Below, piece by piece: positions 1-64,000 of a DNA stretch of 64,000 nt (positions are counted from its first letter, which is position 1; each line of letters opens with the position of its first letter). This DNA is from Prasinococcaceae sp. CCMP 1430 (taxonomy: Eukaryota > Plantae > Prasinodermophyta), in assembly GCA_013416795.1 (NCBI GenBank), contig RQSC01001135.1, positions 27,312-91,311 on the forward strand. Reading direction: 5' to 3'. The translations under genes were made by a program, and so were the position numbers. The notes below the pieces were generated by a model. It had not been told where the DNA came from, ran no database searches, and saw only the letters and a program-made list of their open reading frames with translations.

Positions 1-462
1 CGCGCGCGCCGGTGCGCGCGCGCCGCAGTTACCGCCGCTGCGCGCAGGGCGCGCCACACGGCGCGAAGCAGCAGCAGCGAGCGAGCGGCCGGGGGGGCTC
101 GCCTTCGCGCTTGATTGATGGATGTTGCTCGGGGTCGGTCGGTCGGTCGGTTGGTTGGGGCGCGCTATAGCCAAAATGCCCAACCCCGAGTATATCCGCG
201 CCCAACGAGGAGTCGGTGAGGTAACAGCCGCCGACCCGTCCGACGCTGCCTCCAAGCACCAACAGCGCCACAAATCAGCCTAATCAGCCTCATGCGTCTC
301 ATAACCCCCTCGGCCTACCTCAGCGCTCTCCCCCCTGCCCCCTACGCCTCCCTCAGCCCGCATGGCTACCGCGCGGGTCGACACTAAAAAGCCCTAACCC
401 TGAAAATTCAAAAATACGCGAGCGCGTCAACAGCATCAAAATACCGCAATCCGCGTTCCAAC

Positions 463-566
463 AACCCTAAAACCCTAACCCTACCCTGAATTCAGGGTTT
501 AGGGTTTAGGGTTAGGGTTTAGGGTTTAGGGTTTAGGGTTTAGGGTTTAGGGTTTAGGGTTTAGGG
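463..566. repeat. Interstitial telomere-like array: a few CCCTAA-type units, a palindromic centre, then 9 TTTAGGG plus 1 TTAGGG units
   Basis: Read directly: aaccctaa aaccctaa ccct ACCCTGAATTCAGGGT ttagggtttagggttaggg(tttaggg)7. TTTAGGG is the plant/green-algal telomere repeat. Confidence 0.9.
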
Positions 567-1254
567 ACGGTCGACCCTGCCTGCGGCTGGCTGCCACATC
601 ACCCGCGCTCTGCCTCGCCGCCGCCACCCCCGCCCGCCGGGGGGGCCAGCTGTGGCACCCCGGGGGTGCTGCGCGAGCGCCCCGTTTCAAAAAAAAAACA
701 AGGCGCAAAACGCCTCTGAAATTCTGCATTGTCTCCTTCAATACGCTCCAAAAAGCGTCATATGTAACCACGGGAGACATTTTCCATAGACCCTTTCCTC
801 GACGGCCCGCCCCAAAACGGCCGCCCCTCCCGCGCGCGCGCGGGCGCGGGAGCGCGGAATTTCGGCGTTGCGCTCCGCGACTTCGTTATTCGCTTCGACC
901 GCCTTCAGAACTTACGGGGCGCGGTTCGCCAGCGTTGCCGGCGCGAAAGCGGCGCCAGCTGGCTGCCGATTCCGTTTTTTTTTTTTTCACGCGCTTTTTT
1001 CGCGGGGGCGCGCGCGGCGGCGGAGGAGGGTGTGGAGGAGGGGGAGGAGGAGGCCATACAGCGTGTGGCACTGCCTGCGGCCCTGGCGGCCTCCCCACCG
1101 CTCCCGCCCTCTTCCTACCCACACGCACGCGCGATCACGCGAATCGTCCGCCACCCGTGCGCTTGCGTGCGGCTGCGCGCGCGTGCGCGCGCTTGAGCGC
1201 GCCCTCGCTGCGAGCGAAGGCGTAGGGGTGAGCGGGGGCGCGTGCTCTCGCGCG

Positions 1255-1914
1255 ATGCCGTCGCGGGCGGACGCGGCGTGGGAGGCGCTGCGTGCGGCAG
1301 CAGCGCCCAGACCCGAGGCAGGCGCGGGCGCGGGCGTCGCGTCGCTGCTGAAGCTACAGACACCGCTGGAGAAGCGGAAGCGCGGCGGCGATGGCGGCAA
1401 GGCGGGCAACCAGACGGCGGCTGCGCTGCGGCAGTGGGCGGGCCCCGCTACGAAGCAGCCATCGCAGGCCAAGCGGAGCGCGCAACAGCAGGACGCCGCT
1501 GACCCGGGCGCGGTGCGCGCGGCAGCGGCTGCTGCGCTCGCCGCGGTGCGTCCCAAGCAGAGACAGTCGGTGGTGCGCACTTTCGCTGGCGAGAAGGTCG
1601 AGATGTTCGCTGGCGGAAACGGCGGAGCGGAGGCGGCGCCGGCGGCCAAGGCCGCGCCCGCTAGCGGTCTCGATGCCCTCGTCTCGAGCGTCGTCGAGAA
1701 AAAGGAGGGAGGCGTGAGCACGCTCAAGAAGACGCAGAGCGACTGGCAGAAGGTGAAGGCAGAGGGTGGCGCGGAGCTCGAGGACGAGCTCGAGACCCAC
1801 AAGCGCTCTGGCAAGACCTATCTTGACAAGCAGGCCTTCCTAAAAAAGGCCGAATGGACAGAGTACGAGCGCGACCGCGAGGCCAAGCTCAAGGCAGAGG
1901 GCGTCGCGCGATAA
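1255..1914 (+). CDS. SWC5: BCNT-domain protein (CFDP1/Swc5, SWR1 complex subunit)
   Basis: C-terminus STLKKTQSDWQKVK...ELETHKRSGKTYLDKQAFLKKAEWTEYERDREAKL matches the BCNT-C pattern. First ATG at 1255; TAA ends at 1914. Confidence 0.8.
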   Translation: MPSRADAAWEALRAAAAPRPEAGAGAGVASLLKLQTPLEKRKRGGDGGKAGNQTAAALRQWAGPATKQPSQAKRSAQQQDAADPGAVRAAAAAALAAVRPKQRQSVVRTFAGEKVEMFAGGNGGAEAAPAAKAAPASGLDALVSSVVEKKEGGVSTLKKTQSDWQKVKAEGGAELEDELETHKRSGKTYLDKQAFLKKAEWTEYERDREAKLKAEGVAR

Positions 1915-2071
1915 GTACTGCGCTCGCTCGTCTCTGCCGGCTCTGTTCTTTACAAACAATTAAGCGCGCTCGGGCAATGGACCACAGGATGATGGGGGAG
2001 GCGGTGTGCCTTGGGAGGGAAGAGGGTAGGGGCGTGCGGGTGTGTGGGCCATTGTGCCAAGCACAGGAAAA

Positions 2072-3352
2072 TTAGTCGGAGTCGGAGTCTGAGGAGTCGT
2101 CGTCGTCCTCAGCCAGCCAGTCGATGAGGGGCTTGCACAGCTCTGTGATCCTTTTGTTGGCCTTGGCCGCCAGCTCAGCGGCCTTGGCAGCCTCCTGCGC
2201 CTTGGGAAGCTCGTTGAAAAGCTCACCCGCGATCTTCTGGCACGCCACGCACTTGGGCTTGGCGTTCGCAAGCGCGCTCTGGCACACCTTGTCCATGCGG
2301 CGCGCCTCCTTCTCCCTCAGCTGCTCCTCAGAGGTAGGGTTGCCACCGGTGCGCGCGTTGTCCACTTCCTTGGACGCCAGCTTGGCGTCCTTCTTGCACT
2401 GCTCCAACCTCGCCTCCGCGTCCTTGACGTTCTTGTTCGCGGTCTCCAAGTCCTTCTCCACCTTCTGAGCGTACGCCGCGGCGGGCTCCACTGCCGCCTC
2501 CAACGCGTCCGTCTGACCTGTCACATCCCCCCACCAGGCCATGATCACATCCTCATCTAGCACGTCAGTGTCGTAAAGCGTCTGGAGGATCTTCGGCAGC
2601 CCAGCAGCAGTGGTCTCGAGGCGCTCGTCGCGCTCGCTCAGGTAGCCCTCGAGCTCATTAATGACGATCTCCATCCGCTCGGTCTTGCCCCCAACAGTCG
2701 ACACGAGCACCGACATGTGCGTGCGGATGCTCGACAGCAGCGCTGTGGCCTCTGGCACCGGCGCACCCTCCGCCTTGTTAAATGCGCGGTTGATCGCAGC
2801 GATCACCTGGCCGTTTGCGCCGAGCGACGTGTCCAGCTTCGACAGCGCCTTCGCGAGGTCCGCGGTCTGCACCTGTGGGGTTGGCGTAGGACGCCGGGCG
2901 AGGGCATCGCGTCGCACGCACACGCGTACGCGTGAAGCCGCAATCGCAAGGATGGCATAGCGGTGTCAGTGCGCGCTTGGCGGCATCACTGGCGCTGCGC
3001 GTGCTACGGCGTGCGGCCGCAGTCCTGCAACGAGCAGCCGCCGCAGCCGCCGCAGCCGCCGAGTTACCCGCTCCCGCTGCGGCCGGCGAGGGGAGGGCCT
3101 GCGCCGCAGACGCACCTTGCCCATGCGGCCCACCTCGACGAGCGCCTTCTTCTTGAGCTTAGCATACTCGGCGGCCGCGCGGTCCTGCTTGATCTTGATC
3201 AGGCGGTCCTCGTCCTCCTTCTGCTGCGCGAGCAGCGCCTCCTTGATCTCCTTCTGCTGCTCCTTGCCGCGCTCGCTGAGCTCGCCGCCGCTCTCCGGAT
3301 GGAAGGCGGTGGTCTTCGCTGCTGCCGAGCGGGCGAAGCGCTGCGCGGCCAT
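2072..3352 (-). CDS. W2 (eIF5/eIF2B-epsilon/eIF4G C-terminal) domain protein with a long helical insertion
   Basis: Exons 3352-3116 and 2872-2072 join in phase (GTGCGT donor, ACTGAC branch, CAG acceptor). AA-box 1 PKILQTLYDTDVLDEDVIMAWW and AA-box 2 KPLIDWLAEDDDD with acidic tail. Confidence 0.7.
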
Positions 3353-3896
3353 GGCTTCCTACTCGGAAGGGAGCAGCTGGGGGACGCGCGCGGGGGGGGG
3401 GAGGGGCGCGGAGGCCGCCCCCGCCCCCTCGCGCCCTAGGCCCGCCGGCCGCGCGCGCGCGCGCACTCCTTCGCGCCCGGCACTGCTTCGGTGCTCATAT
3501 ATACCCACGGGCGAGTCTTCACGCACCGGCGCGCACCCACACGCGCCCAGCCGGCGGCTGCGCGGCACCGAGAGAGCTCCTTCACGTCAAATGTGACTCC
3601 TTCACCCCAGGATTCCATTTCATTGTACGGTACGTATTCCAGTAGTGCCTTACAGTACATGTACAATGCGCGGCGAACCGGGGGTGTTGCGATCCCGCGA
3701 GCGCGGCGCGGTCCGCGCGCGCGCGCCGCGCTCCGCGGCGTTTCGATGCCGTTTTCGATGGGAGTTTCGGCGGGCGCGGCGAGAGACGGAGGGTATGTGT
3801 GCGGTGGGAGGGTCCCCATACGCGCGCGCGGCGCGCCCGGGCGCGGGCGCCGCCCCCCCACCTACCCACCTACACACACCACACACACGGGAGGCG

Positions 3897-6179
3897 ATGG
3901 CAACGGAGCGGGGGCAGGGCACGCTCGTGTGGGCCAAAGTTCCAGGCTACGAGTGGTGGCCCGCGCGCTGCATCGAGCTCGCGCGCGTGCCGGTCGAGTC
4001 CACGCGCGACAAGGTCGCCGCCGCGCGGCCGGGCGGCGCGGCGGAGGCGCATCGGCTGCTCTCGTTCTTCGGCGACGGGTCCTACTTCTGGCTGCGCGAT
4101 GACGAGCTCCTCGACTTCGACGAGCACCTCGAGGCGAAGAGCGCGCAGACAAAGAAGGCGCTGTTCAGGGACAGCGTCGCCGCCGCGCGCGAGGCACGGC
4201 GCAGGCAGCTCGCCGGCGAGGACGATCCGTTCAACTTGCCTGGCGACAACAACGACGGCGCGGAAGACGATGGGCCGGTGGAGGAGGCGGGACCGCTGCC
4301 CCCGTGCGATGCCGCCGCGGTGATCGCGCTCGTGCGCGCAGGTGCACGGGACTGGGTTGCGCTAGCGGAGGCCGTGCGGCGCGACGCGCCCGAGACGGCC
4401 GTCGCACGCAGGTTCCTTGCCCGGCGCGTCCGCGACACCTCCCGCGCCGAAAAGGAGGCCAAGGCAAGTAGGGCGCAGGAGAGGGCAGATCTAGCCGCAG
4501 CCAGGCGCAAACGCGAGCAGCAGAAAGCGCAGCGCGCCGCGACGGAGGTTCAGAAGGCCGCCAGCGCTGCCAAAAAGGAGCGAGCGAAACCGGCCGCGCG
4601 GTCGTCGCCAGCCACCAAGCCAAAAGCGCCTGCGGCCGCCGACCCCACGCAACGTGTGCGCGTGCCGGCCGCCAAGGCCAAGCGCGCACTGCAGGTGCTC
4701 CAGCTCATGGCGCGCGATCCGACGCAATTCGACCCCGACATGTGGCCCAAGCCATTGCTGCTGCTCAAGGACTGGCGCGACGCTACATACGTCCACGAGA
4801 TCGAGGAGGAGGCGGGGCCGTCGCGCGCTGACTTCGAGGTGGCGAAGCCGCCGGCGTCGGAGGCGCCAAGGCCACCCAAGAAGCGCGTGGCGGCCGCCAT
4901 GCAAGCGGGCAACGAGCCCGCCAAGGGCGCCAAAAAGAGGTCAAAAGCGCAGCGCAAGAAGCCTGACCTGAATCCTCCCATCCAGGTGAAGGATTGGGCT
5001 GTCGCGGCGCCTAAGGAGATCGACGCCGACGAGCCTGCACCTGCACCCACGCCACCACCGGCGGTGAAGGAAGAGCAAGAGACGGCGGCGGTGAAGGAGG
5101 ATGCCGTATCCTTGCCGAAGGAGACGGTAGCGGCCAGCTCGGGCAAGGTGATGATAGTTGACGCGGTGCAGCTTGCGAAGACCAGGCAAGTGGAGAGCGT
5201 CCCTACTCTGAAGGCAGGCGCCAAGCCCCACGACCCCCGGGCTGGGAATGACGCGCGAGCGAGGTCTGCCGCCGCGACCGCCAAGCCGGCTCGCAAGGAC
5301 CGACCGCGCGCGGACCTAGTCAACATGAGGCGTGACGTGTACGTGTCCTTTCCGCAGGGCAAGTCTTCGATGGCGTCGGAACCACAGCTCAGGGCCGCCT
5401 TTGCGCGGTACGGCTCGATCGAGAAACTTCTTATTGTTGTGCCGGAACGGTACGCGCACGTGAAGTTCCACTCTGGTGACGCCGCACTGACGGCAATGAA
5501 ACGGCTCAGTGGCAATCTGTTTGGCAACCCTGCCATCACAATGTCGTTGGACAAGCCAGCGCCTGCAGCAGGAACCGGCGCCCAAGCTGGCAGCGGCGGG
5601 GGACAGCGTGGCCCACACGGCTACAGCGCTGGCTTTGGGAGGCATCCTGGTTTCCCGCCACCACAGCAACAGCAGCAGCAGAAGCAACAACAACAACATC
5701 CGCCGCGACCCTCTGCACAACAGCGGCAGCCCCCACCACCGCAGCCGCCGCCGCCACAGCAGCAAAGGCGCCCCCCTCCGCCGCCCCCAGTTCAGGTGGG
5801 CGCGTCGATGTCACAGCAGCAAAGGCAGGCGCAGCCGCCGAGGCATGCACAGCAAGAACGGCGCCCGCCCCCGCCTCCTCCGCCAGCCCAAGCGCGGCCA
5901 CAAGTGTCGCATGCACCGGCCCCCGCGCCCCCTGCGCTGCAACAACCGCAATTCCCGCTGATGGCCCTGCAGCAGCAGGTCGCTCAGCAGCAGCAGATGG
6001 TGCAGCAGCAGCAGCATTTTGCGGCTGCGCCCGCAATGGGAGGGCAGGGCCAGCTACCACAGCCGCCACCGCCGCCGCCACCACCACCGCAGCAGCAGCA
6101 GCAGCGACAACAGGCGCCGGCGGCGCTCGACGCTGGGGCCCTGGCACAGCTCTTGCAATCGTTTGGCGGGCGCCAATGA
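3897..6179 (+). CDS. PWWP domain plus RRM chromatin/RNA-binding protein with a Q/P-rich C-terminus
   Basis: LVWAKVPGYEWWPAR...LLSFFGDGSYFWL (PWWP); DVYVSF...FARYGSIEKL...YAHVKF...AMKRLSG (RRM). Confidence 0.8.
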   Translation: MATERGQGTLVWAKVPGYEWWPARCIELARVPVESTRDKVAAARPGGAAEAHRLLSFFGDGSYFWLRDDELLDFDEHLEAKSAQTKKALFRDSVAAAREARRRQLAGEDDPFNLPGDNNDGAEDDGPVEEAGPLPPCDAAAVIALVRAGARDWVALAEAVRRDAPETAVARRFLARRVRDTSRAEKEAKASRAQERADLAAARRKREQQKAQRAATEVQKAASAAKKERAKPAARSSPATKPKAPAAADPTQRVRVPAAKAKRALQVLQLMARDPTQFDPDMWPKPLLLLKDWRDATYVHEIEEEAGPSRADFEVAKPPASEAPRPPKKRVAAAMQAGNEPAKGAKKRSKAQRKKPDLNPPIQVKDWAVAAPKEIDADEPAPAPTPPPAVKEEQETAAVKEDAVSLPKETVAASSGKVMIVDAVQLAKTRQVESVPTLKAGAKPHDPRAGNDARARSAAATAKPARKDRPRADLVNMRRDVYVSFPQGKSSMASEPQLRAAFARYGSIEKLLIVVPERYAHVKFHSGDAALTAMKRLSGNLFGNPAITMSLDKPAPAAGTGAQAGSGGGQRGPHGYSAGFGRHPGFPPPQQQQQQKQQQQHPPRPSAQQRQPPPPQPPPPQQQRRPPPPPPVQVGASMSQQQRQAQPPRHAQQERRPPPPPPPAQARPQVSHAPAPAPPALQQPQFPLMALQQQVAQQQQMVQQQQHFAAAPAMGGQGQLPQPPPPPPPPPQQQQQRQQAPAALDAGALAQLLQSFGGRQ

Positions 6180-6256
6180 GAGGCAGATGTACAAGTACGA
6201 AAGCTGTTTACAAGTTGTACACGTGCGAGCGCTGCGCCGGTGTGGACCACTGCCTC

Positions 6257-7567
<1,311 letters not shown>

Positions 7568-7614
7568 NGTGGAGGCGGGTGAGGGCGGTGGGCGCCCACC
7601 ACAGCGGCAGACCG

Positions 7615-8043
7615 ATGGCGGTGGCGGCGTGCGCCGTGTGCGCCGCGCCCTACGCACGTGTCCGTGCGCGGGAGAGGCGCGTGGCGCCGCGCGCGGGCCT
7701 TCTCGACGGGATCTTCGGCGGCGGTGGTGGCGGCGCGGACGACCGCAGGAAGCGAGAGCGCGACGAGCAGCTTGCGCTGCAGCGGCAGAAGCTCGAGGAA
7801 CGGCGCGCGGGCACCTCGCTGCGCGGCTTCCAAGAGCGCCGGGCGAAGATCGCCGCCAGCATGCGAGCTGAGCGCGAGGAGCGCGCGACGCGCGCAAGCA
7901 GGCCCATGGCGGAGTTCCTGAAAGGGCGGGAGGCACCGGCAGACAGAGGGCGCGCAGGAGCGGCGCCCGGCCGACGGATGTACGATGGCCGCCACGAAGG
8001 TGCGCTCGCGGCGCGTCGCGGGGCGCAGCGCGGCCCGGGATGA
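7615..8043 (+). CDS. Small hypothetical protein with a transit-peptide-like N-terminus
   Basis: MAVAACAVCAAPYARVRARERRVAPRAGLLDGIFG followed by a charged helical segment. The 3' end is uncertain. Confidence 0.4.
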   Translation: MAVAACAVCAAPYARVRARERRVAPRAGLLDGIFGGGGGGADDRRKRERDEQLALQRQKLEERRAGTSLRGFQERRAKIAASMRAEREERATRASRPMAEFLKGREAPADRGRAGAAPGRRMYDGRHEGALAARRGAQRGPG

Positions 8044-8279
8044 GTGGGGGTTGGTGTGTGGGGCGCGACGTGCATGGCGCACGATGCGATGCTGACGGTG
8101 CTGGCCCGTCGCGACCGCCACCCCGCGCATTGGGACGCGCGTGTACGAGCAGGACTGGTTTGCGCAAATGGGCGAGGAAATGCAGCGCGCGGAGGATGAG
8201 GAGGCGGCCGCAGCGTTCCGCCTCGAGGTGGAGAAGCGTGAGAAGGAGACGGGCATGGTGTGCGTCATGCTCGAGAGCG

Positions 8280-8317
<38 letters not shown>

Positions 8318-8929
8318 GAGGAGGAGGAGGAGGAGGAAGTGGGGGAGGAGGCAACCGAGGAAGAGGAAGACGAGCAGAAGGACGAGGAGGACCCGGAAGA
8401 TGAGGAGGACGGGTCCGACTCGGACGAAGACTGGGCGCCCGACGGCATGAAGGAGAGGCTCGAGCGCGCGCTCAAGGCATTTGTGCAGCCTGCTGTGGCG
8501 CAGGCGCTTGAGGCCGCGCAGATGGGCCTCGGACTCGCTGCGATGCTTCCTGGAGCCGCGTCAGGTGCGGTCGAGAAGCTCGTCGCCGCGGCTGAGGGAG
8601 CAGCCGATGGCTCTGAAGAGGAGTTTGCCACCGCATTCGGCGTGACCATCGCTATGGGCGCCCTCGACGCCGAGGAGAGCTGGGCAGCGGACAGGGAGGT
8701 CGCGCAAGCGCTGCTCACGCGCCTGGGCAGCGTGTGGCAGAGCATGCTTGGTGGAGGGGGAAAGCGTAAGGGGAAGGCCGAGGCCTCGGCCATCGGCGCG
8801 CTCGATGAGAACTCCCATGGCGACATCGTCAAGAAGCTCGCTCAGCTCGCCGAGGAGTGGGCAGAGGAGCCGCTCGGCCTCAAGTTCGTTTTCGAGGCCG
8901 ACGGAAACAAGAGGGCGAAAAAAGAGTAA
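7985..8929 (+). CDS. Highly acidic hypothetical protein with a basic C-terminal motif
   Basis: Codon-biased ORF with a D/E tract (8281-8440). A possible short first exon ATGGCCGCCACGAAG|gtgcgc joins in phase to cag|GACTGGTTT; protein ends NKRAKKE. Confidence 0.55.
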
Positions 8930-9116
8930 AGGTGGCCGAATGCCGTATGCGTACAGAATGCCTGCGCACATCACACCAGGTGATCCGGAGCTTCGTCCAT
9001 ATGCCATTAGTTAGAGTACCGACAACGCCTTGGCGTGGCCTGCTTGGTCGCATCGTCAACCCCATCACCCCCTGCAGCTGCGCCACACACACACGCTGCC
9101 AAACATTCTGTGGTCA

Positions 9117-9887
9117 TCACGCTGTGACGCTGCCTCCACCGCCCTCACCGGTTTCGCCGAAGGAGCCACTGGCCTGAAGATGTTTCTTCATGACTGCCTT
9201 GTTGCCTTTCGCCGCCCTCTCCCGCGTGAGCTCCTGCATCAACTGCCAGTCGAACTCGCCCGCGTACGTGCTGCGAACCTCCATCAAGCGCAGGGCGAGC
9301 GCCGGCGACTTCTCGCACACGGCGAGCAGGAAGTCGTCGCCATCGCCGAGCTCCACGTTCTCAAGCGCCCAAAGCAGGATGGCGTGGTCGGGCGAGCCGG
9401 CCGAGCCGTCGGCCATCGTCGCCTGCGGGGCGAAGCCGCCATCATTTCCCAAGCCCTCTAGCTGCGCGCGCACTATCGCAACCGCCACGTACGTCGTCAG
9501 GCGGTGCATGGAGTCCGCTGCGCGTGCCTCGGGCTTCTGTCCCCCGAGCATCTCACCGGGAACGAACACTTTCCCCGCCGGCGTCGGCGGTTGCAGAGAG
9601 CGTGAGGATGCAGCCGCATGCAATGCGTGTGCCCGGGTGCAGGTTCGCGCTTGTCAGCCTCTCGCAAACGAGTGTGTGGCGGCTCGCGCTTAGTAGGCCG
9701 AGCGCCGGACGAACACACAGGCGCTCCACGTGCCGCGCCGCTGTGCGCAGCGCCGCTCACTCTTCGCGACCGCTGCTGACCGAGAACACAGCGGACGCCG
9801 CGCTGTGGGCGCTCGCGCGGCCGTGGCTGCGGCGCCCGCCCGACCCAACCGGCCGCGCGCCGCCCCGCACGCCCACGCGTGCGCCAT
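9117..9887 (-). CDS. RBCX: Rubisco assembly chaperone RbcX (eukaryotic type) with transit peptide
   Basis: Exons 9887-9761 and 9568-9117 give AKMFVPGEMLGGQKPEARAA...LTTYVAVAIVRAQL...LALRLMEVRSTYAGEFDW. Confidence 0.9.
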
Positions 9888-10148
9888 CGCCGGTGGGCGC
9901 CCCTGCGGAGCGAGTGGATGAGGCTGCGGTGCGTTTGCGCAGCAGCGCGCGCACTGGCGCTGTGCAAACGCGCGCAAGCACACAGTACGTCAGATGTGTG
10001 TGTGTTGTGCGCGCATGCTTGCTTGCCCACAGTATGCGCACGAGGCGCTTCGTCCCGGGGGCAGCCTGCGGTGCCGCCCCCGGCGAGAGCCCCGAGGGCA
10101 TCGTGCAGGGGCGGGAAGCGGGGAGGGGTTTCCCTCTCGCCCGCCCGA

Positions 10149-12967
10149 ATGCCGCCTGCGCTCGCGCGAGAGAGGGAGGGCGAGCGCGCGGGCCGTGCGA
10201 GCGCGCGGGCGGCGCGCGCAGGCGCGGCGGTTGCGGCGTGGCGCACTGCTGGCGGTGAGCTGCGCGGTGTCGCAGCCGCAGGCAACACGCTCGCAGAGGC
10301 GCGACGCGGAGGTGGCGGCGGGAGGGCGTGGATCCCAGGCGAGGCGCGAGCACGGTCGCTTGCCGCTGCGCCCAAGGGCTCGCTGCTGCTCGTTCTGGCA
10401 AATGATGGGTCGGTGTACGCCGTGGCAGCGAGCGACAGCAGAGACGTGCAGCAAATGCGCGCGGCCGGGACGCACGAACGCGCAGCAGTGGCCAATGCCG
10501 CGGCCATCGATGGCGATTCCGACGCCCGACACCCACACAAGCGCCAGCGCCGAGCGGCTGTCACGGCCTCCTCTGCTGCTGGTGCTGGGGCCGCGGCCGG
10601 AGATTGCCGCAAGGCTGTTGGCGCGTGCGGGGACAATGCAGCAGAGGTGACAGAGGTGTGCTGCCGCACACCATCGCCCGCCCCGCGAGCGGGCGCGGAC
10701 GCTGACGATGGTGCCATGCCGTGTGCCGAAGGGCGCACGATGTGCCTGCGTGCTGTGGCGCGCGTGCCTGCTGCGCGTTGCGTGGTCGTGGACGCGCGCG
10801 GGCGCGTTTTCGTGGCGACGCTCGGCTGCGCTGTGCAGGAGGTGTCCCTCGGCACGCCAGCGCGCGCGGCCGCGCCGCGCACGTCGCAACCCTTCGATGC
10901 GCTGGGGGCGCGTGCGCCGACGCGAATAATCGCCGTTGCCCGCGGTGGCGACGGCGCTGCCTCGTCGCCCCTGGGCGAGATGCTGTGTTCTGAGTGGCGA
11001 AGGAGGCGCCTCGAGGAGCCCCAGGGCGGGGTGGTGCTCGTGCTCGGCGACGCATGCGGAGATCTGAGCGCGCATTCTCCTCCTTGCGGTATGTCGTTGC
11101 CTGCGGACTGTGGGCCCGCGCCGCTGCGTCTTGCGTCCCTCGAGCAGCCAATCACGGTTCTTGAAGCGGTCGCGCTGGTGGCCAGTGGCGGCGGCGCGCA
11201 CGACGCTCTGGTGGCGGTTGGCTCCGGTGGACGCGCCGCCCTCCTCATTGCGGGCACGTCTGGCGCCTCCCCCAAAGCTTACGAGTGGGCCCTGCACTGC
11301 CCCGTCGAAGGCGGCACGGTGGCTGGCGCCGGTGAGCGCACAAGGCTTCTGCTGCTCAGCCGGGGCGCGTTGCTCGTTTGCCGGCTACGTGAGACGCCCG
11401 GGGACGCAGGTGGCGCGGGCGGTGCCTTCTGTCCGGCGGTGCGCCTCGACCCGCAGCCCGTGGTTGGTTTCCCTTCGGCCCTGGCCGTATGCACTTGTGC
11501 TCGCGAGGATGTGCGCGCGGAGGGAGGAAGCGCGCTCGCTGACGATACCGTTTGCATCCTGCGCGGCGACGGGGAGCTCTTCCTGTCGCCGTTGCAGTCG
11601 CTCCAACCGTCGCCTGAGGAGAGAGAGGACGTGGACGATGCGCGTGCCGTCCCACTTGCTCCCTGCGCACGGCGGCCTCATCGCTCGCCGGAGAGCGTGA
11701 TTGACGACATCGAGCGGCTGGAATGCGCGGTAGAGGCAGCTGCCTCGGCGCGCGCCAGCACAGACTCGGCGTTGGCGGAGGCCAATTGCGCGCTTCATGC
11801 GGCTGCCGCTCTGACTGGTGTGAACGGCGGAGAGCGTGAGCGCCTGCTACCCGCGGACGTCTCACTGCGGCTCGCGATGCACTGTGGCGCGCCGGTGGCC
11901 GATGCGGTGCGCGTGCGTCTCACCAATGCGCTCGACGTGCCTCTTGGAGCGGCGTGTCGCCTCCTCATTGAGCTGCGGCAGGGCGCGGTCGCGCATGCCG
12001 AGAGTGCGCCCATCGGGCCCGGTGGGCTGCCAGCGGGAGGGGCGTGGGAGAGCGACGTATGCGTTCGCGCGCCACTCAACGCGCTGCTGCCTGTGAGGGT
12101 GGATATCACGCTGTGCGTGCGCGCTCATGGCGCACGTGCCGACGTGGCGACGACCTCCCCCGCAGTCGCTGCATCCGCGGAGCGCGCCCTCTTTCGTGTG
12201 TGGAGCGGGCGGGTCGATGTCATCGACTGCGCCCAGGCACTCGCGGCACACGCAGCGACCAAGCCAGCGGTGGCGGAGGATAACGCCCTTAGTGGCGGAG
12301 TGCTGGGTGGCGGCGCCACGAGTGGCGCGGCGGCGCACGCTGGCTACGCCGCCCACTCAACGGTCACGCCGCTGAGTGTCGCGCGCGCGAGGGAATTGGA
12401 GGGCTGCGTGACGGTCGGCTCTTGGCGAGTAGCACGACGGACAGATGCGACAGAGCGCGCGATGGCACGCTCGCGCTTGGCGGTGTCGCGCCCCGCGGCC
12501 TTCTCACTCGCCGTGGAGCGCCGTGGTGGCGCGTGGGCTGCAATCACGACCTCCGACTCGCTGATGTTGACCGCTGCTGCGCACGAGGCGGTCACGTGGC
12601 GACTGGACGCGCTTGGCGGGGCGGTGAGTGTCGCAAACCGCGCGAAACGCGCCTGCTCACCCATTTTCTGCTCGCGCGCCCATCCGTTCGCTCTGACGCT
12701 GACCCTCGATGCGATGATCTGCCACCCCGGCCACCCGCCCACCTGTGCACGCAATTTTTGCAGGACGAGGCTGCATGCGATGCATCGAGTGCGCGTTCCG
12801 CTCGTGCCCAGGCACTGGCGCTCGTGGACGCGCTGGATGGCATGATCGAGGAGTCCGCCCGAGACGCGTCGGGAGGCGGCACAACGGGTGGCTTGGACGC
12901 TGCCGCGCGATCCTTGTCGCGCCTGTACGCCGGCATGCGCTCTGCGCGCGGCGTGGCTGGCACATGA
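10149..12967 (+). CDS. FAAP100-like (Fanconi anaemia core complex-associated) protein
   Basis: Propeller-like segments VLVLGDACGDL and LASLEQPITVLEAV...LVAVGSGGRAALL, a central coiled coil, and C-terminal LSRLYAGMR. Intron donor at 12624 with a final exon after tttttgcag. Assignment by recalled similarity only. Confidence 0.5.
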
Positions 12968-12992
12968 GGGCCCTATTAATATGCGTGCGTTA

Positions 12993-14221
12993 TTAATACT
13001 GCGTCGTGAAGGGGCCGTCGATGAGCTCGCTGCCCGCCCTCGATATCGCGGGCGGCTCGGCCAGCCATCGCCTGTACTGCGCGTGCACGTGCGTGGCCTC
13101 GTGCGCCACTGTGTCGGGCGTCCAGCTGCTGGCGTCGATCGTTGGGTGCACCATTATACTAAACTCGCCGGGGACCATGTGCCACTCCGCCTTGCCTGGG
13201 CTCAGTTCGAACGCGCCGCGCACCACTAGGGGCACGATGGCGGTTCCTAGCTGCTGCGCGAGGTGGAACGCGCCGCGCTTGAAGGGCTGAAGTCGCCCAC
13301 TGCTCGAGCGCGTGCCCTCGGGGAACATGATCACCTGGCGGGGGCACATAGCCGCGTCCGCGCGGATCAGCTGGTCGCGCAGCTGGTCCATGGTGGACCT
13401 CGCCTCGGTGCGGCTCTTCCTGTTGATCATAAATTGTCCAGTGAGCGCCCACGCGATGCCCAGAACCGGGACGAACATGATCTCGCGCTTGGCGACGAAG
13501 AGCATCGCGTGCGGGCACAGAGCGCACACGGCCAAGCCGTCCAGGAAGGACGTGTGGTTACACACAATCACCTGCGAGCGCTTCAAGCTGGACGCAGTGG
13601 GCACTGTGGGCACAGGCGACGGCGTGAGCTTTGCTCGGTGGGCCCTGGGAAGCGAGCTCGCGCGCGACGCGCAAGCGCAGGTGCATGGTCGCGGCGCCGT
13701 ACTCACAGTGTTCCCTGCCGTGTATACGCAGCCGTATGCCAAAGATCCAGAGGAGGCCACGCGCGACCGCAGGCGCGAAGATCTCCATGGCGCGTGTGCG
13801 CCGCCTGCCTAGCGTGGCCACGTTGTACACGATCGACAGCCCGCACACCAGGAAAAGCCAGCAGAGCCCTGCGGCGCGCGCGCGAGGGCATGCACGCGCG
13901 GCACCTGCCCGTCAGCGGCGGCTCCGGCGGAAGCAGCCGCACTCCTAGCGGTGCAGCGTGCGAGGGCGCCTACTTGCACGCACCGAGCGGTATGTACACA
14001 ATCGCCGCGATGGGCAGCGAGCGAATGCGCGTTCGCAGCCTTGGCCGGTCGACCGGCCCGGGAGATGACGGTGGCGACGGCTGTGGGGACGGGGGCGCGG
14101 AGCGCGGTGCACGCGTGCGCTCGCGCATGCGTCAGCGTCGCTCTTCCGCGCGCTGGCATCAGCGCTGTAGCACTCTCGTGCCCGCTCGCACGCGGCTGCT
14201 GCGCGCCTGTCCTCTCTCACC
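12993..14221 (-). CDS. 1-acyl-sn-glycerol-3-phosphate acyltransferase (LPAAT/PlsC family), 5' end missing
   Basis: Exons 14080-13984, 13868-13707 and 13603-12993 are in phase. Motifs CNHTSFLD, FVAKRE, FPEGTRS, FKRGAF. The upstream exon ending at 14221 runs into an unrelated plus-strand gene. Confidence 0.85.
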
Positions 14222-14230
14222 TGTGCCGCG

Positions 14231-15217
14231 CCGGCCGTCCCGCCCGGCGCCGCCAGCGCGGCGCAGCCGACGCCGTCGGCGTTCCTCATGAAGCCGTTCA
14301 AGCGCTGCGCGGCGCACGTGTACATCGCGCACATGATCGACTACCAGCAGCAGGTGGGCCGGCACGCCGCCTACCAGCAGCAGTACCGCGCGGGCATGCC
14401 TCCGGGCATGCCGGCGACGTTCCAGCCGCCGCCGATGGTGGGGCTGCCGCCGGGCGCGGCGGCGGCGCCGCAGGGGCAGGCGGGCGCGATGGACCAGGGC
14501 GCGGCGGCCGCGGCCGCCGTGGCCGCGTCGCAGGCGAGCGCCATAGTTGGTGCGCCGGGTGCCGCCGCGGGCATGCCCTTCGGGCAGCCGCCGGGCAGCG
14601 CGCCGCTGCAGGGCGTGCCGATGGCGGCGCAGATGTACGCGCAGCAACTCCAGAACCAGTACGCCATGGGCGCGGGTGCAGGGGCGGGTGGCGCCGTGCC
14701 CTTCATGTTCCCGCCGCACATGGCCGCGCAGGCGGGGCTCACGCCGCAGCAGCTGGCGGCGCAGCAGGGCGCCTTCTTCGGCGCGCTGCAGGGCATGCAC
14801 GGCCAGATGCCGCCCCACATGCTCGGGCAGATGGGCGGCATGCCGGGGCACGCCGCGGGCATGCCGGGCCAGCCGGCCATGCCGGGCCAGATGGCGGTGG
14901 CCGCAGGCCAGGTCCACCAGGCGGCGCAGGCGGCGCAGGCGGCGCAGGCGGCGCAGGCGGCGCAGGCCGCGCAGGCGGCGCAGGCCGCGGCGGCTGCACA
15001 GATGCAGGCGGCGGGAAGCGCCCCCATGCAAATACCCGGGCAGCTGGCGGGCGCGCCGCGGGAACCTACAGCAGCTCCGCCGGCTGGCGGGCAGCAGGCG
15101 GCCGCCGCCGCAGCCGCAGCGGCTGCTCCGCCCACGACGCCGCGTGGCGCCGACGTGCGCGCGCGCGCGAGGCGCGCGCGCGCGCACCCAGCGGAGTATT
15201 ACGGTATGGCAATATAG
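14231..15217 (+). CDS. Q/A/P/G-rich protein fragment with a TIME FOR COFFEE-like motif, 5' truncated
   Basis: KPFKRCAAHVYIAHMIDYQQQ resembles the plant TIC motif KRCATHxYIARxIxxHQQ. The frame is open upstream of ATG 14288 back to the LPAAT junction. Confidence 0.5.
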   Translation, partial: PAVPPGAASAAQPTPSAFLMKPFKRCAAHVYIAHMIDYQQQVGRHAAYQQQYRAGMPPGMPATFQPPPMVGLPPGAAAAPQGQAGAMDQGAAAAAAVAASQASAIVGAPGAAAGMPFGQPPGSAPLQGVPMAAQMYAQQLQNQYAMGAGAGAGGAVPFMFPPHMAAQAGLTPQQLAAQQGAFFGALQGMHGQMPPHMLGQMGGMPGHAAGMPGQPAMPGQMAVAAGQVHQAAQAAQAAQAAQAAQAAQAAQAAAAAQMQAAGSAPMQIPGQLAGAPREPTAAPPAGGQQAAAAAAAAAAPPTTPRGADVRARARRARAHPAEYYGMAI

Positions 15218-15517
15218 GGTTTATATACTGTCCCAACACTATTGTTATTTGATACGGATGTAACGGCGAGTGGTTTGGGTTTCGTCGGATGGGATGGGGA
15301 TGGGGGGGGGGGGGGGGGTACCCGCGCGCGCGCGCTTTTTCCCCACGAGAACGCGGATTGGCGGAATTCGCGGCGGGAAAGCCGCGCGCGCGCCATCACT
15401 CGGCATGCGTTTTCGCGCGGCGAACCGCGCGGGCGAATCGCGCCCCGCGGCGTCGTCGCGTGGCGTCATCGGGAGGGGAAGCGCGCGACGGGGGGACCGC
15501 CCCACGCGTCCGCAGCC

Positions 15518-17211
15518 ATGAGGGCCGCCGCCGCCGTAGCCGCCGCCGCGGCGCTCGCCGTGACCGGCGCGTCGGCGCTCTGCGTCGACCAGACCGCGCC
15601 GCTGCCCGCCGTGAAGTCCACGCACCTGCCCGAGGTGATGGACTTCGCCGCGTTCGAGCGCACCTTTGCCAAGAAGTACGAGAACGCGGTGGAGCGCATC
15701 GAGCGGATGGCCGTGTTCGAGAAGAACCTGGCCATCATCGCCGCGCACAACGGTGAGGCGTCCGCGCCCTGGCCCGCGCCGAGTCCGACGCGCGCGCCCG
15801 CGCGCGCCGCTCGCCCTCGCCTCCCGGGGCGCCGCAAGGACGTTACGCTTTCTATCGCAGCGAGCGCGCCGCGGGACCGCGCTCGCCGCGGCGTCGGCGA
15901 CATCTGAGGGCCCAGAGGGAGCGCCTCGCTGCCATGCTGACCCCCTGCACTCCCACCGCGCCGCGGCCGCGCCTTTCCCTGGCCGCCGCCGCGATGCCCC
16001 CCCTCCCCGCGCACGCATATGAACTCACCGCGCCCCTCACCAAACCCTGACCGCCATTCCCCCGCCACCTCGCGACGCCCGCCTCCCCTGGGGCGCCCGC
16101 AGCCCTCGCCGACATCGGCGAGAAGACGTACCGCCTGGGCGTGAACCACTTCGCCGACCTGACCGCCGAGGAGTTCGCGCAGCGAACGCTGCAGCCGATG
16201 AAGCGCGACCCCGCGCGCAACGCCGAGGTGGAGACTTTCACCCCCGAGGAGATCGAGCTCGGCAAGAAGAAGGTCAAGGACTGGCGCAAGGAGGGCGCCG
16301 TGACCCCGGTCAAAAACCAGGGCCAGTGCGGCTCGTGCTGGGCGTTCTCGACCACCGGCTCGACGGAGGGCGCGTTTTTCATCGCGACCGGCGAGCTCCG
16401 CTCGCTCTCCGAGCAGCAGCTGGTCGACTGCTCGACGGCCGAGGGTGACCACGGCTGCAACGGCGGCCTGATGGACTTCGGCTTCCAGTACATCCTCGAC
16501 AACAAGGGCATCGACTCCGAGGAGGACTACGCGTACACCGCTGTGGACGGCACGTGCGACTCCACCAAGGAGTCCACGGTCGCCGCTACCATCGACTCGT
16601 TCAAGGACGTCAAGGCAGGCTCCGAGGACGACCTCGCCGCGGCCATCCTCAAGCACGGCCCCGTCTCGGTGGCCATCGAGGCCGACCAGTCGGCGTTCCA
16701 GCTCTACAAGAGTGGCATCTTCAACGAGTCGTGCGGCACGCAGCTCGACCACGGCGTGCTGGCCGTCGGCGTCACCAAGCATGCCTACATCGTCAAGAAC
16801 TCGTGGGGTGAGTCGTGGGGCTCGGACGGCTACATCATGATGGCACGCAACGTCGGCGACTCCGGCATCTGTGGCATCGCCGGCCAGGCCGCGTTCCCCA
16901 AGAGGAAGAAGGGCGACGCCCCTCCGGCGCCGGGCCCCTCGCCCGGCCCTAGCCCCACGCCGCCGCCCGCGCCTTCCTCGTGTGGCTGCACTGGCCTGGG
17001 CGAGTCCATTTGCGAGATGTACAGCCTTCACTGCTGCTGCCAGGACTCGACCACTGTGTCGTGCTCCGCTGAGGCACCCACCCCGGGCGAGTGCTGCTGC
17101 CAGTCGGACAAGTGCTCGACCTCCACCTTCTCCATCGCGTCGCTCATCCCCGACTTTCTGAGGGGCAAGGTCGCCGCCCCGCGCAAGGCTGGGGCCGCCG
17201 CCCAGATGTGA
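15518..17211 (+). CDS. Papain-family (C1A) cysteine protease with I29 prodomain and Pro/Cys-rich C-terminal extension
   Basis: Exons 15518-15752 and 16103-17211. Signal peptide, ERFNIN-like ERMAVFEKN, QGQCGSCWAF (catalytic C), LDHGVLAVG (H), IVKNSWG (N). Confidence 0.95.
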
Positions 17212-17353
17212 GCGCGCTGCGCGCTCGCAGCAACTGCAGTAGCTATCGGCTGCATCTATTTTTGCGTTCGGGGTTAAGTTGCCAAACGATTCGCTCATTA
17301 CCAATGCATCGAACCGATGGCGCCGAGCGGCGGCAGCATGCTCGCTGCAGCCG

Positions 17354-19261
17354 CTACGTCGCTGTGGTCGCGGCGCCGGCGTCGGTTTCCGCCGGCGCCG
17401 CTGTACCGCCGTCAGCTTCGGCCTCCGCTGCATCCCTCGCGGCAGGACCACCCGCCTCTGCCCCCGCCGCGCCCGCGTCGTCGCCCGTGCCTTCCATTGC
17501 TGCCGCCAGGTTGCTCAGCGTCCTCACGATACCGGACTCATCTGGCATCGCCACCACCTCGATGCGCACGCGCATCTTGGTGTGCCAGCGCTTGTTCGTG
17601 AGCACGACATCACCGAGCGGCGCGTCGTCGTCACACTCCCACATCTCCCATCCACGGAAGTGATACTGCAGGAAGAGCAGCTCCTCGTTCTTCGCGTTCT
17701 GCAGGATCCGCCCGTCAGCCACTGCACTGCGAAAGCCCACGCATTTCGCCGGGATGTTTCGCAACAGCGTGAAGTGGCAGCAAGGATCCGCTGCCGTTGC
17801 GGGCAGCTGCATGCATCGCCACGGCCCCGGTGCAGCCGGCGCCTGCGAACCGGGCGCCTGGCGCGTCACCACGAGTGGATTGGAGGCGTTGCCCTCCTCA
17901 TCCAGTGGCCAAACGCTCACCACGGCGCTCTGCACCAAGTCGCCGACCGACCGCGGAACTGGACAGGGCGCGCGCTTGGGTGCCGCCACTGCCTTCTCCT
18001 GCGGGCCCCTGGCGTCGGCGCTTTCGTTGCTGCCACCCTCTTCACCCGTGACGCCCCCCTCCGCGCCGCTGCCCTTGCCGCCCTTGTGCTTTCCCCCTCC
18101 GCGGTTGCGCCGCTTGCCGCGTCGCCGCCCTGTGGGAGGCTTGCCCTCGCCGCCGCCGCCCGCCGCGCCGCGCCCCACATCGCCCGCGAGGCCACGGCCC
18201 CGCCGGTGCGGCGCGCGCGCCTTGCCATTATCGCGCGTGGCTGTTGTGGGCCTGGAGCCATCGGCCGACGCCAGGTCTTCGTCGACGAGGCCACTGTACG
18301 AGCGGAGGTGGCCCTTGATGGCGTCGACCACCTGGAGGCGCAGGTCGCGCCACGCCTCGTCGGAGAAGCAGCTGCACTGCGGCGTGATGATCAGGTTGGA
18401 CATGTCACGCAGCCACGCCTCCCCCCAAGCCATCGCCGGTGCGACGTCGAGCGCGACGCCGCCCAGCGCCCCCCCAAGCAGCGCGCGCTTGAGCGCGCGA
18501 TCGTTGAAGAGCTCCGCGCTGCACACGCTGACGAGCAGGGCCCCGGGTCGCAGCGCGTCCACGCAGGCCTGCCCGAAGAAGCCGCCCGTGCGCTCGGTGA
18601 GCATGCAATGCATTGAGACAACGTCTGCCTGCGCCACGGCGTGCAGCAACCCCCCCTTGATCTGTTCCACGCCCTCGGGCGCGCCGTCGCGCGCCCAGTC
18701 CGACGGCGCGAAGTCAGGGTGCGCTTCGACGTACGAGACGCGGAAGCCGAAGGGCTTGGCGCGCAGCGCGAGCTCGCGAGCGATGTCGCCCGTGCCCTGG
18801 CCGGACATCACGAGCAGCATGTGCATGCCGGCGCAGCGCCTGCAGCCCTGGAGGGCGAGCGGAGTCGGCGCCCACAGCGGGCCGCCGAGCGCCGCAGCTT
18901 GCGACAGCGTCTGCGTTCGTCTCACGAGCGACAGCACCAGCGCCATCGCCGTCTCGGCAGCCTCGCGGTGGAGCTCCGTGCCGACGTGGGCGCACTGCAG
19001 GCCAAGCTCCTCGGCGAGCTCGCGGTCGGCCTCCGCCTCCATCTCGCTGATGCACACGGCGAGCATCCCCGGCGAGAGGTGCGCGAGAATCTCCTCAGGA
19101 AGGTCGACGAGGCTCAGCACGACGATGGCGGTGGCGTGCGGCAGCAGCGAGGCCAGCTTGGGGTCTGAGGTGGTCGTGCAATGCACGTCCGCCACGCCCG
19201 ACAACGCGTCTCGCTCCAGCTGCACCTCTTCGAGGCTATTGATTGCGAGCACGAGGGGCAT
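17354..19261 (-). CDS. AN: ANGUSTIFOLIA/CtBP-like D-isomer 2-hydroxyacid dehydrogenase-fold protein
   Basis: MPLVLAINSLEEVQLERDALSGVADV, AETAMALVLSLVRRT, ADVVSMHC, GALLVS...LGGVALD, NLIITPQCSCFSDEAW, plus a plant AN-like C-terminal region. Confidence 0.8.
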   Translation of the reverse strand: MPLVLAINSLEEVQLERDALSGVADVHCTTTSDPKLASLLPHATAIVVLSLVDLPEEILAHLSPGMLAVCISEMEAEADRELAEELGLQCAHVGTELHREAAETAMALVLSLVRRTQTLSQAAALGGPLWAPTPLALQGCRRCAGMHMLLVMSGQGTGDIARELALRAKPFGFRVSYVEAHPDFAPSDWARDGAPEGVEQIKGGLLHAVAQADVVSMHCMLTERTGGFFGQACVDALRPGALLVSVCSAELFNDRALKRALLGGALGGVALDVAPAMAWGEAWLRDMSNLIITPQCSCFSDEAWRDLRLQVVDAIKGHLRSYSGLVDEDLASADGSRPTTATRDNGKARAPHRRGRGLAGDVGRGAAGGGGEGKPPTGRRRGKRRNRGGGKHKGGKGSGAEGGVTGEEGGSNESADARGPQEKAVAAPKRAPCPVPRSVGDLVQSAVVSVWPLDEEGNASNPLVVTRQAPGSQAPAAPGPWRCMQLPATAADPCCHFTLLRNIPAKCVGFRSAVADGRILQNAKNEELLFLQYHFRGWEMWECDDDAPLGDVVLTNKRWHTKMRVRIEVVAMPDESGIVRTLSNLAAAMEGTGDDAGAAGAEAGGPAARDAAEAEADGGTAAPAETDAGAATTAT

Positions 19262-19775
19262 GAGGCGGTCGCGCGCCCGCCCCGCCCCCGGCCGCGGCGG
19301 CAGCGCCGCGGCCGAGGTGGCCAAGCAGAGGCCGCGCGGCGACCTCCCTTTCGAGAGCANGCGCGCCCCGCGCGCTGTGGGCCGCGCGGGCCGGGCCGCG
19401 CGCGCAAACCCCCGTGTACACACACAACACACACACACACACTCCTCACGCAGGCGCGCACGCACACGCACACCCGAACACGCACATGCACTGGTCGTGC
19501 CGCCACACACTCGCCCGCTCGCTCGCGCACCTCAAACCCGCACGCGCGCGCTCGGGGAACGCTCCCGGTGTCAGGGTCTCCAAAATCCCCATGAGATCCC
19601 ATTCATGTTTGAAGTTTGGGGCGTGTGGAAACCCCAAACACGGTGGCGCGCGCGGGGCGGGGCGGGGCGGGGCGGGGCGCCTCCCCGCCGACCGAGAGCA
19701 AAAAAAAAAAAAAAAAAAAGGGTTTCCCGGAATGGTCATCCAAAATGGCCATCCTTCCCGGAATGGCCATCCGTC

Positions 19776-19980
19776 GGATGACCCTTTTGGGGATTTTCCC
19801 ACAACGGATGACCATTCCGGGGAAAAAGGCATCAAGGATGACTGATTCGGGATTATTTGGCGCAGGGGGTGACTGATCTGGGATTAATAATTGGGACAGG
19901 GATGACTGATGCGGGATTCATCGCACAGCGGATGACTGATCTGGGATTATTTGTCGCACAGGATGACTGATCTGGGATTT
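19776..19980 (+). repeat. Phased degenerate array of GGATGAC-N6-GGGATT units, period 30-33 bp
   Basis: Motif starts at 19776, 19806, 19836, 19867, 19900, 19930 and 19961. The last five carry the fuller G(G/A)TGACTGATnnGGGATT motif; spacers differ. Confidence 0.8.
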
Positions 19981-20149
19981 GAGTGTCCCGGAAAAAAAAA
20001 AAAAACAAGGGAAAAATGGGGTCGGATGCGCTTTGATGGCCGAGCGCGCATAACGCCGCGCGCGCGCATAAGGGTTTGGCCGGCTCGGCCATCAGAACGC
20101 ACTCGCGCGCCGCGCGGGGCCCCCACCGGCGCGCGCCCAGGAGGCGCGC

Positions 20150-20654
20150 GTGGCCGTGCGCGGGCGCGGCGAGCGCGGCGAGGTGGCCGCCGCGGCGGTG
20201 TTCGACTGCACGGGCTTCGCGCGCGCGCTGGTGGAGTACGAGCCCGGCGAGGTGCACGAGCCGGGCTACCAGGTGACGTACGGCGCCTTCCTCGAGATCG
20301 AGGCGGGCACGTGCCCGTGGCCGATGCACCAGGCGCTGCTCATGGACTGGAGCGACGGCCACCTCGACGCGGCGGGGCGCGCGCGCAACGAGGAGGAGCC
20401 GTCCTTCCTGTACGCCATGCCGTTCTCGCCCACGCGCATCTTCGTGGAGGAGACCTCGCTGGTGGCCAAGCCGCCGGTGAGCAGCGCCGAGCTCGAGCGC
20501 CGCCTCGAGGCGCGGCTGGCCGGGCTGGGCGTGCGGGTGGTCGCCGTGCTCGAGGACGAGCGCGCCATGATCCCCATGGGGTCGGCCATCCCGGCGCTCG
20601 GCCAGCGCGTGGTCCCCTTCGGCGGCGCGGCGGGCACCGTCCACCCGTCGACCG
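20150..20654 (+). CDS. Lycopene cyclase (beta/epsilon family), internal fragment only
   Basis: VFDCTG, YQVTYG, LLMDWSD, FLYAMPFSPTRIFVEETSLVAKP, IPMG, FGGAAGTVHPSTG then a GTGAGT donor. No start codon or FAD-binding N-terminus; downstream exons absent. Confidence 0.85.
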
Positions 20655-20964
20655 GTGAGTCCCTTTGTCGTCGTGATGCGGAGCGCGCGCTCTCTCTCTC
20701 TCTCGCGCGCGCGCGCACGCGCGGCCGCGCCGCGCCCGCCCGCTCTCCGTCGTCCGCCCCTTCCCCTCCACCTCGCCCGCCCTGTCGGCACTCTTTTTTC
20801 CCAACTACCGCTGCACCTCCACCACCTGCCTCGGCGCGCCGCGTGCGCCCAGTGTGCCCCCTTGGCCCCCGCACGCGCTGACAGCCCTCGCTGCGCGCGC
20901 GCGTGCGCTTTGGGTGTGCGGCGGCTGTTCGGACGCGGCTGGTGGTGCTCGCGCGCACTCACAG

Positions 20965-21484
20965 TGGTGCCCAGTGGGGTGACGACGATCGCGCCCCCTA
21001 CCAGCAGGACGCTGGCTACGGCGGCCCCTGGGGCGGCGGCGGCGGCGGCGGCTTCGGCGGCGGCCGCATGGGCGGCGGCTTCCGCGGCGGCGATGTTCGC
21101 CCCGGCGACTGGACGTGCCCGAGCTGCGGCGCCAACGTGTTCGCGTCCAAGAGCAACTGCTTCCGCTGCCAGACGCCGCGCCCCGAGGGCGCCGGTGCTG
21201 CGCCGCCCCAGGGCGGTGATGGCTACGGCGGCGGTGGCTACGGCGGCGGCCAGGACTACGGCGGCAACTTCGGAGGCGGCGGTGGCTTCGGCGGCGGCGG
21301 CTTCGGCGGCGGCCGCGGCAACGTCCGCCCCGGCGACTGGACGTGCCCGAGCTGCGGCGCCAACGTGTTCGCGTCCAAGAGCAACTGCTTCCGCTGCCAG
21401 ACGCCCAAGCCAGTCGGCGAAGCCGGCGCCGGCGGAGGCTTCGATCAGCAGTACGGTGGCCAGCCCCAGCAGGGCTACTACTAA
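20965..21484 (+). CDS. Gly-rich RNA-binding protein with two RanBP2-type zinc fingers (last exon only)
   Basis: Two [27 protein letters not shown] fingers with RGG/GGY-rich linkers. Acceptor actcacag at 20964; TAA ends at 21484. Confidence 0.85.
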
Positions 21485-22245
21485 GCAGCCTTTGGTGCCA
21501 CTGAGGCGTCAACGGCAGCGGTGATGTGTGCGCTCGGTAGTTGTGGTGAATTTGGCGAATGAGGTCAGGATGGCGGTGGTCGGCGGCGAAGTTTTGCGGG
21601 CGGCTAGCTACATGGTGTGATGGTGAGCGAATGGGCGCATGCAGTGGCGATGGATGTACACACGCTGGCCACGGGCGCGGGCGCGCCCTCCCCCACACGT
21701 GCGTGCAGCCGTGGGGGGGTGCGGCAATGCGCACGTGCACGAGAGGCGGCGACCTTAGTGGAGGAGGGCTGATTATCAAACGAAGGGGGAAGGGGGTGGC
21801 ATGCGATGCGACAAGTAGTGGCTGCGGGCAGTGGTGTAGACGTGCGGTGGCGGCAAACGAAGGGTGAGGAGCGGGGGTGGCATGCGACGAGATATGTATG
21901 GCTGCGGGCAGTGGCGGAGGCGTGCGGTGGCGGCAGGATCGGGGACAAATGTCGGGGATTTCGTGGTTTGAGCACGAGCGACGGTGAGGGACAAGTATAG
22001 ACGCGGGTGGTGGGGCGATGAAGCGACAAGGACCGACAAAGAAGAATTGACTGGGGGCAGCCAGTGGGGCAGGCGCTCGCTGCTCTCGCGCAGCGAATCG
22101 TTGTGGTCGGGGACTGTAACGAATGCCGAGAGTGTCTGCAGTGGCCTGGGTCGCACGCGCCGTCGAGCGAGTGCGCGAGCGTCACCCGGTTGCGCAGGAC
22201 GGGATCGCCGCTGTCCCTCGCCCGCGTGCCTGTTCGCCTCTGCGT

Positions 22246-23746
22246 TCACGACATGAGGGCAGTGAGCGTGGCCTCGCCCTGCGCGCCCTCCCGGCCCCCG
22301 AGACTGGCGATGCGCTCAGCAGCTCTCGCCGCCCTGGCCGCCGCGCTGGCGCCGAGCGCGCTGGCACCCTCCGCGCCACAGCCGTCGGCGAGCGCCTCGA
22401 GCGCGGCCGCCACAGCGTTGGCTGCCGGTGCGGCGGCAGCGAGCGCCGCGGGCACGCGAGCGCACACCAGAGCACGCGCTGCGGGCTCGCCGCCGCACAG
22501 GGCAAGCTCCTCCACCAGCCGCGCTGCCTCCTCCGCTGTGGCCTCACCCCCGAACGTCACCAGCCTGTGCAGCTCCGCTGGCGCGCCCGCCTTGAGCGCG
22601 CGCTCCGCGATGGCCTTCGCCATGATAGGCGGTCCCGCGCGCGCACCCGCCAGCGTGTGCGCAAGTGCGGCGGTGGCCTCGCGGCGCGTGGCCGCCCCGC
22701 CGGCGTGCGCCGCCTGCGCGCGCGCGCACGCGTGACGCACAGTACTACGTTAGCACGCGCAGACACGACTGGCTCGGACGGCAGCTCCGCCCGCGAGGGG
22801 GTGCGGGGACAGCCCGCGTGCATGGGCGCGCAGGCGGCCCCATCGCACCTGCAAAATCCTACCGATCGCCGCTTCGGTGGCAAGCGCCGAGCCGGCTGCG
22901 CGTGAGCGAGCGAGCGAAGCAAGTGCTGCGGCTGCGTGCGGCGAGGGCAGCTGCCGCAGGCAGCGCTGTGCCGCTTCGTGTTCCTTGAGCTGCTCGCGGG
23001 CCCGTGCGTCGCAGGCGAGCACTCCCACCGCATGGCAAGCGGCCTCGCACAGCGCCGCCTGCCCAAGCGCAGCCTCGTTGTCTCCGCCGTCGCTTTCGTC
23101 CTCTTCCGAGCCGGCGCTCTGGAGCGGCGACTCTCCGTCCCACGGCTCGCCGACGGCGCGCGCGGCTGCGCCGACCGACCCGGCCGCCACGAGCTGCTGC
23201 CTGAGCGCCTCAAATTCGCCTCGGCGCTCCGCGCTGCCCGCGGCGGCGACTTGATCGTCGTCGGCTGCGAGGGCGGCCACGGCGCGCAGCGCGAGCGCGC
23301 GAGCGCCCGTTCCGCTGCGCGGGCTCAACAGCAAGGCGGAGACCAGACCGAGCACCCCGCTGCCCGCGATGCGCCCGCGGCACTGCGGCGCGCGCTGAGC
23401 GCATTCGACGAGGGCGTCCAGCGCCGCAGCGGCGCTCTCGCGCATCTGCCCGCTCACAGCTGCCACGAGAGCCTGCGTGAGGCCGCCGCTGTGCTCGCCG
23501 TGCACGGCGTTGAGTAACTCGTCCACGCAGCCCGCATCGCACATCGCAGCCGCGCCGCCAGGCTGCCGCGCCACGTCCGCGAGCGCGCGTGCGGCCGCGA
23601 CGGCCTCGGCCTCGGACTCGCTGCGACCGGCGCGTGCGGCGCGAGCGGGCGCGTGCACGGTCAATGAGCGCGGCGCGGCCGCCGCCGTCGGCGCCGCTGC
23701 TGTCGTCGACGCCGCTGGCGCTGCCTTGCGTCACTGCCTGCCCCAT
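22246..23746 (-). CDS. Armadillo/HEAT-like repeat protein
   Basis: Helical repeats (AAAALDALVECA, GRIAGSGVLGLVSALL, EAACHAVGVLAC). GTGCGA intron near 22848-22710. The N-terminal exon structure (possible MGQAVTQG start) is unresolved. Confidence 0.5.
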
Positions 23747-23938
23747 CGGCAGCCGCCCGCGTCGCCGCTCGCGCGCGGTGTGGTTGCCAGCACCCGTCGC
23801 CGCCGGAACGAACGCTTTCCCCACCGGAACGCTCGGGAAAAAGGAGCCGCGCACACGCCACAGCAGCAGGCGCTAGCGCGCGCGGCGGGGGGGGGGGGGG
23901 GGGGGGGGGGAGGGACCGGTGGTGGGCGGTCCGCCGCG

Positions 23939-24735
23939 ATGGTGCGCTCGCGGCGCACTACGGCGCTCGCGCTCGCGCTCGCGCTCGTGGTAGGTGCGGC
24001 GGCGGCAGCGGTAGCAGCGGCGGCGGCGGCGGGGGGAGCGAAGGTGGCGGCCGTGAAGGGCGAGGCAGCATTCGATGCGCTTGGGGGCGGCGCGACGGCG
24101 CGGCCTGTTCTGCTGCAGCTGCGCTCGCCGCGGTGTGGCCTGTGCCGCAAGGTCGACGCGCTCTTCGCCGCGCTCGCCGAGGAGCATCCGCGCGTCGCCT
24201 TTGCGTCGATCGACGTCGCAGAGGAGCCCGAGGTCAGCGCGAGGCTCGGCGCGAAGTTCACACCCGCCATCTTCTACATCTCGCGCGGCCGCGCAGTGCA
24301 GTACGACCCGGCGTTCTCGCCCGAGCTCGAGTTCTCCGAGGAGGGATTGGGTGCGTTCCTCGCGGGGCCCGCTGACGAGATCGCACGCGCGGCAGGCAAG
24401 CCCTTCCCACCGCCGCAGCTTGCGCCCTTGGCTTCGGTGGCGACCGCCGCGTGGAGGAAGTTCGCTCCGGCGGCGTGGGCGGCATTCGACGCGGCGTCGC
24501 GTGCGCGCGCGGCCCTCGTCGCCATGGGCGTGCCGTCCCAGCTGGCATACGTCGCTGTGCCGCTGGCACTCACCGTGTGGGCCTTCGTGGCGGTGGTCGC
24601 CGCCGCGTGGGTTGCCAGCGCTCGGGCAGACGGGCGCGAGCCAAGCGCGGCTGAGGCGCGCAGGCGGCGGCGCGAGCGCGGAGGGCGCGCGTTGCCAGAC
24701 CCGGAGGAAGAGGAGGGGGGCGAGGAGGAGGAAGG
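23939..24735 (+). CDS. Secretory-pathway thioredoxin-fold membrane protein (TMX-like), 3' end missing
   Basis: Signal peptide, VLLQLRSPRCGLC, FASIDVAEEPEVSARLGAKFTPAIFYIS, TM segment LAYVAVPLALTVWAFVAVVAAAWVA. No stop before it runs into the ankyrin gene intron. Confidence 0.7.
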
Positions 24736-24878
24736 AGCGGCCGTGAGCGAGGTCGGCGCCGGGACGAGCGCAGCCACCGCTTCGTCGCAGCCACCGGTGC
24801 GCGCAACGGCCAGCGGCGAGGGGCCGCGCCGCAGAGGCGGCTGTGGCGGCGCTTTGCCCAGCGGCGGCATACGCACCA

Positions 24879-25528
24879 TGCCAAAGTCGTCCTTCCACTC
24901 GCAGTCGACGCGGGCTTTGTCTGCGGCGAGCATCGAAAGCAGCTCAGTGAGCCCGTTGTATGCGGTCCAGCTGAGCGCAGTGTCGTTTTCGCAGTCGGTG
25001 GCAGCCGGGTCGGCCCCGTGCTTGAGGAGGTAGGCTGCGCACGCGGCGTGGCCTGACTGTGCGGCAATCGTGAGCGGCGTGGCCGCCCGCGAGTCGCGCG
25101 CGTTGACGCTCGCGCCGCACCCGAGGAGTGCGTGCGCTGCGTCGACCCTGCCAGACGAGCACGCCCAGTGCAAGGGCTGCATGCCATGCTGGAACGTCGC
25201 CGCGTCGACGCACGCGCCCGCATCAATGAGCACGTGAATGACGCTCACGTGGCCATTCTTTGCAGCGAAGTGAAGCGCGGTCTGCCCCTCTGCATCGACG
25301 CGACGCACGAGTGCCGTCTGCGCCTCATGCGTACCCGCCTCGCGCAGCAGGTCGCGTAGCGTCGCCTCCTCACCATACCCCGCCGCGTTAACGAGCGCCG
25401 AGTGCCGCGCGCCTTCTGCGGCCGCGGCCGATGCCGCACTGTCGGTGATCGCATCGCCCACACCCGCGCCCGGTCCTTTGGGACGTGTTAGCTCGCCCCC
25501 CGGTGCATGATGTTGCTCATCCTCCTCT

Positions 25529-25563
<35 letters not shown>

Positions 25564-25629
25564 CTGCTGCTGCTGCCCCTTTTTCTTGCGCGGCGGGAGC
25601 GCGGGCAGCCCGCCGCCGCCGCCGTCCAT
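24879..25629 (-). CDS. Ankyrin-repeat protein, first exon (AKR1/ZDHHC17-like N-terminus possible), 3' exons missing
   Basis: GQTALHFAAKNGH, GMQPLHWACSSGR, AATPLTIAAQSGH, NDTALSWTAYNG; polyQ near the N-terminus; donor ATG|gtgcgt at 24878. Confidence 0.8.
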
Positions 25630-25667
25630 CGCCGCAGCGAGGGGGGCGGGGCGTGGGCGCGGGGGGN

Positions 25668-25819
25668 GAAAGCCCCGGGCGTGAGTGAGTAACTCGGGTC
25701 AGACAGCGGGATTGCACCGATAGCAAACCCGGCTGATAATTAAGGTCAGGGTCTGGGGTATTGAACCCCATCCCCGTCAGCTCTTAAGGGTAGGGTCTAA
25801 GGTATGGAACCCCAACACA
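25668..25819 (+). repeat. Left 152 bp direct repeat (LTR-like or split direct repeat)
   Basis: gaaagccccgggcgtgagtgag...ggtatggaaccccaacaca; has gtcagacaGcggg where the right copy has gtcagacaAcggg. Confidence 0.95.
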
Positions 25820-26004
25820 AACGACTCCTAAGGGTAGGGTCTAAGGTCCCGGACCTTAACCCGACTTAGGGGAAGGGTTCAGAGAATGGAACCCTGGGCA
25901 CCTTGTGACCAACCGCTGCGAATCCAGTGGAACCCACCCCTCCTCGTTCATTTTGACGTAGGGGAGTTCCGCGTGTGAGATATTTTTAGAAGGGCGGTAG
26001 GGTT

Positions 26005-26595
26005 GTGTGCCAGAGCGTGTGCAGCGTGTGCCCCCCGCGCCCTACGCAGGAGCACAACGCACGCCGGCCACAGAACAGAAAGCCGAAGATGAGTGGCGGC
26101 ATGACGATGATAGGAGGCAACCTCATCGACTGGTCTTCAAAACACCAGCCTTACGTCACCCTGCACAGCGGCGAAGCCGAGGTCGTGGCTGCATCGAACA
26201 ACGCGACTTCAATGAGATACTGGCAGCAGCTCACCGACGAGATGGGCATGAAGGCGACCAACTCCATGATACGAGTGGACGCCACTGTGGCCGAGAGATT
26301 CCTCAGCCAGCCGCTCCATACCAGCCAGATGCGGCACGTCAATACGAAATTGCTTTTCGTACGAGAACATGTCAAGGCACGCCTGTACGAGTTCGGACAC
26401 GTCGACGGCACGGTCAATCCGGCCGACGCGCTCACGAAATCGCAGGGCGGGAGCACCATCGAACACCTATATGGCGTGGTGCAGTCGTGCAACACGCACA
26501 GACAGAGCGGACGCAAGTCGACTGCAGACAGACACAGCAGAGACGACAAGCGTGGCCGAAAGGCCAAGAGAACCAGACACACAAGCATGAGATGA
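26005..26595 (+). pseudogene. Ty1/copia-type RNase H fragment
   Basis: KMSGGMTMIGGNLIDWSSKHQPYVTLHSGEAEVVAAS...MRHVNTKLLFVREHV...VDGTVNPADALTK follows the copia RNase H pattern (SG..F..GG..ISW.SKKQ..VALSS.EAEY; HI...HFVRE; N.AD.LTK). The first catalytic Asp motif and all of RT are missing. Confidence 0.85.
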
Positions 26596-26747
26596 GACAT
26601 GCAGCTGTGACCAATACAGACACAAGAGCATGAGACGAGACATGCAGATGTGACAGACCCAGACGCAAAGTGTGAGACGAGACACACACGCGATGCAGCA
26701 CGAGACGAGACGTGCAGAGAGATCCCTTAACCCCAACACAAACGACT

Positions 26748-26993
26748 GGCGTCTCGGCGCCTCCGGGTATGTCGTACCTGCCGCACAGCGGGAGGTCAAT
26801 GTTCGCGTCAGGCGCGTGGGCCGTCGCCAAGGACATGGTGCAAATATGTTTCATTGGCGGGTGGGCGCCGAACTCGGCTACGGTCGGCAAGCACTACATC
26901 GACCCCACGTACCCGTGCGACGAACACGCCTTGTTTTTCTTTGGCTGGCTTCGGGACAGCCCCACTCGGGGCACCCCGAATACCAGCGACTAG
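26748..26993 (+). pseudogene. Tyrosine recombinase C-terminal fragment (DIRS/PAT-like YR)
   Basis: GVSAPPGMSYLPHSGRSMFASGAWAV...ICFIGGWAPNSATVGKHYIDPT...ALFFFGWL gives H-x-x-R, (G)GW and catalytic Y with box II spacing. The first catalytic R/K region is missing. Confidence 0.75.
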
Positions 26994-27650
26994 AATGGCA
27001 TCAAGGCAGGGTACACTACAAGCGTGGTTGGGCATTTTGGCTACACCGAGTTTGTAGATTAGCACCCAGCTGCGCACGCCCCCATGCGTTTTGATAGGGA
27101 CGGTTCCCCCAGCGCGCGTGATCCGCGCGGGATCCGTTTTCGGGGGCGTGCCACTCTTGCTGCTTTGCGCGCTGCGCGCGCAACAGCAGCTCCGCGTGCT
27201 TAGGCACGCGAGAGTCACCCACGGTGAACACTCCCCTCTCGTGCGCGAGAGGGTTATCGTGTAAGACGGGGCACGCGTGAGCGCGTGCACTGTGCTACGG
27301 GGCGCGTTCGCGCGCTCTGAGTAGCAGCCTGCCCACATGTCTGACGCCGAGGACGGGGGGGCACCGTCCGCGGCTGAGGAATTCAGGGCACTGACCGCCG
27401 CAGACACGCTCATGGGCGCAACATGGCCGCGTTCGGACGACGAGTTGGAGACCGCGCGCGACCTGTTGTCCACCGTGGTTACGTGCATGTCCGGCAGTCG
27501 GGGCAGTTCGTGTGATGATATGTAGCTCGCATGCTACATAATGTATCGTCCTCACCTAGTCTCCCGTGGTCAGTCTAGACAGTCATTTACCTGATGACCT
27601 ACCCCAGGTCTGAGTGGAAACTACACTGGGTTGAAACCCCCAGCCGGGTT

Positions 27651-27802
27651 GAAAGCCCCGGGCGTGAGTGAGTAACTCGGGTCAGACAACGGGATTGCAC
27701 CGATAGCAAACCCGGCTGATAATTAAGGTCAGGGTCTGGGGTATTGAACCCCATCCCCGTCAGCTCTTAAGGGTAGGGTCTAAGGTATGGAACCCCAACA
27801 CA
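27651..27802 (+). repeat. Right 152 bp direct repeat, cut by the N at 27803
   Basis: 151 of 152 positions identical to 25668-25819. Confidence 0.95.
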
Positions 27803-27996
27803 NCAGCGGCGGCGGCCGCCGCCGGGCCCGCCCTCGTCGCGCGCGCGCGCGCGCGCGCGGGCGCACCAGAGAGAGAGGGAGAGAGACAGAGAGGAGGAGC
27901 GCGCTTCGTCCGCCGGGGAGGAGGGAGGGGGAAGTGAGCAGCGCGGCGCCGCGCGCGCTTGCGCGCTTGCGCTTGCGCGTGCACGCGCAGAGGCCC

Positions 27997-28770
27997 ATGT
28001 CGGCGATCTACGCGACCGAGCCCCCCCCGCGCGGGCGCGTGGTGCTCGCCACGAGCTTCGGCGAGCTGGACATCGAGCTCTTCAGCCGCGAGGCGCCGCG
28101 CGCGTGCCGCAACTTCGTGCAGCTGTGCCTGGACGGGTACTACGATGGCGTGGCCTTCCACCGGCTCCTGCCGGGGCTCATGCTGCAGGGCGGCGACCCG
28201 ACGGGCACCGGGGGCGGCGGCGACTCGGCGGTGGACGGCGGCGCGCCCTTCCCCAACGAGTGCCACTCGCGCCTCAAGTTCACCCGCCGCGGCCTCGTGG
28301 GCTGCGCGGGCGGCGCGGGCGCCGGCGGCGAACGCAACACCTCGCAGTTCTTCATGACGTACGCGCCCGCGCGCCACCTCGACGGCGCGCACACCATCTT
28401 CGGGCGGCTCGCGGGCGACACCGTCTTCAACCTCATGAGCACCGAAGAGGTCGCCGTGGACGAGCAGACCGACAGGCCGGAGGTCGCGCTCACGATCCTC
28501 GGCGCAACCGTGCCCGAGAATCCGTTCGAGGACGGCCGCGGGGCGATCACCGCGCAGCCCGGCCGCTGGCCGCACCAGGTGCGCGCCATTGAGGCGGAGC
28601 GCGCGCGGAAGGCGGAGGCCGTCAAGCCCAAGGCGCCGCGCAAGAAGCAGCTCAACCTGCTCAGCTTCGGCGACGACGCCGAGGAGGACGAGGAGGAGCT
28701 CGACGAGCTCGGCGGTGGGGGCGTCGCGTCGAGCCATGACGTGCTCGCCGACAGGCGGCTGCTCAAGGGC
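27997..28770 (+). CDS. CWC27: Spliceosomal cyclophilin-like protein CWC27, 3' end missing
   Basis: MSAIYATEPPPRGRVVLATSFGELDIELFSREAPRACRNFVQLCLDGYY...QGGDPTGTG...SQFF...HTIFGR and LLSFGDD...SSHD; collides with the GSIII fragment at about 28770. Confidence 0.9.
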
Positions 28771-29730
28771 GCCGCGAGGCCATACTGGGCGGCAGTCTCC
28801 TCGATGATCTGCATCACGACCAGGTTCTGGTCAGTCTGCACGCGGCAGTCGCCGAAGAGCGGCGCGAACTCGTACTGGTTGGGGGCGACCTCACGGTGGC
28901 GAGTCTTGAGGGGAATGCCAACCTTGTAGCACTCCTGCTGGATGGCCTGCATGCACTGCAGCACGGCCGTCGAGGACGTGAGCGGCGCCATGTAATGGTC
29001 GCACATCTCCTGGCCGCGCGCGGGCGTCTTGCCAATCAGCGTGCGGCCCACGAACTGCAGGTCGGGGCGCGTGTAGTAGGCGTCGCGCGGGACGAGGAAG
29101 ATCTCCTGCTCGAGGCCGATGTTCGCGATGATGCCCGAGCACTCCACGCCCATCGCCTTCAGCAGGCGCGCGCCCTCCGTGGAGAGCGCCTCGCAGCTGC
29201 GGTGCAGCGGCGTCTTCTCATCGAGCGCCTGGCCGGTGTACGCCATGAAGGCACTCGGGATGAACATGACATCCTCGCGGCAGAAGGGCGGCGAGAGGGG
29301 GTCGACCGCCAGGTAGCCACCGGCGGTGTGCGTCGCGCGCAGGCCGCCGTTCGGGTACGAGGAGCCATCGGTCTCGCCAGTCAGGAGGTCGCCCTGCGCG
29401 TGATGCACGCACGTGCGCGCGGAGTCAGCTCCGTGCCTCCGCGTCGGCGAGCGAGCGGGCGGGGCAGCGGGCGGGCGGGCCTCCGGGTGGAACGTGGCAG
29501 GCTCCAACGTGCGCGCAGGAAGCGCCCGCGATCGCGCGCGGGCAAGCACGCGCACGCACCGCGTCGAACTCCCAGGAGGGCGTGCCGTCCGCGGCGAAGT
29601 TGAGCATGGAGATCTGCACGCCCGCGGCGTTGCCGTGGCGCACGCCGGTGCTGCCGAGCGGCTGGAACCAGTGGCAGTACGACGTCGCGCCCCGGTCGAC
29701 GGCCCAGTCGCGCATCGCGGCGGCAACCAC
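28770..29730 (-). CDS. Glutamine synthetase type III, internal fragment
   Basis: WAVDRGATSYCHWFQPL, GETDGSSYPNGGLRATHTAGGY, LDEKTPL, GLEQEIFLV, GQEMCDHY, KTRHREVAPNQYEFAP. Stops at YGLAA, before the expected EKPF/NGSGKH motifs; 5' side bounded by the N at 29770. Confidence 0.9.
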
Positions 29731-29801
29731 TTGCAGGCATCAATGCAGTGCGCGCGCGTCAGTGCCGGGNGGCGCGCGCGGGGGTTGCGGCGTCAAGGGC
29801 G

Positions 29802-31753
29802 ATGGCGTCGTCTTCGCACCCCTGGGAGGGCCTCTTCCGGCTGGCGGACGCGGTGCGCGCGCGCGCGGGCGCGCCCCCCCCACCCCCCCCCCGCCTTTTT
29901 CGCTCCCCTCTCGCATCGTGCGGCGGGTGTGCGGCAGCGCCGCGCGCGGCCGCTCCTCTTTTGCCGCCGCGCTGACCCCCCCTCCCCCAACAACAACAAC
30001 AACCAACAACAACAACGCACGCACCGCCTCCGATCTGCCGTAGGATGGCGACGGCAGGGTGAGCGGCGGCGAGGCGGTGGCGTTCCTGCGCCGCAGCGGC
30101 CTGTCCCAGCAGGCGCTCGCGTCGGTGTGGACGTTCGCGGACGAGGACGAGGTGGGCTTCCTCACGCCCCGGCAGTTCTACGCCGCGCTGCGGCTGATCG
30201 GGCTGGCGCAGAGCCTGAAGGGGGTGGCGCTCACCGCGCCGATGGCCCGCCCCGTCATTGCGGAGTCGGTGGAGGCCCCCGCGCCGACGCTCGAGGGCGT
30301 GGAGGTGCCGCCGCTGCGCTCCGAGACCGAATGGGCGCTGCGCGCGGAGCAGATGGAGCAGTACTCCGCGCTCTTCGCCAGCCTCGACGACGACGGCGAC
30401 GGGAGGGTGAGCGGCGCGGAGATGGTGCCGATCATGACCCGCTGGGGCCTCCCGCAGACCGTCAACCGCCAGGTCTGGGACCTCGCCGACGGCGATGCGG
30501 ACGGATACCTCGACGAGCACGGGGTGTGCGTCGCTCTGTGCTTGCTCGAGGGCGCCAAGCGAGGCCGCGAGCTCCCCGCGTCGCTGCCCGCGTCGCTCGC
30601 GGAGCCCGGCGCCGCCGCCGCCGCGGCCGCCGGGGCGCCGCAGGGGGGTGCGGCCCCGCGGCCGCCGCGACCTTCGGGGGGCTTCGCGTTCGGCCAGGAG
30701 GCGGCCCGCGACGCCGCGTTCGACCCGCACTCCAGAAAAGAGACGACGACGACACTCTCGGGCGACGGCGTCGGCTTCGGCGCCCCCTCTTCCAGCCCAC
30801 CCCCGGCGACGTTCGGGGCGGACTTCGGAGGCGGCGAGGCGCCAAAGCAGCAGCAGCAAGAGCAAGAGCAAGAGCAAGAGCAAGAGCGGCAGGCGCGCCC
30901 GCCGGCGCCCGCCGACGCCTTCACCGACGCCCCGACGACCGACCTCGCCCCCCAAAACGACGCGCCTCCCCCTTCCTCGGCGGCCGCCGTCGCCGCGGGA
31001 GACGCCGGCGTCGCGGCGGCGGAGAGGGAGCTCGAGGCGCTCAGGGCGGACGCCAAGGGCGCAGCCGCCGCCGCGAACGGAGGAGGGGGCGCCGAGGCGG
31101 TCGGCGCGCGCATCCGGGCGCTCGCCGCCCAGCTGGACGAGCTGCACAACATGCTCGGCCTGGGCAGGCTCGCCCAGGTGCCGCGCCCGCAGCACCCCCT
31201 GTTCGACAGCCCGGCCTTCTCGCTGAAGCTCTCGGCAGCGGGGGCCGGCGCGGCACCAAGCGCGGGCGCCCGGCCCCCCGCGGCGGCGCCCCCGGCTGCC
31301 GGCGCCGAGCTGGGTGCCGCGCCCCCCAACCCCTCCCCCCCACATGGCGTCGACGTCGACGCCTTCGCGTCCCTGTCGTTGGGCGATTCGTTCGGGAGGC
31401 TCGGCGCCGCGCCGCCGACGAGCGCGGGGGCGCCGTGGAGCTCGGGCGCCTCCTCGGGAGACGGCGGCGAGCAGCCGCCGCCCTCGAACGCCTCCTCCGC
31501 CGATGCGCCCCCCACGTCGTCCGGCCCCGCGTCCTTCGGCGCTGGCAGGCCGCTGGCAGTCTCCTCGTCGTTCGGCGACCCGGGCGCGCCCCTCGACGAC
31601 GACGCCTTCGGCGCCATCGACGCCCCGCCTCCGCCCGCGCCTGCGGGCGGGGGCGCGCAGCAGCAGGCGGCGGCGTCCGACGCCTTCAGCGCCTTCGACG
31701 ACGCCTTCGGCAGCGCGCAGGCCGACAAGACCGGCGACATCGTGGCGTTCTGA
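29802..31753 (+). CDS. Eps15-like protein with two EH domains
   Basis: Exons 29802-29852 and 30044-31753. LFRLADADGDGRVSGGEAVAFLRRSGL...VW, a second EH FASLDDDGDGRVSGAEM...WGLPQ..NRQVWDLAD, and DAF repeats. Confidence 0.85.
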
Positions 31754-31985
31754 CGGGCCGGCGGCGCGGGCGTGTACCAGTAAACTTAGGAGGAAAGACA
31801 CATTTTTGCTAAAACACCCCACGAGCAAGTGGCGCGCGCTCCTCGCCCGCCGCGCCCGCGGCGAAGGCGGGGGCGCGCTCGCGAGCGACGCGCGCGCGCG
31901 CCATCGGTCGAGGTCCGTGCCGTCGGGGGGCTGATTACAATGGCGCGAGCTGCCGGGCGGCGGCCTCGCTCGCTGGAGCGCCTCG

Positions 31986-34900
31986 CTAGTCGATCTTGAG
32001 GGCGCCGTAGATGCGGCGCACGAAGGCGTAGCACGCGTAGAAGCCGATGGTGCCCGTCACCACGAAGAACAGGATGCTCACCACGCCCATGTAGCCGAAG
32101 TACAGGATGCCGCTGGGCGTCTTCGAGATGTCCAGCTTGGTGTAGTAGTAGAAGATGGAGTACAGGAACAGGTAGAGCGCCGAGGAGCCGCTCGTGAAGA
32201 AGCTCCTCCACCACCAGTTGTAGTCCTCCGCGCACAGCTGGAAGTAGCACAGCACCACCGAGATCTCCGCGCACGTGATGGCGAGGATGATGCCCACCAG
32301 GAGGACGAAGCCGAACGCGTAGAAGAACTGGTGGAGCCAGATCGACGTGAGGATGAAGAAGAGCTCGATGAAGACGGCGCCGAAGGGCAGCACGCCGCCG
32401 ATCAGGACGGAGAGCGCCGGGTGCATGTACCAGGCCTGCTCGGGGATGAGGCGAGGGATCATCTTGGTGCGCACGGGGTCCTCCGACGCCGGCGCCTTGT
32501 AGCCGAAGTAGGAGCCGATGAAGACCAGCGGCACGCTGATGCCGAACCACAGGAAGAGGATCGCGAAGAGCGTGCCGAAGGGCACCGCGCCGCTGCTCCT
32601 CTGCCCCCAGATGACCGCGTTGAGGACCACGAAGACCGCGAACACGCCGCCCGGCAGCAGGAAGGCCGTCTTGAGGGTGTTCGTCTTCCACGCGGTGCCC
32701 TTGAACTGCTTGAACAGGCGCGCCGAGCAATAGCCGGCGAACAGCCCCATGAACACGAAGAGCAGGAGCATGGCGGTCATGAGGCCGCCGCGGTTGGCCG
32801 GGCTCAGGAAGCCCAGGACCGCGAACATCACGGTCACCACGGACATGGCGCACAGCTGCACGCCGCAGCCGCAGAGCACCGAGAGCATGCCGGGCGCCGC
32901 CGGCGGGCGGAAGACGTCGCCGTGCACGAGCTTCCAGCCGGTCTCCTCCTGCGCCTCCTCCGCCGTCTCGAGCTGGTTGTACTTCGAGATGTCGCGGTGC
33001 AGCGTGCGGAGCATGATCATGCCCACCATGCCGCTGAGGAAGAGCACGATCATGAGCGAGTTGATGATGGAGAACCAGTGGATCTGATCGTCGGTCATCA
33101 GCAGGTACGTGTCCCAGCGGCTCGCCCACCTGATGTCCGAGAGGCGGAAGAGCACGTCGTACGTGAAGGTGACCTCCTCGCCCGCCTTGATCGCCTGCGG
33201 CGCGCCCTCGTGCGTCACGAGCACGTTGCTCGCCGGGTCGCACGTCGAGAGCCCGCCGTCCTTCGCCTTGTGCTGCACGGAGAACGGCTCCACCTCGAAG
33301 CCAACGATGCGGCTGAGGTCCGTCTCGACGTCCTTGTGGTACAGGACGGTGAAGCGCAGGTGGTTGTGCAGGTACGCCGTCTCCGCGCCGCCCCCATCGC
33401 CGGCGACGAAGCCCACCGGATAGCCGCGCTCGTACGTCTTGATGGACTCGCCCGTGTCCTCGCGCGCCCTCATCTTCACCATCGCCACCGGCAGGTTGTC
33501 CAAGATCATGTTGACGCGGTAGTCGTCGCTCACCTGGAGTCGTCGCGCGCGCGAGGGTCAGCACAGTCGCGCCGCCGCCGCACACGACCGCGCGCTCTCT
33601 CGCGCGCGCGGCGTCGTCGGCGCCGGCGGCGGGCTCGGCGCCGCCGCAGCTGCAGCTGGACAAGGCGGTGCTCTCGCGCTCCGAGGTGCGCCGGCGCGCC
33701 AACTGGCCCGAGCGCCAGGCCGTCCTGCAGCGGCCCGCCAGCCCGCCGGGCCAGGCCGCCAGCCTGTGGCTCGCGCAGGCCGAGATCGCCACGCACCACA
33801 AGCGCGCGACGCCGCTGTGGGCGCGGAGCAGCGTGCAGTTCCTGGTGATGGACACGCACCAGCAGCACGCCTCTGGCAGGTCTCACAACGGCGGCTCCGA
33901 CGGCGGCGGCAGCGAGGTGGAGGCCGAGATCGAGCACGCGCAGGCGCGGCGCGTGGAGGTGCGCCGCGGCACCCTGGTGCCGCTGTACGCCAACCAGCAC
34001 GAGGCGGAGGACGGCTGCGCGCTGCACCCGCCGTCGTGGCTGCCCACGGCCTCGGCGGCGGCCGCCGCCGCCGCCGCGGCGGCGGCGGCGTACCACGGGG
34101 ACCCCTTCCAGAGCCGTCAGCCCAGCGCGCCCCCCCACAGGATGCTCTGCGAGGGCGACAGCAGCTGCTCCGTGTCGGAGGACAGGGACGGCGACCGCGA
34201 CATGCGGGACGTGGACGGCGGCGGGGGGCGGGTTTTGGGGGGGGGAGAGGGGGGGGGCGCCGACTGGGCGGCGGGCGCGATGATGGACGCCGACGAGCGC
34301 GCGTACGGCGCCTCGCCCGCGTCCTTCGAGAGCGCGTTCGCGATGGCGCCGCCCCCCGTGGCCCTGCCGGCCGAGGCGCCGATCGGCGGGCTCGGAGGAG
34401 GGGAGGGAGGCGGGAGGGGCGGCGGCGCGATCGACGTGGCCGTCCACCTCGGGGAGCCCCCGTCAGGGCGGTCGGGGGGGCAGGGGGAGGCGGCGGGCGG
34501 GGCGGTCCAGGACGCCTGGGACGACGCCGGCGCGTCGTCGATGCTGGAGGACCACGACGACGGGGCGGCGGCCGAGCGCCAGGAGGAGGCGGAGGAGATG
34601 TCGGACCTGACCGAGGTCGCCGGTGCGATGGGAGGGGCAGTGGTGGGAGACGTCGCGCCGGCGCCCCCGGCGGCGGAGGGGGGCGAGGCGGCGGCGGAGG
34701 AAGCGCCGCCGCTTGGGGCGGCGGCCATGGGGCCGCGCCGTGGCAGCAGGGGCATGATCACGCGCGAGGCCGAGATCCGGCGGCGCGCCGAGTCCGGGTC
34801 CGGGTCCGGCGAGGGCGACAGCAGCAGCGAGAGGAGGAGTTCGAGCAGCGGAAGCCTGAGGAGTCGCGGCAGCGACGGCATCGCGTCCGTCACGGACGGC

Positions 34901-35997
34901 TGGGACCTGGAGGTCCCGCTGGCGGGCATGAAGCAGGCGTGAAGAGCAGCACCATGTCCGTAGACGAAAGCCTTGTGCGCGTCTCCTTGTTTCCCTGTGC
35001 ACTCGTCGTCATAAAAGTTTTTTGCCGTTTCTTTAAAAAAAAAAAAGAGGGAGAGGGACGGGGGACAGAAAGAATGGTGTACAGCCGCAGCCACGCGCGC
35101 GGCGGCGCCTCGCGAGCTCGCGAGCTCATCGCCCGTGGTTCGGGTGCGTGCTGCGGGCGGCGAAGGCCGCGTGCGTCACAAGCACGAGGAGGACCACGAA
35201 GAGCACCGCGCACGCCGCCGCGTTGGCCTTCCCCCACTTGACGTCGCGCGGACCCTCCGGGCGAAACGCGCTGCACACCGTGTGCGGCAGCGGGCAGATG
35301 TACAGCATGCCCAGCAGCCACAGCGGCGGGCAGATGAAGCCCGAAAAGAACAGCAGCATCGCGATGGACATGCGCTCGGGCGAGTTTTTGCTGGGCAGCG
35401 CATCCGGCACGTTCACCTCGATCGTACCACCCTCGGCGCTCACGGGCGGGTACACATACTCCTCGCCGATCTCCACCGACTCGGACATGCCCGCGCCGTC
35501 CGCGCCGCCGCCGCCCGCGCCGTCCTGCGAGCCGCCGATGGAGGACCCAGAGCCGACCGGCAGCAGGGCCTGCTTGGCCGCGTCAGTCTCAGTTTGCTGC
35601 CCCATGCACGCCCCCGGGCCGCCGCCGCCGCCGCGGCCGCCATGGCAGCAAAACCAGACTGAACCCTAAACACCTTACCTAAATTATGCAGCGGGCGCGC
35701 GTCGGCGGGCGCGCGGCCTCGGAGCCCGCGCACGAGCTCGCAGCGCACCTTCTCCGAAAACTCCTTCGCGGACTTCTCGTCCAGCGAGACCTTGCACAGC
35801 GTCTTGCACTGTTCGTCATGCCTGATTTCGATCTGGTAGAGCGAGTTCTCGATCCTGTCACCGCGTAGCACCTCGCCCAGGTTCTCCGCGCTGTTCACGA
35901 TCGGATCAGGCTGGCAGTACGGCAGGGAGTAGTACTCGTACGGCAGCTGCGTCTTCGTCGACGACAGCTTGTTCACCTTCAGGCCGACGACATCACC
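31986..35997 (-). CDS. Transmembrane 9 superfamily (EMP70/TMN) protein; first exon lost in the N gap
   Basis: Exon 35997-35749 (KVNKLSSTKTQLPYEYYSLPYC...LGEVLRGDRIENS) joins exon 33533-31986 in phase 0 to give EKVSDDYRVNMILDNLP. IHWFSIINS, ETGWKLVHGDVFRPP and C-terminal KID are present. Confidence 0.92.
33611..34942 (+). CDS. BCAS3-domain ATG18-like protein, C-terminal part only
   Basis: EVRRRANWPERQ, WLAQAEIATHHKRATPLWARSSVQFLVM and EIEHAQARRVEVRRGTLVPL resemble plant ATG18f/g/h BCAS3 regions. No WD40 part and no start codon upstream. Confidence 0.6.
   Translation, partial: ASSAPAAGSAPPQLQLDKAVLSRSEVRRRANWPERQAVLQRPASPPGQAASLWLAQAEIATHHKRATPLWARSSVQFLVMDTHQQHASGRSHNGGSDGGGSEVEAEIEHAQARRVEVRRGTLVPLYANQHEAEDGCALHPPSWLPTASAAAAAAAAAAAAYHGDPFQSRQPSAPPHRMLCEGDSSCSVSEDRDGDRDMRDVDGGGGRVLGGGEGGGADWAAGAMMDADERAYGASPASFESAFAMAPPPVALPAEAPIGGLGGGEGGGRGGGAIDVAVHLGEPPSGRSGGQGEAAGGAVQDAWDDAGASSMLEDHDDGAAAERQEEAEEMSDLTEVAGAMGGAVVGDVAPAPPAAEGGEAAAEEAPPLGAAAMGPRRGSRGMITREAEIRRRAESGSGSGEGDSSSERRSSSSGSLRSRGSDGIASVTDGWDLEVPLAGMKQA
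35126..35605 (-). CDS. Small two-TM membrane protein
   Basis: Complete 159 aa ORF with TM segments IAMLLFFSGFICPPLWLLGMLYI and AACAVLFVVLLVLV; AT-rich TTTAGGG-containing segment upstream (35650-35690). Confidence 0.65.
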   Translation of the reverse strand: MGQQTETDAAKQALLPVGSGSSIGGSQDGAGGGGADGAGMSESVEIGEEYVYPPVSAEGGTIEVNVPDALPSKNSPERMSIAMLLFFSGFICPPLWLLGMLYICPLPHTVCSAFRPEGPRDVKWGKANAAACAVLFVVLLVLVTHAAFAARSTHPNHGR

Positions 35998-36188
35998 CTG
36001 CAGCCGCGCGGCGGCGGCGCGAGCGAGCGCAGGCAGCGGCGGGGTCAGACGCCTTTCCGACCCTACAGGCGCCACCGCCGCGCGATGGCGTCGGCAGGGT
36101 GTCGCGCGGCCTCGCGGCGGCGGCGGCGGGGGCGCGCGCAACAGGGCCCCTGGCGCTCAAACGCCCTCCTCACTCGCCTCCCTGCGCG

Positions 36189-36957
36189 NNNNNNNNNNNN
36201 NNNNNNNNNNNNNNNNNNNNNNNNNNNNNNNNNNNNNNNNNNNNNNNNNNNNNNNNNNNNNNNNNNNNNNNNNNNNNNNNNNNNNNNNNNNNNNNNNNNN
36301 NNNNNNNNNNNNNNNNNNNNNNNNNNNNNNNNNNNNNNNNNNNNNNNNNNNNNNNNNNNNNNNNNNNNNNNNNNNNNNNNNNNNNNNNNNNNNNNNNNNN
36401 NNNNNNNNNNNNNNNNNNNNNNNNNNNNNNNNNNNNNNNNNNNNNNNNNNNNNNNNNNNNNNNNNNNNNNNNNNNNNNNNNNNNNNNNNNNNNNNNNNNN
36501 NNNNNNNNNNNNNNNNNNNNNNNNNNNNNNNNNNNNNNNNNNNNNNNNNNNNNNNNNNNNNNNNNNNNNNNNNNNNNNNNNNNNNNNNNNNNNNNNNNNN
36601 NNNNNNNNNNNNNNNNNNNNNNNNNNNNNNNNNNNNNNNNNNNNNNNNNNNNNNNNNNNNNNNNNNNNNNNNNNNNNNNNNNNNNNNNNNNNNNNNNNNN
36701 NNNNNNNNNNNNNNNNNNNNNNNNNNNNNNNNNNNNNNNNNNNNNNNNNNNNNNNNNNNNNNNNNNNNNNNNNNNNNNNNNNNNNNNNNNNNNNNNNNNN
36801 NNNNNNNNNNNNNNNNNNNNNNNNNNNNNNNNNNNNNNNNNNNNNNNNNNNNNNNNNNNNNNNNNNNNNNNNNNNNNNNNNNNNNNNNNNNNNNNNNNNN
36901 NNNNNNNNNNNNNNNNNNNNNNNNNNNNNNNNNNNNNNNNNNNNNNNNNNNNNNNNN
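36189..36957. other. Assembly gap (769 N)
   Basis: Run of n. Confidence 1.
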
Positions 36958-37098
36958 CCCCCCTCCCGCGCCGCAGCGCCACAGCGCGCGCGCGCGCGCG
37001 CGCGCGCAGGGGGTGGGGTGGGGTGGTTCGGGTTGGGAGGAGGGGGGGGGGGAGGGGTCGTCGCAAGGAAGGTCGGGCGGCCGCGCCGCCTTCGAACC

Positions 37099-39726
37099 AT
37101 GTGGCAGGCGCTGTTTGGGGGCGGCAGTGGCGGCGGCGGCGGCGGCGGCGGGCGCCAGGCGCCCGCACCGCGCGTGCTGTCGCTCAGCGAGCTGGAGCGC
37201 CTGCATGGCCAGCTCGCGCGGACGACGATGGTCACCGAGGCGAACCGCGACGCCGTGGTGGAGGTGCTGCGCGCCATCGCGGAGGTGATGATCTGGGGCG
37301 ACCAGAACGAACCGGAGGTGTTCGACTTCTTCTTGGAGGCGCAGACGCTCTCGCACTGCGTGCGGCTGCTGGGCGCGTCCACCTCGCGCCAGACGTCGGT
37401 GGCAGTGCAGATGCTGCAGACGATGTCCATCATGATCCAGAACATCCGCCGCGACACGTCCGTGTACTACCTGTTCTCGAACAACCACATCAACAGGCTG
37501 ATTGCCTACGACTTCGACTTCGCCAACGAGGAGCTCCTCGCGTTCTACATCTCCTTCCTAAAGACGGTGTCGCTCAGGCTCAACGAGGGCACGGTGCAGT
37601 TCTTCTTCCAGGGCCACACGGACCCGCCCTCGTTCCCTCTGTACACGCTGGCCACCCGCTTCGTCGACCACCCGGAGAGCATGGTGCGGATCGCCGTGCG
37701 CACCGTCACGCTGAACGTGTACGCGGTGCCGGACGAGGCCACCCGCGCGTTCGTGGTGGAGGACGCGAAAAACTACTTCCCCGCGGTGATTGGCGCGATG
37801 CTGAGGAGGTGCCTCGCGCACGACGCCCCGGGCGTGGGCCACGGCGCGCTGGAGACGGCCAATGCCGAGGCGTGCGACATGCTCTCGTACGTGTCGGACG
37901 TGCTCGCCCTCGAAGCCCCGGGGCTCACCGGTGCCGTGCTGCAGCACTTCGACCAGGGGCTGGTGGAGCCGCTGCTGCTGGGCTCCCTGTTGGTCGGCCC
38001 CGACGCCCGCGCGGGAGAGCACGACGACGTCTCTCTTCAGAAGGGCACCGCGCTGCACCTGATTGGCAGAGTCATGGAGATCGTCACGCACGCGGCGCTC
38101 GTCAATGGCCTGGTCTGCAGGCTGCTCGCGCCGGCCGGTCAGTGCCAGCCCGTCGAAGAGTCCGCGGAGAGCGGCGCGGGTGGCGAGGGCGCTGCCGGGG
38201 TGGCGCCCCCGACGGGCGGCGCCGCGGAACCGCCGCAGCACGGGGGGGGAGCAGATGGGAGGAACCAGCTGCGCTCTGCACTGTTGGAAGCGCTCAAGTG
38301 CGGCGACGGGCGCTCGGCGCTGGCGGCGCTGCAGTGCCTGGCAGCCATCGTGCGCAGCGAGACGCCCAGTACGGCCATTCTCGAGCGCGTGGGCTTGCTG
38401 CCGGCGAGCAGGGTGAAGAAACAGAGGCTATTGGAAGCGCTTGTCCGTGATGACGACGCGGATGGCGCCGGCGGGCAGGACAGCGGAGGGTCGGACGGTG
38501 GCTCCCAGGCTTGCGCCGACACGGGGGCGCAGGCGTCCCCCCAGCAGCTCGAGGTGCTGGCTGCCATCCTCGCACGGCTCGAAGGCGACATGCGTGTCAA
38601 TGACGCCGCGCTCGTAGAACGCAGGAGGCAGCTGGCCTGCTGGCTGCTGTTGCAGCTGGCGCCCCAGCCTGCGGCGTGCCAGGGCGCAGCGGACGGTGTG
38701 AACGACTCCGCCATGGCGCTCGAGTCGACCGCTCTTGAGAGGCTGTCATTGTTCGCCGGAGGCGTGTGGTGCGACATGTTACCGCACCTCCTTGACGAGG
38801 AGTGGGCGGCGCTGCGCAAGGCCGTGTGCGGAGGCCGGCCTCCGCGGCAGGCGATGGAGTTTGTAGGTAGCGCGGTCGCCCCCAGCGTACGGACGAGCTC
38901 CAGCAGGGACGGCTCCAAATCGAGCGCGCGGAGCGCGCACGACCTCTTTACCGCCGCGGGCGCGTTCATGGCGGCGAGGATCGCGAGTTTGGCGCTGCGC
39001 GGCATGCCGCTCCCCAACGCTCTTGTGAGCGAGGCTGAGGCTGGGTCAGCCGCCCTTGATGCGGCCGCTGCATTCGAGCGCCTCGGCAGCGAAATGGACG
39101 ATCTGAGCGGCGTGCACGCGTGCGTCGGCAACGTGCCCGTCAGCGAGGGCGCGGTCATCCGCCTCGAGGGCGCTGACGCGCTCCCATGCCGCGTGGCGTT
39201 TGAGCGTGGGCGCGAGCACGCCGTCTTTCTGGTGCTAACAACCAACCGATCGGTGAGCACTTCGGTCTCGGACTCTCAGGGGAGTGCCAGTAGCGGCACC
39301 GTCCGCGGTGGGCCCATGAGTGGCAGGGGCGTGGGTGCGCTACTGCTCGTGGAGCGCAGCGTGGACGCGGAAGACATGGGCGTGGTGCGCGCCGTGGCGC
39401 ACTTGGCGGGCACTCGAGCGGAGCGTGACGAAAACCACCCGTGCTGGCTCCACATTTGTGTTCGGTCGCCGCTGCCGCCGCGTGCAAGCGCCGTGTCGGC
39501 GCTGACGAGCTCGAAACGCGCGGTGCGCCACGTGACGGACGGCAAGTGGACGCTCGCCTTCCGCGACGAGCACTCGTGCGCCGCGGCACAGGCGTTCGCG
39601 GCCTTCGCGACCGCTCAGCTACGCGAGACCTGCCGCGCCGCGCTAGCCGTGCGCGTTGGCACGGCAGGTGGGGCGCCCCCCCCCCCGCCGAACGAGGACA
39701 CCGCGGCGTCGATGGAGACCAAGTAA
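37099..39726 (+). CDS. TT9: CLEC16A/TRANSPARENT TESTA 9 (GFS9) FPL-domain protein
   Basis: VVEVLRAIAEVMIWGDQNEPEVFDFFLE, QMLQTMSIMIQNI, YYLFSNNHIN, YISFLKTVSLRLN, HPESMVRIAVRTVTLNVY. Confidence 0.9.
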   Translation: MWQALFGGGSGGGGGGGGRQAPAPRVLSLSELERLHGQLARTTMVTEANRDAVVEVLRAIAEVMIWGDQNEPEVFDFFLEAQTLSHCVRLLGASTSRQTSVAVQMLQTMSIMIQNIRRDTSVYYLFSNNHINRLIAYDFDFANEELLAFYISFLKTVSLRLNEGTVQFFFQGHTDPPSFPLYTLATRFVDHPESMVRIAVRTVTLNVYAVPDEATRAFVVEDAKNYFPAVIGAMLRRCLAHDAPGVGHGALETANAEACDMLSYVSDVLALEAPGLTGAVLQHFDQGLVEPLLLGSLLVGPDARAGEHDDVSLQKGTALHLIGRVMEIVTHAALVNGLVCRLLAPAGQCQPVEESAESGAGGEGAAGVAPPTGGAAEPPQHGGGADGRNQLRSALLEALKCGDGRSALAALQCLAAIVRSETPSTAILERVGLLPASRVKKQRLLEALVRDDDADGAGGQDSGGSDGGSQACADTGAQASPQQLEVLAAILARLEGDMRVNDAALVERRRQLACWLLLQLAPQPAACQGAADGVNDSAMALESTALERLSLFAGGVWCDMLPHLLDEEWAALRKAVCGGRPPRQAMEFVGSAVAPSVRTSSSRDGSKSSARSAHDLFTAAGAFMAARIASLALRGMPLPNALVSEAEAGSAALDAAAAFERLGSEMDDLSGVHACVGNVPVSEGAVIRLEGADALPCRVAFERGREHAVFLVLTTNRSVSTSVSDSQGSASSGTVRGGPMSGRGVGALLLVERSVDAEDMGVVRAVAHLAGTRAERDENHPCWLHICVRSPLPPRASAVSALTSSKRAVRHVTDGKWTLAFRDEHSCAAAQAFAAFATAQLRETCRAALAVRVGTAGGAPPPPPNEDTAASMETK

Positions 39727-39849
39727 TCAGTCAAGGCACAGAGCACGTGCACACATATTAAAATAATTAGTTCCTCTTCAGCGGGTCGGTGCGCGGCGCA
39801 GCGGGTTGCTGTAGGGCGGCGCACGGAGGGCGCACGGAAGGCGCGGCGC

Positions 39850-40926
39850 TCACTGGCTCCCAATGTCCAAGTCATCTTCTTCTGCTCGTACCGGCAGTTT
39901 GAACTCGAGCGAGACGTCCGGCGTGTACGCGCTCGCGCCGAGGGCGTCGCTACCTCCGTACGCCCCCGCGTCCGCGTAGTACTGACACCCGATCACCATG
40001 TACTGCCGCTGGCCGGCGATGGCGGCGATCGTGCGCGCCGGCGCCGTCAGCTGGCAGCACAGCGCCTGCGCGAGATGCTTTTGGTCGACGACCGCCTTGT
40101 CGAGAAGGCCCTCGGCTTCGGCTTTTCGCATTCGCGACGCCGGACCCTCTCTTTGCGCCCCGGCGCCCTCGGTCGGCGCAGTGGCGCACTCGCCGTTCTC
40201 TTCGCCCGTGCCATCGCCAGCAGTCACCCCGAGCACTTGCAGCTGCGAGAACTCGACACCCACGCTCGAGCCAACCTCTCCTCCAGCACCTCGCACGAAG
40301 AGGCGGCCACCGCGCGAGATGCCCACGGCGACGTGCGACGACAGCGCTTTGAGCTTGTCCACTACGACGGCCACGCGCCCCACGCTGTCCGGGAGCACGA
40401 GGTACGTGCGCACAGGCGCCGTGCGCGCCAGCCTGTCAAGCTCCATGAGGTCGCTCGGGGGTAGCGGCTCGCCGACCGGGACATCCTGCGTGATGAGCAC
40501 GCGCCCCGGCTGGCCAGTGCGCTCATCCGCCATACGCCTGGCGACGAACGAAAGGTACGGGATGCCCTTCGCGCCCGCATCTGCGCCGGGAGGCTTCTTG
40601 CGCGTCAGCTTCACGTAGACATCCCCCACCTCGAACGCGAAGATGCGCTTGATCGACTGCAACGCCCGCTGCAACAGCGTGACGTCCGCAGGGAATGCGA
40701 TGCGGTCCTTCTCGATGCTCTTCACCTTGTACTCTGCGAACATGACGCGCGTCGCAAACGACGCAGTCACGCGCACGGCGTCGCACGTGAAGTAGTTCTG
40801 CGTGAGCACGAGCTTCGTAGGCGTCAGGTACACCACGCAGTCTTTGTCCACCTTGGACAGCGCGGGCAGGAAGTGGCCGTGCAGCGCCGCGAGGCCGCCG
40901 TCGAGCAGCCTCGCCTTGAACTTCAT
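39850..40926 (-). CDS. HUS1: HUS1 checkpoint clamp (9-1-1) subunit
   Basis: MKFKA start, EYKVKS...IAF..DVTLLQRAL, VKLTRK, PYLSF, ITQDVPV: the HUS1 pattern. Confidence 0.8.
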   Translation of the reverse strand: MKFKARLLDGGLAALHGHFLPALSKVDKDCVVYLTPTKLVLTQNYFTCDAVRVTASFATRVMFAEYKVKSIEKDRIAFPADVTLLQRALQSIKRIFAFEVGDVYVKLTRKKPPGADAGAKGIPYLSFVARRMADERTGQPGRVLITQDVPVGEPLPPSDLMELDRLARTAPVRTYLVLPDSVGRVAVVVDKLKALSSHVAVGISRGGRLFVRGAGGEVGSSVGVEFSQLQVLGVTAGDGTGEENGECATAPTEGAGAQREGPASRMRKAEAEGLLDKAVVDQKHLAQALCCQLTAPARTIAAIAGQRQYMVIGCQYYADAGAYGGSDALGASAYTPDVSLEFKLPVRAEEDDLDIGSQ

Positions 40927-41810
40927 CGCACGCGCGGGAGGGAATGGGGGGGGGCGGGGAGGAGGAGGGGCAGCGCCGGCGTCACGCGGCTTTCTCGCCC
41001 TGCGTCCGGCACCGCCCCTCCCCGCCCCTCGGCGCGCCGCACTGCAGCTCCGCCTCCCCGCCTCGAGCGCCCGCGCCGCCGCGGGGCGCGCCGCGAGAGA
41101 GGTATGTGATGTTTGCCGTCTTCGTATTCTCCTGGATGCGCCGGGAGCGCGCGCGCGCGCGCGAATCGACGGACGCGAAATGGCTCCGCTCCGAGCTCCC
41201 ATCGGCAGTTGCATGCGCAGCGCTCTTTGGCACTCTGATTGAGAAGAAACCAAACCCCTCTCTTCCCTTGATGAGGATGGCACAGTCCTCCCAGCCTCTG
41301 CCGTTTCTCGTTGTCGTTCTTTTGTGTCGTGTGTTCATGTTCAGGCGCGCGACGGTGCGCGCTCGTGCGTGGCGCGCGATCCGCTCTGGGGTCCGAGCGG
41401 ATCGCGCGGGTGCGGGGGCCGCAGCGGACGCCGCGGCACGTGCGTTTTGACCTGGCGATGAGTCAATAATAAACCCTTCATACACCCTAAAAGGACCATT
41501 TCGACGCGGCGAAAGACTGACTTTGAACCTGCCTGCCACGGCAGAGCCCACCAAACCTAAACCACGGGAAAGGGGAACGTGCCCACAGACACGGACACGG
41601 ACGGCGTGGCACACACCGCGCTCCTCTGTAAAACGCATGCATTTTGATGGCGATGCGTGCGTTTTTGATGGCGCGATCCTGACGCCGCGCGCGCGCGCGC
41701 GCTCGCGCGCGGGCGCTGGCGCTGCTCGTCGGCGCCACACCCTGCGCCTCTGGCGCGCTCATGCGCGGCGAGCGGGCGGGCATCGCCGGCGCGCGGCGCG
41801 CGGCGCGAGC

Positions 41811-42269
41811 ATGGAGGACCGCATCGAGAGCGCCAAGGCGGGCGCGCTCGCGGCGGTGGCTGGGTCTCTCGCCGCTGCCCCCGTCGGAGCTCTGCTGCCG
41901 GTCCCGGGCGTGCTGACGCCGCAGTGGGAGTGGGATAGCGACACGCTCGCGGCATCGCTCGCACTTTTCGGTCTGGTGTACCGCTACGCCACGCGCAGCG
42001 ATGCAGACAACGACATGCTCAAGCAGGGCGCTGTGGGGGCCTTCGCAATCACGCGCGTGCTCGCCTCCGTGCGCGTCGGGGAGCAGTGCACTGCGCTGCC
42101 GCTCGAATGCGGGCCTCCGCTGGGCTACTTCGACTGGGCGATGCTCTCGCAACTCGCGAGCGCGGGGGCGCACGCTGCGGCCGCGTACGGCGGCGCGGCG
42201 CTGGCAATCGAGGCTGCCTTTGACAAGGGGCTCCTCGCGCGCGTGCCAGGCCGCATGGATGGCGAGTAG
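41811..42269 (+). CDS. Conserved photosynthetic-lineage small membrane protein; transit peptide probably upstream
   Basis: RIESAKAG..AA, LFGLVYRYATRSD..NDMLKQGAVGAFAITR; TGTAA at 42301. Confidence 0.6.
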   Translation: MEDRIESAKAGALAAVAGSLAAAPVGALLPVPGVLTPQWEWDSDTLAASLALFGLVYRYATRSDADNDMLKQGAVGAFAITRVLASVRVGEQCTALPLECGPPLGYFDWAMLSQLASAGAHAAAAYGGAALAIEAAFDKGLLARVPGRMDGE

Positions 42270-42300
42270 CTGCTGCGGAGGGCACGGCGGGTAGAGTATT

Positions 42301-42305
42301 TGTAA
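42301..42305 (+). terminator. TGTAA polyadenylation signal (representative; also 15259, 49445, 52680 and 56513 on plus, 1950 and 6208 on minus)
   Basis: TGTAA recurs shortly downstream of stop codons on the coding strand; UGUAA is the established chlorophyte poly(A) signal. Confidence 0.6.
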
Positions 42306-42456
42306 AATTGCGACTTAACCAGGGCTGCGTCCAGCTGCTGGCGCACACCGAAGCGATGCACCGTCGTATCTATTCACCAGATCAAGTATCCATACATCAT
42401 TCACCCATGCTGCTGTCGCCCGGCGCAAGCGGGCCGGCGACGGTCCAAAAATGTGC

Positions 42457-45072
42457 TCACGGTGCGGCCTTGGCGTCGCCCGCCTTGCTGTCCACCCATC
42501 TGCGGAATTTCTCCACGCCGTAGTCCGTCGGCAGCGTGGGCTTTGGTGTGTTCCTCCGGCGCACGAAGACATCCTCGGTGTCAAGGGCGTAGCTGACCTT
42601 GTACGAGGTGCAATTGATCTCGCACTCCAGCCCGTTGCGCACGGTGCATCCCTTGGTCGCCGGCTTGGGCGCCTTGCGAGCGCTGCGGCGCAGGAACACG
42701 TTGCCACTCTCGCCGGCGCCCGAGCCAACGAGTGACGTCAGGTAGGCCTCGAAATCGGGGTCCATCGCACAGGCGGGCGGTTCGACTCGCGAGGCATCCT
42801 CCATCATGTTCAGCGAAAGCGCGCCCGACACCCCGCCGTCGGCGTCGGCCGTGTACTCGAGCTCGTAGCAGGGATCATCCCCGACCAGGACGCACGCGTT
42901 AGCGATGTATGCAGCCTTCGAGTAGCCGTCCGCGCGCGAGCACTCGTACTTGTGCAGGCTCAGCAGCTTCGAGCCCACATCCTCGGACTGCAGCGTCTGC
43001 ACCTGCTTGATGACCTTGTAGAGAAGCTTGTCGATCGTGAAGACGTTGTAGCAGCCGGTGCCGAGCAGCGCGCGGCACTCGTCCTCGAACTTGGAGCTGT
43101 CCAGGCCGCCCTCGATCAGACGCGCGACGAGGCCCTGGAACTGCTCGTACGTGCTGGCCGCGCCCTCGGGCGTGTCGTTGCCCTTCGCCTTGGCGGCCGC
43201 CGCAGCCGCCACCTTGGCGCTGCGGAGGCGGTCGAAAAGCGTCTGGTGCAGCCGGAACAAAATGTATAGGTTGTCGTTGCAGAACATGGTCCTCGACGCC
43301 GACATGCCCGGCGGCTGCGCCACGTCGACGCCCGCCGCAAGGGCCTGCGTTGCCGTTGCGGCCAGCGGTCGGCAGCCAAGAAACTTCGACTCGTCCTCGT
43401 CCTCATCCTCATCCGCGCTGGGGGTGTCGCCATCAGTGGGCGGGCCCTCGGTATCTGCGCCGGTGCCGTTGCCGTCAACGTCCATGTTCTCGTCCTCCGA
43501 GGACCCCTTCTTCTTGGGCACCTTGGGGGCGGTGTCGGCGCCCGCCGCGGTCAGCGCCGCTGCGAGGGTCGCCTCGTCGCCGGCGCCCAGTACGCTCGCG
43601 ACCGAGTCGCGGAAGAACTTCAACACCTTGGCCGCCGCGTCCGGCGACAGCGTCTCACTGCAGCCCAGGCCAAGCATCTTGTGCACATCCGCGTGCACCA
43701 GCGTGTCTTCGAACCTGAGCGTAATGTCGGCCCCCTCAGCACCTTCCGCAGCGCCGGCTCGCCGTTTCTCGCTGGCCTCCTTGATGTCCTGCAGGAGCCC
43801 CTTCGCGCTGAGCTGCTTCTTGTCCATCTGTTTGAAGTAGAAGGAGCGGTGGTCCAGGCTCTTCGAGTAGTTCTTCTCGTACACCTCGCGCCAGACCTTG
43901 TTCATCTCCTGCTGCACGCGATGCCACTCCTCATCCTTCTGCTTCAGGCGCGTGAGCACCACCGGCACCGCCACGCCCGGGTTCTTCCTGAGCAGGTCGA
44001 CGATGTCCGAGCCGTGGTCGCCGTAGATGCGCTCGATGCAGCGGTAATGCACGGGCGAGATGGCAGCGGGTTCGATCTTCATGGACTGCCGCTCCTCGGG
44101 GGGCAGGTCGTTCACCTTCTTGTTGAGGCCCTCCATGACGCGCACGCAGCTGGCGTTGGTCTCGATCATCATGTCGAGCTCGAAGCGGTCGTCCTCGCAG
44201 CGGAAGAGGTTCTCCTCGTACTGGTTCTTGCGCATGTTCTTGAACGAGTTGGCGTCCTCCGTGCCGCTCGAGATGCTCACCCAGTCGTCGTTCAGCATGG
44301 CCTGCTGGTCGGGCGAGCGGCCGCTGCACGCCAGCCGCTGGTAGCCCTTCGGCAGCAGGCGGTACGACGGCCCGCAGCGCTCGCAGTTGCTCAGGTCCAG
44401 GTCCGCCACCGGCCGCATCGACATGGCCTTGTCGCGCTGCGCGGCGGCCTTGGCGGCCTTCTCGTCCGCCTTGGCCTGCGCGGCCTTCTTGGCCAGCTGC
44501 TGCGCGGTGGGCTTGGCCTCGGCGTCGACCTCGACGCCCTCCGGCACCGGCTTGCTGCCCATGGTCTCGCAGCGCCCGAGGAACTCGTTGAAGCCGTGCA
44601 TGAGGTCCGGGTAGCGCCCGAGGATGTCGTACACCAGGCCCTGCAGCTCGCTGCGGTTGATGATCTCCTGGGAGAAGAGGTTGAGGCACTTGAGGAACTC
44701 GGAGTACTGCTCGCGGTTCCGCAGCCGGCTCTTGACCTTGTCGAAGAACTCGAGCTCCTTCTTGATGGCGCTCGACTTCTTGTCGCCGCCCTCGCCGTCG
44801 GCCTCCTTCTTGCCCTTGGCGCCCTTGCGCTGGTTCTTGGCGGGCGGCGCGGCGGCGCGCGCCTTGGGGGCGCGCGCGGCCTTCTTGGCCTCGGCGGCGG
44901 GCGCCTGCGAGTCCGGCAGGAAGTTGGTGAACTCCTCGAGCAGGTCCGGCTGGTTGGCGAAGAGGGTCGACACCTGCGAGTACACCTGCTTGATGCTCTT
45001 CTGCCCCTTGCGGTACAGGTTGAGGATCTCGAGGAACGACTTGTACACGCGCTCGTCCGCGATGAACCGCGT
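42457..45072 (-). CDS. SIN3: Sin3-like corepressor (PAH domains, HID, Sin3a_C); 5' exon(s) missing
   Basis: TRFIADERVYKSFLEILNLY, EFFDKVKSRL..YSEFLKCLNLFSQEII, GPSYRLLPK, LNDDWVS, NQYEENLFRCEDDRFELD, KSLDHRSFYFKQ, FEDECRALLG...FTIDKL. Confidence 0.95.
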   Translation of the reverse strand, partial: TRFIADERVYKSFLEILNLYRKGQKSIKQVYSQVSTLFANQPDLLEEFTNFLPDSQAPAAEAKKAARAPKARAAAPPAKNQRKGAKGKKEADGEGGDKKSSAIKKELEFFDKVKSRLRNREQYSEFLKCLNLFSQEIINRSELQGLVYDILGRYPDLMHGFNEFLGRCETMGSKPVPEGVEVDAEAKPTAQQLAKKAAQAKADEKAAKAAAQRDKAMSMRPVADLDLSNCERCGPSYRLLPKGYQRLACSGRSPDQQAMLNDDWVSISSGTEDANSFKNMRKNQYEENLFRCEDDRFELDMMIETNASCVRVMEGLNKKVNDLPPEERQSMKIEPAAISPVHYRCIERIYGDHGSDIVDLLRKNPGVAVPVVLTRLKQKDEEWHRVQQEMNKVWREVYEKNYSKSLDHRSFYFKQMDKKQLSAKGLLQDIKEASEKRRAGAAEGAEGADITLRFEDTLVHADVHKMLGLGCSETLSPDAAAKVLKFFRDSVASVLGAGDEATLAAALTAAGADTAPKVPKKKGSSEDENMDVDGNGTGADTEGPPTDGDTPSADEDEDEDESKFLGCRPLAATATQALAAGVDVAQPPGMSASRTMFCNDNLYILFRLHQTLFDRLRSAKVAAAAAAKAKGNDTPEGAASTYEQFQGLVARLIEGGLDSSKFEDECRALLGTGCYNVFTIDKLLYKVIKQVQTLQSEDVGSKLLSLHKYECSRADGYSKAAYIANACVLVGDDPCYELEYTADADGGVSGALSLNMMEDASRVEPPACAMDPDFEAYLTSLVGSGAGESGNVFLRRSARKAPKPATKGCTVRNGLECEINCTSYKVSYALDTEDVFVRRRNTPKPTLPTDYGVEKFRRWVDSKAGDAKAAP

Positions 45073-45094
45073 CTGCGAGGGCCGCGCCCGCGTC

Positions 45095-46507
45095 GGCCCC
45101 GCCCGCGCCCCCTTCCGCGCCCTCGGCCGGCTGCAGCCGACCCACGGCCTCGGGCACGCGAAAGGTGGCGCACATCATGTGCTTGTTGGGCGCGACGTCC
45201 CTCACGTCGTGCGCCTCGAAGGGACCGTCGAGGGGCCCGCCGAGGTGGTGCTCGACCATCTGCTGCGCCTGCCGGCGCAGGGACTCCGCCTGCGGCAGGC
45301 CGTCCGCGGCGTCGGGCCGCACGAACATGTAGCAGTGCACCAGCGGCAGCGCGCCGAAGTCCGCGTCGAACGCGCCGCGGAACGCGTCCAAAAACTCCAC
45401 GGCGGACGCGGGCAGGTTCATCACGCAGTGGGCGAAGCGCACGCCCTCGCGCAGCGACAGGCGGCGCACGAAGGCGCGCGCGCACTCTGTTGACACGTGC
45501 ACGCGCGCCTGCACGCGGTTGAGCGCGGCATTGATCCGCAGGTAGCGCGTGCTGTCCGGATTGAGGTCGTTGGCCCACACCGTGCAGCCCTTGAGCGCGG
45601 CCGGCACCGCGAACGGCCCGATGCCGCACATCATGTCGCACACTGCATCGCCCTCGGCGAAGCGCGCCACGAGGCGCGCGTGCTCGCGCTCCAGCCGCGA
45701 GTTCCAGTACACCTTGCCGTAGTCCAGCCGGAAGACGGCGCCGTACTGGCGCACCTCGGTCTCTAGGCACGCGTCGCCCGCGAGCACCTCCAGCTCGGGC
45801 ACGCGAAACTCGTTCTCGAGCTTGGCCGTCTTGTTGACCACCGTCCGGATGCGCGGCGCGTTCTTGTCGAGGAGCACGCGCCCGATGAGCGCGCCGTACG
45901 GCCGCAGCTCGTCGCGCACGTTGAGGTGTGCCACGTGGCCGATTGTCTCGAACGAGGTCTGCACGTCCACGTCCGAGGGGAGGACCCTCCTGAGCACCTG
46001 CTCCGCGCTGAGGTGCGAGTAGTCCATCTGGATGTCGTGCACCACGATGCGCACGCCGTGCTCGTCCATCTCCGCCACCACGTCCGCGGGGAGGCGCGCA
46101 CGCGCTCGCTCGACCACGCGCTCGCGCGCGGCCGCGCCGTCGCTTCCGCCGGCGCCAGGCGCGCCCCCGTGCTGCTGCTGCTCGTGCTGTCGGTGCTGCT
46201 CCCGCTGCTCCTGCTGCTGCCCCCCAACCTCGTCCCTGCCGAGCAGGATGAGCCTGGCGTCGTCGTGCTCGGGGTCCTTCAAGACCTGTCTGACCTTGGG
46301 CAGCGCGAGCGTGTGCTTGCGCAGCGCCTTCACCCAGCGCTGCGTGTCCCTCGCGCTCGCCACCCTCGCGGCCGCGATGGGCACGAGCTCGACGAACGCT
46401 GCCGGGTCGAACGCCGCGACGGCCGCCGCAGCGCGCGCGAGGTACGCCTGCGACATCTCCACGCGGCCGCCCGGGTGGAGGGTGACCCCCTCGCATAGCT
46501 CGGTCAT
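45095..46507 (-). CDS. TRM5: tRNA (guanine37-N1) methyltransferase Trm5; stop codon missing
   Basis: SFETIGHVAHLN, IRTVVNK, VYWNSRL..EH, DMMCGIGPFAVPAA, ANDLNP, VMNLP, VRDVAPNK..MC..F. The frame runs into the Sin3 acceptor region with no stop. Confidence 0.9.
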
Positions 46508-46761
46508 CGCGTCGGCCCTCGGCTGGGTTCGAAGGCGCGGCCCGCAGTGGGCCCTTCCGACGAGCGCGCGCGAGGTGAGGAGGCGAGGGAGGGAGCGACG
46601 GACGCCAGCGCCGCCGCGCCCGGCCGCCCGCCGCACCCCCCTCGCGCCTGCGTAACTCCTCCGCGCGCCCCCCGTCTCCCCTCCCCCGACCCCCACCCCC
46701 TCCGGGCGCGCTCGCTGTGGCAGCGCTCGGCCAGCCCGCCTGGGAAGACTGAGTCCCCCCT

Positions 46762-47408
<647 letters not shown>

Positions 47409-47817
47409 NCGCCGCGCGGATCGAAGCCGGCGGCGGCGCCGGAAACGCGGAGCGGCCGCGCGGACGCGGGGCAAGGGCAGGACGAAAAGCACTCGGAACG
47501 CGCGGAAGAAGCGCAACCAAAGCGACGCACGGAATTCGCGCGCAGCGCACGCACCTCGACGCGCGGCCGCAGGGAACGGGCGCGCGGGCCGAGCGGGGTT
47601 CGCCGGGCAGGGTGGGGCGGGGCAGGGGGGGGGGAGGAAGGGCGAGGTGGGGCGTCCGTCCGAAGACGGTGAGTGGGGTGGGCGGGAGTGGAGGATCCGC
47701 CACCCCCCCACCCCCCTTCGGGGCGCCACACACCGCGCGCGCGCACTCGTGCCGCGCACCACCCCCAAAGGCCAGCGCTCCGCGCCCGCCGCAACCGCCG
47801 CCGCCGCCTCGCACGGC

Positions 47818-49235
47818 ATGGCGTCCGCCATGCTCAGCACGCGGCGCGCCCCGCGGTGCGCCGCGTGGCCGCGCGCGCCGTCGCGGCGAAGCCCTCCGTG
47901 GGCGGCTACGAGCCGCTCATCGACGGGAGCATCCCGCAGGAGTACTGGGCCAACTACAAGTGCCCTGAGGAGGACGTGGCCGAATGGCGCCGCAACCTCG
48001 ACCTCGAGGCGTTCGGCCGCGACTGCCGCGCGATCGAGAGGGAGCTCAAGGATCAGCAGGGCCAGGAGGACCTGGACCACCTGCAGGGCGTGCTCAACTG
48101 GTCCCTCGGCCTGTACTGGGCCGGCGTGGGCCTGGCCGCCTTCTGCGACCCCATGGCGTTGAACCCGCTGGCCGCAGTGCTCATCTCCACGGCCACCATG
48201 GCGCGGTGGACCATGGTCGGCCACCACGTGTGCCACGGCGGTTACTCGCGCGAGCAGACCACGGAGGAGCGCTTCCACCGCCGCTTCTTCGCGCGCGGCC
48301 TCTTCCGCCGCATCTACGACTGGCTCGACTGGATGGCGCCGGAGGCGTGGGACGCCGAGCACAACAAGATCCACCACTACATGCTCGGCGAGACCGCCGA
48401 CCCCGACCTCGTGGAGCGCAACTTCCTGCAGGTGCGCGCGGGCAACTACGGCCCGGGCATCATGAAGTACCTCGCGGTGGGCTTCCTGATGGCCACCTGG
48501 AAGTGGTTCTACTACGCGCCCAACACCCTCAAGGAGCTCTTCGCGTTGGAGAAGGACCGCGCCGAGAAGCGCGGCGAGGAGCGCCACCAGCCGTTCACCA
48601 CCGGCGCCCAGCCCACCACTGTCACCTTCGCGTTCGAGGAGCTCTTCCGGGGGCGCGTGCGCCCCGCCGTCGAGATGGCCAAGTGCATGCTGCCGTACAT
48701 GGTCATGCAGTTCATGGTGATCCCCGCCGCCGTCGGCGGCGTCGCCTCGCTCTTCGTGGGCGCCGCCGCTGGCGCGGCCGTCGGCCAGCTCGTGCTGCTC
48801 AACATGGTGGTCGCCGAGGTGCTCACCAACATCCACTCCTTCGTGATCATCGCCACCAACCACGTGGGCAACGACATCTACCGCTTCGCCACCCCCGTCA
48901 AGGCCAAGACTGGCGAGTTTTACCTGCGCGCCATCATCGGCTCGGCCAACTTCTGCACGGGCGGCAAGGTCAACGCGGACGGCTCGTACAAGCCCGCCGG
49001 CGTTCGCGGCAACGTCCTGGACTACATGCAGGGCTGGCTCAACTACCAGATCGAGCACCACATGTTCGACAGCCTCTCCATGCTCTCGTACCAGAAGGCG
49101 CAGCCCAAGGTCAAGGCGCTCTGCGAGAAGCACGGCGTGCCCTACGTGCAGCAGAACGTCTTCAAGCGCCTGCAAGTGAGCGTGGACGTCATGGTGGGCA
49201 AGACGGACATGATCCAGTGGGAGTCGGGCAAGTAA
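47818..49235 (+). CDS. Membrane fatty acid desaturase with three His boxes and no cytochrome b5 domain; frameshift in the transit peptide region
   Basis: HHVCH, HNKIHH, QIEHH. ATG 47818 (MASAMLSTRRAP) is one base out of frame with the desaturase ORF near 47850. Confidence 0.85.
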
Positions 49236-49675
49236 GGTGCCCTCAGGAGCCGCAAGCAAAGCGAAGCAAAGCATAATAGCGCCCCCCCCCCCTTCCTCTC
49301 GCCGCGCGCCCCCACTCGTGTGGGCGCGCGCCGACGCGGCGGCGGCGCACAAGGCCAACAGGCCTTTACCCTCCACCACCACCCTCCCCCCACCAACCAG
49401 CCAATTCGCTCAACCCACCCCCTGATTTTGTTTACCATGTGTACTGTAATGTCGTGCGGAGACGCGTAGACGAAAGGGGCGTGCACCCACGTGCATGCCT
49501 GCGTTTGATCTGAAATTCGTGTCGTCCACGCCAGCGTGCGCGCGTCGCGAGCCCTTGAGCGCGGGCGTCGCCGCGCGGAGAGCGGTCGGTGTACAAGACA
49601 GATTGATACAAATGTGACATGCAGCAGGCCGGCTGCTGCTGGACCGCCGGCGTTCGGACCGCCCGCTCGGCACGT

Positions 49676-50617
49676 TCAGCCTGAGACCGCGCGACCCCAA
49701 GCGCCCTTGCTAGCGATGCGCATGAGCACGACGCTCCTGCCCGGCTCCTCGATAGACGGCGCGCTCGAGAGCTCCTCGACGCCGCAGCCAGCCGCATCCA
49801 GCGCATGAAGCACGACGGCCTTGTTCGCAAAGCACTGGGACGCCTCACCGGCGCGGTCGCGGAAGGCGAGCAGGCAATGCGAGGCGGCCCCACGCGGGGA
49901 CAGCAGCGATGCGACAGTCGACACGAAGGGCTCGACCAGCTCCCGCAGCCAGAGCGCCTCGGCCGCGACGACCACATCGGCCCGTCGCGGGTCCGCCCCA
50001 GTGTGTGGGTCGGCGTGCACAGGTTTCGTCCAATCGAGCGTGGTCCATGCCGCGGAGCCATCGCCCACGCGCAGCTCGCCTGCCCATCCACCGTTCTCGC
50101 CGCCGCCCCTGTCGCCGCTCTGGCCGTCACCGGCGGCGGCCGTGGCGTTGCATTTCACGTTCGGCGCGATTGACTGCTCGACCACCGCCGTGAGGTCGGT
50201 GAGTAGCACGCGCGCGCCCGCCGCGGCTAGGCAAAGGCCTGCGAAGCCCGTGCCTGACCCCAGCTCGAGCACTCGGGCGCCGCGCAGGACGTACTCGTAC
50301 GCGCGCTCGTCGCGAGCGGCGCCATCAGCGCCCGTGCCGCCGGCTAAATCCCCCCCCCTGCTGCCGCAGTCGTTGGCACCGTCGACCCGCGGCTTGCCAA
50401 GCATGAGGTCGAGCATGAGGTGCGCGCCCTCCCACACCGAGAATCCCGTGGTCGCCGCGATGGTGTAGTCCTCGTCGAACAGGTTGGCGTCCTGGTAGTC
50501 GTCCTCCTCGAGGTCGCGCCGCGCGATGCGCACGGTGTGGGTCTCCCCGCTGTGACGGCCCCTCACCTCGCGGACCACGTCGGCCGCGTAGTTTGCTTGC
50601 GGGTCCAGAAGCGACAT
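49676..50617 (-). CDS. Seven-beta-strand protein lysine methyltransferase (METTL21/family 16-like)
   Basis: TGFSVWEGA, VLELGSGTGFAGL, VLLTD, LDW, VVVAAEALW. Confidence 0.85.
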   Translation of the reverse strand: MSLLDPQANYAADVVREVRGRHSGETHTVRIARRDLEEDDYQDANLFDEDYTIAATTGFSVWEGAHLMLDLMLGKPRVDGANDCGSRGGDLAGGTGADGAARDERAYEYVLRGARVLELGSGTGFAGLCLAAAGARVLLTDLTAVVEQSIAPNVKCNATAAAGDGQSGDRGGGENGGWAGELRVGDGSAAWTTLDWTKPVHADPHTGADPRRADVVVAAEALWLRELVEPFVSTVASLLSPRGAASHCLLAFRDRAGEASQCFANKAVVLHALDAAGCGVEELSSAPSIEEPGRSVVLMRIASKGAWGRAVSG

Positions 50618-51179
50618 GGCCGCGCGCGCCGCGCGCCGCCGCGGCGGGCGACGCGCCTGCGCCCCACGCCGCGAGCAGGGCGGCCCGCGGGGCCGCTGCC
50701 GGCGGCCCGCCTGGCGGCGGACGGCCGCGCTCCGAATGGGTTCGAGATGAAACCGTATCTCGAATGCGCGATCAAATTAGCTCAATATGCACGTGGATTG
50801 CTAATAAACCCTATTCAGACATCACGCATGCAACTCGATATGCGCTTCGGTGCCCGAGGCGCGCGCGTCCCCACGCCGCGTAGGCGCTCGCGCCGGCCGC
50901 GGCTGCCTCTGCGCGCTGCGCCGCGCCACGCCGCGCGGTGCCGCGCGCGCGTCGCCCCGATGAAACCGAAAACGCAATCTGGCGGCGCGCGGGCCGGCAA
51001 GGCGCGCACTGGTCCGTCGGTTCCCCTGCGCCGAAACGCGCGCGCGGCTGCGGCCCTGGAGTGGAGGGGGGCGAGCGCAGTGGAGGGAGGAGGGGAAGGT
51101 GTGGGGAAGCCGAGGCGGCGGCGCGCGCGCGCGCGCGCCACATCGCTGCCCACGCCCGTCCAAGCACGACTCAGGAGCC

Positions 51180-52287
51180 ATGGCTTCCGTCCTCGAGTGG
51201 ATCACGTCCAAGGTCAGCCTCCTCGGGACGCGCCTCACGAAGCACCCGCGCTTCGAGCAAGCTGCCAAGGAGGCCTTCGAACTCAACGACATCACCGGCG
51301 ATGGCATGCTCAACAACCGCGAGCTGCACGGTGAGGGCGCGCGCACCGGGAGGGAGGGATGGAGGGGCAGGGGGCCGACGATCGCGCGCAGCCCGCCGCG
51401 CGCCAGCCCGGGCACCGGCGCGGCCGCGGGCCGTGCGAGCGCGCCCGGTGCGCGTGCGCGCTGGCAACCATGCGCGCGTGCTGGTCTTGGAACGAGCACG
51501 ATCGATGGCGCCCGCGCAGTGAGCTCGCGCTGACCTCCCCGTCCGTGGCGATGCCTCCACGCGCGCAACCCGCGCCCTCCCGCTGCTCGGCGCTCGCAGT
51601 GACGCTCACCCTGTTCGTGCGCACGATCAACTCGAAGCTGCCGGTCGACTTGAAGTTGCCCACCTTGGAGGAGACCACCGCGATGCTCGAGGAGTTCGAC
51701 GCGGACAACAACTCGCATCTCGACTTCGGTGCGTGGATGGTGGAGCCAGCCTGCCTGCACGGATGCGATTGCGCGAGTGCGCGGGTGCGCACCTGCCTGA
51801 CGGACACGACGACCGCGCCAAAGCGGACCGCCGCCAGCGCGCGCGGGCGTGCGCAGTGACAGACGCAGCTGTGTGTGGCAGAGTGTGTGTGATCGCAACG
51901 ACGCGAGCTTGCTGACGTGTGAACAACCAACCCGCCGCCCCCATCCCCACCCACACCCACACCCCCACACTCCACCCACCACCCGCCATGCGCGCGCGCG
52001 CGCCCGCCTCAAAACGCCCTTGCCTGCAACCGCTCGCCCCGCTGCCCTCTCCCGCCGGGCGCCCAATTCCCACAGAGGAGTTCAAGGAGCTCATCAAGGC
52101 CATGCTCAGCAAGCCCAAGTACAGCGTGCCGCTGCAGGTGCTCAAGACCGTCGCCGCGCAGATGCTGCTCATCCCCACCGTGGCGCGCTTCGCCAAGGAG
52201 AACGTGCAGGCGCTCAAGGGGACTCCCGACATCATGGTCGTGCCTGCGATCCAGGCCGCGTGCACGACCATGGGCATCAAGTTCTAA
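51180..52287 (+). CDS. Small two-EF-hand protein
   Basis: Exons 51180-51330, 51600-51728 and 52076-52287 are in phase. Loops DITGDGMLNNRE and DADNNSHLDFEE; TGTAA at 52680. Confidence 0.75.
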
Positions 52288-52735
52288 GCTCTTGGAGCAA
52301 ACTCGTGGCGCCGCCAGGGGAGGTCGTGGGTTCGCACACACCACGTGCCGCAGACGGCGGGGAGGGAGGACCCGCGGCCGTAAGCAGCAGTCCTGCGCAA
52401 TCATCGCATCTCCGCGTCGGTCGCACCGCGCCGTCCGCGCTCGCACGCGTGCCCTAGTGCTTACGCTCTGTTGCGCTGCTGCCGCGCGCATGCACGAGGG
52501 CGAGCACCGCGCGAAGCGCATGGGGCGCTTTCTCTTTCTTATTGTCGCAACCGAGGCCTGCTCCTCGGGATGCCCCAGTCCGCCGGTCGGCGACGACGAG
52601 CGCGCGAGGCGCTTGGTCGCTCACCGCTCGATCTCACTCCATGCCTCCCGTGCTGATGGTCAGCTCTGACTGAACGAAATGTAAACGCCAGCTACGCGCC
52701 TCGGGGCAGCCAGACGCAGCCAGCGCCAGGCAGCC

Positions 52736-54567
52736 TCAGACCGCGCGCCCGCCCGCGCCAAATGAGCCGCCGTTGGCACGCGCGCCGGGGCTGGCCATCG
52801 GGCTCGGGGCTTCGCTCACGGCAAGCGCGCTCATGTTGGGCTTGCCGATGCCGTGGCACTCGAAGCCGATGTCGCAGAGCCGGCGCAGCGGAAGCACGTT
52901 GCGCCCGTCGAACGCAAACGCGGGCTTCTCCATGCCAGCGTATATCCTCGCGAAGTCGAGCAGCGCGAACTCGTCCCACTCGGTGAGCACGAGCAGCGCG
53001 TGCGCGCCCTCGCAGGCGCCGTAGGCGTCGTTGCAGATCTCCACCTTTGGGGCGAAGGCGGTGCCCTTGTAGTTGGGCGGCGCGTTGTGCGCCGGGCCGT
53101 AAGGCGAGGGACCCTCGAGCTCGAGGTCTGCGGTGATCTGCTCGGCGCTCACCTTGGGGTCGTAGATGGCGACGCGCGCGCCATCCACGAGCAGCGCCTT
53201 GCACACGTCGATGGCCGCCGACTCACGCGTGTCGCCGGTGTCCTTCTTGAAGGCGAAGCCCAGCACGGCAATGCGCTTGTTGGTGACCGTGTTGAAGAGC
53301 GCCCTGATGACGTTCGTGGTGAATCTGTTCTTCTGGTAGTCGTTCATGCTCACCGTGCTCGCCCAGTAGTCGGCCACCTCGGTCAGGCCCAGCGTGCTGG
53401 CGATGTAGCTCAGGTTCAGAATGTCCTTCTGGAAACAGCTGCCGCCGAAGCCCACCGAGGCCTTGAGGAACTTGGGCCCGATGCGCGAGTCGATGCCGAT
53501 GGCCTGTGCCACCTGGTCCACGTCCGCGCCGGTGGCCTCGCAGATGGCCGAGATGGAGTTGATGGACGAGATGCGCTGCGCGAGGAAGGCGTTGGCCACC
53601 AGCTTGGAGAGCTCGCTCGACCACAGGTTGGTGGTCAGGATGCGCTCGCGGGGCACCCAGTGGGCGTACACGTCCGCCAGCGTCTTGGCGGCGAGCAGCC
53701 CGCTATCCGTCTGCCGCCCACCGATGAGCACGCGGTCGGGCTCGGCGAGGTCATCCATGGCCGTGCCCTCCGCGAGGAACTCGGGGTTTGACAGCACGTC
53801 GAAGTGCACGTTGGGCGCGGCGTTGGCGCGCAGGATAGCCTCGATGGTGGAGGCGGTCTTGACGGGCACGGTTGACTTCTCCACGACGATGGTGTCCTTG
53901 TGGCACACGCGCGCCACCGACCTCGCGGCGCTCTGCGCCATTGAGAGGTCCGCGGCGCGCCCCGCGCCCATCCCTGCGCTCTTGGTGGGGGTGTTCACAG
54001 CGATGAAGACGATGTCCGCCGTCGCGAGTACGCTCTCGTCGGTCGTGAAGAAGAGGTTGCGCCCGCGCGTGGCGCGCACAACCTCAGTGAGCCCCGGCTC
54101 GTAGATGGGCAGCTCGTCGGACTCCCACGCAGCGATGCGCGGCGCGCTGAGGTCGAAGAGCGTCACGCGTATTTCGGGGCACTGCGCTCCCGCGCAGTGC
54201 CGGCGGCGCGTCGCAAGGCGCGTCGCGTGTCAGAGAGCGTGAGCGTACGGGCTGCCTGTCAGGTCGCCGCACTTTGAGCGCGTCGATGCCTCTTCCTCCT
54301 CGGCGACGGCGAAGGCCGGCTCGGGCCATGCTGGGCGCACACGCTCGACGCGCTCATGCACGCCGACGACGCGAGGATGGCACCCTCTCCAGGCCCCTCC
54401 ACTCCTTTCGCGCTTTCCTCCGGCCCTGCCAGTGCGCCTGGACGCCCGCCGCGCGCTCGCACCTTGTGCGCGATCATCGCCATGGTCGGCCCGCCGACGT
54501 ACCCCGCGCCGACGCACACGATGTGCATCTTGGAGGCATCCGCGGGCGCCGCCATCATCACCACCAT
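52736..54567 (-). CDS. UGD: UDP-glucose 6-dehydrogenase
   Basis: Exons 54567-54463 and 54181-52736. [66 protein letters not shown]. Confidence 0.97.
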
Positions 54568-55471
54568 GCGCCTGCCCCGCCCCGCGGTGCCCTCCGCCCC
54601 GCCTCGTCCCAACCACCCCTCTCCGCAGGTCTGCCGCTGCCCCCGGCGCCGCGCGTGCGCGCCGTGTGGTGGCGCCGGGGCGGAGACCCACCCCAGCTCC
54701 CCCACCCCGCGCGCGCCCGTGCCTCAATTGCGCCCTGCGCGGCTGTTAGCGCCCCCGCGCGAGAGAGAGCGCGCGCGGACGCGCGCCATCGGGCGGGCGG
54801 CGACCCGCGGACGGGTGTTGTGCATTCGCATTCGCAACATCCCAAGGGGCGATGGCGCGCCTCGAAATTCGAGGCGAGTGCTGCGACCAGCCACAACACA
54901 ACACCCTCTCCTCGGCGGGGCGGGCGTGAAGAAAGAAGGCATCGACCGCCGAAAAGGTGCCTGTCACCAACAGCCGACCGACCGAGGGGTCGAATGCACG
55001 TGACAAACGCCTCAGTCTCAGTGCCAGCAACAATGTTGGAAGCGTGCCACGGAATCGAATTCGTGGTGCGCGCGGACGGCCGCCGGTGCCGGGAACGCAT
55101 TCGGCAGAGCGCGCACCTGGCCAGTTTCGCTCCCGTGCCGTTGCGTGTGCGTTGGCGAGCGCGCGCGCCTGCGCCTCGGTGTTCGGCCGCTGGCGTGCGC
55201 GCGCGCCCGCACGCAGACCCACACCGACACACGCACGCACACGCACGCAACGGGCCCCACCCGGGGGCCACATGCCACGAGGGCGCAAGGCGGACGGCAG
55301 GCGCGGGGTCCGCCGCGCCCGCCGCTGTGTGCGAGGCGCGGCGCGGCATTGCCACTGCCCTCGCTTGCGGCCCTTGCGCCGCAGCGCGGCGGGGCCCGCC
55401 CGGCTTTTGGAATGGGACGCTGCTGCGGGACCCGTCTGGCGGCGCGTGGGGAGCGGAGGCGGACGGGAGGA

Positions 55472-56392
55472 ATGCGAGAAAGGGGGCGCGTGGCAGGCGC
55501 GGCAGGGCTGACCCTGGCAGCGCTCGTGGCCGTCGCGGGCCTAGCACATGCGCCGCGCTGTTCGGCTGCGGCGCTGGGAGCGGCCCGGAGTGCGTCGGCT
55601 GGGGCGAGGGGCTTCTTCAAGCGCGGTTCCGTGGATGCGCGGAGCGTCGCGCAAAATTCTGTGCGAGCGCATGCCCACCAGCGCGAGGATGAGCTAGGCC
55701 GGCAATCGGAGCCAGCTGGCGGCCACGGAGACGACCAAGGGTGGGACCTGACCCATTCGCACGGCGTGCTCGTCCTCTCCGACGGCGAGGCGTCATGCAG
55801 CGAGGGGCCGCGCGGCGAGGCCTTCGCCGGGCTCGTCCGGTGTAAGCTGCGCGCCACCGTGGTCGGCGCGGCCGCGGTTCGTGTGGGCGGTGCCCATCGT
55901 CCCGCTGAAGCGCGGACCGCAGTGAGCGCTCCCGTCGGGAGCACGGTTGCCGAGCGCAACGCATACGAGGTGCAGCGAGTGAATGCCACGGAGGCGGTGC
56001 ACGCGGCGCGCGCCGGTGCACCCGGGGGGGCTCTGGCACAGGCGCGCGTGTCGCTCGCGTACGCACGCGCCGCCAACTCCTCGCGGTGGGAGGAGACCAT
56101 GCTGTGGGTCGAGGACGTAGGAGTCGACGAGGAGAACGGCGCCGGCGATGACTCTGGCATGGCATCAGTCGTGCTCGACGCGCGGGTGAATGGACTGGCG
56201 GCGGCCCCCGCGCCGGTCTTCGCGCGTGGATATCTCGTGCTGGGCGTCGACAAGCAAATGCTCCCTGGCGACACGCTTGCCTGGTGCGCCGCCCCGCCTG
56301 CTGGTGCGGGTTCGGCTGCGACTGCGTGCTGTCAGCGGCTGCGCGACCGCGCGGCCAAGACATGCCAGAGGCCGCGGGCCGTCGCACGCTGA
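55472..56392 (+). CDS. Hypothetical protein with N-terminal hydrophobic (signal-like) segment
   Basis: MRERGRVAGAAGLTLAALVAVAGLAHA, single ORF to TGA 56392, TGTAA at 56513; no family recognised. Confidence 0.45.
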   Translation: MRERGRVAGAAGLTLAALVAVAGLAHAPRCSAAALGAARSASAGARGFFKRGSVDARSVAQNSVRAHAHQREDELGRQSEPAGGHGDDQGWDLTHSHGVLVLSDGEASCSEGPRGEAFAGLVRCKLRATVVGAAAVRVGGAHRPAEARTAVSAPVGSTVAERNAYEVQRVNATEAVHAARAGAPGGALAQARVSLAYARAANSSRWEETMLWVEDVGVDEENGAGDDSGMASVVLDARVNGLAAAPAPVFARGYLVLGVDKQMLPGDTLAWCAAPPAGAGSAATACCQRLRDRAAKTCQRPRAVAR

Positions 56393-56563
56393 TGCAAGCG
56401 TATCCTTAGATTATACGTAGTGGGGTCATTGTCATGACGGCTCCTCTCGTGCCCCCGTTCTCTTCGCTCGTATGTGGCGCTGTGCGCGAGACGTCATGAC
56501 GCGCGCAAAGCCTGTAATCGCGGACGCCTCAGCGCCTGAGCACCTTTATTGCGCCGTGTGCGT

Positions 56564-58336
56564 TCAGGACGCCGCGTCGGCGGTCACTCTCGACGAGCGC
56601 CGACTCGCCGCCCGCGGCCCCGCGCCGACGAAGGCGAAGGTCTTTGCGTGCGTCTTGCGCGCCTTGCGCGCCTCGCGGGCGGCTTCCTCGGTAGCGTTGC
56701 GCTCGCGGGCTGTGGCGGCGGCGGCCTTCGCGAGCGCGGTGAAGCGGTCGTCAGCGGATGGGGGTGCGTCGCCGTTCGCTGCGGCGTCCCTGTTGGCGAC
56801 ATGCCTACGCACGTCGGGCGACGCCCTGGCCATGGCCAGGCCGTCGGCGAGCTTCTCAATGTCCGCGCGAATCTCGCGCTTGAGCCTCCTCTTCTTCAGC
56901 CTCCCGCCGCTCACCGAATCTTCGGCATTGCTGCCGTCGCGACGGGCTTTGACGGCCGCATCGTCCAGCGCGCGCTCGCGCAGCTGCGTCGCGTGCTCCG
57001 CCAGCGACACTACGAGCGCCTGTGCACGCGACAGGAGCCCGCTGCTTTGATGGGCGCTTGCACCGCCCACCGCCGTGGCAGAGTGCGCCGCCGCCGTCGG
57101 AGCTTGCGCGGACGCATCGCTGACCCCACCGTGCGTGATGCTCTGCAGCGCGCGCGCCACGATGCCGCGGAGAGCGGACAGCACAGGGGCGCTCGCGCCG
57201 CCGGAATCGCCGCGCGCAGCCGCGAGCGCCGGCTCCATGACGATCGAGACGGCAGACGTCGGACCAAGGGCGGATTGCGAGCGCCGTGCGTGCGCGCGCA
57301 CGCGCCTTGCGGCCGCGACGAGCGCCCCACCCGCCACGCCCGCGGCAACACCCACTGCAGCCGCGCGCGCGATCACTTTGATTGTCTCGAGGCACGCACC
57401 GCCACCGACCGCCAGCCGCGAAGAGGCGCGAACGTCCGCTTCCCCACGAAGCCGCGGTGCGCTCGGTGGGGCGGCAGGGGTCGGCGCGAGGTCGGGGGCT
57501 GGTGTGATCGCGCCAGAGTTGCTCTCCGCAGAATCAGGCACAGTCAAACCGGTGACGCTGCACCTGTTGGGATCGCCACTCGCTGCGAAGGCCATGCGCC
57601 GCGCGCCCTCGCTCGGCGAGAGGGGTGTCCTCGGCGAGCGGACGCCATCGTCCTCGCTCTCCGCAGTGAGGGCGTGAACGCACGCCTGCGCCAAGGGGTA
57701 CTGATGGGACGCCGCTGTGCATGTCGTCGCGCCAGATCGGGCAGCGTCGATGCTGCCGCCAGTGCTAGCGCTCGCCGCCGCCGCCTCGTTCCGACCGCCT
57801 GCGTGGCTGTAGACGCGCTCTTGGGGCGCGCGAGACGATGGTGCTGCACTGCGACGCGGCTGCGAGCCCTCCCCTCCGACGTCGTCGTCGGATGGGTCGA
57901 CGACGCCTTCCTCTTCGGTGTGGAATGACTGCGCGCACGATGCGATCCGCGGAGCGCACGAGCTGCTCTTGTTGGCCATCGACGGGCTTGGCTCGATGTT
58001 CACGGCACCGGCGTCGCGCAGGACGCCGCCCGTCGCCGTGGCTCCATTGCTGTTGGGAGGTCGGGGCGGCTGGCGAGAGCGCTGCGCGCTCTGCACGACG
58101 GCGTCGCGGGCACCGACGGCCCCAGCGCTGCGCGGCGCGAAGACTGGCGCCGCGGCGAATGAGCTCGTGGGCGTAGCAGACGGCGGCGTGATCAGCGCCG
58201 GCGGCGCGCGCGCGCCCACCTGGCGGGCCACATCCTCCGACAGGGAGCGTCCGCCCGGGCTGGCGCTGCCTGCATCGACCACGATGTCAAAGACGCGACC
58301 GCCCACGGCGGTCGCGTCGACAATCGCGGCCGCCAT
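56564..58336 (-). CDS. Hypothetical low-complexity protein with central hydrophobic segment and basic C-terminal coiled coil
   Basis: ATG 58336 to 56564; AAAVGVAAGVAGGALVAAA segment; RLKKRRLKREIRADIEKLADG. Confidence 0.45.
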   Translation of the reverse strand: MAAAIVDATAVGGRVFDIVVDAGSASPGGRSLSEDVARQVGARAPPALITPPSATPTSSFAAAPVFAPRSAGAVGARDAVVQSAQRSRQPPRPPNSNGATATGGVLRDAGAVNIEPSPSMANKSSSCAPRIASCAQSFHTEEEGVVDPSDDDVGGEGSQPRRSAAPSSRAPQERVYSHAGGRNEAAAASASTGGSIDAARSGATTCTAASHQYPLAQACVHALTAESEDDGVRSPRTPLSPSEGARRMAFAASGDPNRCSVTGLTVPDSAESNSGAITPAPDLAPTPAAPPSAPRLRGEADVRASSRLAVGGGACLETIKVIARAAAVGVAAGVAGGALVAAARRVRAHARRSQSALGPTSAVSIVMEPALAAARGDSGGASAPVLSALRGIVARALQSITHGGVSDASAQAPTAAAHSATAVGGASAHQSSGLLSRAQALVVSLAEHATQLRERALDDAAVKARRDGSNAEDSVSGGRLKKRRLKREIRADIEKLADGLAMARASPDVRRHVANRDAAANGDAPPSADDRFTALAKAAAATARERNATEEAAREARKARKTHAKTFAFVGAGPRAASRRSSRVTADAAS

Positions 58337-59484
58337 CCTCTCTCTGTCGATGCGTGCCTGGTCGGCGCAGACGATCGCCCCCTTTGATGCCGGTTGCGCG
58401 CGCAGCAGTGTGGTGCCTGGCGGGCGAGCGGTGCGCCGCAGCGCCGCGCAGCGCCGCGCAGCGCCGCGCTTCCCGCAGCGCGCATGCAGCGGCGCGGCGC
58501 GCATTCGCGTTTTTTCGAATGCGGTCTCGAATCATTGCAGCCAGCCCATCTTAATCCCCGCGGCGCGCCGGCCATCACTGGAGCGTTTGTGTGATGAGGA
58601 CGGAGGTTTAGACTTGGGAGGGCTGTTGCGTACCAAATTGGGGGGCGGCAAATCGCTATTGTCAAATACCGCGACGAGCCGCTCCACATTGCCGCAACGG
58701 TCGCACAGGCACCTTCGACGCGACTGCCCGCGTTGCTCCCGAGGGGCGAGGCGCCACGTCTGCGAGGCAGCGACCGCTGAGGCGGACCCAAAAATCCTGC
58801 GTTCCGGTCGGTCGATCCATTTGCGTGTTGACGCAAATGCATGGGCAGGCAGCAAGTTTCGTGCTTGTTTCCCCCCCCTCGGATTGGTCACACAACGGGC
58901 TGACGTGGACGTTTCCACGGCGACGAGCCTTCCGAGACCGGTCGCCGCACCTGCGACGTGTTCCGTCTCGATCGCTCGACCGGTCGCTCCCCGGTGCACC
59001 TACAGGCGTCAGATCCGCCAGGCGCGGCCAGACGCTGGCGTGCGTGTCGATATTTGATGGTGCGAGGCGCCGCCGCGGGGCTTCGCCAACCTGTCGCGTC
59101 GCGTCTGTGCGGCGCGTGGCGGGGCGTACTCATGAATCGCGCACTCATAGAGCGACGCGCTGTGAGGCGCCCAAATAGCGCACGGGGCGCGCTCCCGTAA
59201 CTGTCAGTCAGGGCGTGTGCCAGGCACACGCCGCGCGTGCCGGCGCCGTGCCGGGCGCGCGCGCACAATTTTTCGGCTGCCGGAGAATTTGCGATCCTTT
59301 TTATCTTGTTTCAGATAGGATTTGCGCATCGCTGGAATTTTTGGTGGTGCAGGTTTGGCATGGCGCCGCCGGCGGCTGGCTGCGGTGGCGGCCGGTGCGG
59401 AGCGGCGTCGCCCAGCCGAGTCACTCCACGCGCACACATCGCAGCTCCCGCCCCGCAAGACCCCTTCCTCCTTCGATCGTCACG

Positions 59485-60628
59485 ATGTCCCGCCTGGCTA
59501 CCGCAGCCTGCGCCGCGGCCGCGTGCTTCGCGCTCGCGCCCACCCCCTCGGTGGTCGCCGAGAAGCCCACGCTGGTCGGTGCGCTCACTGGCAGCACCGA
59601 GCCCACCTTCGGCACGCTGGCCGCCGCGCTCGGGGCGGCGGGCCTCGTCGACACCTTCGACGATCCCACGGCCGGTCCCTTCACCGTCTTCGCGCCCACC
59701 GACGAGGCGTTCGCCACGACGCTCGGCGCGCTGGACATCGCGCCTGAGGCGCTCCTCGCCGACGTCCCGGTGAGTGCCGACCGCGCGGTGTCGCGATAGC
59801 ATGCCACATTTCTTAACACGGGCGGGTGCGGCCTGCGATGATCGGCTTGATCGTGATGGCGTCGCTGACCCTCGCTGCCTTGTCGCCGACGACCGATGCC
59901 CATCAACAGACCCTCACCTCGATCCTGACCAACCATGTGGTCGAGGGCGCCTTCAAGGCCGAGGACTTGGTGCCGCTGGCCCCCACCACCGTGACGACCC
60001 TCGCGGGCTTCCCGCTCGTGTTCGACGTGATGGAGGGCGGCGGCGCCACGATCGGTGGCATCGAGATCCTCGCGACTGACGTGGAGGCCTCCAACGGTGC
60101 GTGTTGTCGCGCACCGCGCGCGAGGGCATGGAGACATGCGTGCCACACGTGGCTGACAGCGCTATATCACCGCACCAATCCTCCGTGTGGGCACCTGTGC
60201 TCCACGCTTGTTCCCTCCTCCTTTCCTTTCCTTTGCTCCTCGCGGCGTTTGTCATCTCCCGGCGCTCAGGCATCGCGCACGTGATTGGCGGCATCCTCAT
60301 CCCCCCGTCACCCGTCGCCGTCGCCGACAGCCCGCTCCCCGCCTCCGAGGAGGGCGAGGGCGAGGAGGGCGAAGGCGAGGAGGGCGCTGTCCCCGAGGAG
60401 GAGGGCTCGTCCGAGGGCGAGGAGGGCGCTGTCCCCGAGGAGGAGGGCTCCTCCGAGGGCGAGGAGGGCGCCGTCCCCGAGGAGGAGGGCTCCTCCGAGG
60501 GCGAGGAGGGCGCTGTCCCCGAGGAGGAGGGCGCCACGCCTGTGGAGGAGGGCGCCTCCGAGGGCGAGGAGGGCGCCGTCCCCGAGGAGGAGGGCGCCAC
60601 GCCTGCGGAGGAGGGCGCTACGGAGTAG
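59485..60628 (+). CDS. Secreted fasciclin (FAS1) protein with Glu-rich repeat tail, copy 1
   Basis: Exons 59485-59769, about 59909-60097 and about 60270-60628. AAGLVDTF...GPFTVFAPTDEAF, LTSILTNHVV, DVEASNGIAHVIGGIL. Confidence 0.9.
60346..60625 (+). repeat. Coding tandem repeat EGEEGAVPEEEG(SS/ATP), 42 nt core unit, about 5 copies
   Basis: gagggcgaggagggcgctgtccccgaggaggagggc recurs through the last exon. Confidence 0.9.
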
Positions 60629-61677
60629 AGCGCACCGTGGCTCTGATCGTCACCGACGCTGTCGCGACGGGAGGCACATGCACAGACCGTACAAGCATGC
60701 ATGTCAGTGCGCGTCACAGCTAGCTAGCACGCAGCATCCCTTTAAAAGGTTGCGCGTCACAGCTAGCACGCAGCACCCCTTGATGACATTCAATTCGGCA
60801 TCGGTAAGTAAGGGATGACTTCTCGCTGATCCGATGCTTGACTGGTGGACGAGGAACGCGATCATGCGCCACCCCGCAGCAGGGAGCTACAGTTGATGGC
60901 ACGCAGCCAACTTTTTCCGCGTTTGTGTGAGGCTGGTCGTGCTGTGGTCGACGTGGACGCGCGAGGTGCTTACCAGCACTTTCCCCCGACCTCCCCATTT
61001 CCTCAACTCGATTGCTTGCGATCGGGCTCTCCGATCCGTTCCCGCCGTACCTAGCGCAAGAGGGTATGAAAATGGGACCAAGCGGATCGACGGGTTCGAT
61101 CGACAGGCCAGCCCTCATCACACGGTTTGTCGCGTCGGCCAATCGATGTGCGCTGGCACGCGTGACCACCCAATCACTGGAAAGCGCCAGAAATAGGAGC
61201 CGTCGATACCGGCGCGCCTAGTACTCGCCAACCATGCCCGACGCACGCCCTTGCTCACTCATTGAGTGGCGCGCACTTTCCGGCGGCGGCGCGCGCAACG
61301 TGGGGTCCGCGGCGCGCGCGCGATCCCGGTGGCGCACCGCGGGCACAGCGATGCCGCATAAAACAGCACCCTGTGGGCTCGCGATGCCCGTGCTGAGGAA
61401 GCGCCCGCAATTTACGAGACAGGTGGAAGGTCGACACGCGCGCTCGTGCCTCGGAATCGACAGCAGGGTATCGTGGCGGCGCGAGGGCCCCTGGGGTCGC
61501 GCGCGCTTCATCCATCCGCGGACCTCTGAAATGTTTGGCAGGCTGGAATTTGTTGGTGCAGGGCGCGCGCGCCGGTGGCAAGCTTCGGCGTCGGCCAGGG
61601 CAGAGCGGCCCCGTCTCCGCGCGCCACTCGACGCGCACACATTGCAGCTCCCGCCCCTCAAACCTTCCATCGTCACA

Positions 61678-62715
61678 ATGTCCCGCCTCGCCGCCGCAGC
61701 CTGCTGCGCCGCCGCGTGCTTCGCGCTCGCGCCCACCCCCTCCGTGGTCGCGCAGGCTCCCACGCTCGTCGGCGCGCTCACTGGCAGCACCGATCCGACC
61801 TTTTCCACGCTGGCCGCCGCGCTCGGGGCGGCGGGCCTCGTCGACACCTTCGACGATCCCACGGCCGGTCCCTTCACCGTCTTCGCGCCCACCGACGAGG
61901 CGTTCGCCACGACGCTCGGCGCGCTGGACATCGCGCCTGAGGCGCTCCTCGCCGACGTCCCGGTGAGTGCCGACCGCGCGGTGTCGCGATAGCAATCATG
62001 GCATGCCACATTTCTTAACACGAGTGTGCTGCGCAGGCGACGACCATGCTGGCGATGCTGACCCTTGCTGCCGATGCCTCATCGCCCACGGGCAACGATG
62101 CCCATCAACAGACCCTCACCACGATCCTGACCAACCATGTGGTCGAGGGCGCCTTCAAGGCCGAGGACTTGGTGCCGCTGGCCCCCACCACCGTGACGAC
62201 CCTCGCGGGCTTCCCGCTCGTGTTCGACGTGATGGAGGGCGGCGGCGCCACGATCGGTGGCATCGAGATCCTCGCGACGGACGTGCTCGCCTCCAACGGT
62301 GCGTCCCTCGTGCGACGTGCGCGCTGGCGCGTGGCGTCGCGTGACCGAAGCTGGAGCTGTCTCAATCGGTATGAGACGTGCGTGTCACATGTGGCTGACG
62401 GCGCCACGCCACTGCGCACATTCTCTGCCCGGCTCCCTGCCGCCGCGCGCGCGCGCCTTTGTTGGCGCGTGGGCACCCCTCCGCGCTCGCGCCCTCAACC
62501 TTTCCTTCGCTGCTCGCTCCGCGCGGCGTGTGCGTTCACTGGGCGCACAGGCGTCGCGCACATCATCGCAGGCATCCTTCTCCCGCCCTCGCCGCCTGTC
62601 GCCGACGGCCCGCTCCCCGCCGCCGAATGAGGGCGAAGGCGATGAGGGCGCTGTCCCCGAAGAGGAGGGCTCCTCCGAGGGCGAGGAGGGCGCCGCCACG
62701 GGCGGTGACAAGTAG
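61678..62715 (+). CDS. Secreted fasciclin (FAS1) protein, copy 2; acidic tail frameshifted
   Basis: Near-identical exons and intron positions to copy 1. TGA at 62628-62630 (GCCGAATGA); a short EGEGDEGAVPEEEGSS tail continues in another frame to TAG 62715. Confidence 0.85.
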
Positions 62716-63119
62716 GGCGCACCGTGGCGCTGATCGCCAGTGATGCCGTCGCGAGACACATGCGCGCACCATACAAGCATCGCATGTCACAGCGCAGACG
62801 CAAAAAGCTATTTTAACACCATTACAGTATTGTCCGGGACGTGAGCTCTGCTGCTGCGCAGCTGTGCCAGCGGCGTGGCGCGGCACGGCGCACTCCGCAG
62901 CGCCACGGCCACGGCCGCGCGGGGCGCGGCCCCGAAACAGAGCTGCGCGAACCCAGAGAAAAGCTCATCGCCGGAGCGAACTGGCGCGGCCGAATCCACA
63001 GACAGACAGGGCTCCCGCCGCGCATCCGAACGGGCCGCACGCTCGCGGCGGCGGCGCGCGCGGCGGCGACCAACCACGCTGCGACCTCGCCCCCGCTCCC
63101 CCCTCCCCCGCCCCCACGG

Positions 63120-63781
63120 ATGAGCGCGCGCGGCGGCGGCGCGCGCGTGCGCCTGCGGCCGCTGCGAGCGTCCGACGCAACCGTGTACGCGGCGTGGATG
63201 GCCGACGACGAGCTGCGCGAGCTGACGGGCACCGAGGAGCCGCTCACCGAGGACGACGTGATCGGCGCGGCGCGCATGGCGGAGGCGGACGAGGGCGTCG
63301 CCGCGTTCGTCGTGCTGACCGCCGACGGCGACGGCGCTGAGGGCAGCGCCGAGTGGACGATGGTGGGCGACGTCAACATCAGGATGAACGATCCGGACGA
63401 TCCGCGGCGAGCCGAGGTCGACGTCATGGTCGCCGAGCGCTCGGCGCGACGCAAGGGCGTCGCCGCCGCCGCTGTGCGCGCGGCGCTCGCGCACGGCACG
63501 CAGCGCATGGGCGCGGGAAGCTTCGTCGCCAAGGTGCGAGGGTGGCCTGGTTGGACTGGCGGCGCGCGGGCGCGCGGCTCCGCGGCGTGCTGACGCTCCG
63601 CCGGCGCGCGCGCCGCCAGATAAAGGACGGCAACGAGCCCTCGCGGCGCCTGTTCGAGCGCCTCGGCTTCCGGCTGCTCAAGCACGTCGCCGTCTTCTCC
63701 GAGGCGCACTGGGTGCTGGACGGCGGCCCCGAGCTCGACCACGCGCGTCGCGCCGAGCTCGACGAGGTATCTGTTGTATGA
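63120..63781 (+). CDS. NAT9: GNAT acetyltransferase, NAT9-like
   Basis: Exons 63120-63533 and 63620-63781. WMADDELRELTGTEEPLT, MVGDVN, AEVDVMVAE...RRKG, FVAKIKDGNEPSRRLFERLGF. Confidence 0.85.
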
Positions 63782-64000
63782 CACTTGTATTGTACGTTAC
63801 ATGCACTCGGCGGCCGTCGTTGGGATGCCTTCTCGCTCTCGCGAGGAAGGTTGTGGCTAGCCAGCTCCGTCCAGGGCGCCCCCGTCGCTGCCGGCGGAGT
63901 CGGCGCGCGCGCCGCGTCTGCCGCTGCCGCTCGCGGCGACGCTCGCGACGGCGGCCTCCACCTGTGCGGTGGCCTCGGCGGTCGCTCGCCGCGCCTCGTG

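Follow-up and report, generated by a model that had tools for sequence, protein, structure and literature searches.

The 2.1-kb block at 25668-27802 of the window (the whole 64,000-nucleotide stretch of DNA that was analysed) is probably, with odds of roughly three in four, a rearranged non-autonomous relic composed of fragments from two retroelement families that are unrelated to each other. One would be an internally deleted Ty1/copia-derived LTR element, the likely source of a long repeat with its leader (X-R-Y), an RNase H tail and a set of 43-nt repeats. The other would be a DIRS-order (DIRS/PAT/Ngaro-like) element that may have supplied a tyrosine recombinase (YR) C-terminus, a 3′/5′ non-coding region that includes a conserved hairpin, the opening codons of an ORF and a mid-piece of the YR, in permuted order. 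For the order of events and the mechanism of recombination, we infer that the two families would have been joined by illegitimate recombination, either through double-strand-break repair or through template switching by a reverse transcriptase (RT), and that the joining event would have left a 19-nt filler copied from the LTR’s own subrepeat. Judged from its sequence, no part of the block is predicted to be capable of catalysing transposition. Pfam searches of eight block ORFs gave no meaningful match, with no RT, integrase or gag domain in any of them, and in an exact-sequence look-up eight ORFs were all absent from the protein collection.

The block was previously described as enclosed by 152-bp direct repeats. 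These are real in the assembly, where the left copy (R, 25668-25819) and the right copy (27651-27802), both on the + strand, are identical at 151 of 152 positions; the lone mismatch (25706 G, 27689 A) is without read support, G being present in three runs. Their length, however, is not natural, as they represent the portion shared by two copies of a longer LTR-like repeat that the assembly has truncated, and both abut Ns because the contig ends cut them. In the related contig L001, X-R-Y forms one contiguous repeat (417-953) with a second copy from 2541, the LTR-like repeats beginning at 417/421 and 2541/2545, and these copies flank an internal region that bears this RNase H tail but lacks a YR. 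The left R copy corresponds to L001 562-719 and lacks the first ~140 nt of the repeat (X) at the contig end; its start at 25668 equals 27651, a site inside an unbranched unitig in three runs. The right copy is cut at the contig end, where the unitig of 27510-27802 extends 5 nt beyond 27802 and is free of branches at 27802 (three runs). Nor is the right end of R a natural boundary, because four ~44-nt subrepeats (25739-25894, + strand, repeat family D2) continue as an array across 25819/25820. Y, the continuation or leader of the LTR-like repeat (25820-26044, + strand), shares 81% identity with L001 as far as position 953; its unitig (25795-26044) stands at 2-4x, and after 26044 other copies such as L001 diverge. 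X (27511-27650, + strand) is the 5′ start of the repeat, begins TGTGATGAT and corresponds to the place where the L001 repeat starts.

Of the features expected of paired LTRs (TG...CA ends, PBS, PPT and a 5-bp target duplication), a TG start and a tract resembling a polypurine tract are seen in relatives, the target site lying behind the Ns. A purine-rich tract precedes the second L001 repeat copy, and a tract identical to L001 2516-2545 lies directly upstream of X in other genomic copies. Upstream of the right LTR copy in the block, a YR fragment stands in place of this canonical tract. A tRNA scan of the 64-kb window found no tRNA genes for a primer-binding-site match, and no further copies of the block sequence were found within the window.

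The copia-pattern RNase H fragment reported earlier is borne out by an ORF at 26005/26086-26595, with its stop codon at 26593-26595. The fragment (26086-26499, + strand) is C-terminal and without the first catalytic Asp. Its putative copia assignment comes from language-model neighbours and motif pattern and not from a profile E-value: neighbours at 0.96 include a cluster named ‘Ty1/copia-type RT (fragment)’, the closest cluster with a Pfam assignment, at 0.82, is RVT_2, and the motif pattern presumably fits a Ty1-type RNase H. Pfam gave no match to the fragment and has no model for that region, a PDB sequence search returned nothing, and an AlphaFold2 model made without an alignment was unusable (pLDDT 34). 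The fragment has no similarity to a DIRS-type RT/RH ORF. No Pfam match to an RVT_2 reverse transcriptase was obtained in the block ORFs or in the internal ORF of L001, and a DDE integrase (rve) upstream of the RT is absent from the block. P0001 and P0002 are 94% and 85% identical to the window over 26218-26592. A word-indexed protein search with the fragment gave only two close fragments, so that a full-length autonomous parent of the copia-derived family was not found; scans of JGI metagenomes with a protein pattern and with a conserved 38-mer of the RNase H tail recovered no relatives. The N-terminal part of the fragment falls within a locus-specific single-copy stretch (26045-26383, + strand) that has deletions relative to L001, in which 172 nt plus ~530 nt more are present at this place. 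The repeat linker noted earlier is a 43-nt tandem repeat (26569-26684, 2.7 copies) 3′ of the RNase H stop. The region that holds it (26569-26728, + strand) is the 3′ untranslated part of the copia-derived family, and it is common to L001, L002 and L003 up to 26726/26727. L003 carries only 26224-26727, set in GC-rich DNA.

Between the RNase H and YR parts lies a 19-nt filler (26729-26747, + strand, repeat family D8) that is identical to 25808-25826, a stretch of the LTR subrepeat. The homology shared with L001-L003 stops at 26727 and that with L004/L005 sets in at 26747, about 20 nt further on, and the reading frames of the two pieces differ. The motif of this LTR subrepeat also serves a second joint, 25824->26384, in 2-3 other copies. 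In related contigs the two pieces occur apart: L001-L003 carry the RNase H tail without a YR, whereas L004-L006 carry the YR piece without an RNase H. The preliminary description had offered two origins for the block, and this separation in related contigs supports the one that saw a recombinant or nested relic of two families and tells against the other, a derivative of an undescribed retrotransposon combining a copia RT with a YR.

The YR C-terminus, reported earlier at 26748-26993, found ample company in a phmmer search, with 208 matches (best fragment match 1.5e-36; full-length YRs to 3e-13). This fragment (+ strand) lacks ~270 upstream residues, and its HxxR, GGW and catalytic Tyr align. 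It is 79% identical at the nucleotide level to L004/L005, whose match is confined to 26747-27182 and which lack an RNase H upstream; the YR of L006 is longer. A PDB sequence search with the YR fragment returned nothing. The frames of both fragments are open, with dN/dS of 0.21 for the YR fragment against L004 and 0.36 for the RNase H fragment against its relatives. Open frames and dN/dS below 1 were counted against a relic; they are also expected from divergence within active parents.

Downstream, the 3′ non-coding region of the YR element (26994-27153, + strand) matches L004 to 27069, and its motif at 26997-27021 is repeated in L004. A higher-copy sub-piece begins at ~27023, with loose ends in other copies before 27023/27026 and a back-joint 27083->26997. 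The hairpin-dense region of the earlier account folds more stably than shuffled sequence (27090-27335, z = -6.0). It includes a conserved GC-rich hairpin of the YR-element family (27139-27188, + strand; inverted repeat 27158-27172/27174-27188) that is 93-94% identical to L004 639-682 and L006 1611-1646. The next segment (27154-27390, + strand) is the probable 5′ region of the YR element with the first 18 codons of an ORF; a seawater metatranscriptome contig (X19) spans it and then continues into other sequence, and a loose end lies behind 27390. The short ORF that had also been noted is confirmed (27337-27525, 62 aa), and its C-terminal 40 codons (27391-27510, + strand) are a YR mid-fragment that aligns to residues 41-83 of L006 (47% identity, E = 2e-10), with the catalytic Arg of box I placed by alignment A2. 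This mid-fragment follows the YR C-terminus in the block, so that the order of the YR pieces is permuted. An intact YR (R-K-H-R-H/W-Y plus SAM-like domain) is absent, the N-terminus and the intervening region being missing. As for DIRS termini, the hairpin and a 3′-to-5′ junction region are present in the block and split-type repeats in L006; no complete terminal structure (ITR plus ICR, or split direct repeats) was found in the block.

Copy number was judged indirectly, from the depth of Logan unitigs by segment. The unitig of 26015-26413 has the depth of the host flanks (1x, three runs), 26384-26729 stands at ~4x, the YR piece at 2-5x and 27510-27802 at 5-7x, and unitigs branch at 26044, 26729, 27023, 27184 and 27510. 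Three independent runs have unitigs across every internal junction of the block, and its internal order is therefore real. In run X1 the junction-spanning unitig of 26700-27184 has ~2.2x single-copy depth, and therefore the composite may exist in at least two genomic copies; in run X3 a contig of 26384-26845 is unbroken across the RNase H/YR junction. The ~2.2x depth is not what a purely local accident of origin predicts. A multi-copy tandem array was set aside on the single-copy depth of 26015-26413, and a contaminant or episome on depth in stoichiometric proportion to the host flanks (three runs).

As had been stated, both edges of the block abut Ns; single Ns at 25667 and 27803 are contig joins that mark the left and right edges of this 2135-nt contig. 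Six single Ns occur in the window, all six adjoining GC-extreme or homopolymer DNA, and such contig breaks are a common feature of it. The assembly places the block between two host genes (ankyrin and cyclophilin). In three runs no contig links the block to either flank, and each end of the block falls within a unitig that has no branch; the true ends, any target duplication and the tie to the flanking genes are concealed at the Ns.

Three other explanations were weighed against the two-family relic. It is unlikely that the block represents a real chimeric non-autonomous family, in which an LTR vehicle of copia origin would have taken up DIRS-type terminal sequences and then been copied as a composite, whether mobilised in trans by copia or YR machinery or spread by segmental or tandem duplication. 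The elevated junction depth in X1, the unbroken contig in X3 and the recurrence of the second joint with the same subrepeat motif would all fit such a family, as would a block that is almost constant across 18 runs, three organism labels and 14 studies. Against it stand the YR fragment that takes the place of a purine-rich tract ahead of the right LTR copy, the single-copy state of the locus-specific part, the incomplete and permuted YR pieces, and the fact that the two fragments are never linked in relatives from other organisms. Less likely still is the more specific proposal of a young non-autonomous chimera: the RNase H-filler-YR composite would have arisen through template switching, or through a circular DIRS-type intermediate integrating at the LTR 19-mer (25808, 26729; also the 25824->26384 joint), and would have undergone one or more rounds of copying since. 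Highly improbable is a deletion derivative of an autonomous lineage, undescribed so far, that paired a copia-type RT/RNase H with a tyrosine recombinase. The one-strand order from RNase H to YR does mimic the pol-YR order of Ngaro/PAT, and the papers searched described no such lineage. Against it, the frames differ and 43-nt repeats and LTR-derived filler intervene, the RNase H tail has its own stop and 3′ region as in the YR-less L001-L003, and another YR piece follows further on, out of order. All four full-length YR relatives examined (P0154, P0167, P0006 and P0112) adjoin or are fused with an RVT_1-type RT and RT_RNaseH, in units of 4.3-5 kb of DIRS/PAT/Ngaro layout with or without a Dam-like methyltransferase, and in none does a copia RT (RVT_2) stand beside the YR. 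RVT_1/RT_RNaseH lies beside the YR in L007-L014 and in P0112 and is absent from the block.

An assembly artefact of placement and structure is, for its part, distinctly doubtful. Overlapping unitigs close a 1983-nt cycle, and the 2135-nt contig could be one turn plus overlap of this repeat-graph cycle, derived from a tandem cluster, an LTR-internal-LTR element with collapsed LTRs or a circular molecule, and slotted between genes without true junctions. Block ends within an unbranched unitig, the missing link to either flank, the frequency of single-N breaks in the window and the same identical-ends signature in the DIRS-like metagenome contigs L007 and L009 speak for it. Against it are the unitigs that span all internal junctions and the host-like depth of the single-copy segments, which speaks against a tandem array in many copies or an episome at high copy number. 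It concerns placement and completeness, and is compatible with the two-family relic.

Among known systems, nested or recombined transposon clusters with junction filler fit the block best; they share its many breakpoints in 2 kb, alternative continuations in other copies, short filler from nearby sequence and differing segment copy numbers, and nothing notable sets the block apart. Like internally deleted Ty1/copia elements, the block family has TG-starting LTR-like direct repeats, a purine-rich tract before canonical copies, only the extreme 3′ end of pol (an RNase H tail with an AD..TK-type C-terminal motif) with 3′ untranslated repeats, and low copy number with several deletion variants. 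Unlike in Ty1/copia, RVT_2, rve and gag are absent from the block and the relatives recovered, and DIRS-type sequence replaces the canonical 3′ internal end in the block. The RT/RH of DIRS-order elements is related to Ty3/gypsy (PMC3266345). The YR fragment resembles DIRS1/PAT/Ngaro-like elements in its 43-56% identity to the C-termini of YRs of 330-400 aa, whose full-length forms have SAM-like and catalytic domains in gag - RVT_1/RT_RNaseH (- Dam-like MT) - YR units; the direct repeats of L006 include a partial YR copy, and contigs of relatives (L007, L009) have a circular or tandem signature. In contrast to DIRS-order elements, the block keeps only ~80 C-terminal and ~40 mid YR residues, permuted, and is without DIRS-type RT/RH, gag, a recognisable ITR/ICR and complete split repeats.

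The block is thus best read as commonplace debris of transposons, with no new hybrid element in it. A copia-RT plus YR hybrid, if true, would have been a new class of retrotransposon, a reading that fails, and a young chimera, if true, would show, in nature, the termini of one retroelement family borne by a second one. As to assembly quality, contig joins at this locus conceal the element ends and possibly several kb, and, as a caution for the same assembly, direct repeats abutting single Ns should be taken for longer repeats whose copies have been cut short. For annotation, the organism has relics, low in copy number, of both an LTR family derived from copia and a DIRS-order family, and marine metagenome contigs include close relatives of each.

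The block at 25668-27802, with a single N on either side (25667 and 27803), is supported as a relic of two retroelement families. The assembly places it between two host genes of divergent orientation: on the minus strand a gene for an ankyrin-repeat protein (start codon at 25629), and on the plus strand one for a cyclophilin-type isomerase (from 27997). At 59%, the block's GC content is below that of the window (~70%) and of the immediate flanks (71-75%). The features listed in the preliminary description are present. These are direct repeats of 152 nt (25668-25819 and 27651-27802; 151/152 identical) that abut the Ns, a copia-like RNase H tail in an open frame (26086-26595), a linker of 43-nt tandem repeats (26569-26684), the C-terminus of a tyrosine recombinase (YR; 26748-26993), short GC-rich hairpins (z = -6.0 vs shuffles) and an ORF of 62 aa (27337-27525).

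The RNase H fragment lacks the region of the first catalytic Asp and has no reverse transcriptase (RT) upstream. Pfam has no model for this region, and the provisional assignment to the copia type rests on language-model neighbours, on a motif pattern and on dissimilarity to the DIRS-type RT/RNase H. The neighbours (score 0.96, 200/256 features in common) include a cluster named Ty1/copia-type RT fragment, and the nearest cluster having a Pfam family carries RVT_2. The C-terminal motifs (E in ..EAE.., D in ..VDA.. and AD..TK) match the copia-type RNase H pattern, and the fragment shows no similarity to the ORF with RVT_1/RT_RNaseH from a DIRS-type element (best E = 0.58).

With the RNase H ORF as query, a word-indexed search of proteins returned two close fragments, whose contigs were compared with the window. 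In L001, a 2727-nt Tara metagenome scaffold carrying a relative of the RNase H fragment, three sequences that are split in the window (27510-27650, the 152-nt repeat and 25820-26044) form one contiguous piece (417-953; identity 81-93%). A second copy of the first two runs from 2541 to the scaffold end and is 96% identical to the first. The internal region between the copies contains the RNase H tail and the 43-nt repeats (window 26216-26726, 90%), and YR sequence is absent from it. The 152-nt repeat belongs to a larger LTR-like unit that starts with TGTGATGAT and comes from a copia-derived family. A purine-rich tract precedes the second copy in L001, and a loose end before 27510 in X1, one of three DNA runs compared with the locus, carries the same 30 nt as are found upstream of that copy, which indicates that canonical copies of the copia-derived family also occur in the window's organism. 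The related contig L003 (94% identical) carries 26224-26727 only, with GC-rich DNA on both sides. A TGGCAGGAGCAC-type motif in L001 (1122-1139; window 26045-26060) could be a primer-binding site, the window copy lacking the TG owing to a 172-nt deletion.

The YR pieces have a different set of relatives. The 93-aa YR ORF, searched exhaustively with phmmer, has 208 matches; the full-length ones are 330-400 aa, align with the query at their C-terminus and possess SAM-like and Phage_integrase domains. Four relatives were studied in genomic context: P0154 (L007-L010; a 4745-nt unit) and P0167 (L011-L013; contigs of 4.3-4.9 kb), each with a gag-like ORF, RVT_1 + RT_RNaseH and YR; P0006 (L014; a 2891-nt contig), with RVT_1, RT_RNaseH, a Dam-like methyltransferase and YR; and P0112, a single protein of 805 aa that combines RVT_1, RT_RNaseH and YR. 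RVT_2 was found beside YR in 0/4. These layouts are those of DIRS, PAT and Ngaro elements, whose RT/RNase H is related to Ty3/gypsy (PMC3266345), and the YR pieces belong to a DIRS-order family. Among the closest DNA relatives, L004-L006, the similarity of L004/L005 (79% nt) to the window is restricted to 26747-27182, and upstream these contigs continue into further YR-like coding sequence with no RNase H.

On a metagenome scaffold, the ORF upstream of YR P0006 (L014 2-1498) unites RVT_1 and RT_RNaseH with a weak match to a Dam-like methyltransferase, which is the DIRS1/PAT-type layout. The marine metagenome contigs L007 (1-5066) and L009 (1-4872) contain a complete gag - RVT_1/RT_RNaseH - YR element and have identical ends 4745 nt apart, a signature of circular or tandem assembly; compared with L007, both L009 and L010 are permuted.

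Within the block the YR material starts with the C-terminus, continues through the 3′ region, the conserved hairpin and a 5′ region that holds an ORF start, and finishes with a YR mid-piece, an arrangement that is permuted and internally deleted. The 62-aa ORF does not stand as a separate gene: residues 21-62 match the part of YR that surrounds the first catalytic Arg (E = 2e-10), and its first 18 codons, together with 27154-27336, have a different continuation in a seawater metatranscriptome contig. In L006 the YR is longer (28% identity to the related protein P0005 over 227 aa), and a 537-nt direct repeat (374-910 and 1018-1554; 99.8%) takes in its C-terminal half and looks like a split-direct-repeat terminus with a partial recombinase copy. 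Terminal repeats of the YR family may thus regularly include isolated YR C-termini.

Homology of the copia-derived relatives to the window ends at 26726/26727 and that of the YR relatives begins at 26747; the 19 nt in between equal 25808-25826, part of a 44-nt subrepeat of the LTR-like unit. Graph branches are located at 26044, 26729, 27023, 27184 and 27510 in the three runs, and the metatranscriptome contig diverges past 27390. A joint 25824->26384, carried by about 2-3 other copies, is another deletion variant ending in the same LTR subrepeat motif. With unitig 26015-26413 taken as single copy (depth 7.2 in X1, 450 in X2 and ~134 in X3, close to the host flanks in each), copy numbers are 2-4x for 25795-26044, ~4x for 26384-26729, 2-5x for the YR piece, 1-3x for 27155-27539 and 5-7x for 27510-27802, so the block is a mosaic whose segments differ in history. 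Running against the mosaic reading, the X1 unitig across the RNase H/YR junction is at ~2.2x depth, so the junction may be present twice in that genome. A possible rival reading, weakly supported, is a mobile family of chimeric non-autonomous elements.

Assembly cuts, and not element termini, delimit the block. Each of the six single Ns in the window sits beside GC-extreme or homopolymer DNA and hence marks a contig join; together with a 769-N gap (36189-36957, between GC-rich and (GC)n sequence) the six indicate, within 64 kb, a scaffold fragmented at GC-extreme DNA. A run of 646 consecutive C (46763-47408) directly before the N at 47409 is almost certainly due to an artefact of assembly or gap filling or to an extreme homopolymer. 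Contigs of all runs break at the CTG/CAG repeat (25508-25594), which codes for poly-Q close to the N-terminus in the ankyrin-repeat gene (minus strand). Logan contigs from the three runs (three organism labels) were compared with 24700-28800. Overlapping unitigs 25795-26044, 26015-26413, 26384-26729, 26700-27184 (X1), 27155-27539 and 27510-27802 close a 1983-nt cycle, the last extending 5 nt further and overlapping the first. A junction with host DNA at the Ns should produce a branch at each, and none is present at 27802 or the equivalent of 25668 in the contigs of the three runs. The 152-nt repeat touches both Ns because the left copy is cut at its 5′ side and the right copy of the same repeat at its 3′ side, and what two such copies share always reaches both cuts. 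The sole mismatch between the copies (27689 A) occurs in 0/3 runs; all contigs of these independent runs contradict the window at 25971 (G>C), 26443-26444 (CA>TT) and 27689 (A>G), which likely reflects consensus errors in DNA derived from repeats or variation among repeat copies.

A misplaced or incomplete contig is a real concern, separate from the question of identity: the link between block and flanks is assembly placement only, and no contig joins the block to either flank in the three runs (weak evidence, the adjacent low-complexity DNA lying outside the comparison), but the internal order of the block is read-supported. The block is near-complete (0.92-0.94 of sampled words) in 18 runs from 14 studies under three organism labels and so is a stable part of the organism's genome. 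Two seawater metatranscriptome runs contain small parts of related elements, which does not show that the window's copy is transcribed.

The preliminary description had proposed either a derivative of a copia-RT plus YR retrotransposon or a recombinant or nested relic of two families. The former is contradicted, and the novel hybrid rejected, in that the RNase H and YR fragments occur separately in relatives and the RT type adjoining YR in the four relatives studied is not RVT_2. The relic is favoured by mosaic segments, separate relatives and filler at the junction. In the most likely history, nested insertion would have brought together two elements, one copia-derived and internally deleted, the other DIRS-type and also deleted, and illegitimate recombination, through either break repair or template switching, would then have left the filler; later deletions and exchange among few copies would have given rise to the variants in the graph. 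We infer both the order of events and the recombination route. No piece of the block keeps a full catalytic set. Open frames and dN/dS values below 1 (0.36 for the RNase H tail vs L001, 0.21 for the YR C-terminus vs L004), though no proof of present function, would fit divergence while the parent elements were still active.
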